Assembly (NCBI GenBank): GCA_964035545.1
Contig: OZ037767.1
Coordinates: forward strand, 30,396,628-30,460,627
Source: Bugula neritina
Taxonomy: Eukaryota > Animalia > Bryozoa
DNA length: 64,000 nt
Direction of reading: 5' to 3'
Of the stretch, positions 1-64,000 are shown in pieces. How positions within the stretch are numbered: position 1 is the first letter of the stretch; each line of letters starts with the position of its first letter. Below the pieces are notes generated by a model. It saw only the letters and a program-made list of their open reading frames with translations. It was not told the DNA's origin and searched no databases. The position numbers and the translations under genes are program-made.

Positions 1-3000
1 CGGGTGGTGGAGATTGGACTCATTCTTTTATACACCTCCTTCCAGATTTCTGCAGGTAAGATTTTACTATAATAAGCTGTTAACAAATCATTACCTATAT
101 TTGATATTATGTGTGAATTTAATAAAGATAATTTATGGTGCTGTACTTGGGCTGTGAACGCAATAGTGGAATTTTTTAAACAGGGCAACATTTTTATAGT
201 GAGAAAAAATCCTTACGGAATGCTTCACGATGGTCAAGAGAAAGTGAAAACATAAAATAAAAAGTTCTATTTAAATTATTTTTTGACAATTTAAATAAAA
301 CTTGACAGAATTTGCTGAAATCAGCACAAGAATCTCGTAGAAGTCAAAACTTGGCTTTAAATGCTGCACTGCAGCAGCAGCTAATTGAAATGATCATGTA
401 ACGTACTAATGTGAATTATTGAATTTCTGTTAGCTTTCAGTTCTAAACATGGCCGGCACAGCTTCTAAATAGTGAGTGTGTTTAGCCCTAAAGGTTGTGC
501 GGCTAATAGAGAAGATGTTGAGCCAACATAGCCTCTGGTGGAATGAGAAATTTGGTCCTTATTAATTAGATGTAGTGTGTATTATTGGTAATAATTGCGT
601 GCCTGTGAGGAGCTTGTCTATCAGATATAATAATACATTATTCAGTAACAGCTACAATAATAAATGTAATTCTAGTGTAAGTGTGTGTATGTGTAACACT
701 TGGCTAAATTGAAACATTGTTTGAATAAGGTGCAGAGGGGTTGATATAGGAATTAATATATAGGAATTACTCCAGTAGTGATAACGGTAGCTAATGAAGT
801 GGTAGAGAAGATGAATTATTTGTTGCTGACTTAATGAAGCTAGAAGTCAATAAGTCAGCAGCCTTTAGAATTCATGTCAAGTGAAATGTCATCACTTGAC
901 ATTAGCAGTGTGTTGTGTAGAAATAGAAACCTTTGAAGCTGTTGTGTGGTTTGGTTGACTTTTTATGTCTTCTGGTGAATTGGTACATGTGTAACAAAGG
1001 GAACTGTATGTGCTCTCTTGCTTTGGTGTCCCTTAGAACTTGTTTATCTCAACTGCAGGCTACATTTCTAGTTCTTTCTAGAATGTTCTATTTTGTTTTA
1101 AGACCGGTTTGAGCCACGAAGCCCTGGAACTGTCAGGTAACGGATTAGGTCTTTTTGACCGATATGACAAGTGTCCTTGGTCAGGGCGGTGGTCACTGGG
1201 GTATGCAATTCAGCTTTGTATAGTTTAATGTCATCATTAGACTAATACCAGTTTTATAAACATTTATAAAAAAAATACCGCTCTCCTAAGAGATTTCAGT
1301 AATCACTCCATATAGATAGTTATATACTGCAACAGTCTTATACACTATAATCATTCCGTCTAACCAATACAACCCCAGTGCCGCCGTCAGCGTAACATGC
1401 GCCAGCCTTGCAAAACAGAAGGTGTATTTATTCAGTTAATATTTAAATGTTGAATATCTTGCTAAGATGCTTAATGCTGCCCACCTTCCCCTTAAAGCTG
1501 CTGCCTAAGTGAAATGATTAGTCAAACAATTAACTGTTGCCGAATTATTTGTGAAAACTACACGCTGAGTATATAATTTCATTCTGAAAATGCAGCTGGA
1601 AGCTTATCTTAGTTTCATAATCTACAAAACAGCTGCGTAATATTACGATCCTTCTTTGGGGTTGCTATGGATATTAATAATGGGATTTCTTACTTCGAAA
1701 CAACCAATACTGGAAAATATTTGGTACAAACTAATTTTATCCCATGTCATAATAAAATGCTACAAATGTGTCAATCATAAAACCAGAAGACCTGAGGATA
1801 TTATTGATACCATAAATTAGTACCTCGTAATTATATATCTAACAGAGATGTGCCAACTCTCTATTGTACTGTAACAGTGATACGAATTAATGTGTGTGGT
1901 GTGCTACATACTAGACTTGTTTGTTAGGGCTTCGTGTAAATTATCCAATTACTGTGTTTGAGTTTGTCACCAAACTCATTAAGTTGTGAGATTGAGTGTC
2001 CTTGTAATAAACATCTGCTGCCGCTGCTGCCACTACTGATACTAATTATAGACTGGCTTGTGTCAACTGCCAGTTATCAGTGAAATCCTACCACTGACCA
2101 GCAAATTGATAAAATGATTTTACCTTAATATCACAGTAGCTGCAGCATTCTATAACTTAGCAACAAAAGGTGCTTGTATTATATGAGGGGTTTGGTACTC
2201 CAACCTAAATTGAGGTTTAAATTGCTACATGGGATCTAAGGTTACACTAGATTGCTGACATTTCTTTCTCTAGTCAGTAATCATGCTAAAATTAGAACCT
2301 GCCATCTTCCGCATATAATGAAAGATCATTGCTAAAACTGAAATACAACATTGAACTTCTCAAATAACAAGTTTGGAGAATGAAAAGATTTAAACTTTCA
2401 TTTTGTTTTTAAAAAATAGTGATTTTTGTCTTCTTTGTTATTGAAAACAATTTCGGCATTTATAGATTGGCATACAATACACTTTAGTGTGATAAAGTCC
2501 AGGCAGCTCTAAATAATTAAGTGAAAATAATTTCCATAATTATCAGGTTAAAAAGAACAGCCCCCCATTTGGTAATAAAAATGTTTATTGCTAAATGAAA
2601 TATTTTAAATTTTAAATAGCTTTATATGCGATGATGTGTTTTTAAAAAATATTTTAAATATAACAATAGATAAAATCTGCATTTTGTATCCTTAAAGGTC
2701 AGCTAACAGAAAACGGACAACTCCTGACTAATCAAAGCTATTGTTCTACAATTAATACATCACTTCACTTTTTGCATGCATTATTTTACCTGCGGAGCAG
2801 AAATAAACCTGCAGCTACTTTGTAACTACAAGCTACTAATAAGCAATGTTATGATATCTCTGTATAGGTTATCTGTAATAATGCTATATTGTTGATAGTT
2901 TATTGAATTAAGGCCTATAATTATACAAACATCTAATTGGTTGTTAGCTCTATTGATGTGCCAACGTCTTTCATGCTTTTTCAATATAAAAACATATTGA

Positions 3001-6000
3001 AAACATATTTTTACACACTTAGTATAACTTATTCCCTACTACAGTTTAATGTAAACACATATAGAGGGAAAGTTTAGCACTAAGGAGGTGCCAAGGTTTC
3101 AAGAAGACATCTTGCAATGTTTATGCCTTGTAAAGTGTTCTTTCTGATAGCTAATAACTAGTTTTCAGGCTGTTTTAAGGTATTAATTTAGCAGAATCAG
3201 TATATTTAATCTCCCCAATCCAATCAGCTTGTAGACAATGCTGCCGGGCTGGTGGCTGACCCGCTGCCTTGTCAGCTGATAATTAGTAACATCAACACTG
3301 TCTTACTCATCTTTGTCTATATCTCCCCTTGTTTGTTATCAATAACTCTATAATCTGTACAACACAAGATTATTTTTTTAATTAATAATCAAAGGGTACA
3401 GAGTGCTGCCTAGTTCATCACCTGTATATTCGGCAGCGAACTCTCTTGTTTATGAGGGCAAGTACTTCCTTAGTTCACAGTTCAAACTCCATCACATCAT
3501 CAAATGGACTAATTTGAAGAGCACTTCTGAAAATGATGATGACCTTAGAGTAATTTTAGTGATTGTGGCAAATTCAAAGCAAGATCTCTTTGTGTACTCA
3601 AGCAGCCTTGTGCTGACATTTGCATTAAAAACATGAAAGCAATCATGTTCATTTCAACACTCATGTTAAATTATTAAACTCTATATTTACAAACTAAGAG
3701 ACATGAATTCGCTATATAAGAAACTTATTACAGGCAGAGTTTCAGTACCTTATAAACTGCTTGTATAGTATTAAAATCTATAATTAAACATTTCTTAGAA
3801 AGAAAGGCAGCACTATAGATTTAGGTCCTAAATTGTGCTTGACTACAAGAATGGGCTGGCAACATGGGGCCCCTTACAGACAGTCCTAAACAATTTTGCA
3901 ACTCAGGCTTTGTGTTATTACTAATTTTTCCTCTGATTCTAGCTTTTGGGATTATTTCTAAAATATTATTCCATTATATAATTATTTTATTATTTTGCCA
4001 GTGTTTGAGTTGCAAATTCACTACAATAGGTTTAATTATTTAATGGTTCATATAATATATAAGAATAGTTTTGCAGATTGAAGCAATAATACAAATAATA
4101 ATGCAAATAATACAAATAATAAAAACAATTATATTATGATGTCAGTAATAATAGAGCTTATATACTATGTGTATGTTTGGTGACAGCAACTATTAACAAG
4201 ATGGCCGACAACTAGTCACTGTTATGTAATGGGATGCTGTATAGGGTATGTCATACACGATATAGTATGGTGTCACTAGTCAGCTACAAATAGTATGTTA
4301 TATAGAAATGAAATAGTAAGTTACTGAGAAATAAAATAGGTTGGAATGACATTCTGAATTGCATGGGAAGAGGATTGTGGGATGCATTTTAGCAGACATT
4401 TTAGACACACAATGTGTTATTTCAAATCGGCAGAAATTAAGAGTATTAAAAGGTGCTTATCTACAAAACTAAACCTAATCTACCTCCTGACTTTATGCAA
4501 TGCAACAAAACAACCTAAAGTTGACATGTGATTTCTAAAGGGAAACAACTACAATGTTTATTACCAGTTTGATAACTGATTGATTTTCATAGATTATATT
4601 TGATTTATTTCCCGACAGCTTCAGCACATGTCAGTATATAAACATCAGGGGAGTTGATTCTTGCTGTGGCTGTTATATAGTAAATGTCCAGAAATTACTT
4701 CCATATTCAGTGTATAACAGATGACTTACTGTACATACTATACTAGCTACTTACTTACTATACCAACTTACAGCTGTACATACTATACCAAGGTACTAAG
4801 GTATATTATAGTTGAAAGGCAGAAGTCAGCTGTCTGTGTGGTACGCTGACATTTAGCATATATACCAGCAGAGCTAGTGTTACACTCAACAAATGATTTT
4901 CTTGCCCTACATACACTCTATTCTCTCATTATATTTTATTCATGTGCTTTCTTAACATTTGTTTATTATAATATGTAGAGCATATTCGTCCTCAACTCTA
5001 CATATAAAATGTACTTACTGCTATATATTGCTACACAATGCTACATAAATCTAAACTGAGTTAGCTATATCCTCTACTATCTCAATGAGTTTAATATATT
5101 AAACTGTATTATAATTTACAGTGTACCAGGATTGCCCGGATGTGATTATTACTAGCGAATATAATAAGACTGGCAACTTTTCATCTCCCCAGTATCCACA
5201 GGTTTGTATAATGAAGAACACGGGCTTCTGCCTTTTAATAAATATTTATTCAGTGCTGTTTGAAAATTAGCCAATTGTGTGAAAGAAAACAACGTACTGA
5301 AATATTAAAAAAATGAAGTATTAATGATCAGTGGGACAGCATCTGGGATCTTTTCCTTTCAGTATTAAAAGTCTGTTACTAAATGTAATCTTGTGCATTT
5401 TCTACTACTTCTAAAATATTTTATAGTATTTATAATGAGATAAAATCCTATTTTGCAGTTGTGCTCTAAAAAGATAGAATTGAATAACTTATGCATAGCT
5501 GTGACTACATTTCCTACAAAAAGAATTTCCAAAATGTAAATCAATGATTTGAAATAAATCCAAAAGCTTAAGTAATAGTACTTGTTGTGCATTTTGAAAG
5601 TTTCGTTTTGACAAATAGATATATAACTATTTAGTTAAATAAATATATAAATTTATAGATGTAGATCTATAGATATAGTTAAATGGATAATTCGATATAA
5701 AAGTATAGATACAACGATGAATTAATTATACATATTTAATGCAGTAACAATTTTCCTTTGTAGAATTATCCAGGTAACCTGAAGTGTTTAATAAAGTTTG
5801 TTGGAGGCCCGAATGAAAGAGTTCAGATAAATTTTACTGACTTCCGATTAGATGGATTTCCTAACGAGCTGATTGGAGTGTCTACAGGGTAAGACCAGAG
5901 GGCTCGTGCTTACACTCCTTGCTTCTTTAACCCTCACACTATTCTCTACACATTATTCTCTACACACTATTCTCTACACATTATTCTCTACACACTATTC

Positions 6001-9000
6001 TCTACACATTATTCTCTACACACTATTCTCTACACATTATTCTCTACACACTATTCTCTACACATTATTCTCTACACATTATTCTCTACACATTATTCTC
6101 TGCACATTATTCTCTACACATTATTCTCTACACATTATTCTCTACACATTATTCTCTACACATTATTCTTTACACATTATTCTCTACACATTATTCTCTA
6201 CACATCATTCTCTACACATTATTCTCTGCACATTATTCTCTACACATTATTCTCTGCACATTATTCTCTACACATTATTCTCTACACTTTTTTGCATATG
6301 CATGTCTACACACATTTGTGAAATTGTAAACATTTCGAGTAGATTTTAGCAATTAACTAACTTATGAATAAATATATAATAATATGTACATATAACATAT
6401 TATGCATGTATATTATATGTATGTATAGTATATTACATGTATGTATATTATATGTATGTATATTCCATGTACATATGCAATAGTGTTAGGTAGTTTATAG
6501 CATTTAAGTACTTCCAACACCTGCACACTTCAACGAGCAATAAATGAGTCAGCATATTGATTGTTCATAATAATACTTATAGATGCACCAACGACTACAT
6601 TGACATCTACACTGAAATAGAACATCCCGATCACGATATCTTGGAGTTGCCCCTTCAAGGGAGGTATTGTGGGAATGACATCACGAGGCTGCCACACTTG
6701 CTCATGTCTAGTAAACAAACGCTGATCATCACATTCGATTCGGATGACGACGGGAAAACCGCGAGAGGGTTCCTCGGAACTTATGAGTTTATAAGTGATG
6801 GTAAGTTGCTTCCCCTGTTTACTGAATTTCAACTCAGCAGCAAATAACTAAAAGAGTAAATTACTTCAGTGTTGGAAGCTGTGAGATTCCCAAACGCTAG
6901 CAACTCCCTGTTTCAGCTGACTTGTATTGAAGCATTTGCAATAGCTGAAAAAAATATTTGTACCATTTAATCACAAATGTACAAGAAAAAGGGCTTCCAT
7001 TAGAAATGCTTCCAGCTCCTGATGTGCTGAGGTGATTTTATTCCTGAGTTTATGTTAAGTTGGCATTTCTTTTTCACATTAACCTTCAACTACTTTGGTG
7101 AAAAGTGCCAGCTCTTTGTTTGGCATTTAACCTCTTCACCTGAGACAATCTCATTTCTGCATTAAGCATAGATGTCAATGATTAGGCTGTGAGCTTTATG
7201 TCTATTTCTAGGACTATCTGATTCATTAGACCCTGGGATAACTACATAATTGCTAGTACAGTCAATACAATACCTAGAATATGCATAAAAAACTACAACT
7301 ACTATCATGTTTACATGTCCGGCCAATATCTCTACATTTTCAACTTGTACAGTAATTATTTCTTATATGCTTTATGTGTGACATTTGAAATTTAGTTCAA
7401 CTAAATAAAAATGTTGTATATATAAGTTATTGTTTCACTAATTATTTTCCTAATTTAAAAAATTACAATGAATGATAAATAATGTTTGATACACACTACT
7501 TCTTTATTATTCAAAATGAGAAGAAATTGACAGGAAAAATACTCAACTATATAAAAGTATGAAGAGTCCCTGTTATATGCTATGATACTATAATATAGCT
7601 TTGTAATATATCACTTTATATAGCATATATATATATATATACTATATAGCATTGTAGCACATATAATATTGTAGCATATAACATTGTTGCATATATAGCT
7701 ATATTATACAGTTATATAATACATAGCAATTAAAAGTGCAATAATTCATAAAAGTAGAAATAGCTTAACAAGAGAAATCCTAAGCATTCAAACTGCAATA
7801 AGAAAATAACTTCAACTGCATTTTATTTGACATCAACAGTTGCCCAAAGTCTTGCATATTGCCACTAGTTAACATTACTTAGAAATTTCATTTAAAATTT
7901 AACCTCTATAAAACTGTTTATAAAACAAAATAAAATAGTTTATTCGGCAGCTTTCATCTTTCTCAAATTATTTCTAAATATTGAGTTTCATTTGTAGAGC
8001 CTTATAACATGGGAATCCCTGCTTCCTTTGGCTGTGGGTGGACAGTAAATGGAGAGGAAAAGAGCGAGGGGTATATCATGGCCCCCTACTATCCTGCAGT
8101 GTATCCTGATGGACTCAACTGCTATTACCAGTTACAGGGTGTCCCCGGACAAAGGATACGGCTGGAGTTCCTAGACTTTGATCTCTACTCTGGAGGTGAC
8201 CAGTAAGTAAAGAACTTAGGTTATGTGATTTACTTGTACTGAAGAATTTAGGCTACATGGTAGTAGCACCTTTCAGGCTCCAACTACCATATTTTTTCCC
8301 CAAAATTCATGGTATTAATTTACTTGTCAAATTATATTAACTTTTAACAACATATAGAAATGTTGTTTGCTGTTTGCTGTTCCATTAATTGCGATTTTGA
8401 GAATATTTCTATTTTTAAAATTTGATAATAATGCCAGCTTATGACATGAGTTGAAATTAAATTCCTTCAAGACTCGCACTGCACTATGGTCATGTTTGCT
8501 GACTTGTGAATCATTTTACACTATAAAGTGGATTAAATCCTATTTGTGACTGAGTCAGAGTGGCAGCAGCAGCAGCAGTAGCAGCAGCAGCAGTAACAGC
8601 AGCAACAGTGATTAATTTTTTTCATGTTAATAAACAGGCTGATAGGTTAATAACCCGATGAAGGGTACGTGTTTATAAGTGTTAGTAAATATTGATAGGG
8701 TTTAAATATTTAGTTTATTAAGATCCCCTTAAAGGTAAACTGAATTGACCTTAAATGTTGAAAGAGCAGCTCCCTGAAATAAGTGGATTGTGTTAGCAGC
8801 AGCAGGCTGTGTGGACATTATTTCTCCTCTACACTCTCCGCCCATTAGCATGTAGCACCAGGTGCACTGTGGGAAGGTATAGGAGTAAAATGTAAAAATA
8901 TAACAAGTAGAACTGCTGTAGCTCTGAGATATTACAGCTGCTGACTAAATTATTTACACTTCATAGAACACTATCTATACATTCTATACCACTATCTATA

Positions 9001-12000
9001 TATTATATACTACTGTCTATGCACTGTACTATTGTCTATACATTTCACAAATATTGTCTATACTTTTTATACCACTGTCTATACATTCCACACATGCTGT
9101 CTATACATTCTACACATGCTGTCTATACATTCCACACATGCTGTCTATACATTCCACACATGCTGTCTATACATTCCACACATGCTGTCTATACATTCCA
9201 CACATGCTGTCTATACATTCCACGCATGTTGTCCTACAGCTGCCCCTACGATGAGCTCCGGATACATGACGGCAGCACCAGTGCTGACCCTCTTATTGGC
9301 ATCTATTGCAACAGAATTGAAGGTCTAGTCTTGTACTCAACAGGTGAGGCTACTTTGTGTATATCCTATATGCTTCAAGTTTCAAAGTTGTCCCCTCGTA
9401 TACATCACTGCTTTATTGAAGTGAAATGGATAGCTTGATTAGGAGTTATCTTCTCTCATTAAGACCTGACTCATCACAATAATAGTTCATTTATGGAGCA
9501 CTTAAGTGGCATAAGTGAATTCAGGCAGCCGAAATCAGTAGATGCAGTAATAATGAAAACTAGAAATAATATTAAGCTGTGACTCGTAGTTGTACACTCT
9601 TTGTAGCTTCAATTGTCTCTTTGCAGGTCATGAAATGTATCTTCAGTTCAGAACGAGGGAGGGACGGCCCAGTATCGAGCCCGTGTGGGGTGACAAGGTT
9701 ATTACGATGAGTGGATTTAAGGCTAGATACACATTCAGTGATGAGTTTGTCAACTTGGGTGAGTGAGACTTTGCTGATTGTAGCAACTTATAAGAAATAT
9801 TTTGATATTTAACCTAGAGTTCTCATTTGGAGGTAAAGCACACTATTGGGATATACATTTTTCTGTTCAAAATCTTTAGATTCAATTACTCAAAATCAAT
9901 ATTTATAAACTTAATTAATAAGCTCTGCACAGTAATAAAAAGTTAGCATTACCCGAGACAGCTAGTTTCTAGCTTATTTATTTGATATTCTTTACCGCCA
10001 GTTGCTGTTCCATTAGCTAACTCCAGTTGAACTATCAATCATTAAATTAACCAATCATTTAATACATCGATCAACCATTCAACCTATAACCTTATTTTTA
10101 TGTTTAGACAAATATTTACATAGTGATATTTTCATGTCGAATGGAAAGAGCCTTCTACCACACAATGGCTTAAACTTTTAGCATTTACAAAATTCATAGA
10201 CAGAGTTATATTTTATAGCAAAGTATTTGCACACATGTTAATGAGCTATGAATAGGCAATTGATTTGGAATTGCCTCCCTCTGGTCTAATAAGCTAACAA
10301 GTTGAGCAGCTGCCACTGAACTGTTCACCTTAGCAGACGTGGCCAGACTGTCTCCAACCAGAAGCAGCTGTAAATGTCTTTATGTTGCATACTTCATTAC
10401 TAAATCCACTTCACAAGGTTGGCATTTGAAGGAAGCAAGTTCTGATGTTGGCTGTAGCAACAGTCCTTGACATATGTAGCCACTTTAATTTGACTTGTAA
10501 GGCAAATTCAGACATTTTTTTAAGTACACCAAGTTCTGTCTGTTACAATATTCTTTGCTGACTCTAATTATTTCAAGTCTTGGAACTTCAATTTCTCCGC
10601 AGACACAATGCTAGTAGTTTTATGTAGTACCAAAAGTTACGTAGTCTCTGAACACATCAATTTGAAATTAAAACTCACTAACTGTACTGAATAAAAGTCA
10701 ATAAGTTTATGAGATGAACATTGTGTAGTACAGAGGTTAATGTACAATTTTCCCAAGTAACAATAGCTTAATTATAATATTCCCTTTCGAGTTACGGGTG
10801 TATAGCTTGCTTTCAAAGTGAAGTTAGAACCTGCAACGTGTTGACTAGAGTTGTGACACCTTTGCTAACTAACTTTGACTTCCAAATTGTCATATCATTA
10901 ATAATTATAAGTGTTTGTAAAGTCAGTTACACTTACATAAAGTAGGATTGTAGGTTTATTCAAACTTAAAGGAAGAAGTAGAACTAATTTACTGAACACT
11001 AGTTAGGATATCTAAAGAGCTTGTCATTGGTTTGTAGGTTTCATAGTGGACGGCGAGCACGTGCAAGGATCAGAATGTGACGTCAGAATCAAGTCTCAAG
11101 GAGAATCTAGTGGAGTTATTGTCTCCCCCGGTTTTCCCAACTCTTCTCCCTCCAATACTACCTGTCATTACTTCATAGACGGTCTGATAGACCAGGATAA
11201 CCTTGAGAAGGTCGTCTTGACCTTTGAGGAAGCTTTTCTACCAGGATATCCAAACAGGTAATTCACAAGTTGTGTCTATGATTTGAATGAATTGAAGAAT
11301 GTCTAAATATTTGCTTCGATAGATAAAACATATTTTTATTTCATGAAACTTTTACTGACAGTTGGTTCTATAATTTAAAATATTATATGCATGTATAAAA
11401 ATGTGATATAACTGCAGGATGAAAGTATAAAATGACTCCATTACTAATTCAACACTTGCACTAAACATCTGTTCTTTGGCTTGTTTTTAGTATGAAAATA
11501 TAGTACGAATCTGAATAAATACCAATACTTATTTTATTTCAAATTAAAAAAAAGTTGATAAAATCATCTGTGCCTTAGTTTTGTGTAGATAAAATATGAT
11601 TTAGATAACTTGATATTGTATTGCAGTGTAAGTTTGTTGAGCAGCAGATAAATACATGTATGTGTTGTATATATAAACTGTTACACACATGTATCCACAC
11701 AGGTGCAAGGAGGGCTCTGCGTACGTAGCCACTTACCTCTACGGACAGAAAGCTACTACCAGCCGACCAGACCACTTCCTGTGTGACCTGGAGCTGCCAA
11801 AGATGCTGACTAGTCATGACCCCAGACTGACCTTGAAGTACACCACCAACAGCGTTCAACCAGGCGCAATGGTTGGATTTAAGGCTAAATACCAGTTCAC
11901 CATGGGTGAGTAGCCAATATTGCAAGCAGCTTGAAGTACCAAGTCTTGAATGGTTAAAAGATTTACTTCTGTAGTATTAGATTTGCATTAAGTTGTTTCA

Positions 12001-15000
12001 CATTGGAAGCTCATCATGTTGTCCCTATATCTATGTAGACTATGCAATAGAAGGAACCCCTGCTAATCCCATAGCCAGTTCAGACTGTCACTTCATATAC
12101 AGGAGTAGCTCAGATAAGTCTGGTAAACTCAACTCTCCCCGATACCCCAGTGCTTACCCCAATGACATCACGTGCACCTACGAGCTGGTGGCTCAACCCT
12201 ATGAGTTCATCATGATATCCTTTGATAAGTTTGACCTGGAGCCAAGCCCTGTCGGGTAAGTAGTTTGCAAACCTTTTGGAGGCCCAATGGTGAGTTTTTT
12301 GTGAAATGAGTTTAAAAGAACTCACTAGAATAAAATCCTGAGTTAAAATAAACAGTTTATGTAAAAGGCTGATATCATTTAAAAAATAAGTTTAAAAAGT
12401 CATTAAATTAAAAATATAAGTTTAAGTAAACAGTTTTATATCAAACAAGAATATTTTACTAAATAAACAAATGTTTTGTCAACTTATGTTTATGTTAAAA
12501 GCAGTTTGATAAAAGTTATTATATTTAGCTTAGGTAATCATAATAAACAAGTTTCATTAAGAAAATTCAAATGGTCAACTGTTTAGGCATGTCTATCTAT
12601 TCTAAATTGGTAAAAATCTTAAGGCTTACAAAACTAAAGATCTAGGTCTGTAAAAATTTAAATTTGTCTGCCCATGTACAACCATATTGCTTCAGCCTGT
12701 CAGGAGTTATTTTCTCTCTGAATTTAGAGATGAAAAATGCAGCAGAGACAGCATAAGCTCTGTCTCCATGATTCCCCAGCAAGGTAACACAACTCTGGAT
12801 ATTCAGATGGGTAAATACTGTGGCACGGCATACCCAGGCCCCATCGTTTCAGAGTGGCTTACAGAACGAATGATTTTAACATTCAGCTCCAACTCAGCTG
12901 TTACTGAACGAGGATTCAAGGCCAAATACGAGTTCATTTCTACTTTACAAAGATTTCGTGAGTTTGCTGTTTCCTGTTGCCTTTTCAAAACATTTCAAGC
13001 TTTAAAGTTTTCAAAAAATCGTTTCACTTGACCATATCTCATGATGAATTCGAAATGTTTTAGAATATTGTGGTGGAAATATCACAGAAGGAGGATCAGG
13101 AGAGATAACTCCACCAAACTACCCTTTGAAATATAATACAAAGACTGTGTGTGATTGGTACATATACAGGCGAAATCCAAGGGCGCAAATAAAAATCAAG
13201 TTCGAACATTTTGATATTGAAGGCACAATGGAAGGTAACTACCATAGAATTAATTTATTGAAAATACTACACGCAGCACACACACGGGTCACTAATTTAG
13301 CATAATACATAGCCATACTAAGTAGTATTTATATAGCACTTTTAGGCACAAAAAATAAAGTTGTTATACCTGAATATCATGATATGTATATTTATATTTG
13401 AACTAAATCAGAATAATTATATTGATGTATGCTGTACCACATCACAATGCGTCAGGTTGTATGGTTACTATTCATATTGTGATACTTCCACAGAGGGTTG
13501 TCAGGGAGCTGTACTCAGAATATACACTGCTGAGGAATATAAAGTAGACTATGAAGCCTGTGGCCAAGAAGCACCCAAGCAGCATATCATCTCTCAAAAT
13601 GGATTCATTAGAATAAAGTGAGCAAAACTTCCTGGCTTTTTGTAATAAGACTTAATGTTGGTGACTGATTTGAATTCTGTCATTTAAGCCTGGACATTTA
13701 TATAAGTTTCAAAAAGTGGTACACCAAACATGTCAACACAGTTAGGCCTATATTCTCATAAACATGTTAACACAGTTATATATTATCATAAACATGTTAA
13801 AACAACTTTTAAACATTGTCAAATAATTAAAATTTTATGAAACGCAGATTTGTGGTGGGCACAACTCTGAGGTAAGACTTTCTGTTGAGCTTGTTTTTGC
13901 TTTGCTCATTATTTCTAGTCTTTTATCTCTTTTGTTGGCTAAAACATGCTAGTCACGTGCAAAGCTATAGAGTATAGACTATAGTGTGCAGACTATAGAG
14001 TATAGACTATAGAGTATAGACTATAGAGTATAGACTATAGAGTATAGAGTATAGTGTGCAGACTATAGAGTATAGACTATAGAGTATAGACTATAGAGTA
14101 TAGACTATAGACTATAGACTACAGACTATAGAGTATAGAGTATAGACTATAGAGTATAGACTATAGAGTATAGACTACAGACTATAGACTACAGACTATA
14201 GAGTATAGAGTTATTACTAGCTACCTGTAAAATTATTGAGGAAACTTGATAAACTTATTTTGTTTGAAGCTGAGGTTTTGAAACAAGCCAGCAACTCAGA
14301 GTGGGTGTTGGTAGTAGGTTATACTAAACCATCCAAGAAACAGCTAACATTCAGCTAGTTTATTTCTGTTCACTTTAGTAAAGTATCATCTGTGCTTAAA
14401 GCAAGCAACATTTTCTTGTGCTTATATGACTAATTTAATCTAGCTTCGCTTAGCATTGCATTGCATAATTTATTTTCAAGTACCACACAGGGGAGATAAC
14501 TCTTTGTTTCTACTGATGCCTTTCAGAAAATAACTCCGGGGTTCATCAATAATAGAATGTTCTAAATAAATAACCATATGTTGTTTTTATTTCATTCTTG
14601 TGTTTGTAGATACATTAGTCCAAGTAAGACATATGGCAAGACTGGGTTCAAGGTCACGTGGACAGAGGTCATTCAAGGTTTGTCTTTATCTTCTGCAACC
14701 ACCTCACCACCTGTATTTCTCTTACATTTATTGAAGTAGATACATTTCACAAACTAAGTCCGTCTAGTAGATTTTGTAATCATGTGCATGGGATGTCTAT
14801 TGCAGACGTAGACAGCTGTCCATGGCATGTGTGTGCAGATGCACTACTATGCATTCCGGACACAGCTGTTTGCAACTCAAAGGAAGACTGCTTTGATGGC
14901 AGTGATGAGTTCACATGTATGTAACAGTGTCTCTCACGACACAATGAGTAGAAATAGTCTCTCTTTTAGATGATTTGATTCTTATATCTGTTTGCTATCA

Positions 15001-15901
15001 TTTCGGTGTCGGGATTTCTGATTTTCAAAGGATTATTTTTTATCGATTGGAAAGTTACTTATCATTTGTAGCTTCGCTAGTGTTTAGTTGGTAGTAGTTA
15101 GCACAGCTTTCAATGTTGTCACTGCAAATCATATCTAACCATCTTGTAGGCTATCTCATATTTAAACTGATTCTCCGGTGATGGTTGTTTGCTTGTCGGG
15201 CTGAGTCATTGGGCTGAGTCATCGGTCTGCTATGGCTTCTTGCTCTCAAATTAGAAGTCGTTTTTACTCTGCGCTTTAGTATACTGTTGCACTCATTATC
15301 ACGTTAAGTAGTTGCTTACTTAGCTACTAATTGTAAAGTTATATGCTTCAGTCACAGCTGTGACTATTTGTCAGATAGAGAATAATAAACATTTTAATGT
15401 GGAGTTGTCTTTTCTTTTACAGGTGCAACTAAACTCAGTAACATGAGCATCTTATACATAATAATGGGTGTAGTGATACTGCTTCTGGTCATTGTGCTCG
15501 CAATCATTTGCGTGTGCGTCCGGTGCAGCGTCAAGAAGTCGGCTAGTCGTCGCAACTCCTCACGAAAGAGCTCTTCAAAGCCATCAGATATTCAGCTACC
15601 AATGGTTGAGTCTGACATAGTCTACAACGACAGGCTTTCTAAAACACCCATGCTACCTAAAAGTGTGTCTATAAACAGTTCTACATTCAGTCCTTATGAT
15701 CCCATGCTACAAGATGGCATCTATAAAGGACAGCAGCTAGCTCCAGTCCCCGACAATGTGTTTGAACAATCAACTCTATCTAGCAAATACTCATATAATC
15801 CATCTCTGCACACTTCACTACATAGACCTCAGTCTGACAAGTATTTTAGCTCCCCGACACATCAAAAGTATGACATGGACAGTTGTCTGACCAGTCTATA
15901 G
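1..15901 (+). CDS. Multi-CUB (5x) + LDLa + single TM protein with PDZ-binding tail (SOL-1/LEV-10/Neto-like ion-channel auxiliary protein); 5' end lies outside the window
   Basis: Phase-consistent GT-AG exons: <1-55 (hydrophobic signal-peptide-like RVVEIGLILLYTSFQISA), 5122-5201, 5764-5888, 6583-6800, 7998-8202, 9240-9343, 9627-9758, 11038-11257, 11703-11905, 12039-12255, 12728-12957, 13064-13234, 13494-13617, 14610-14677, 14806-14916, 15423-15901; 913 aa within the window. Five CUB signatures (G.F.SP.YP..Y...C...F..F....C..D....G.YCG....GF...Y), an LDLa motif (CIPDTAVCNSKEDCFDGSDE), TM ILYIIMGVVILLLVIVLAIICVCV, C-terminus ...CLTSL*. Confidence 0.9.
5935..6287. repeat. 14-bp minisatellite (ACATTATTCTCTAC)n, intronic
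   Basis: About 25 directly readable units; explains the periodic spurious ORF 5873..6349. Confidence 0.95.
8563..8608. repeat. (CAG)n-type microsatellite, intronic
   Basis: cagcagcagcagcagtagcagcagcagcagtaacagcagcaacag. Confidence 0.85.
8968..9232. repeat. 22-bp minisatellite (CTGTCTATACATTCCACACATG)n running up to a splice acceptor
   Basis: Near-perfect units at about 9075-9230 and degenerate units upstream; acceptor AG at 9238-9239. Confidence 0.92.
13966..14210. repeat. 7-bp satellite (CTATAGA/GTATAGA)n, intronic
   Basis: Directly visible tandem array. Confidence 0.92.
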
Positions 15902-16198
15902 CGTACCCAAATAAAGGAATTGTCCGACCAGTCTATAACATACTTAGGAGTTGTCTGACCAGTCTATAGCGTACCCAAATAAAGGAGTTGTCTGACCAGT
16001 CTATAGCATACAAAGGAGTTGTCTAACCAGTCTATAACGTACCCAAATAAAGGAATTGTCCGACCAGTCTATAACATACTTAGGAGTTGTCTGACCAGTC
16101 TATAGCGTACCCAAATAAAGGAGTTGTCTGACCAGTCTATAATGTACTCCAGAGTTATCTGACCAGTCTATAGTGCACTCAAACAAAGGAGTTGTCTT
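15881..16198 (+). repeat. Tandem array with core AGTTGTCTGACCAGTCTATA in 37-bp and 31-bp units, starting in the last codons of the CUB gene
   Basis: Nine cores plus a partial one; spacers alternate between 17 nt (gcgtacccaaataaagg) and 11 nt (acatacttagg). Confidence 0.92.
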
Positions 16199-17143
16199 AA
16201 ACAATTAAGACCAAAGCTTGCCTTGTGCTATAAATGAATCTCTATGACGAAGTTTCTCTCAGCTTCTACTAAATTCTGTATTTTATTCTCTGTATTTCTA
16301 TGCTCATGCAATTGCAGAGTCTTCAAACAAATTTCAGTAAAAAGACTGGTTTTTTATACTCTGATTGGGAAACAACACTAATTCACTGCCAAATATCGGT
16401 TGATAATTTGCAAGCGGCTTTTATTAGAGACATTTTGTAATTACAAGTTGTGCTTGAGAGCAGTGAACTTTTTAAATTAAATTTACTCAAAATATTATTT
16501 TAAGTCAAAATATTTAGTGCATTAAAAATGTTTCATGTATTGTTATTTAAAAAAATTTTTTTTTAGTTTATGTTTTTTTTTAATCAAGGAAAATGTGTAA
16601 ATAGCTTTAAGTAAAATAAAAATATTATATATTATATTATATATATTATATAGTTTTTTAAACAATGAATGTAGTACTCTATATTATTTTTGGCTCTAAT
16701 TGCTCAGCATGAAAGCTTGTTGTAAATATTGTAATGTAGAATGTCTATCACAATAGAAGTGTTGTTAATATAAGTTTTGTTATTATTCTTATGTATCAAA
16801 ATAATATATTTTTGTAAATTGTTTTATGAATAAATAATTTCTAAGCACTAGCAAAATTAAGACAAAAATAAAACAGCTTTGCATAACGGTTATTTTTAGC
16901 ACAATGTACAATATTTGTGTATCTTGAAATTTTGTTATAATTATAAAAATATTATTGAGCAAAGGAGAAATATTTGCTATCTAAAAATGAAAAATAACAT
17001 TTAATACGCATGAAAAAAATTTTTGTGTCACTAACATTAAAGTAGAGTATTAGTGATTCATAAATTAGCAATTTATAAAACACTAACTGTATACTAAAAT
17101 ACTTTTGGATTTTAGAGAGAAGATAACTACCGCCTTGGGTGTT

Positions 17144-20100
17144 CTAAGCTGTAACCACAGCATTTATATCCGGTAACGTGGTGCTAATCTCTAGTCTCTC
17201 CTGCAGCTTTTCTTCATTACAACTTGGTGGCCGTATTTCTTCTCTCTCAGGAGTTACCTTTCCTCGACTATTACTACTTTCATTAGTGTTTAAATCTTCA
17301 GGTTGGGTGGGGGGTGCCAGATCCTGACTGCTAGCAACTGGAAGGACCTCAGTCTGAAGTGTTTCTCTACCCTCAATGCTGTAGTCCCACGTAGCAGTCC
17401 TGGGCATAGTGGAGTGTTGTGGTTTGGACGATGCATAGTGACCTCTTGGACTCCAGTTCCCAGGCTTGTTCTGCTCCTTGTTAACCATAATGAACAGCTC
17501 ACCCTGTGTGGGGTTGTAATTCTTTAGCTTGAGGAACCTTGTAAAGTGGTGGCCGGTGTTTACTGGGCTCCCGTGTTTGGTTGTATCGTAGAACTGAGTG
17601 TAATCTCGTGCCAAGTTCTGTTCAATGTATGTTGGTTTACCTGAATGAAGTATTTTGCTGTAAATAAACTATGCATACATGCATGTGCCGCTAGGTTAAT
17701 TGATAGTTCAATATTTAAAGAAAAATGTATGTAAAATTACTATATTTTCATACCTACTGACTAAAACTGTTGATTTTCTAAACTAACTTGTTACTGGATT
17801 ACAGCTTTGGAACTAAAGACTGAAAAATATGCTGCAAACAGCATATATTTAGGACAACCATATATATAAGGACTCTATTATAATCGCTATGTAGCTTTAA
17901 TAAGAATTTAAAATATAACTGAATACTGAACTTTCTAATTCATTTTTAGCACAAATGACTATTTACAGCTATTTAGCTTATCAGCAAACTTGTTTGTATT
18001 CAGCTAATTTTCCCCTTCACTTGACACTTGTTTTTAAGAACCCCAAGCTGATTGGCTTATTGAAACAGTGGTAAACAAAAGGTGACATATTTTATTTAGA
18101 AATTGACAGCAGTAAACCCCAATAAAGTGGTTGTTTTTCTAGCCAACAACTAGATTGACAGCACTTGTGCGACACAAGGCCAGTTAATAGCAATCTAATG
18201 GGACACAAATAGAAACTCAATCATACAATCACCTGTGAAATAATTTCTTTTGTTGTTTTTGTCTAGGTCAATTATTGTTTTAATCAATTACATTTAGTTG
18301 TGTTGCTAATTTTATCCCATGCGTGTATTGTTCACATCCTGTAAACCAGAGTATAGTTAAGTCAGAGTGCTGATTATTTACTTCCCAGAATCGTATCATT
18401 TATTATAGCAGCATTCCCTTACATACACAACTTGTTATTGGCAAACTGGTCAGTTGTTGCTATGATATAAAAGCATGAAATAATCATTGCTGTTTCCACA
18501 AGTTCTCAGCCAATGAAAGCGGAGATTATTAAAAGCTGAAATTAAAAAAACATATCCCTTTTATGGAGGAATTGAGTAAACCCAGAGTCCTAGATCCTAA
18601 GTGGACATCTGCATGTGAAGGGCTGGTCCCGTCTACTACCCTAATGTTATAACTTTTCTATTAGCCTATTGTAAGGGCAACAGAAAGAAACCACATAATA
18701 TGAACAAAGCTTTTTATGTATGAAAAGCTCTCCAAACTTTTCAATTGATAATTTTTCACAACTATGATTGTAAAGGAGATAAAGCACAGCTCTTGAGATT
18801 TTTTTAAATGTTATAAAACAAACCTAAAATGCAGTATTAACTAAAAATGAAATTGTTCTTGAAAGACTCAAAATAAAGTGAAATGTTATATATTAATTTA
18901 CCTGCAGATTCTAGGATTCTAAAAGCTGACTTTGAGTCTATACTATCCATGCTGCTGTTGTACCTGCTAGCCATATTTTCATGATTTAAAGCAAGTAGCG
19001 GGTCTCCTTGCACGTGTCTTCTTGCACCACCAAAGAAGTGTGAGAAACTATGGCTATGGCGGGTCTTATTTGGTGAGAAGGCGTACCCCCTGCTGTATGT
19101 GCTCACGATCTGGCTGTAATCATATTATGTATTCTTGATAGTGTGTAGGTTTGGTATTGCCTTGCAACAAGTGGCATCAACAGAAGATAGATTTGGTATT
19201 GCCTTGCGACATAAAATATCAACGGAGGATACGTTTGGTATTGTTATTCTATTTACTTATATTAGATGGTCACAACAAAATAAGCGTTGTATAAACCTAG
19301 TTTGATCAAAGAATTTTACACTTAATGACTAAATTCAGTCTGAAATGTAGGGCATTCAAAATGAATGAGCCACATTATGTAGTAAAACAACTTTGCCAAA
19401 TAAAAACTATAGGTATAAAAAAATACTTTATAGATATCTTTAAAATTTATATTTTGTTCTTCGATTATTGGCCGTTTAAAATAATGTTTGTTGATATTCT
19501 TAAATTAAAGCAAGCTATTATTTTAGTTATTAGTATTTTTAAGTCAATATGAAGTTAAAGTAAAGATGTTTAAATTTAAAGACAAAAATTTTTTGCTGTA
19601 TTTATCTATTAAAACCTGGGCTATTCCTTAAAGGTACAGGTGTACAACTAATATAGCTATTCAGAAGTTTATTTGTATAGATCATTGATTTGTAAGATTT
19701 CAACAACTAAACATCTTCAATTGGATCTCATCTCATCTACTATATTATATGTATACTACACTAACAGTTATAAATATCATCTGCTATATATATACTACAT
19801 AAACAATTAAACACATAACCTACCAGGCACATATAATCATGGAGCATAATAATTATATAACGGTTAAAAATAAATAGCTATATTTGTCTCCCCACAGAAA
19901 TGCTATGTGTGATATGCAAACCAATGTTGTAACCTCACCTGTAAAAATCTTCCAAGCTTTTAACTGGCAATGCTGTAGTTCTTATGTATGTCGAAGGGGC
20001 GGGACCCAAATGCCCGCCGTCCATTAGCCGGAGACCTCTAAGTCTAATGTTCTGTTGTTTATTTACAAAGTCTTGAGTTCTTTCTCTATTGAGGAGACTC

Positions 20101-22709
20101 GTTGGTTTGGTGACCGGAGACTCAATAACTGTCTTCTTTTCCCTGTCAACTAATCATAGGATAGTTGTTAGTTGTGAGTTTGCTAGTTGCTAGTTGTGAG
20201 TCTGTTAGTTGCTGGTTGTGTGTTTGCTAGTTGCTAGTTGCTAGCTCACCCATTTGCTAGTTGCTAGAATACTAATTTGCTAGTTGCTAGTTGCTGGCTC
20301 ACCAATTTGCTAGTTGCTAGAATACTAATTGACTAGTCAAGTCTTGAGTAATTTGTCATAAAACATTATTTTTTCAAAAGGATGGACCTTTTTGAAATGA
20401 TTGCTCAAAGGTAATCATCTTTTCGAAGTCTATATATCGTTATATGTAGACTAGAAACTAATGAATCCATAACAGCAAGGATCTCTGATAGCTCTGTAAT
20501 TCACACCTAAATTCATTTAATTTATTTCTTGTATTACACAAAAGCAATTAGAAATGCTTTCTGTTATCTCAATTGCGTTACAATTTATAAGACTTGAAGA
20601 TTTTTTTTCGAATACGTATAAAAATATTATTTTAAATTATTTTATTTATTCTGAGTTTAAAATTCAAAATTTAATGTACCTATAAGAATGATATTTCACC
20701 TACCAATAGTACCTAGGTATTATATTTCACCTACTAATATTACCTAGGTATTATATTTCACCTACCAATAGTACCTAGGTATTATATTTCACCTACCAAT
20801 ATTACCTAGGTATTATATTTCACCTACCAATAGTACCTATAGGTATTATATTTCACCTACCAATAGTACCTAGGTATTATATCTCACCTACCAATAGTAC
20901 CTAGGTATTATATTTCACCTACCAATAGTACCTAGGTATTATATTTCACCTACCGATAGTACCTAGGTATTATATTTCACCTACCGATAGTACCTAGGTA
21001 TTATATTTCACCTACCAATAGTAGGCGCAAACCCGTGCTTTGGAAGTCGCTTTATTGGATTCTCTGGAGAAATGCACTGATCTCTAGGAGTTGGAGGAAA
21101 TATTATTCGTCTGCCTCTCACACTTTCAATATACGGAGGCTCTTCAAACAGCTGTACCTTAGCAGGAGAGGTCTTCGGTGGAGTTGATGAGACATTGGCA
21201 GCTTCAAGGTTTGGCTGTCGGAGGTTTATGGAACAATTGATATTGTAGGAATGTATTGAACCTTATAGATATGAATGTTCATGTTATTCACATGTGTAAT
21301 ATAAAGTGTAGGTATAGGGACAAGTCTGAATATGGTATAAACTGTAAATAATACTATAGGTATGGTATAGGTATACTATAGGTATGTTATAAGTATACTA
21401 TAGGTATACTATAGGTATAGTATAGGTATGGTATAGGTATGGTATAGGTATGGTATAGGTATGTTATAAGTATACTATAGGCATGGTATAGGTATACTAT
21501 AGGTATGGTATAGGTATACTATAGGTATGGTATAGGTATACTATAGGTATGTTATAAGTATACTATAGGTATGGTATAGGTATACTATAGGCATGGTATA
21601 GGTATACTATAGGTATGGTATAGGTATACTATAGGTATGGTATAGGTAGACTATAGGTATGGTATAGGTATACTATAGGTATGGTATAGGTATAGTGTGG
21701 GTAAAGCATAGGTATGGTATAGGTATACTATAGGTATACTATAGGTATGGTATAGGTATACTATAGGTATACTATAGGTATAGTATAGGTATACTATATA
21801 GGTATGGTATAGGTATACTATAGGTATAGTGTAGGTATACTATAGGTATGGTATAGGTATACTATAGGCATGGTACAGGTATAGTGTGGGTAAAGCATAG
21901 GTGCTGTCTAGGTATAGTATACATGTAGGTACAAAATAAGTGTGGTCTACGTGCAGCACAACAGGTATGATATATTATAGTATTGGTATATAAAACGAAA
22001 TCCGCTGTAATATCAAAATATAATAAATTATTGTACTGCATTTAACAAAAGAAAATGCAGTTTTTCATTTGTATGCCGTAGATATAACAATATAGAACAG
22101 CAATGTGATATAATATGGCAATTATAATATAATATTATAAATAAAAAACGATGATAAATACAACCATTTGTATTACAGTCACAGACCTTGTTTAACTGAG
22201 CTAGTGGCAAGATAGGTCGGTTCTCTCTAGTGGTTAGCATTGAGTCTGAGCTTGTACTGAAGGCAGTCGGGGGAGGTTTGACAAACGCCTCAGTGCTTGT
22301 GTGGACAATGTCTGGTTTCTCATAGAACTCTGGTAACGACTTTTCTTTAGACCATGTATGTTCTCTCTCACTTAGAAATGGGTTTACCTGCAAAACATGT
22401 TTAGTGCTTTCTTTGGCTTATCACAGGAATCCTCTTTTTCAATTTGTTATAAAAATATCAACCATAATTATCATAGCACCCAAAAATATCTGCTCCCAAT
22501 GTCACAAGCCAGAAAGCATGATGCTGTTAGGTTGTCATGGCAACCGCGAAGTTAAACCTTGAACCCTAGAGTATCTTAAAACAAAAGGAATGTGTATTTA
22601 TGGTTACCCTGACAACGGGAACTTTTGGATCAACCGCTTTCGGTGCTCGTCTGGTGTGTCCATGATGAACCGACCTTTGAGCTAAGGACACGGGTGTTCT
22701 GTCGGCCAT
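17144..22709 (-). CDS. Uncharacterised ~473-aa Pro/Ser/Thr/Arg-rich protein with 6 coding exons
   Basis: Minus-strand exons 22709-22608 (MADRTPVSLAQ...), 22387-22187, 21214-21016, 20149-19939, 19113-18902, 17640-17144 all have GT-AG ends and splice into one open frame of 1422 nt. No domain recognised. Confidence 0.8.
20161..20335. repeat. Degenerate 7-bp (GTTGCTA)n repeat, intronic
   Basis: Repeated agttgctagttgctag next to the acceptor at 20150-20151. Confidence 0.85.
20691..21023. repeat. 31-bp minisatellite (TATTATATTTCACCTACCAATAGTACCTAGG) x11 overlapping a splice donor
   Basis: Eleven CACCTAC cores; the last unit contains the exon/intron boundary at 21016/21015. Confidence 0.95.
21350..21905. 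repeat. 11-bp satellite (TATAGGTATAC/TATAGGTATGG)n, intronic
   Basis: Directly visible tandem array. Confidence 0.93.
22531..22544. promoter_or_regulatory. RFX X-box motif GTTGTCATGGCAAC
   Basis: Near-palindromic match to the RFX X-box consensus (GTTNYCATRGNAAC) in the first coding intron of the unknown gene; a second X-box-like site GTTACCCTGACAAC at 22603-22616. Confidence 0.6.
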
Positions 22710-25084
22710 GTTGCTTGTTAGAAATCAGATGTTTGCTGACGTCTGCGTTACAGAAGCTGTTGCCATGCTCAGCCAATAGCAGATCGGATGTCTTTTCTAT
22801 AAACGTGAAAAGAGGTTTATGTTGTTATGTAGTTGTAACACTCACTTAACACTATACTACAACTACACAGAGAGCTGTATTGTTACCTGACAATGTGAAA
22901 CATACTAGTGTATTGCTTAGTGCTCTACAGAATCGCTCTCAAGTAGTTTGATCTAATAAACAATATTCCAGTCAATGAACCAAACGTGTTACAACCGTTT
23001 TATATAACATGATTATTTTTAAATTCACTGAAGCAGGTTAATATTGATCTATATATAGTTACATCTACGTTCTCCAATTATTTTATACATAAAGTATTTT
23101 AACGCTTGTAAGTAAAACAGGTTGTGCTTCTCACTTACAATCTCTAACTTCACAAAACACACCGGAATTCGGATAGTTATACTTATATGTATTGTATTTG
23201 CCTGCACTAAATAGTATGAAGCTTTATGAAATCAGTATTAAGCATATCTGTAATTACTTAACAGTTTAATCACATGGATTATTGGTGATTGTAAGCATTA
23301 AGTGAAGTCAGAACAAAAGTAAACACACCATAGAATAAAAACTATTCATTTAAATCTACGTAGACTGACAACCTATCAATATAATTAACACATAGGCCTA
23401 CAGCCCTTAAAAGACTGAAATAACTGAACATATATTACTATAATATAACTTTGATTAAAGAATCTCTGAGGCCAAAGACTGCATTCACACCATCAGATTT
23501 TGTTGGCTTACTTAGACATCATATTTGTATATCATTTTATCCGTGCTAAAGTTTAGTAAAAATTGAAATGTCACCATTTTTGGCGCCTTTATAGAAAACC
23601 TATGACTAGTAGATATATGACTCACTCACAGTGATAACTCACTCACAGTGATAACTAACTCATAGTGATAAACCACTCACTGATAAAAATGTCGAATTAA
23701 AATAGTATTTTTAAATAATATGAAAGAACAGCTAATACATATATGCTGTGCAAACAATAAGTTGCATTTTGGGAAAAAGCATATTGCTGACAGTTCAAAT
23801 AGTTTAGTTTCCCTACAATGTAATATAAATATACATGTACAGTATATATAATATACTGTGTATGCTATACACTACTTGCAAACACTCAGCCATATATATA
23901 AACAGAGTATGCTAAAGTAATACTTGTCAATGATATTACACAATCTTGTAAGAGTAGATAAAGAATTTGCATGACTTGCTACACTTACAGGCAACATATT
24001 AACATAGCATAAGATAGAATATAATTTTATTAGTTAGGGTATTTATTTGATAGATATGATATGTATAATACAGCTAATAGCAATAAACTATAGCTTAACT
24101 ACAAGGTGTGCTTGGAGTGTCTTAAAAATACTGACAAAAAAGTATATATTTTACTCTACTGCATTATATTGCACTATGTTATATATTATATTATAATTAT
24201 ACATACATTAGTTATCTTTAGTCCAACTCACTACCTTTAACCACAGATGCTCATTGAGTTCAATGCAATATGCTGCTCATTAGCAAATATTTAAGTTAGA
24301 GTAAATGTGAAATGCAATGTAACAAAACTGAAATAGCTAAATCTAGTGGTTGCTAGAGCCTTTTGTGTGCCGTTGAATAGCTACTGGAACTCCTTTGTTC
24401 TCTTCTACTCAATAAAACAATATCAAACTTGAAGAATTATTAAAAAGGAGCGTAGCCAAGTTGACTTACTGACAAATCCTTCAACAGAATATTAAAAAAT
24501 GAATCTTTTACTGGTATAATATAAAACATCAAATTTTGAAATGAAATATTTTATCTACTGGTTATTTTTAACTATAAAATGAGTAGAATATAAACCCCAA
24601 TTTCAAGATTACAATTTTTCCCCTTCTAATAAGCAATGAATATATTTCAGCCTTTTTCTATTTATCCATTAGGCCACATAGAAGTTTATTTAAACTTATG
24701 AACCAATTTCTTTCATTTTATAAGCAATTGTGTTAATTCAAATGTGAATAGCATTTCTCTATAAAGCAATAGTTTAAAATGACTATCAACTTTGTTATAA
24801 TCACAGACTAATCTTGTTGAACTAAGGCCACGAAAGCTGTCAGTTGTATTAGGGCGTAGCCTGCAAACCCAACAAAAGAGGCATAGCCTGTGAGTTCTCA
24901 ACAGGTGCTAGGAGAATGCAAATCAAGGTTTAGCATATATTATTACAATATTTGAAAGTGAGATATTTTTCTCTCAGTCTTTGTATAGTAATTTTCACAA
25001 AGTGGTACAACTTGGTTTAAATTCTAAAAAGTTACGGCATATGCATATGTATATAGCATCATATTATAGCTTATACTATATTGT

Positions 25085-25440
25085 ATATATAATATTGTAT
25101 CATATTATATGTTAGATATAATATATAATATTATATATTATATATATAATATTATATATTAAATATTATATCATATTATATATTATATATAATATCATAT
25201 ATTAAATATTATATCATATTATATATTATATATAATATTATATATTAAATATAATATCATATTATATATTATATATTATATATATATAATATTATATTTT
25301 ATATATATATATTATATATTAAATATTATATCATATTATATATTATATATTATATATAATATTATATAATAAATATTATATCATATTATATATTATATAT
25401 AATATTATATATTAAATATTATATCATATAAAATAATATT
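25085..25440. repeat. AT-only low-complexity tandem repeat (TATTATA/ATATCAT)
   Basis: Almost exclusively A/T with ~7-bp periodicity. Confidence 0.9.
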
Positions 25441-26915
25441 GCACTTACACACGTTTATCTTTACTCTTACACTTACACTTACAGTTACTCTTATACTTAT
25501 ATACAAATATATATAAATATAGTTAGAACTACAGCTATTGCTATAGTTATTATTATGTAGAAGATGATTAGTTTTGTATATCACTGTATATCACCATTAG
25601 TTATGTATTATATCATTGTTGCATTTGTAAAACTCATCATGTGTCAGATGTGGTAACTTTAAGATTTGGTTTTTCACATTTCCCATTTGCTAAAATAATT
25701 CTAGCAATGCATTGGTTTTGAGATACAATATATAGTATAGTGTAAGTGTAAGTGTAAGCACAAGTATAAGTTCGTACATGTAAGTGTAAATGCTGTACAG
25801 CGATTGAGAGCTTATAACATTTTAATCAGGAGAAACAATCTCATATGTTATTCAATAAAAATATTATTTGTGCAAAAATTAAAATACAATAAATAAAGAA
25901 TTCTTTTGATTGCCAAATTATCAAATTTATCTTTCTACCACATATTTGATTAGATGAAGAAGGAAAGAGGGCTGTGGGTTCTGCTATATACTGTGTGTGT
26001 ATCAAATAAACCCCTGTCTACCTGGTAACAAGTTTCATCAAGCCTATATAGTTTACAGCCAACATTCAGCATCAAAACATATTTTATAAAAATATAAGTT
26101 CTCTTGAACCTGGTATGAAAAACATAACTGTTCAAGAAATGGACTGTTGCAAAGTGTGTTGTAATGCTTTAAATCGCAATTAGACCTTTGTATTTACTTA
26201 TATAATAAGCATAAGAATGAACAAACCTATCCAATTTATACATGGATGTATTATTATTCAAAGTTCATTAATTGTTTATCCACAGAAAAATACAAGATAA
26301 TATGTGAAAGTTCAGGAAGCAATGTGCTGATCACATCACCTCATGCCTTGATGTTTACATTACGCAATGTTATTATTTATAACTTCTCCACGCCTCTGTC
26401 TGCAGGATATCATGTGTATGCAAGCTGCAGGAATGAAATAGAAATGTTAAGCTGACAGTATGAACATGAAGTTCCAGAAAAACAGTATTAAATTATAAAT
26501 ATAAAACACAGCAATTGAATTATAAACTTGTAACTTATAACTTTATTTATATTATGCTAATTTTGTTGGGGAGGATTGACTTAAATAACTTAAGTTATAA
26601 TTAGTAAACTTGCACAGTGTGATAGTTTAATGGTAATTTATATGTTAATGGTGGGCCATGGTATACCAGATACTGGCGTATGGTGAAAAAACATAAGCAC
26701 TGATGTGTGGTGATACAAAGATCATAGTTCTACAGATTTTCCATAATATAATTTAATAAAGAAAATAAACAGCAGTAGTATCAGAAAAGTGCATTATTAC
26801 AGTAAAGTCCTGCAAGTGTATAGCTTGTTTTGTGTTTACACAATCCCTGGCTATCCATGCTATTTATAAATAAATAAGAAAGCCATCAAATATATCCACT
26901 GCATTATCAGATCAA

Positions 26916-27238
26916 ACTTTGGTTTCTAAACACTGGGTATCACACCATGACCATTGAACAGAGCACCAGCCAACTGGTGTCTAATTTTGGCTGTCACAGT
27001 CTTAAGTGCTCAGCAACTTCACCTGGTTGCACAACCTGTTGGCAGTTGACACAGGTGTCTGTATAACTTTTATTTATGTAACTCTAATCTATGTAAAAGT
27101 TGTAAATCTCTGCCAAGAATGGCGCAACACTCAGTAAACTGAGCAGCAGCAGTATAAAAGGCAGCGGCTGAGAGCTGGTTCTTCATTCTGTTTGCTGATT
27201 AGCATTGAACACTCAAAGCTAGCAGCAGTTGTCTCACC
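26916..27238 (+). promoter_or_regulatory. Promoter and 5'UTR of vitellogenin-like copy A (TATA box, Inr-like motif, E-box cluster)
   Basis: TATAAAA at 27153-27159; TCATTC at 27183, 30 bp downstream; E-boxes at 26971, 27020, 27043 and 27052; block conserved upstream of copies B and C. Confidence 0.8.
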
Positions 27239-30200
27239 ATGAAGTTACTCGTACTCACTGCCCTTGTGGCTACATGTAAGTGTACAACTATTCTTTATTA
27301 TTCTTTTATTGTTGAATAATTTTGAGTGCAACTTTTAAAAGATCAGAAAAAATAATTAAAGGGTCACTATTTGTTTATAAAAGCACTATATTTATTTATA
27401 TGTTTCAGTAGATATCTATAGCAAATTATATTGTGTTCAATTATTATTTATTGCATTTGATATTAAATAAAGTTAGATTCTGAATATATAACCTGAATAC
27501 CTAAACTATAAAAGAGTACAGCTAGTTGTTTAGTATAACTATTTATATTCCATTATTTTATATGCATTAAATGATGAGTATAGAATATTTTTCATATAAT
27601 GTAGAATGGAGCAACTCCAAATAATTGTTGTTTAAACACAGGTGCCTGCTGGCCAACATGGGGAACAACTAGCTACAGACCTGCCATCCAATATCAAACT
27701 ACTCACACCAGTAAGTGTAACATTAATCAGTGCTATTTAATTCAATTCATCCTTCTTCACTACAGAAATTCTGCAGTACTAACATAAAGCAAAGTCATTG
27801 CTTATTTTTTTTATAAAATTCATTATCTATACCTACAGAATATGAACCCGGAACCGTCTACGAATACCAATATGAATCTCAAGTAATGACTGGACTTCCA
27901 ACCTTCAGCAAACAATATGCCGGAATCAAGATCAGATGTGACCTGACTCTCACTGTTGGCAGTGCTGATTGGATGACCTTGAAGGTAGTATTTTATGAAA
28001 CTAATGTTTTGTTGTTGCATTATTCTTTTTACTAGTTAGTAATAAAATGTAATGATCATAATCAAAATTCGTTACGTAGATGAATGTTATAATCATATCA
28101 ACCAATTACTAAATTAATAACTGTAGATGAAGAATGTAAGAGTGTACTCATTGAATAATGAGATACAAGAAAGCTACAATCTTCCTCCAACAATGCAACT
28201 TCCTCTCGACAAGTTTGAAGAGTTGCCATCAGATCACAGCAGACTCATCCAAGGAAAACTTCTCCTTCCACTTGAGTTTGAGTGAGTACTCAGTTCATGC
28301 AGGGAGATGTTAAAAAACTAAACATTCATATAGCCTGAATGGTGGCAACACATTATCAATTTCTGTTTCAGATACAAAGACAACAAGGTGGTGAGCATGA
28401 AGGTTGCCGACGAGGAAACCAACTGGTCTATTGACATCAAGAGAGTTGTTCTCTCCATGTTCCAAGTACGACTTCAGTCAAAGACTCCCAGCGTTGATAG
28501 ATTGCTCCAATACAGCGATCTGCCCAGCCAAAACACCACCACTTTCGATGATTTGGAGGCTGGACTGGAAGGATCTTGTTACAGCACCTTCCACACCTAC
28601 GTTGATGAGAAGGACGAGGCCAACACATACAGAGTAAGCTATTAAATAACTTTATAGTATTTGAATCTCATTGTTTACAACTCTATATATAAAATATTAT
28701 TTTGGAAAACAAGAGACCATTTAGATAATTTTGTTGCTTTTGTTTAGGTTGTCAAATTCAGAGACCAAGCCAAATGCGTCAAGCTGAACGCTCTTGACAA
28801 GAACGCTTTCCAACAGCGTCAGAGTAACTGTGACTGCCGTGGAAACATGAACAACGAGGCTTGTCAATGTGCTCCCATCTCTAGCATTCGAAACTCTACC
28901 GAATTTGTAAGTACGCACATGTTTAAATTTTATGAGTAATACTAGAAAATGAAATGTTCTTTGTATATAGATATATAAAAAACATTATGTTAATAACATA
29001 AATATTATATATAATTACAGGTATTCTCTGTCACCAGATGTGATTATGAACTCTCATCAGAAAATGAGAAAGATCTGGTCATCAAGTCTGCTGTTATGTC
29101 AGTTGAACACAAGATGGAAATGCCAAATGCTCCACATAAGTTCCTCCTCACCACATCAAACCAGACTCTCATAATGACAGGAGAGAAACCCGCCCCTTCC
29201 TCACGTTCACAATCAGTAACCATGAAGACTGTGTCTGAACCATGGAGAATGGAGATTCTGAAGAAAGATGAGGAGAAGCTGATGATGACTGAAGCCGAAC
29301 TCCTTCAACAGGTAACTAATCATACCTATTCCAAATGGTTAAAAGCACAATGTATTTCATTTTACAATAAATAAGCAAAATGTTGTATTTTAATCTCAAA
29401 CAATGCTTGTGAAGGATATAACTTAAATTGGTTTTCTTGTAACTATTAAGCTCTCACCTAAGATTCCTTTTGTTCTATTAAAAGCATACAAGAGACTACT
29501 TGGTAATCGAAGATGAACTTAAAGCTTTTAAGTTATTGCTAGAGTATAACTATTTCAAACATGAATTGGAATTCTCAATATTGGAATTAAAACATTTAGT
29601 TTACTGGTGTTCAAAGTGAATTCATTTTGTTTTTGCAATATAAAAAATGAATTTTTAATGCATGAAAATGAAATGTGTTTGTAGACTGAGAAACAACTCC
29701 AAGAGATTGAGGCCGTTGCATCTGTACCAGAGAGATTTGAAGATCACGTCCCACTGTTCCTTCAACTTCAGGCTAACGTAAGACTCTGTACTCGACCTCA
29801 GCTGAATACCATCTACTCCAAGCTGCAGAACAAACCAGCCATGCGTAAACAACTGTAAGATATGAATGTTACATCAGTGGAGTACAGTTTTTGTGTATCT
29901 CAGTTTTTAGTACTGTTATAAACATTTGTTTCTCTACTGTTAGGCAAACCTTCCTCGATGTCTTGAAAACTGCCAACACAACTGAAGCTGACAACATGCT
30001 TATTGAAAAGATTGGAAATGGAGAACTTACTACTGGAAATGCCAGCTTTGTGCTTATCCAGTGGGCTGCTGAGAAAGTCCCAACACTTGAAATGCTAGAA
30101 GAATTTAAGGTTAGCAGATGTGTTCTATACAAATCACTCTCTCAATAACTAAACCCATCATGAAATGTTTTATTTTTTAAAGATATAAGTAAACTGCAAC

Positions 30201-33200
30201 TCTTCTGTTTCAGAAAACAATCTTGCCTAAAGATTTCACTTCTGTCCCATCTCGAAAAATTGTATATCAACATGCCATGCTTTGCTTTGGATCCATGGTT
30301 AGACGATTTATTCACAACGAAGAGATCTTGATTGACCAATGTGTGTATCCCGCTGACAAAGCTTTGCACCAAGCACGCATTGAAGAGTGCCACAAACATG
30401 AGCAGGTAAATTTGGTTTATGAGAAAAAGTTATACTTTAAAATATCAAAAATACAGATACTGTAAAAGAGTATTGATATTTTGACTAGTAATTAATGCCT
30501 ACAACTTTATTTTGCAGTATGTTGAAGGACGTCTTAAAGCTGCCAAGAATGATGAAGAAAAAATCACCTGCTTGAAGACTTTTGCTAATATGGGCAGCAT
30601 TGACAGCCTTGCCAAAGTTATTCGTCCCTACATGGCTAAAACTGAATCTAAGATTGTAAGAATTGAGGCTATCAACTCCTTGATCTACCTCGGAATCCAA
30701 GACCAACTTCAGGTAAATTAGCCTCAATGTAATGATGAAACTTATATTTTAAAGTTCCAAGTTTCTATGTTTGATTATAAACAGAAACACGTATGCGACC
30801 TATCCATACTTCCAGGTTCTGCAAACTCTTATGCCAATCATGATGAACAGAAAAGAGGAGTCCTCAGTCAGAGTTGCTGCTTTTGTTGTTCTGATGAAAT
30901 GCCGATCTAGCACACCACTCATCGAGTTGCAGAAATGTCTGAATGAAGAACCAGATGTTGAATTTAAAACATTCGTTGTTAAATACATGAAAAATTTCCT
31001 AGAAAAGCAAGAACAACAAGATCAAAGACAGTATGTACTTTTTTTCTTGTTTGTGGCTTCTAATGACGGCTGCTAACTACTTTCTTGTAATCTAACTTAC
31101 TTATTTAACTTGACTACTTACCACACAATTTTCCTCAAAATCACTTTCAACTTTTTATTCTATTGAATCTATTTTGTGTTTTAGCCAAATGAGAATTAGA
31201 GAGACTTTGAAATCTGTGCGAGCCTTCCGCATGTCCTACAGAACCTCAGACTGGCAGATGTTGTACGGATGGAACTCTCAAGGAGAGATGACTAAGATTA
31301 GCAGAGTTGAGAGCACCAGCGGACGTATTCCAGAATATGCTTCCTTCAGACACTACACTCAATGGAACAGCCATTACAACCATTTTATTGAGGTATATTT
31401 TATGATCAATTTGCATTCTTTTTAGTTCTTGAATCAAAAAAAGCTAAAAAAATAGGTTTCGCATTCAAAATTGTATTTCGATTGTTACTTAATGTACATT
31501 CTATAGTTTGGTTATCGAGCTGAAGGAATGGAAGAAATTTTCAACCCAAGTTCTCAACACAGCCAACAATCTCTATTGAACCTTTTGAGGAACTCTAAAC
31601 CCAGCTTGACATTCTTCTGGAAGGTTTTGGGACAAGAAGTATCATTCACCCACATTGATTCCACCACATTCCAAGCCTGGATAAGACAGTCCAGTACGCA
31701 ACTTTCTTTAGTAACAAATATATATAGTAACTAAAACTTCTAATTTCACGGAACGTTGTTACATATTTTGAACTCATGGTAGTAACAAATTTTAAATTTT
31801 GTTTTCATGGCATCAGTGTCCTATGTTTTTTACAGTGTCTAACAATGGTGTCTTGGAGATTCCCGTCAAAATGTTTAATACTATGTGGATGCAACCAAGA
31901 AAAATCAGAACTCTGCTACCAAGTGGTGGATATTTGATTCACGAACACACCCCTGTGTTTGTCACTGATGTTGAAGGAACATTTAAAGTCGACCTCCAAA
32001 GTCTTAAACGTCTTCCACATGTCACTTTTGAGTCTAGCAAACCTGTCTGGTATGACATTTATAAATGTTAAATGTAAATACCTCAAACTCGCGTTTTAGC
32101 AGAAAGCGTTTTAGAAAGAACTTACAAAATATGCAAAAACTATAGTTAGATGTACTTGTTTTTTTACTCGGTCTGCTTGTCACTACCAACTGCTTGTAAA
32201 TGTATTTCGAAAATTTAAATGTTTTCAGGATCAGTTTTATGACTCACCAGTCGTACTACATGGACATGGGATTCAGCTACTCTGGTTGCAGATCTTCTGT
32301 AACTGCTAGATCCTACAGCAAGTCACCCGACTCAAACTGCACTTTTGATTGGCAACAAAGCTATCTAGCCTGCAACTGGACAAACCCAGCTGACAATGTG
32401 AGTCTAGATATCTAAATTCATGCAAGCCCTTTGCTAGCTATTGCTCAATGTATACATGAACTTCTTTTAAAAATATTATTTGATTTCATTTAGAAATTCA
32501 ACATTTATGCTGAATGGCTCGCTCGCACTGTTACCTTTGTCCAACCAAAGAGACTCCCTGTTACTGCTGCCCATTTCATGGATACCTGCAAAGAACTCAA
32601 AGTTGATGAATCAGGAAGACAAGAGTTTACCATTGACTTGCCAATCTATAAGAGTATTGAGATGGAAGGAAAGGTCAGAATTAAACTAAACTGTATACCA
32701 AGCTAAACTGTATGATATAAAGCATGCATCTTCTTAGATTGACCAATTAGACTTTTTATGTTTAGCAGAAAACATTTCAATGCTGGTTTTTGGTTGTAGC
32801 TTGAAGGAGAGCTAAACAAGCCAGAGCTTCACCCTGTTGTCTATAAGCAACACCTCAAGCTAAGTCTTAGACCAGGTAATTAGTCTCTACAATTAAAAGT
32901 TGGACCTTATACTGTTTTAATTGCAAGCTTATAGAAAAAAATCATTCCCTATTGTCTACACCATATTTATTTTACCATCACTTTTTGCAGCAATACCCAG
33001 CGTAAAGAAGGTCTGTTCAACATATTCCAGCATTTTCTTCAACTCATCCGACATTGAATACAGGAAGCAGTTTTTGACCCAAGAGCACAAATACCGAACA
33101 AACAAAAACAGCTTCTTCAGCTACCTCTTCAATGATCAAGATTCATTGTCTGAGAAAAGGTATATATAGTAGTGGAAATATTCTACATACTATGGACACA

Positions 33201-35925
33201 GTGTTAACTTTTAGGAAAACATCTTTTACAAAAAAAAACCAACTTCTGTAGCACAGCCTTATGTTTACCTGTAGATCACTGTACATGCCATCTCTGAGTG
33301 CCATGGGACACAACATCTCATGCAGTCTTGCCACTGTTCTTGATAACCGAGTTCTCAACATGTCTGCCAACTGGACTACTTACTACGAGCCCGATCAGCC
33401 ACAATCCAAATCTCTGTGGTGCTTGGAACGTCCACCAATCAAACCTGTAGAAACCGAGTACATGCAACTGGTTAATAAGATCACCAGCACATTTGACTCT
33501 GGAAATGGACAGATTATGCAAACTCATGAAATAAACTGGGGTCCAAAATCACAGCCAGAACATCAAGGACTTACTGTAAGTAATCTAAATGCTCTATTGC
33601 TAATTTATTCAGGCACTTGACTTTGTGTATTGCATTCTGTGAAACATACAGTAATGGTTTTATGTTTTAGGCAACTCTCAAATTTAGACCAGCCTTTAAA
33701 GATAACGTCTGCCACAACATTTCAGTCTATGGTTGTAAAGATGATTATGGAGTTTTCACCCCAATATGGTACAACAACTCCATGCACATTAAAACTAAAA
33801 ATCTTGAATTCCCACCTGATTTTGGACGAAACTTGTCAAGATATTTGATGCAGTACGCCCAATCTGTAATTGTGTACCCCAATGAAGGAAGAAGAAGCTA
33901 CAACAGTGAAGAGACCTTTGATATTGACTTTACTGTTCGACCTACAGAGAGCAAGGTATGTTTCCTTTATTAAAATTTTCATCATTGCATTCAATTTTAT
34001 CTCAACTTATAGAAACACAGGAACTGAATCTTGCATGACTCAAACCTGACTTTATACTTTATACCTCTTAGATTGATGTTATTATGCATGAGCCAAGATA
34101 CACCGGTAACTTCTCAGGAATTCATGCCCCCATGTTCACTAAGCTCCATCAGTTCATCACTGAAAACAGACAACCCAATATGACTCTTCACAAATCCAGA
34201 TCATCTGTTTACTCTCTACCTTCATATGACCACGGAATGCGATACTATGATGTAACCAGAAGACGTAAGTTTTAACACTTTCATCATTTCATACATTTTT
34301 GTTTCTATCTGAAATCTTTAATACCATGAATTGTATCTTTACTTTCTTGTTTTAGATGTATGCAACTATGCTTACCCATCTGTGTTGACTTTTGATCAAA
34401 AACATCTCAGTCTTCCTAAAACATCTTGTGAGGTTGTATTGGCAAGAAACTGCCAGAGTGGAAAAACAAAGTTTGGTGTAACTGTTCAACCATCTCAAGG
34501 TCTTACTGCTCCCAAGGTATCTTTATTTTATTTTCTATATGACTAAGCAATTATCTAGCATGATAGTTGCGCAGTAGAATGTTATTTTTTAAACTCTCAT
34601 ATTATGGATATAATATCATGTTCTTACTGCCAATACTATAGGACATTAGTTTTTTAATCATGTTCTCTAATTAGCATTAATTATAAAAACTGCATCTTTT
34701 GGCTTCCAGTAGAGTCTTAAACTTGTTGCAGATCCTCAAAATAAACATTGGTAGTCGGTGGATTTATGTTGAATCCATGCAAAACAACAGATTCCAAGTA
34801 AAAATCAATGGAACAATCCAACCAATCAGTGAGCTGGTGCATGTACCAATCTGGGATCAGAGGAGACAAGTGGCTCTGGTTGAGTGCCAAGGATCCAGAT
34901 TTGAGCTTTACAGCTACGAACATGGAGCCTATGTTAAGCTTTACAATGGAATACTAACTGTTGAGGTACCATTATAATTTTTTTAACTCGTTAATGAGCT
35001 TAAAAACTATAGTGGTTTTACTATTTTATTATAGTTATTCAGCATATGGACTATAACCATGGAATTTGTTTAGGTTCAAGAAAACCAGAAAGATGAGATC
35101 TGTGGAATCTGCTCACCCGAGACTCAAGTCCCTCCTAAACCTTCCAATAACTTTGCATTGCAAATTGCTCAACAATACGCTGTCAAATCTGGATGCCAAA
35201 TGATCGAACAGCCCGCAAACCAATATTCCAAAGACGGCATTTGCCAAAGAGAACAGAAGTACAGAGTGAGTTTTCAATTACTGCCTCATTCTTTGGAATT
35301 CTTGATTATTGGTTCTATAATGGAATAAATGCAAAGTATTTTGTAGCAGATTAGTTCTGTTGAGTGATTCTCAGATCTATTTCTTGATATACATTTCAGC
35401 ATGTCAGTGATGTAGATGAAGTTGATGGCAGTCTCTACAGTTGTATAACTGCTGAGCGTTACTACGTGTGCAGTGATGCCTGCTCTTACTATACCAGACA
35501 ATTCATCACTGTCCCTGCCAGATGTGTGTCTGACAAGGTTGCCAAGAGAATGAACATTTATCCACAGTGGCAAGGTATGGAAGTAATTGATAACCTTTAG
35601 TTTAAGTAATCACACCTAACAAGTTATAAACATCCATTTGCATCAATTTTTATTCTCTTTGAAAGTTGCACTTGTCGGCACACACTCTCTCTATAGTAAT
35701 AGTTTTGTATTATAATATATGAAACCTTAACTTGCACCATCTTAGTATGTAGTTAGTTATATATAAATAGTATTAAAAGCACGAGATCCACACATTCACT
35801 TACTGTGCCTGTCTTTTGTAGCTGAGGAGCTTGTCTTGGATGATGAGCAAACTGCCCAGAAGATCTACTATGCTGGTTACTCTCGAAATGTACGCATTGC
35901 CGTGCAAGACAGATGCAGCCAGTAA
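27239..35925 (+). CDS. Vtg: Vitellogenin-like large lipid transfer protein, copy A (signal peptide, Vitellogenin_N/LLT, VWD, Cys-rich C-terminus); 27 exons, ~1634 aa
   Basis: Exons 27239-27275, 27642-27710, 27839-27984, 28127-28281, 28372-28633, 28748-28906, 29021-29311, 29685-29854, 29944-30109, 30214-30405, 30518-30712, 30816-31030, 31185-31392, 31507-31693, 31836-32049, 32229-32397, 32494-32673, 32800-32875, 32991-33159, 33275-33575, 33671-33955, 34072-34264, 34356-34516, 34732-34965, 35074-35265, 35400-35574, 35822-35925 total 4905 nt in frame. Motifs: MKLLVLTALVATC; YEPGTVYEYQYESQVMTGLP; WSIDIKRVVLSMFQ; EAGLEGSC; LKTFANMG; EESSVRVAAFVVLM; VWD (VLTFDQKHLSLPKTSCEVVLARNC...ICGIC). AATAAA at 36128. 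Confidence 0.92.
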
Positions 35926-38354
35926 TCTTTAAATTTCAATTAACAACTTTAGCTCTCTTTACCATCACAGCTGCTAAAGTTTAAAATATTTGGTTGATAA
36001 ATGGTTATGAAATGGACTCGCTAATGGACTACCCTTATATTCTACGAAGACCTATTTCATTGTATTTCAATGCGACGGCTTCTAATATTACTTTATGTGC
36101 TTTTAGTTGTAATAGTTTTAAAATGTGAATAAATGAAATGCACCTGCAAATTGCTTCTTTCTCCTTGCCTCTTCTTTCCATTAAAAATATTTTACAATTT
36201 TACAAACACATGTGCATAGCTTCTTGTATTATTGCAGCAAAATGGATTTCATGTATCATTAAAAATATTCCTATGAAGTTGCTTTTGGAAAGCCACAAAA
36301 GTTGTCAATGAAACATAGCATTTACAAATGCATCTAAAATGTACATCACTCTGCATCTGAAAGATACATGGTTCCCCATTTAAGCTTTCAAAACTTTATA
36401 TGCAACCGCTTTAAAAAAGCTCTAGAATTAAAAACATAATAACTCTTAAAAAGAAAAAATAGGAAATTAGTTTTTCTTTTAAATTTTATCAATTTAAAAT
36501 AAATATTTGTAATAACAAATGTTTTAGGTTTTGTAAAACTCAATTTACTGCTTAAAAATACTTGTAAAAAATTATTGCCATTTTTCTTGACTTTCCTGTG
36601 CAGAATTCTGCTTGTGTTGAATTTTTAGTGTATTATTTTGATGTGACTTTACAGTTAAGTTTTTTGTGTAATCCTACATTCCTACAGCAAATCTTTGTTG
36701 TTACCCATGCTAGTTAATGGCACATAATTTGCTGAACTATGCTTGTACTCATTTAGTTTACTAGAGTTGACTCTTGGAAAAAAATTCAGAACTTCAAAAG
36801 CAGGTTTATGATTAATAAAGGGCAAGTAAGAGCACTCTTAAGCCTACGCAGTTAGTAAACCATGCAAGTACATATTAGGTAGCAAATTATGCTGTAAACC
36901 AGCCTATATATATACAAGGCATTTACCAACTTGGTTTTCATGTAGTATATAACATGCATAAATAACTTATATGCAGCATAGATTCCTCACAGAAATATTT
37001 TATAAAACTTGAAGAAAGCTTAGCCATTATTTATAATGTCTATAGATTATTCAGAATCTAAAAGCTATTTCAGTGTTGAAGCTGCTCGCTCCTTCGGAAA
37101 CTAGTATGTCAAATACAGACCTGAATTGTGATTGTCATAGCACAATGTCCAACTCTAACTATACAGCAAATATGGTGACCTCTGAACTTATAAAAATGAA
37201 TGAATTAAAAGGCAGCCAGTTTGAAGTATTACCAAAATCACTAAATAAGAAAGTCACCAAAAAAGAGTGCTCTTTCGACAATTTCATTTGAGCGCAGCTG
37301 TGGTAATTGCAGCAACAACAATTGTATAACATATTCAACAGTTCACAATAATCAGAAATAATCTTGCACTCTGCCATAGTTTTATATTTTACAGTTAAAC
37401 CTGATGCAATATACTAAAAGTTGAACATCCTACCCGCACATTCAACTCAAGTTAGTCTCAATAAAAATTATTTTGTATTTTAGAACAAGTGTACTAAAAA
37501 ATGGTAAACTTGTTGGGGGAAAAACAGCCAAAGTTGTTATAAAAACTTTTTACCTTCCACTCAGAGTATAACATTGTAATTTTGAAATAAATGAGCACTA
37601 CTTATATATTCCATCAGTGGCTCACTTGAGATACCCTTAAATTTTAAGGAAAACAATAATTTAGTATTTTAGTATAACTATATAGAATTACCTTAAGCAA
37701 TGAAAATCAGTAATAATTAGTATCAGTACCTACTATAGTGCTTCGCAAACTGAACATCATCAAGTGAACCCTCATCCTGAATTAATTCAATACATGTATG
37801 CACAACATTTCTTATAAAATCAAATAGTATATATAATATACTTGGCTATATTACCCTAAAGTTTTATTTATAGCTAATAGCCATTTGATATATGTGAATA
37901 ATTGATTACTGCATATATAAATTTACCAATATGTCTAGATTCTTCAAGTGATGCTTTTGCCTGCATTCAAGTCTGTCAGTTAAAGACAAGTTTTGATTTT
38001 TAACTCTCCTACCACTTTTAGTATTCAATAACCAGATACATGAATAACCAGATACATAGATATTGCCACATTTCTAATTAACAACATGTGTTAAAAAAGA
38101 AAAGGTGGAACTTTTATAGAATTTTGTTGGCTAGCATTTTTCGCTAGAATGAGCAACTGTGAGTTAAAAATGTTTTATTGAGTCTGGCCTCCAGCTTTGT
38201 TTCTTTTTTGTGTTTTAACTTTTTTTGTTCTAATGCTATGCCTTCAGGCAGTAAACGCTGACAGTAGATGTAATGCAGTTTTCTTTCTAATACTCGTAGC
38301 AGGTTTGAACCAGCATAGACTTGCTTTGTAATCATCGAGCAATATAGTGCTATC

Positions 38355-38700
38355 TGGTATTATGGTAATAGAGTATTATAGTAAAAGAGTAATATAGTAC
38401 TCAGTTACTAATATAATACCCTGTTACTGTAATGTACCCTATTACCTTAAAATCCTGTTACTATATTATTTTCTTACTATATAGTAATAAAATAATATAG
38501 TAACAGGGTTTTATGGTAATAGGGTATTACAGTAACAGGGTATTATAGTAATAGAGTAATATAGTAATACATACAGTATCATAGTAATAGAGTATTATAA
38601 AAATATGGTATAATATAGTAATGTGATATTATAATAATATGGATATAGGAATAGAGTGCTGTTATAGTACAAGGGTATCACGGCATATAGAGTATTATGG
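38355..38700. repeat. Degenerate TATAGTAA/TTACTATA low-complexity repeat
   Basis: Short units occur in both orientations in the A-B intergenic region. Confidence 0.7.
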
Positions 38701-39532
38701 TTATTATAATTATGAAATACTAATTTTTCCTAAAAAGGTGGCCTAAACTTATCAAGGACCTGCAGTCATATTTAAAACACAAGTTCTACTGCAGATATTG
38801 CATCAGAATGTAAGGAATACCGTAGGTCAATAAAAAATAGGTATAACTTACTAATAGTTGTAATAAGCAGTCGCTACTTAATTTCTGTTATAAAAATATT
38901 TAGCAATTTTTAATTATATGCTACAATGCACTTTGCTAAAATGAAATTGATTATTTATTTATTAAAATTATTACTAAAATTGACTTTAACTTCATTTGCA
39001 ACATAATTTCTTCATTTCAAAGAACATTTAAATGTTGTAAAATTTTGCGTGAGACTTATAGCCACGATGCAACAGCAGAGCTTTTAGAAGTATGATTATG
39101 ATATTATGACATTATAAATCAGCAGCAAAATTGATGCCATCTTTAAATACACGATATATCTCTTAAACAACTAGTTAAATAACTGGATGCTTTCATAACT
39201 GATAAGTAGTATTGCAGAATAGTGTTGAACTGTAGTATTACTGCGCTAAACATGGTATTTCTCGTGACTAAATTATGAGAAAAAGTGCAAACAGCAAAAC
39301 TGCTCAAAGATACATAAGACGGTCATAGTTTATGCTGACGTGTTTATTTAGTCAAATTCTAAAGAGCTAATATTAACTCTGCATAGTATTTATAATAAAT
39401 CAAGTTAGGACATGAAATTCATATTTCGAGTAAAATGCATTTAAAAGCAAATTCATAGTCTATTAACGAGTCCATTTTGTGATTATATTTCATGTAACAA
39501 AGCGTGTAAACTAGTCAGTTGAAATCTGAAGA

Positions 39533-42500
39533 TTACTGGCTGCATCTGTCTTGCACAGAAATGCGTACGTTTCGAGAATGACCAGCATAGTAGATCTTCT
39601 GGGCAGTTTGCTCATCATCCAAGACAAGCTCTTCAGCTACAAAAGATAGTGGCAGTAGGTAAATGTGTGGATCTCGTATTTTTGTTTAAATTTATCATTT
39701 ACTAGGACTAGCATGAACCAGAGCTAATGAAGCTATTAAGTGCTATTAATTGCAACACAGGTTATAATCTACTCCCATACCTTGCCAGAATGGGTAAATG
39801 TTCATCCTCTTGGCAACCTTGTCAGCCACACATCTGGCAGGGACAGTAATAACTCTTCTGGTATAGTAAGAGCAGGCATCACTGCACACATAGTAAGGCT
39901 CAGCAGTTACACAGCTGTAGAGATTACCATCAACCTCCCCAATATGGCTGACATACTGAAATGTATATATAAAGTAGATGTATGAAATAATCTATAGCAT
40001 TATCTGGTGAACAAATACACATGCATTAACTCCATTAGAACCAACATTTAAGCATTCAAAAAATTGAGGCAGTTATTAGGAAGCTCACTCTGTACTTCTG
40101 TTCTCTTTGGCAAATACCGTCTTTGGAATATTGGTTTGTAGGTTGTGCGGTCATTGGGCATCCAGATTTGACGGAGTATTGTTGAGCAATTTGCCAGGCC
40201 AAGTCATTGGAAGGTTTAGGAGGGAGTTGAGTCTCGGGTGAGCAGATTCCACAGATCTCATCTTTCTGGTTTTCTTGAACCTAAACAGAGTCAATGAAAG
40301 CATGAAAAGTAAATCGAGTGACTATATGAGAAAAAATGAAATAAATGGTTTCAAGTCTTGTTAAGAAAGAGAGAAAAACTAATCAATACCTCAACGGTTA
40401 GTATTCCATTGTAAAGCTTAAGATAAGCTCCATGCTCGTAGCTGTAAAGCTCAAATCTAGATCCTTGGCACTCAACCAGAGCCACTTGTCTCCTCTGATC
40501 CCAGATTGGTACATGTACCAGCTCACTGATTGGTCGGATTGTTCCATTGATTTTCACTTGGAACTTGTTGTTTTGCACAGATTCAACATCAATCCATTGG
40601 CTGCCAATATTTACTTTGAGAATCTGCAACAAGTTTCAGACATGAGAGGTAGCCAGAACATAGTACAGTTTTTACCAATTTAAAATAATCAGAATGTTGT
40701 CACAAGTTTTAGAATTGTATACATTGTAATTTTGGTTACTGGCAGGAAGGAGATCAGGCAAACAGCACTATGCCACAATTAGATATATCTAATATAATAT
40801 TATTGTAATGATTGGAGTGTTGTGTTTGATAATGACATGGTCAACTAGAAAATATGGTGTTAATTTACCTCGGGAGCAGTAAAGCTTTGAGATGGTTGAA
40901 CAGTCACAGCGAAATTGGTTTTTCCACTCTGGCAGTTTCTGGCCAATACAACCTCACAAGATGTTTTAGGAAGACTGAGATGCTTTTGATCAAAAGTCAA
41001 CACAGATGGGTAAGCATAGTTGCACACATCTAAAACAAGAAAGTAGCAATACAAGATATATAAGCAAATTGCTAATCGATGATGAATTCAAATACAAAAA
41101 GCTAAGATTTATAAGACAACTAGAGCTCTAGAACTTACGTCTTCTGGTTACATCATAGTATCTCATTCCGTGATCATATGAAGGTAGAGAGTGGATTGAA
41201 GATCTAGCTCTAAAGAGAGTCATATTGGGTTGTCTGTTTTCAGTGACATACTGATTGAGTTTAGTGAACACGGGGGCATAAATCCTTGAGTAGTTACCAA
41301 TGTATTCTGGGTCTCGCAAAATAACATCAACCTAAAATTTAGAATATGAATATTGAAGCCAACAGTTTTAAAACAAGTTGAATGTTTATAAAAACAAGAA
41401 TATGAAGAATCATTCAGTAAATATGCATACTTGGCTTTCCATTGGCCAAACAACAAAGTCAATATCAATGGTCTTTTCAGTGTTATATCTTCTTCTGTTC
41501 TCGTTGGGATACATGAAAATCGACTGGGCACAGTTCATTAACCACATAGACAAATTTCGTCCAAAGTTTGGTGGGATTTCGACATTTCTAGTTTCAACAT
41601 GCATGGAGTTGTTGTACCATATTGGAGTGAAAACTCCATAATCATCTTTACAACCGTAAACAGAAGAGTTGTGGCAGATGTTGTCTTTGGAGGTTGGCCT
41701 AAACTTAATAGTTGCCTAAAAAAACCACCATTGCATATTTAGAAGAAAAGCAATACATGACTTGGATTGCACCAATTTTAACAACCTATAGCAAACCGTA
41801 GAATATGTTTATTACTTACAGTAAGACCATGTTGTTCTGGCTGCGATTTTGAGCCCCAGTTTATCTCATGAGTTTGCATAATGTGTCCATTTCCAGAGTC
41901 AAGTGTGCTGGTGATCTTATTAACCAGTTGCATGTACTCGGTTTCTGCAGGTTTGATTGGTGGACGTTCCAAGCACCACAGAGATTTGGATTGTGGCTGA
42001 TCGGGCTCGTAGTAAGTAGTCCAGTTGGCAGACATGTTGAGAACTCGGTTATCCAGAACAGTGGCAAGACTGCATGAGATGTTGTGTCCCATGGCACCCA
42101 GAGATGGCATGTACAGTGTTCTACAAACAGACATAATATGCTATTCAAAACAAATCAAGTTGACTTACCTAAAGCATTTCTATTTTATGGCAGAAGCCAC
42201 ATCAATATTACAGTAAATATAGTAAAATCGAATGCAATACCTATCCTCAGACAATGAATCTTGAGCATTGAAAAGGTAACCAAAGAAACTGTCCTTGTTG
42301 CTGGAGTATTTTTGTTCTTGAGTCAAAAATTGTTCTCTGTGTTCAATATCGGATGAGTTGAAGAAAATGCTGGAATATCTTGAGCAGATCTTTTTAACAG
42401 CAGGTATAGCTGCAATAAGCAGGAAAGTGAAACATGTTTATTTTGCATACAAATTATAAAATCAATCTTCTGGTGCAGATTTGTCAACAATGTAGTTAGC

Positions 42501-45500
42501 AAACAAAAATTGTATTCTGAATTTGCAGAGTCAAGTTACCTGGTCTATAACTAAGCTTAAGGTGCTGCTTGTAGGCATTGAAGAAAATATCTGGCATTTT
42601 TAGATCTCCTTCAAGCTACAATAAAAGCATCACTGCAGAATTTCATATTGAACATAAAAAGTTGAAGTGATCAATATAAAAGATACGCATCTGCTAGAGT
42701 AAGCGTAGGGCTACACGACGCGATTTACTCGTGCGGGACAAGCGGGAAAACTTGTCCAGCCCAAAAATGGGATGTTGTGTGCGTATTTTCATGCATCTAA
42801 CATGCTGAGTGGGAAGTGCGACAAGCTCGTGTGTGTTTGATCTAATTAGCTTATTACCATGTAATATTTAGCGAGCGCACTTGTTTTTATTTTAATTCAC
42901 GGTTTAGCTTGTAGCGAACTGAATTAAAACAGTTTCATATAGTTTGCATTTCCGCTAAAGTCACTTTGCCGATGACGTAGTTTCAAAACAGTAGTTTAAA
43001 AGCAAACGTCTGTAGGCGAGCAGTAAAGTTTAACGCTAACATCATTAGCTAATAAATTTCTGCACTCACAACGCATGCATTGTGTGTGGCAGGTCTCAAC
43101 GGGTTTTCTCGCATGTCACGAGCAAGTAAATTGCGTCGTGTGGCCCTACGCTAACACATCTAAGTTCTGACCTTTCCTTCCATCTCAATGCTTTTATAGA
43201 TTGGCAAATCAATGGTAAAATTTCTTCTTCCTGATTCATCAACTTTGAGTTCTTTGCAGATATCCATAAAACGGGCAGCAGTAACAGGTAGTCTCTTTGG
43301 TTGTACAAAGGTCACGGAACGTGCGAGCCATTCAAAATAATCGTTATACTTCTGAATAACATCACATAAAACAAGCAAGAATTGCTAATGAGTAAGTTTC
43401 TATAAAAACAGTGTTGAAATAAAACCTCTTTGGTGAGTTGGGCAAACATTTTTATCAACTATTATCTGAACTATTCTGTGTATGGAATATGGTAAACAAC
43501 AAAAGTCTTCAGTCAACTGCAATCTAATGCAGATATTTAGATGTAATAAAAAAGATTAGAAAAGTCAAGATGTCACACTCACATTGTCGGCCGGGTTTGT
43601 CCGGTTGCAGGCTAGATAGCTTTGTTGCCAATTCAAGGTACAGATTGTTTCAGATGACTTGCTGTAAGATTGAACAGTTGCAGAAGTTCTGAAACCAGAG
43701 TAGCTGAATCCCATGTCCATGTAGGATGACAGGTGAGTTATATAACTGGCCCTGCAAAGTTTTATGAATTGTTAAGGTGCATGTATGAGTTGTTGGTATT
43801 TACCACATTATATCCAGACTCAATGCACAAAGTCACAATAACTAACCTTTCACCTGATGCTTTTTGAAAAAAATCTATCTAGTCTAAATTAGCAACCTTT
43901 GACTGATTTGTTATGGCATTAGCAGATTAGTTTTTTTAGTAAACCATGACTGTGATGTTTCTCCTAGAAGTTTATGCTAAGTGTTGTACCTGACAGGTTT
44001 GCTAGACTCAAAAGTGACAGCTGGAAGGCGTTTAAGACTTTCAAAGTTAACTTTAAATGTTCCTTCAATGTCCATGACAAACACGGGAGTGTGTTCATTA
44101 ATCAAATATCCACCACTTGGCAATAGAGAACTGACTCTTCTTGGTTGCATCCACATAGTACGGAACATTTTGACAGGAACCTCCAAGACACCATTGTTAG
44201 ACACTGTACCAACAAATATTTCAAGTTAATCACTAGAATGTGTTTATAAAAAAGTAGAAGAGTTGACAAAAACATAAATCTTTAGTTCCAAACACTTTAA
44301 ATGGGACTACAAATGGAATTACGTACAAGACTGTTTTAGCCAAAATTGCAGTGTTGTGGAATCAACGTGGATGAATGATACTTCTTGTCCCAAGACCTTC
44401 CAGTAGAATGTCAAGCTGGGTTTAGAGTTCCTCAGCAGGTTCAATAGAGACTGTTCACTGTGTTGAGAACTTGGGTTGAACAGCTCTTCCATTTCTTCAG
44501 CTCGATAACCAACCTTTAGAAAACACAAGAAATACTAGCTAAAAATAAAACATTTGGATGCAAAGCAAATTTTTGTTGCTGCTTCCGATTCAAGACTAAA
44601 AGCTAAATAAACATAAAGTGAAACATACTTCAATCAAGTGATTGTATTGGCCGTTCCATTGAGTGTTATATTGTCTGATGGAAGCATATTCTGGAACAAG
44701 CCCACTACTGGTCTCAACTCTGCTAGTTTTGATCACTTCTCCTTGAGAATTCCATCCGTACAACATCTGCCAGTCTGAGGTTCTGTAGGACATGCGGAAG
44801 GCTCGCACAGATTTCAAGGTCTCTCTGATTCTCATTTGACTGAAGCATAGCATGAAAACTTCATTGAAATAAAGTATTGGTACTGATTAGATAAACTGAT
44901 AACTGAGTTAGTAATAGTAGTTGTTAGTTGTCAATAAAAAAACATCAAAGAAGAAAGTTACATACTGTCTTAAATCTCGTCTCAGTTGTTTTTCTAGAAA
45001 ATTTTTCATGTATTGTACAGCAAAGGTTTTGAATTCAACATCTGGTTCTTCATTCAGACATTTCTGCAACTCGATGAGTGGTGTGCTAGATTGGCATTTC
45101 ATCAGAATAACAAAAGCAGCAACTCTGACTGAGGTCTCCTCTTTTCTGTTCATCATAATTGGCATAAGAGTCTGAGCAACCTAAATGTATAAACAAGTCA
45201 CTCATAATATTTGTAATCAAAACATTGAAACTTTAACAAGAAATTTTTATAAATTTAGCACTATCTAAGATCTACCTGAAGTTGGTCTTGGATTCCGAGG
45301 TAAATTAAAGAGTTGATAGCCTCAATTCTTACAATCTTAGACTCGGTGTTAGCCATATAGGGATGAATAACTGTGGCAAGACTTCCAATGCTGCCCATAT
45401 TAGCAAAACTCTTTAGGCATGTGATTTTATCTTCATCATTCTTGGCAGCTTTAAGGCGTCTTTCAACATACTGCAAAATTATGTTAGGGTGTGATTAGTC

Positions 45501-48500
45501 TGCTTTGATTTTTGTCAATTATCATTATAGAATATGCTTTTTTGGTATTATGCTTATGTGCAACCTTTATCTGAAGCATAATCAGTACAATAAAAAAGTC
45601 TGAATATTATACCTTCTCGTGTCTGTGGCACTCTTCAATGCGTGCTTGATGGAAAGCTTTGTCAGCGGGATACACACACTGGTCAATCAAGATCTCTTCG
45701 TTGTGGATAAATCGTCTAACCATGGATCCAAAGCAAAGCATGGCATGCTGGTAAATGATTTTTCGAGATGGGGCAGTGGTGGAATCTCTAGGCAAGATGG
45801 TTTTCTGAAGCGGAAGAGCAACACTGTAGTTATAACTTTGAAGTATAAAACTTTCCTCACCGGGTTTAGTTATTAAAAGAGTTATTTTTATAAAAAGCTT
45901 CTGCTAACCTTAAATTCTTCTAGCATTTCAAGCGTTGGGACTTTCTCAGCAGCCCACTGGATGAGCACAAAGCTGGCATCCTCAGTAGTGAGTTCTCCAT
46001 TTCCAATCTTTTCAATAAGCATGTTATCAGCTTCAGTTGTGTTGGCAATTTTCAAGACATCAAGGAAGGTTTGCCTAACAGTAGAGAAACAAATGTTTAT
46101 AACAGTACTAAAAACTGAGATACACAAAAACTGTACTCCACTGATGTAACATTCATATCTTACAACTGTTTACGCATGGCTGGTTTGTTCTGCAGCTTGG
46201 AGTAGATGGTATCTAGCTGAGGTCGGGTACAGAGTCGTACGTTAGCCTGAAGTTGAATGAACAGTGGCACGTGATCTTCAAACCTCTCTGGTACAGATGC
46301 AACAGCCTCAATCTCCTGAAGTTGCTTCTCAGTCTATAAAATACAGCCAATCTCTAGGCAATAAAAGCAAAAGAAAACTATTTATTGAGGTTATACAGTT
46401 TTAGTTTTTAATTCACTAATCATAAACATTAAGTTGTAACATACAATTAGTTCAACAGCGAGCGGAAACAAGTACACAATACAACAAATTGTCCAAATTG
46501 AAACATTTACAATTAATGCTTCGTACTGGTTCTACAAAAAGACATGGTGTAGAGACTTTGTATTGTTATATATCGAAAGGACAACTCCTTGCTGCTGATT
46601 CCCACTATGCATCACGACACGATGTCTACATTTGCAGCAGATCAACTATCGTGATAGCTGACAACCGTAATTTGTAGCGTCTCTCCTATACTCGGCCTGA
46701 CAGTAATTACTATGCTACTAATGTAGGCTGTGAACCAAAGCAAAACTAGTTAATTAGAGATAATAGCTAGCGTGCTTGAATAGCCAATCAGCTAAGAGGA
46801 GGAGCGAATAACTTGTGCTGGTAGTTAGCCGCTTGACTAACCGGCAGAGTTGGAAAGTGCTAATGTATATGTATGTATATTGTATCTCTCTATTATGTAA
46901 CGTGTTTTGAATAGTTGTATTTTTTATTTGTATCTGCTTTGAATAAAATAAATAGTTAGTAATCGCAAATCTGGAGAAATAGCTTTGCCTAAATAGACCC
47001 AATAATTACAAGTGAAGCATAAATTCACAACAATAAATTGACTTTATTTCCTATCAAATGAATACATGTAATTTAAAAAGTCAATGGTGGCTTTCAGACA
47101 TTGTTAAATCGGATTTGTTACCTGCTGAATGAGTTCGGCCTCAGCCATCATCAGCTTCTCCTCATCTTTCTTCAGGATCTCCATTCTCCATGGTTCAGAC
47201 ACAGTCTTCATAATCACTAATCGTGAACGTGTAGAAGGTGCAGGTTTCTCTCCTGTCATTATGAGAGTCTGATTTGATGTGGTGAGGAGGAACTTATGAG
47301 GAGCATTTGGAGCCTCAATCTTGTGCTCAACTGACATAACAGCAGATTTGATGACCAGGTCTTTCTCATTTTTTGATGAGAGCTCATAATCACATCTGGT
47401 GACAGAGAATGCCTGTAATGAAATCATGTTCATATTAATATTTTTATTGTGTATGTGTTGGCAAAGAACATTTCATCTTTCTAGTTTTATTCACAAAATT
47501 TAAACATACACATAATAAACTTACAAATTCGGTTGCGTTTCGAAGGCTAGAGATGGGAGCACATTGACAAGCCTCATTGTTCATGTTTCTATGACAGTCA
47601 CAGTTATACTGATGCTGTTGGAAAGCGTTCTTGTCAAGAGCGTTCAGCTTCACACATTTGACTTGGTCTCTAAATTTGACGACCTTTACAAGAAAAATTT
47701 ACTTAAATAAATAATATCGCTTAGGGTAACAAATTGTAAACATTGAGATTCAAACAAATGTGAACTGTGAACTAAACAATTATCTGGTAGCTTACTCTGT
47801 ATGTGTTGGCTTTATTATTCTCATCAACGTAGGTGTGGAAGGTGCTGTAACAAGACCCTTCCAGTCCAGCCTCCAAATCATCGAAAGTGGTAGTGTTTTG
47901 GCTAGACAGATCGCTGTATTGGAGCAATCCATCAATGCTGGGAGTGTTTGATTGAAGTCGTACTTGGAACATAGAGAGGACAACTCTCTTGATGTTAATA
48001 GACCAGTTGGTTTCCTCATCAGCAACCTTCATGCTTACCACTTTGTTGTCTTTGTATCTGAAACAGCAACAGTCCAACAATATTTTCTATTGTCTCTGAG
48101 TAACAGAAAGTCGAGTTAGATTTTCTGACAGCTGGTATCTCAGTTTCACATTTTACTGTGCTGAATACTCACTCAAACTCAAGTGGAAGGAGAAGTTTTC
48201 CATGAATGAGTCTGCTGTGATCTGATGGCAACTCTTCAAACATGGCGAGAGGAAGTTGCATGGTTGGAGGAAGATTGCAACTTTCTTGTATCTCATTATT
48301 CAATGAGTACAGTCTTACATTCTTCATCTACAGTTGGTAATTTAGTAACTGATTGATATGATTATGATATGACTTTACGTGATAGATTTTGAACTGCTTC
48401 AATAAGCAAATAGAAACTAAGTTAGTAGCCTATTTCTAATAAAAGAATATAAAAACAAAACATTAGCTCTATAAAAGATTACCTCCAAGGTCATCCAATT

Positions 48501-49084
48501 AGCACTGTCAACAGTGAGAGTCAAGTCACATCTGATCTTGATTCCAGCATATTGTTTGCTGAAGGTTGGAAGTCCAGTCATTACTTGAGATTCATATTGG
48601 TATTCGTAGACGGTTCCGGGTTCATATTCTGTAGGTGGACAAAGAAGTTTGTAGATAACATTAAATATACATTAAAGCTTGCTCTAAGTTGGTATTGCAA
48701 AGTTTCTACATTATAGAAATTAAATTAACTTTTACTATGCAATGCTCGACTTACTGGTGTGAGTAGTTTGATATTGGTTGGCAGGTCTGGAGCCACTTGT
48801 TCCCCATTTTGGCCAGCAGGCACCTATATTTAAAACAATATTTCATATTTAGAGATGTTACTTTTTGATTATAGGAAGTAACATTTACTAACCTATTAAA
48901 CTTAAAGCATATAAAATAATAAAATTATACCATAAATCTTTTTGGTGAACTGCTAGCTGGACTGTGATTATCCAAGAATCTTGACTACTTAGCTTAAAAC
49001 AAAATTATTCAATACTTCTAAACAATAAAGAATAGTTGCAAACTTACATGTAGCCACAAGGGCTGTGAGTATGAGTAACTTCAT
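39533..49084 (-). CDS. Vtg: Vitellogenin-like gene, copy B (same exon architecture as A)
   Basis: ATG at 49084 (MKLLILTALVAT), stop TAA at 39533-39535 after ...QDRCSQ. Exon translations align one-to-one with copy A; no stops or frameshifts in the exons inspected. AATAAA (minus strand) at 39343-39348. Confidence 0.9.
42703..43151. mobile_element. 449-bp MITE, PIF/Harbinger (Tourist-like), in intron 17 of Vtg copy B
   Basis: About 50-bp imperfect TIRs GCGTAGGGCTACACGACGCGATTTACT... / ...AGTAAATTGCGTCGTGTGGCCCTACGC; TAA target-site duplication at 42700-42702 and 43152-43154; the homologous site in copy C (catctgctagagTAAcg, ~57721-57737) is empty. Confidence 0.88.
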
Positions 49085-49365
49085 GGTGAGACAGCTGCTG
49101 CTAGCTTTGAGTGTTCAATGCTAATCAGCAAACAAAATGAAGAACCAGCTCTCAGCCACTGCCTTTTATACCAAATGCTGTTCAGTTTACTCAGTATTGT
49201 GCTAATCTTGGCAGAGATTTACAGCTTTTACATACAGTAGAGTTACATAAATATAAGGGATACAGACACCTGTGTCAGCTGCCAACAGGTTGTGCAACCA
49301 GGTGAAGTTGCTGAGTACTTGAGACTGTGACAGCCAAAATTAGACACCTGTTGACTGCTGCTCTC
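49085..49365 (-). promoter_or_regulatory. Promoter and 5'UTR of Vtg copy B
   Basis: TATAAAA (minus strand) at 49164-49170; homologous to the copy A promoter block. Confidence 0.78.
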
Positions 49366-49540
49366 ATACAATATTCTGAGTTTTGAAGCCTAAGTCCATA
49401 AACCAAACACAAATATGATATTTATATACCTCTGTAGAAAAATTAAAGATATTATTGCAATTTATTGCTAGGAGTGGCAATCTTTACGGATCGCCTTTTT
49501 GTATTGTTCTATACTTTGCTGGTTCTAGAATATACTCTGC

Positions 49541-49717
49541 CACACACACACACGCACGCACATGCGCGCGCGCACACACACACACACACACTCACGCACA
49601 CACACCATTATATATATATAATGGTGTATACACACACACACACGCGCGCGCACGCACGCACGCACACACGCGCACACACACACACACAAAAACACACACA
49701 CACACCATTATATATAA

Positions 49718-49796
<79 letters not shown>

Positions 49797-49946
49797 GGTG
49801 TATAGTTTACCACTAAAAAGAGCGCAATGCAGTGCAGAGCAGAGCGAATAAAAGTGTTGTATGATAAAATTCGATTTAAAACACTTTATTACTATTAGTT
49901 TTATGTGCATTATATATACACAATCATAAGATAAAATGTTCACATT

Positions 49947-49995
<49 letters not shown>
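49541..49995. repeat. Compound (CA)n/(CG)n/(TA)n microsatellites
   Basis: Directly visible; explains the spurious HT/YI-repeat ORFs. Confidence 0.95.
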
Positions 49996-50001
<6 letters not shown>

Positions 50002-50045
50002 GTATACGAGAAACATTGTTATTTATTACTTTATTAGGTAAAGTA

Positions 50046-50094
50046 ATTACACTGATATTTCGGGTACCACTGTACCCATCTTCAGAGTAGCAAT
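50046..50094 (-). ncRNA. Minimal type I hammerhead ribozyme (pLTR copy, sense to the element ORF)
   Basis: AUUGCUACU-CUGAAGA-U-GGGUAC-AGUG-GUACCC-GAAA-UAUC/AGUGUAAU: conserved core, 6-bp stem II, helix I pairing. Confidence 0.8.
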
Positions 50095-50349
50095 GAATGA
50101 AATTCAAAAATTATTATGTTATGTTAGACGTTACGCATGACACAAAGAATAGAGAGTGGCAGTTATTGTAAATCATTGAAACTTAAGGGAGATAATCTTA
50201 TTTTATATATTACGCAGGTCAAAAATTATACTGATTTTTTTTGCATAAAAAATAAATTAGAGTTGACAAAAAAAAAAAAAAAAAATAGATATCCAAATAT
50301 AAAAACAGCAAGAATTAGTGAAACTATGTGAGAGTTGAGTAGTGTGGAG

Positions 50350-50598
50350 CTATTGATATAGTTTTAGTGGTATGGAGTAATTTTGTTTATTGAGTTGCGG
50401 TTTTATTTGTTTAATGTAGAGAGCTTCGGCTACTTTTCGATGGTGGATTCCTTTAAATGAATGATTTAAAACTGTTACATTGTCTATTGATATGTTTCCA
50501 TGATTAGTAGTAGAGATGTGTTGATAAATTTTGGAATTGATGTCATGGCAGTGTTCATGTATCCTGTGTGATAGGCGACGTCCGGTTTCGCCTACATA
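50350..50598 (-). pseudogene. GIY-YIG endonuclease C-terminal fragment of a Penelope-like element (82 aa, no start codon)
   Basis: YVGETGRRLSHRIHEHCHDINSKIYQHISTTNHGNISIDNVTVLNHSFKGIHHRKVAEALYIKQIKPQLNKQNYSIPLKLYQ*; matches the YIG.T.R.L..R..EH...H...R...EA..I....P.LN pattern. Confidence 0.87.
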
Positions 50599-50776
50599 TG
50601 TTTGTCAACTCTAATTTATTTTTTATGCAAAAATAATCAGTATAATTTTTGACCTGCGTAATATATAAAATAAGATTATCTCCCTCAAGTTTCAATGATT
50701 TACAATAACTGCCACTCTCTATTCTTTGTGTCATGTGTAACGTCTAACATAACATAATAATTTTTGAATTTCATTC

Positions 50777-50825
50777 ATTGCTACTCTGAAGATGGGTACA
50801 GTGGTACCCGAAATATCAGTGTAAT
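50777..50825 (+). ncRNA. Minimal type I hammerhead ribozyme (inverted pLTR copy)
   Basis: attgctactCTGAAGAtgggtacagtggtacccGAAAtatc/agtgtaat; predicted cleavage after C50817. Confidence 0.8.
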
Positions 50826-50907
50826 TACTTTACCTAATAAAGTAATAAATAACAATGTTTCTCGTATACCTATTTATAATCAAATTGCTAGCTCGTAAAG
50901 ATATATT

Positions 50908-50947
<40 letters not shown>

Positions 50948-51822
50948 ATTCAAAAAAGTAAAGGAACCTTTGTACTACCTTCTACACGCACTACACTTTA
51001 TTTTACAAATTTACTCATGGATATCAGTTAGTCTACTATCTGAATAGAACTGACTAGCTGAACTGTTTGGCATGGACTGCATATTTTAGTAATAATAGCT
51101 ATAGTAGCCCCTAATAGCTATTTGAAATAGCTTTTCCCAATTCATCAATTGACAGAGGTAGCCCAGGCATTCGCAATCCTATTTAAGATAGCTACTGTAA
51201 TCTAAACTCCAATTGTTATTTGAATCCAAATTATTTATATAGATATATCCATTTTAATGTTGCAAAAGTACAAAACTGTCTTGAATTAATATTAGTTTCC
51301 TTGGTTCTGACTCTATACAATGACATGCAAATTGTTTTACTATTGGAGTTTCACAGCCCCTTTAGAATGTATATATAGCTAATGTTATATGATTACATAG
51401 AAAAATATGACCTTTTCTTACAGACCACGTATTGCCATTTCCTGTTTATATCAATTAGGCTGGTCACATTGATACTTTGAGTAGCGTCAAAATTCTAATA
51501 TAACTCTTACAATTTAATTTTCCAACCAATCCTATAGCCATAATCCTATAGTCATAAAAGAAGAACAAAAGTTTTTACGCATGTTTTTAAAAAACTGAGT
51601 CACTTTGAAAATAACGGTGATGGAAGCATCTGTCATAAATTTTATTTCATCAAGTTTTCAAAGATCAATGGTGATTAAAGATATTACCTACACCCATCAA
51701 GTTCTTTTTCTAAGTTAATGATTTTGTATTTTAGTGTAATTTGAGATAAAGTTTTCTTAACTGCTGTTTTTCTACTGCTATTTTAGTGATGCTGCAAAAG
51801 TACACAATTTATAAAAATTTTA

Positions 51823-51890
51823 CCCCCCCCCACTGGGATTCGAACCCAAGACCTCCAGCTAACCATTAAACCACAGGGACTACTGGGTAA
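51823..51890 (-). mobile_element. tRNA-derived (SINE-like) fragment
   Basis: B-box GGTTCGAATCC with a T-arm stem (51836-51846, minus strand); no complete cloverleaf. Confidence 0.45.
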
Positions 51891-52535
51891 TCTAGGCACT
51901 ACACAATTTTTTCTGCTAATAAAAAAGCTTTCATAATCCAAATGTAATTCGTGTTCAATATTTGTTTAAACTAGCATTTAGCTTCCTGAACTTTCACATG
52001 ATATCCCACATCTTTGGTTTGTTTAAACAACCTCTGTACTTTGTATTATAAGTCATCATGCATAAGTCGGAATAACCTGATCATTTTTATATTCTTTCTG
52101 TAAATAATTACTTGGCCATATAATTATTTACGTGATACTTGCGACAGTGTAATTGGGATTTAAACTCTTGCAAAATCTTAAAGCACTCTGCAGTTTATTT
52201 CTAGGTACTGTAAGTACTAATAAGTTCTTTTAGGAAGAGCGACTTGCTTCTGTAGAGTAGTAGATCTGTGTAAATTTAAGTTTACATCATGAAATAACTG
52301 TATACAACTTAAACTCATATCTGTGCAAATGACTACATAACGTCAGGATTGTGTGTAATTCCATGGCTAAAACGAACTGGTTAAGATTATTAAAGAACTT
52401 ATTATATATACATTAGTGTTTATGTTTGTTCAAAAACTTGAGTACTGTAAAATTTCAGTATATGATGGTTTTGTTAGTTTAAAAATTGCCTGTAACATGG
52501 ACTTTGCTATGGAATTGAAGCAATGTTTTCCATGA

Positions 52536-52593
52536 TGCCCAGATAACCTTGCAGGAATTTAGTTTTCTAGATTCCTGCAAGGTTATCTGGGCA
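52536..52593. repeat. Near-perfect 58-bp palindrome/hairpin
   Basis: TGCCCAGATAACCTTGCAGGAAT-TTAG-TTTT-CTAG-ATTCCTGCAAGGTTATCTGGGCA: 23-bp perfect arms extending to a 27-bp stem with one G-T pair. Confidence 0.9.
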
Positions 52594-54373
52594 ATTTTGT
52601 AAAAGTGAGCCATATATGTTAAGTGAATCTACAATCTGATAATTCTCAGGTTTATGACTAGTAATAATGATGAGAACTCAAATGTTTAACTTCTGGTGTG
52701 GTGCATGGCTATCATTATGTAGGTTGACATCGGTAGCTGGATATTTTACAAAACCCCCATATTATAAATAAATATAAGATATGATGTAATATGGTGTTAT
52801 AGCATACACTTCAGTATAATATAATAAAATACACTATAATATGTTGTATTATACTGCAGTGTATTTTATTATTATAGTACGATAGAAAAAGGTGTAGTAT
52901 ATATTTTAGTAAAATATAATAAAATATGCTAAATGCTGTATTATAGTGCAATGTATGTTACTGCATTACTAAAGTCTTTAGTACAAATGACAAAGGTTAT
53001 TGCAGTGAAGTTACCAATAAAAGAGATCGTCTGTTACAATATCTAAACATGTGGTAACATTTTCCTCAATGATTGAAACGTGTTGATCCTTTTAAAAGAA
53101 AAAAAACATTCATATGTTGTTTACTATATTGTGCTGATTTAATTATATCAGGCAGTTACTTTGCTCATGTTGGCAGTTAATTTATTATTATTATACCAAG
53201 GTTTAATTTTTTGAAGTCATAATTTTTGATGTTCGTGCTATGTAATAAATTTCATGAATTTAAAAATGATTATTGTATCAGCAAATAATATTATAGACTT
53301 CGAGAGTATAGTTACCTCTGAAGGATATTATGTTGATATTCGTTTACTATTTTTTTTCTCTTTGATGTATGCCACTCATTGCCGCTCTCACGACAATATG
53401 TAACTCATCTCACTGCTAGCAAGATTGCAATTATTGTTAACATTGTCTGTTCACTATAAACATCTCTCTTACTTTCAAAAAATAAAGATTGCTTTATTCA
53501 CCAGCAGTGTTAGAGACTCTGAGGTTTGAGTAATGCTTTTCCTGTAAACTTGAAAGTTTTGATGCAAACAACTATTTTAAATGACATCATGAAAATCACA
53601 CTGGTACAAAATAAACTGCAATAATATTATTAGGTTCGTTGCTTTTTCAACCAATAGCAATCGCTTTTAGAATACAAGCTATGTGCATTTGTAAATTGCG
53701 ATGGCAAGTTTAATAGTGTAAATGAAATTCGTTTTGACTTATAAGTTTGGCGCATTCGTTATCACACTTTGTAATAGTATGCTATTTTGTGAGGAAAAAA
53801 CTAATAAGTCCCTTTTGCAATTGCTTTATTAGTTAAGTCAATAAACAATTATTTCAAATAAGATCATCTAAAAGTTGGATAGATTAATGAAGTATGGTAA
53901 AATCCGGAATGAGCTTCATAACAAAGACGAATCTAGCCGCAGGGCAAGCGAGACTATGCTTATGATAAAACCACCGGGTGAACTGCATTTGAAATTTAAT
54001 AAATCTGGATGTAACAATAGAGATAAAAGGCATTTGTGTTGTTTCAGCTGTGACGTTTCTGTGAATTATTAAAGTCTAAAATTTTGAAATGACTACGTGA
54101 AAAATGATGCAAGCAGGAAGATGGGTTAGAATATGTAGATAAGGCATTCGTAGTTTCTGCTGATGTGCAATATTTATTGAGGTTGAAGAAGTTAATATTG
54201 AAAGCACAAATTGTTAAAACATCTGAATAGTTATAATAAAGTCACATTCTGATTAGAATGCATTATAAAGCAAATTAATAGTCCATTATTGAGTCCATTT
54301 CATTACCATTTATCTAGAAAAACTTTAGCAGTGATGGTGAAAACAACTAAAGATATTAATCAGAATCTGAAGA

Positions 54374-57300
54374 TTACTGGCTGCATCTGTCTTGCACAGA
54401 AATGCGTACATTTCGAGAGTGACCAGCATAGTAGATCTTCTGGGCAGTTTGCTCATCATCCAAGACAAGCTCCTCAGCTACAAAAGATGGGGGCAGTAGG
54501 TAAATGTGTGGATCTCGTATCTGTTTAAATTTATCATTTACCAAGACTAGCATGAACTTTGTTTACTCATGCTTACACTTAATTTAATGTCTTTAAAAAA
54601 ATATTACAAAACTATTACTACAGAAACTCTATTTGACAAAAACTAGAGCCATTTTAAATAAAAGCAGTTTACTGAGTCAACTAAAGTATATATTTCTAAA
54701 CATTTTTTTTTGCAATCAATAAAAGCACAAATAAACCTAATTTAATTACTTGCATCACAGGTTATAAGCTACTTCCATACCTTGCCAGAATGGGTAGATG
54801 TTCATCCTCTTGGCAACCTTGTCAGACACACATCTGGCAGGGACAGTAATAACTCTTCTGGTATAGTAAGAGCAGGCATCACTGCACACGTAGTAAGGCT
54901 CAGCAGTTACACAGCTATAGAGATTACCATCAACTTCACCAATATGGCTGACATACTGAAATGTATATATAAAGTAGATGTATGAAATAATCTATAGCAT
55001 GATCTGGTGAACAAATACACATGCATCAACTCCATTAGAACATACTATATTCAATATTCAAATTCAATATATTCAAAAAGAGGCTGTAATTAAAATCTCA
55101 CTCTGTACTTCTGTTCTCTTTGGCAAATACCGTCTTTGGAATATTGGTTTGTAGGTTGTGCGGTCATTGGGCATCCAGATTTGACGGAGTATTGTTGAGC
55201 AATTTGCCAGGCCAAGTCATTGGAAGGTTTAGGAGGGAGTTGAGTCTCGGGTGAGCAGATTCCACAGATCTCATCTTTCTGGCTTTCTTGAACCTAAACA
55301 GAGTCAATGAAAGCGTGAAAAGTAAATCGAGTGAATATATGAGAAAAAATGAAATAAATGGTTTCAAGTCTTGTTAAGAAAGAGAGAAAAACTAATCAAT
55401 ACCTCAACGGTTAGTATTCCATTGTAAAGCTTAACATAAGCTCCATGTTCGTAGCTGTAAAGCTCAAATCTGGATCCTTGGCACTCAACCAGAGCTACTT
55501 GTCTCCTCTGATCCCAGATTGGTACATGTACCAGCTCACTGATTGGTTGGATTGTTCCATTGATCTTCACTTGGAACTTGTTGTTTTGCACAGATTCAAC
55601 ATCAATCCATTGGCTGCCAATGTTTACCTTGAGGATCTACAACAGGTTTCAGACATGAGAGTTAGCTGGAACATAATACAGCTTGTACAAATTTAAAATA
55701 AACAGAGGAGTATGTATTTTAGAGTTACTGTTGGCAGGATATTTCATATCTTTGACTACTGACAGCAAGAATAAGATGCAAATAAAACTATTACAAATTT
55801 AAGTATATATATAATATATTCTTGTCCTGCATAGATTTATGGAGTTTCATGTTAAATATTGGCACCGTCATATAGGAAACTTTATAAAGGTACCTTGGGA
55901 GAAGAAAAGCTTTGAGATGGTTGAACAGTTACAGCAAAGTTGGTTTTTCCACTCTGGCAGTTTCTGGCCAATACAACCTCACAAGATGTTTTAGGAAGAC
56001 TGAGATGTTTTTGATCAAAAGTCAACACAGATGGGTAAGCATAGTTGCACACATCTAAAACAAGAAAGTATAAACAATACAAGATATATAAGCAAATTGC
56101 TAATCGATGATGAATTCAAGTACAAAAAGTTAAAATTTATAAGGCAACCAGAGCTCTACAACTTACGTCTTCTGGCTACATCATAGTATCTCATTCCGTG
56201 ATCATATGAAGGTAGAGAGTGGATTGAAGATCTAGCTCTAAAGAGAGTCATATTGGGTTGTCTGTTTTCAGTGACATACTGATTGAGTTTAGTGAACACG
56301 GGGGCATAAATCCTTGAGTAGTTACCAATGTATTCTGGGTCTCGCAAAATAACATCAACCTAAAATTTAGAATATGAATATTGAAGCCAACAGTTTTAAA
56401 ACAAGTTGAATGCTTATAAAAACAAGAATATAAAGAACCATTCAGTAAATATGCATACTTGGCTTTCCATTGGTCGAACAACAAAGTCAATATCAATGGT
56501 TTTTTCAGTGTTGTATCTTCTTCTGTTCTCGTTGGGATACATGAAAATCGACTGGGCACAGTTCATCAACCACATAGACAAGTTTCGTCCAAAGTTTGGT
56601 GGAATTTCGACATTTCTAGTTTCAACATGCATGGAGTTGTTGTACCATATTGGGGTGAAAACTCCATAATCATCTTTACAACCATATACAGAAGAGTTGT
56701 GACAGATGTTGTCTTTGGAGGTCGGCCTAAACTTGAGAGTTGCCTAAAACATAAAATAGTCACTGCATGTTTTGCAGAAGAGCAATAGATGAAGTCAACT
56801 ACATGAATTGGAAATTGCCAAATACTAATAGAGCTTTTTGATTACTTACAGTAAGACCATGTTGTTCTGGCTGTGATTTTGGACCCCAGTTTATCTCATG
56901 AGTTTGCATAATGTGTCCATTTCCAGAGTCAAGTGTGCTGGTGATCTTATTAACCAGTTGCATGTACTCAGTTTCTGCAGGTGTGATTGGTGGACGTTCC
57001 AAGCACCACAGAGATTTGGATTGTGGCTGATCGGGCTCGTAGTAAGTAGTCCAGTTGGCAGACATGTTGAGAACTCGGTTATCCAGAACAGTGGCAAGAC
57101 TGCATGAGATGTTGTGTCCCATGGCACCCAGAGATGGCATGTACAGTGTTCTACAAACAGACATAATATGCTATTCAAAACAAATCAAGTTGACTTACCT
57201 AAAACATTTCTATTTTATGGCAGAAGACACATCAATATTACAGTAAATATAGTAAAAAAGACTGCAATACCTATCCTCAGACAATGAGTCTTGAGCATTG

Positions 57301-60300
57301 AAAAGGTAACCAAAGAAACTGTCTTTGTTGCTAGAGTATTTTTGCTCTTGAGTCAAAAATTGTTCTCTGTGTTCAATGTCGGATGAGTTGAAGAAAATGC
57401 TGGAATATCTTGAGCAGATCTTTTTAACGGCAGGTTTAGCTGCAAAAAAGAAAGAGAAACATGTTTATTGCGCATGCAAATCATGAAATCAATCTTTTGG
57501 TTCAGATTTTGAAATAATGCAGTATAGCAAATTATAGAAATTTTATTTTGAACTTGTAGAGTTAAGTTACCTGGTCTATAACTTAGCTTGAGGTGCTGCT
57601 TGTCGGCATTGAAGTAAGCATTTGGAACTTGTAGATCTCCTTCAAGCTGCAACAAAAACAACACTAAATAACTTCATATTGAACATAAAACGTTAAAAAT
57701 ATGCATCATCTAAAATAATTCATCTGCTAGAGTAACGTTCAGTTCAGTTCTGACCTTTCCTTCCATTTCAATGCTCTTATAGATTGGCAAATCAATAGTG
57801 AAATTTCTTCTTCCTGATTCATCAACTTTGAGTTCTTTGCAGGTATCTATGAAGTTATCAGCAGTAACAGGTAGTCTCTTTGGTTGCACAAAGGTCACCG
57901 AACGTGCGAGCCATTCAATATAATCGTTATACTTCTGCAATTAACCAAGTGGAATTAACAGGAATTGTTGATGAGTTGGTTTCCATAAAAAAGTGTTATA
58001 ATACACTTTTTTGGCAATTTGGGCAAAATTATTATTGACTATTTTCAAAAATATTTTGTGCATGAAACATGGCACATAGCAAAAGTTTTCAGTTAACTGC
58101 AATTTAAGGCAAATATTCACATGCAAGTAAAAATATTCCACTCACATTGTCAGCTGGGTTTGTCCAGTTGCAGGCTAGATAGCTTTGTTGCCAATCCAAG
58201 GCACAGACTGTTTCGGGTGACTTGCTGTAGGATCTAGCAGTTACAGAGGATCTGAAACCAGAGTAGCTGAATCCCATGTCCACGTAGCATGACTGGTGAG
58301 TTATATAACTGGCTCTGAAAATACATAAAAGTTTTTCCGAGTCATTAAAATGCATGTATGAGTTGCTGGTAGCTGTATATTTAAACTGCTTCTCTGTCCA
58401 ATGCATTATAGCGATACCTCAATGCACGAAGTCAACGACAACTAACATTTCACTTGATGACTTTTGAAAAAATCATTCAGTGCAAATTAGTAATTTCTGG
58501 AATTGGTAGGTTACTCATTTGAGTAAAGGCTATGTGCTAGAGCCCCAGCTGTGGTATTTACCCTAGAAGTTTATGCAAAATGTTGTACCTGACAGGTTTG
58601 CTAGACTCAAAAGTGACAGCTGGAAGACGTTTAAGACTTTCAAAGTTAACTTTAAATGTTCCTTCAATGTCCATGACAAACACGGGGGTGTGTTCATTAA
58701 TCAAATATCCACCACTTGGTAGTAGAGTTCTGATATTTCTTGGTTGCATCCACATAGTACGGAACATCTTAACAGGAATCTCCAAGATACCATTGTTAGA
58801 CACTGTACCAACAAATATTTGAATTTGATCACTAGAATGAGTTTAGAAAAACATGTAGAAGAGTTGAGAAAACTCAAACCTTTACTTTCTAACACTATTA
58901 ATGGTACTATAAATGCAATTACATACGAGACTGTCTTAGCCAGGCTTGGCAGGTGGTTGAATCAATATGAATGAATGATACTTCTTGTCCCAAAATCTTC
59001 CAGTACAATGTCAAGCTGGGTTTAGAGTTCCTCAGAAGGTTCAATAGAGACTGTTCACTGTGTTGAGAACTTGGGTTGAACAGCTCTTCCATTCCTTCAG
59101 CTCGGTATCCAAACTACCAAAATTACAAGAAATAATAGCAAACAAATAAAAAACTCTTGTACTGCTTCTGATTAATAAAATAGATACATACCTCAATAAA
59201 GTGGTTGTATTCGCCATTCCATGGAGTGCTATACTGTCTGATGGAAGCATATTCTGGAATACGTCTGCTGGTGCTCTCAACTCTGCTAATCTTAGTCATC
59301 TCTCCTTGAGAATTCCATCCGTACAACATCTGCCAGTCTGAGGTTCTGTAGGACATGCGGAAGGCTCGCACAGTTTTCAAAGTCTCTCTGATTCTCATTT
59401 GGCTAAAACATAGCATGAAAACTTCATTGAAATAAAGTATTGGCACTGATTAGCAAAACTGATAAGTGAGTTAGTAATAGTAGTTATAAGTATCAATAAA
59501 AAATATTAAAAAGAAAGTTACATACTGTCTGAGATCTTGTCCCAGCTGCTTTTCTAGGAAGTTTTTCATGTATTGTACAACAAAGGTTTTGAATTCAACA
59601 TCTGGTTCTTTATTCAGACATTTCTGCAACTCGGTGAGTGGTGTGCTAGATCGGCATTTCATCAAAACAACAAAAGCAGCAACTCTGACAGAGGACTCCT
59701 CCTTTCTGTTCATCATAATTGGCATAAGAGTCTGAGCAACCTAAATTTATAAACAAGTCACTCATAATATTTGTAAATTTCAAAACATTGTAACTTTTAG
59801 CCAGAAACTTAAAATAAAATAAGCATCATGTAGGGTTTACCTGAAGTTGGTCTTGGATTCCGAGGTAGATCAAGGAGTTAATAGCCTCAATTCTTACAAT
59901 CTTAGACTCAGTTTTAGCCATGTAGGGACGAATAACTGTGGCAAGGCTTCCAATGCTGCCCATATTAGCAAAGGTCTTCAAGCATGTGATTTTTTCTTCA
60001 TCATTTTTGGCAGCTTTAAGACGTCCTTCAACATACTGCAAAATAATGTTATGGTGTGATTAGTCTGTTTTGATTTTTATCAATTATCATTTTAATATTA
60101 CACTTATTAATGTTATACATAGGTGCAACCTTTATCCAAAGCATGAGCAGTACTGTAAAAAAATTCTAAATATACCTTCTCATGTTTGTGGCACTCTTCA
60201 ATGTGTCCTTGGTGCAGAGCTTTGTCAGCGGGATACACACATTGGTCAATCAAGATCTCTTCGTTGTGAATAAATCGTCTAACCATGGATCCAAAGCAAA

Positions 60301-63159
60301 GCATGGCATGTTGATATACAATTTTTCGAGATGGGGCAGTGGTGTAATCTCTAGGCAAGATGGTTTTCTGAAACAGAAGAGTTGCAATTTACTTATATCT
60401 TTAAAATATAAAATATTTCATGATGGGTTTAGTTATTGAGAGAGTGATTTGTATAGAACACATCTGCTAACCTTAAATTCTTCTAGCATTGCAAGTGTTG
60501 GGACTTTCTCAGCAGCCCACTGAATGAGCACAAAGCTGGCATCCTCAGTAGTAAGTTCTCCATTTCCAATTTTCTCAATAAGCATATTGTCAGCTTCAGT
60601 TGTGTTGGCAGTTTTCAAGGCATCGAGGAAGGTTTGCCTAACAGTATAGAAACAAGTGTTTACAACAGTATACTAAGAACTGAGATACACAAAAACTGTA
60701 CTCTACTGATAAAAAATTTATATCTTACAGTTGTTTACGCATGTCTGGTTTGTTCTGCAGCTTAGAGTAGATGGTATTCAGCTGAGGTCGAGTACAGAGT
60801 CGTACGTTAGCCTGAAGTTGAAGGAACAGTGGGACGTGATCTTCAAACCTCTCAGGTACAGAAGCAACGGCCTCAATCTCTTGAAGTTGTTTCTCAGTCT
60901 GTGAAATACAGCCAATGTTTAGGCAATGCAAGCAAAAGAAAACCATTGATTGAGGTTGAATAGCTATCGAACTAACGTTTTCCGACAATTAGTTTTTATT
61001 TGGCTATTATTAAACTTCAAGTTGCAACATAGTATTAGTTCAACCTCGATAGAAAACAAATACATGATACATAAAAACATCCACTTGAAACATTTACATT
61101 TAACACTTTGTACTATTGCTATAAAAACACATAGATTAATTTTATTTCTTATCAGTATAATTTAAAAAACCAATTATGTCTTTCGGATCATTTTAAATCT
61201 GATTGGTTACCTGTTGAAGGAGTTCGGCTTCAGTCATCATCAGCTTCTCCTCATCTTTCTTCAGAATCTCCATTCTCCATGGTTCAGACACAGTCTTCAT
61301 GGTCACTGATCGTGAACGTGAGGAAGGGGCAGGTTTCTGTCCTGTCATTACGAGAGTCTGGTTTGATGTGGTGAAGAGGAACTTATGAGGAGCATTTGGA
61401 GCCTCAATCTTGTGTTCAACTGACATAACAGCAGACTTGATGATCAGATCTTTCTCATTTTCTGATGAGAGTTCATAATCAGTTCTGGTGACGGAGAATA
61501 CCTGTAATTAGAAAATACTTATAGTATTATTATATTTTTATATATATTTATACAAAGAACACTTTAGTTTTCTAGTATTATTTACAAAATTTAAACATAT
61601 GCATAGTAAACTTACAAATTCGGTAGAGTTTCGAATGCTAGAGATGGGATCACATTGGCAAGCCTCGTTGTTCATGTTTCCACGGCAGTCACAGTTACTC
61701 TGACGCTGTTGAAAAGCATTCTTGTCGAGAGCGTTCAGCTTCACACATCTGGCTTGGTCTCTGAATTTGATGACCTTTACAAGAAAAATTGGAAAATAAA
61801 TGATATCGCATACAGTAACAAATTGTAAACATCAAGATTCAAATAAATGTGGACCGTGAACTATAAAGTTATTTAATTATAGCTTACTCTGTATGTGTTG
61901 GCTTCATCCTTCTCATCAACGTAGGTGTGGAAGGTGCTGTAACAAGACCCTTCCAGTCCAGCCTCCAAATCATCGAAAGTGGTGGTGTTTTGGCTGGACA
62001 GATCGCTGTATTGGAGCATGTTATCAACGCTGGGAGTGTTTGACTTAAGTTGAACTTGGAACATGGAGAGAACAACTCTCTTGATGTCAATAGACCAGTT
62101 AGTTTCTCCATCAGCAACCTTCATGTTCACCACCTTGTTCTCTTTGTATCTAAAACAGCAAAATTCAAACTATATTTTCTATTGTCTTTGAGTAACAGAA
62201 AGTCTAGTTAAGATTCTCCGACAGTTGAATTCTCCGACTATGACTTGGAGTCACATCTTACTGTGCTCAATACTCACTCAAACTCAAATGGAAGGAGAAG
62301 TTTTCCTTGGATGAGTCTGCTGTGATCTGATGGCAACTCTTCAAACATGCTGAGAGGAAGTTGCATGGTTGGAGGAAGGTTGTAGCTTTCTTTTATCTCA
62401 TTATTCAATGAGTACACTCTTACATTCTTCATCTACAGTTATTAATTTAGTAATTTATTGATATGATTATCTTCATCCACATAGTGAATTTTCAACAAGT
62501 TGATTGGAGCTAAGCTTGTTGCTTGTCACTAGTAAAAATATAAAAACAACATATTGTTTTACAAAATGTTACCTCCATGGTCATCCAATCAGCACTGCCA
62601 ACAGTGAGAGTTAGGTCACATCTGATCTTGATTCCAGCATATTGTTTGCTGAATGTTGGAAATCCAGTCATTACTTGAGATTCATATTGGTATTCGTAGA
62701 CAGTTCCAGGTTCGTATTCTGTAGGTGGACAAAGAAGTTTATAGATAGCACAAAAGAGACATTGGTGTTTGATTTAACCTAATCTTGTGGAGATGACACA
62801 GTAAAGAAGGTTGAAGTCTTTTACTTACTGGTGTGAGTAGTTTGATATTGGTTGGCAGGTCTGGAGCCACTTGTTCCCCTTGATGGCCAGCAGGCACCTG
62901 TGTTCAAACAGTATTTAGTATTTGAGTTGTTACTTTTATACTATAGAAAGCATCATTTGCTATACTAATCTACTAAAGCATATGAGTATTAATACTATAC
63001 TATAAATCTTTAGATAAACTGCTTGCTGGATTCGTTGATTATTCAGGAATCTTGACTAGTCTTGTAAAAGCAGAATTTAACATTCAATAATAAAAAACAA
63101 TGAAGAATAGTTGTACACTTACATGTAGCCACAAGGGCAGTGAGTACGAGTAACTTCAT
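54374..63159 (-). CDS. Vtg: Vitellogenin-like gene, copy C (same exon architecture as A)
   Basis: ATG at 63159 (MKLLVLTALVAT), stop TAA at 54374-54376. Exon translations align with A and B; no disruptions in the exons inspected. AATAAA (minus strand) at 54173-54178. Confidence 0.9.
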
Positions 63160-63481
63160 GGTGAGACAACTGCTGCTAGCTTTGAGTGTTCAATGCTAAT
63201 CAGCAAACAGAATGAAGAACCAGCTCTCAGTCGCTGCCTTTTATACTGCTGCTGTTCAGTTTATTGAGGTTGCGCCATTCTTGGCAGAGATTTACATCTT
63301 TCACATAGATTAGAGTTACGTAAATATAAGTTATACAGACACCTGTGTCAACTGCCAACAGGTTGTGCAACCAGGTGAAGTTGCTGAGCACTTAAAACTG
63401 TGACAGCCAAAATTAGACACCAGTTGGCTGGTGCTCTGTTCAATGGTCATGGTGTGATACCCAGTGTTTAGAAACCAAAGT
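63160..63481 (-). promoter_or_regulatory. Promoter and 5'UTR of Vtg copy C
   Basis: TATAAAA (minus strand) at 63239-63245; about 320 bp nearly identical to copy A 26916-27238. Confidence 0.8.
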
Positions 63482-64000
63482 CCTTATATCAAACACAAAT
63501 ATAATACGTCTTTTAGTATTTAAATATTTGTGTAGGAATTAAAATTAAAAATATATTCATTTTAATGTTTGAGAAATACAAAAATATTTTAAAAATATTA
63601 GTTTGCCTAGCTCTGAATCTGTATTATATGGTGTGGTAAACTGCTTTACAGTGAGAATTTCACAGTATTCTCAGAATATATATAGCTATTGTAGCATGGT
63701 TATATATAGAAAACTAAAGCCTCTCCTTTCTGCCCATGTGTATTACAATTTCTTGTTTATATCCATCAGGTTGGCTGCATTGATGATCTGAGTAGTGTTA
63801 ACATTATAACACAACTCCCCCAACCATTCCTGTAGCCATAATCCTATAACACTCTATAGCCATAAATGCAGAAGAATTTGTTTATGCTTGTTGTTCAAAA
63901 ACTGAGTCACTTTTAAAATAAAGCTGAATGAAGCAGCTGTTAAAAGTTGCACTTTATTTAAATTTAAATGATCAATGGTGATTGGAAATATTGGCTACAC

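Follow-up and report, generated by a model that had tools for sequence, protein, structure and literature searches.

Canonical EN+ Penelope-like elements (PLEs) of the Penelope/Poseidon type, including PAc of Anolis, encode one open reading frame (ORF) in which a reverse transcriptase (RT) precedes a GIY-YIG domain (Evgen'ev & Arkhipova; PMC8557442; PMC11167929). Their proteins carry DKG and GxKF/Y motifs and two cysteines within the GIY-YIG core, with no cysteine in the RT-EN linker, and their copies show partial-tandem pLTRs, a hammerhead ribozyme (HHR) in the pLTR, inverted 5'-truncated copies and an optional tail at one end. Inverted 5'-truncated copies, a one-sided tail of 30-40 bp and a bias toward microsatellites have been described for PLEs (Craig et al. 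2021, PMC8557442), and a CX2-5CxxC Zn-finger in the linker has been proposed in the literature as the mediator of the (TA)n bias. In vitro, a Poseidon protein both cleaves and extends the two strands of the DNA, and it begins reverse transcription at two adjacent internal sites, the interval between them corresponding to the tail (PMC11167929). The minimal hammerheads (min-HHRs) of metazoan PLEs are of type I and have a CUGANGA...GAAA core, with one nucleotide separating A9 from G10.1 and with G10.1 pairing to C11.1; their helix II is long, and a mere palindrome stands in place of a stable helix III. They are located in the pLTR, and two of them often lie on opposite strands at a distance of 100-700 bp (Cervera & de la Pena 2014, PMC4209133). 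Such min-HHRs cleave weakly in vitro, and only as dimers (PMC4209133). Two other systems come close: Hydra-clade PLEs, which have units of less than 3 kb, a C-terminal GIY-YIG domain, an HHR and (TA)n targets, and animal non-LTR retrozymes, which are non-coding HHR elements from PLE pLTRs with HHR-bearing pLTR-like sequence at (TA)n sites. Here, we compared with these systems a locus in the genome of the bryozoan Bugula neritina, lying in a 64-kb stretch of DNA referred to below as the window.

A (TA)n tract of the window was found to hold a 920-bp insertion (49993-50912). A repeat search identified two inverted arms, 49993-50270 and 50601-50878, of 278 nt each, which are 99% complementary, are separated by a 330-nt spacer and differ at three positions (50135, 50185 and 50237). 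Two incomplete copies of the 3' end of one element make up the insert; they are in opposite orientation, the first of 602 nt and the second of 277 nt followed by a 34-nt tail. The first, or sense, copy was 96% identical to a natural genomic unit over 613 columns (blastn). It extends from the C-terminal portion of the GIY-YIG domain through the 3' UTR to the pLTR end, where, with no tail, it runs directly into (TA)n. The two copies are joined head to head through a 5-nt microhomology, TTTGT (50601-50605), with no TA repeat in between. The interior of the insert is asymmetric, the tail is present at one end only, and no target-site duplication beyond the microsatellite was detected at the insert. 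The coordinates of the features are listed in Table 1.

Table 1. Features of the PLE insert in the window.
Feature	Position	Strand	Basis
(TA)n target microsatellite, left part	49944-49992	.	sequence reading
Sense copy of the PLE, 5'-truncated	49993-50605	-	positions 2151-2752 of the 2752-nt unit; blastn
Minimal type I hammerhead motif, sense copy	50046-50094 (read 50094->50046)	-	descriptor and covariance model; C17 at 50054
GIY-YIG endonuclease remnant, 83 codons	50353-50601	-	translation; stop codon 50350-50352
Inverted partial copy (right arm)	50601-50878	+	unit positions 2476-2752
Minimal type I hammerhead motif, inverted copy	50777-50825	+	descriptor and covariance model; C17 at 50817
PLE tail extension, 34 nt	50879-50912	+	unit positions 1-34, identity 33/34
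(TA)n target microsatellite, right part	50913-50946	.	sequence reading

These results agreed with most of the preliminary description of this DNA, which had reported a 5'-truncated PLE with an inverted pLTR copy, inverted repeats of 278 bp with approximately 99% identity, and their embedding in (TA)n. The repeats indeed differ by only three mismatches, TA runs occur on both flanks, the insert is collinear with copies encoding RT and GIY-YIG and has the tail, and tandem and inverted arrangements of the element occur in the family. The right border, which had been set at 50910, was corrected to 50912, because 50879-50912 is element sequence matching unit positions 1-34. The (CA)n/(TA)n tract just left of the insert also contains two palindromes, at 49604-49626 and 49706-49804, each built as CACCATTATA...(TA)n...TATAATGGTG; they could be products of microsatellite slippage or very short twin stubs derived from another element.

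The family to which the insert belongs was then searched for in the 216-Mb assembly. Approximately 40 other loci matched the first 613 nt of the 886-nt core at 95-99% and then extended into longer coding sequence. A 543-codon frame of one of these loci, used as the query, was found in more than 80 genomic places, with open frames of up to 696-811 codons. A tandem array gave a unit of 2752 nt, and the full-length frame was 775 codons with its AUG inside the pLTR. The preliminary description had looked to full-length RT-GIY-YIG copies elsewhere in the genome, and these were found as RVT_1 frames with a C-terminal GIY-YIG domain. The 32-nt core of the hammerhead motif occurred in at least 371 copies with three or fewer mismatches, at least 100 of them exact, while the reversed control gave none. 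The reading of the insert as a copy from a young, abundant family was upheld.

The arrangement of the copies was examined among 100 exact HHR copies listed. Forty-six of them formed 23 (-,+) head-to-head pairs within 3 kb, with spacings of 46-2212 nt (732 nt for the pair in the window); the same list contained two (+,-) pairs and two same-strand tandem pairs, the latter spaced by 2448 and 2757 nt. The head-to-head twin is thus the commonest state of this family of approximately 370 copies. Among 34 distinct 3' ends of the family, the tail of approximately 34 nt was present in 18 and absent from 16, and (TA)n adjoined 24. In addition, related PLEs on three metagenome contigs (L079, L080 and L104) were observed to have an inverted HHR-bearing copy just upstream of the ORF copy, so the head-to-head form is not peculiar to the Bugula genome.

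We next analyzed the coding remnant. On the minus strand, a frame from 50601 to 50353 reads TYVGETGRRL... to ...KLYQ and ends at a natural stop codon, in a register identical to that of the C-terminus of the long ORFs of the family. It spans the region from the YIG strand to the C-terminus, but the GIY strand and the whole RT are missing; it is therefore a non-functional remnant. The long frames of the family matched Pfam RVT_1 with an E value of approximately 1e-10, and a word-index protein search returned 980 relatives at 37-49% identity, all of which bear an RT; PF28514 and PF26215 were also listed among the Pfam identifiers of the homologs. In an alignment of 44 homologs, D-K-G was invariant and P-G-x-F-Y-G nearly invariant. 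The RT-EN linker of the family is 88 residues long and contains no cysteine.

Profile searches for the GIY-YIG domain itself were largely negative. The Pfam GIY-YIG family did not match the 83-aa peptide, the 135-aa C-terminus or the 734-aa frame, and PDB sequence searches, whether started from the peptide, from the ORF or from a profile of 44 sequences, returned no GIY-YIG proteins and only weak RT matches. PF01541 was matched by three of the 44 aligned homologs (best E value, 9e-6). The positions of the catalytic residues, namely the Tyr of GIY, the Tyr-x-Gly of YIG, and the Arg, His, Glu and Asn, were filled in all 43 of 43 aligned homologs. When the final 135 residues of the family ORF were modelled in AlphaFold2 from a 75-row alignment, the pLDDT was 90.9, compared with 33 for the domain from a single sequence. 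A Foldseek search with the domain model placed GIY-YIG nucleases at the top, UvrC being first with a probability of 1.00. In VIA-align, the model was closest to I-TevI (Z score of 9.7, rmsd of 2.1 over 83 residues), followed by the GIY-YIG domains of EndoII and UvrC (Z scores of 7.1-7.7). On the basis of the three PF01541 matches, the catalytic residues and the predicted structure, we assigned the C-terminal domain of the family to the GIY-YIG nucleases. Of the earlier claims on this region, an uninterrupted frame of 82 aa held as an open frame on the minus strand, although its length is 83 codons; the proposed match of the peptide to GIY-YIG profiles failed in Pfam, and it was the fold search with the full domain that retrieved GIY-YIG proteins.

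Each arm of the insert was further found to contain a hammerhead motif, in opposite strands, exactly as the string given in the preliminary description, letter for letter. In the plus-strand motif, the 5' strand of helix I is AUUGCUACU (50777-50785), followed by CUGAAGA (50786-50792), an extra U (50793), helix II formed by GGGUAC-AGUG-GUACCC with the loop AGUG (50794-50809), GAA (50810-50812), AUAU (50813-50816), the predicted cleavage nucleotide C17 and the 3' strand of helix I, AGUGUAAU (50818-50825). The minus-strand motif lies 261 nt from the stop codon of the ORF. A hammerhead descriptor detected these two sites and no others in the 64-kb window. Compared with the metazoan PLE min-HHRs (PMC4209133), the window motifs have the same type I topology, core, single nucleotide between A9 and G10.1, G10.1-C11.1 pair, pLTR location and opposite-strand pairing, with a helix II of 6 bp and AUAU as the palindrome. 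Their helix I could reach 8 bp if one bulged C is allowed, whereas it is 4-5 bp in the min-HHRs of Schistosoma (PMC4209133). The hammerheads of the Bugula family are near-invariant, like those of D. virilis, rather than highly variable (PMC4209133).

The window motif also has its catalytic core, as well as helices I and II, in common with the Rfam hammerhead families, although their models (Hammerhead_1, RF00163; Hammerhead_3, RF00008; HH9; HH10; type II) gave no match at the gathering score over the whole window. Detection with hammerhead models had been proposed at the outset, and here the Rfam models were silent even at E ≤ 10, both on 1 kb and on a 96-nt slice, presumably owing to the absent helix III and the additional core nucleotide. 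As an independent test of the fit to the min-HHR, we examined 80 related PLE loci from metagenome contigs of other organisms (28-48% protein identity). The strict descriptor gave 34 matches in 28 of the 80 loci and none in reversed or shuffled sequences. When 0-2 extra nucleotides between A9 and 10.1 and any helix III segment were allowed, 40 matches were obtained in the same 80 loci, and the shuffled sequences gave 0-1. All 40 had exactly one extra nucleotide between A9 and 10.1, and all 40 had G at 10.1; helix III was palindromic in 34, and 37 were on the ORF strand, typically 100-300 nt past the ORF. The sequences of helices I and II vary among the relatives yet pair, and the proportion paired was 93%, a figure that is not independent because the descriptor selected for pairing.

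A covariance model (R1) was built from 18 hammerheads of the relatives, with none from the Bugula neritina genome. Applied to the 64-kb window, it returned exactly two matches, at the predicted sites, with 39 bits and an E value of 1.8e-6. The failure of Rfam and Pfam to match is explained by divergence, and the fold search and the relatives-built covariance model outweigh it. These results indicated that the window motifs have all the sequence features of a PLE min-HHR and are candidate ribozymes of this class. Within the family, which is young, 19 substitutions were counted over the 49-nt HHR versus 111 over the 228 nt of the rest of the arm, so conservation of the HHR did not measurably exceed that of its surroundings.

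Nearest-neighbour folding of the monomer favoured a hairpin in which the core is sequestered (-15.3 kcal/mol) over the hammerhead fold (-7.7 kcal/mol). In this hairpin (50782-50821), which is 7.6 kcal/mol more stable, C3-A6 of the core (CUGA) pairs with U16.1-G1.2 (UCAG); the CUGA/UCAG complementarity was absent from the hammerheads of the relatives. Moreover, since the two hammerheads of the insert are on opposite strands, no transcript of the locus would contain two of them in the sense orientation, and a sense dimer, the presumed active form, is impossible from the locus alone. Lacking an RT, a complete nuclease and a sense-strand partner HHR, the copy at this locus is expected neither to move nor to cleave itself efficiently. 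In a full-length tandem copy, the HHR, which belongs to the pLTR, would lie 37 nt upstream of the start of the 775-codon ORF; in the window the corresponding start codon is at 50855, 37 nt after C17 (50817-50857, equivalent to unit positions 2691-2731 in L113). Cleavage after C17 would consequently release a unit-length RNA with a short leader.

Taking these results together, we consider it very probable that the insert is an inert by-product of a single retrotransposition event of a canonical EN+ PLE. Its architecture, with two truncated copies of opposite orientation and a one-sided tail, together with the published signature and biochemistry of PLEs, leads us to read it as one twin event. 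By analogy with Poseidon, the GIY-YIG nuclease would have cut both strands of the TA repeat, and reverse transcription would have begun from each 3'-OH at one of two neighbouring start sites within the PLE RNA; both cDNAs would then have stopped early and been joined at the microhomology. Priming at two different start sites would explain why one end has the tail and the other does not. The order of these steps is inferred from the analogy, whereas the architecture itself is directly observed.

The strong preference of the family for (TA)n and the differences at three of the 278 arm positions would also be compatible with two independent insertions of the same family into one (TA)n tract in opposite orientation. 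Nevertheless, the two copies abut directly through a 5-nt microhomology with no TA repeat between them, (-,+) and (+,-) pairs stand in a ratio of 23:2 among the copies listed, which would not be expected of independent insertions, and a PLE protein cuts and extends both strands in vitro (PMC11167929); we judge this origin quite unlikely. Near-perfect terminal inverted repeats of 278 nt would likewise be characteristic of a fold-back or MITE-type DNA transposon, and an assembly artefact is conceivable given that PLE structures are known to trouble assemblies (PMC8557442). Both the arms and the interior are, however, collinear with the 3' end of a unit that encodes an RT, on which ground the MITE/fold-back identity was rejected, and the asymmetric interior, the tail at one end and the lack of a target-site duplication beyond the microsatellite also disagree with it. 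An artefact is at odds with the three arm mismatches and with the many analogous pairs that have different spacings. A fold-back transposon or an artefact is accordingly very improbable.

The last alternative concerns the neighbouring gene, which is on the minus strand, with a TATAAAAGG box at approximately 49165, an ATG at 49083 and exons matching Vitellogenin_N. The left edge of the insert is approximately 0.82 kb upstream of the TATAAAAGG box, in agreement with the distance of about 0.8 kb from the TATA box given previously for this Vtg copy (copy B), and the sense copy has the same orientation as the Vtg gene. The upstream region of a sister Vtg paralog (62974-63506 and 63551-64000) lacks the 1.8-kb block of microsatellites and PLE (49420-51243); the block is therefore either younger than the duplication or has disappeared from the sister paralog. 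At 63506-63551, the sister paralog has 45 bp of AT-rich sequence in place of the block. Copies of the Vtg promoter and exon 1 were also observed at 26960-27324 and 62974-63506, with 90% and 83% identity to 49000-49420 and one of them inverted, which is in line with a cluster of Vtg paralogs.

In this setting, the inverted-repeat stub might be a regulatory module, in which read-through transcripts or transcripts running outward from the pLTR promoters fold into a 278-bp dsRNA hairpin giving rise to small RNAs; the targets of these would be the PLE family, by silencing, and/or the Vtg paralog at 0.8 kb, by modulation. When either strand of 49993-50912 was folded, 276 of the 278 arm nucleotides paired arm to arm (minimum free energies of -519 and -479 kcal/mol), and this pairing, the proximity to the TATA box and the restriction of the insert to one Vtg paralog would all suit such a module. 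On the other hand, arm-to-arm folding is common to any long inverted repeat, and this shape recurs at unrelated sites in approximately half of the sampled family copies (100 listed); it is therefore a product of how the element inserts and not of selection at the Vtg locus. We therefore regard a regulatory module as unlikely. That transcription of the outward-facing pLTR ends and of the hairpin yields small RNAs or read-out transcripts through which this Vtg copy differs in expression from its sister copies is likewise improbable; separately, the family would be a case of a PLE that targets (TA)n without the linker Zn-finger. Most likely, the insert has no effect on the neighbouring Vtg gene, and the inert twin insertion remains the preferred reading.

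Regarding its place among PLEs, the Bugula family shares with the canonical EN+ elements the single ORF with RT followed by GIY-YIG, the DKG and GxKF/Y motifs, the two core cysteines, the cysteine-free linker, the partial-tandem pLTRs with their HHR, the inverted 5'-truncated copies and an optional tail, here of 34 nt. With RT motifs, GIY-YIG domain, pLTR with inverted copy and tail all found, the family is a canonical EN+ PLE. Judged by motifs only, it would fit the Penelope/Poseidon type rather than Hydra, Neptune, Nematis or Naiad. It resembles Hydra-clade PLEs in having units of less than 3 kb, the C-terminal GIY-YIG domain, the HHR and (TA)n targets; that clade, however, has DKT, no CCHH motif and a CxCX5C linker, and membership was rejected because DKG is present, both core cysteines are kept and the linker is free of cysteine. 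The insert also shares HHR-bearing pLTR-like sequence and a (TA)n site with the animal retrozymes, but its coding fragment is collinear with an autonomous element, which rules out a retrozyme; it is a truncated autonomous copy. Two differences from the systems compared were noted. Unlike the canonical EN+ PLEs compared, the Bugula family has its start codon 37 nt past the HHR cut site, and the family targets (TA)n even though it lacks the linker Zn-finger proposed for that bias.

Every structural feature of the insert has already been described for PLEs, and it is not a new device; this kind of element is well described, with the copy, and perhaps the family, being new. As a single locus it carries little weight beyond being a clean twin PLE insertion with a one-sided tail, and it will be useful for the repeat annotation of the Bugula neritina genome and for the Vtg cluster. 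That the family targets (TA)n while lacking the linker Zn-finger to which the bias has been ascribed is a point that concerns the family as a whole. The start codon 37 nt past the predicted cut would fit a role of HHR processing in making the 5' end of the mRNA. A young family of approximately 370 copies with near-invariant min-HHRs is suited to asking whether such ribozymes cleave in vivo.
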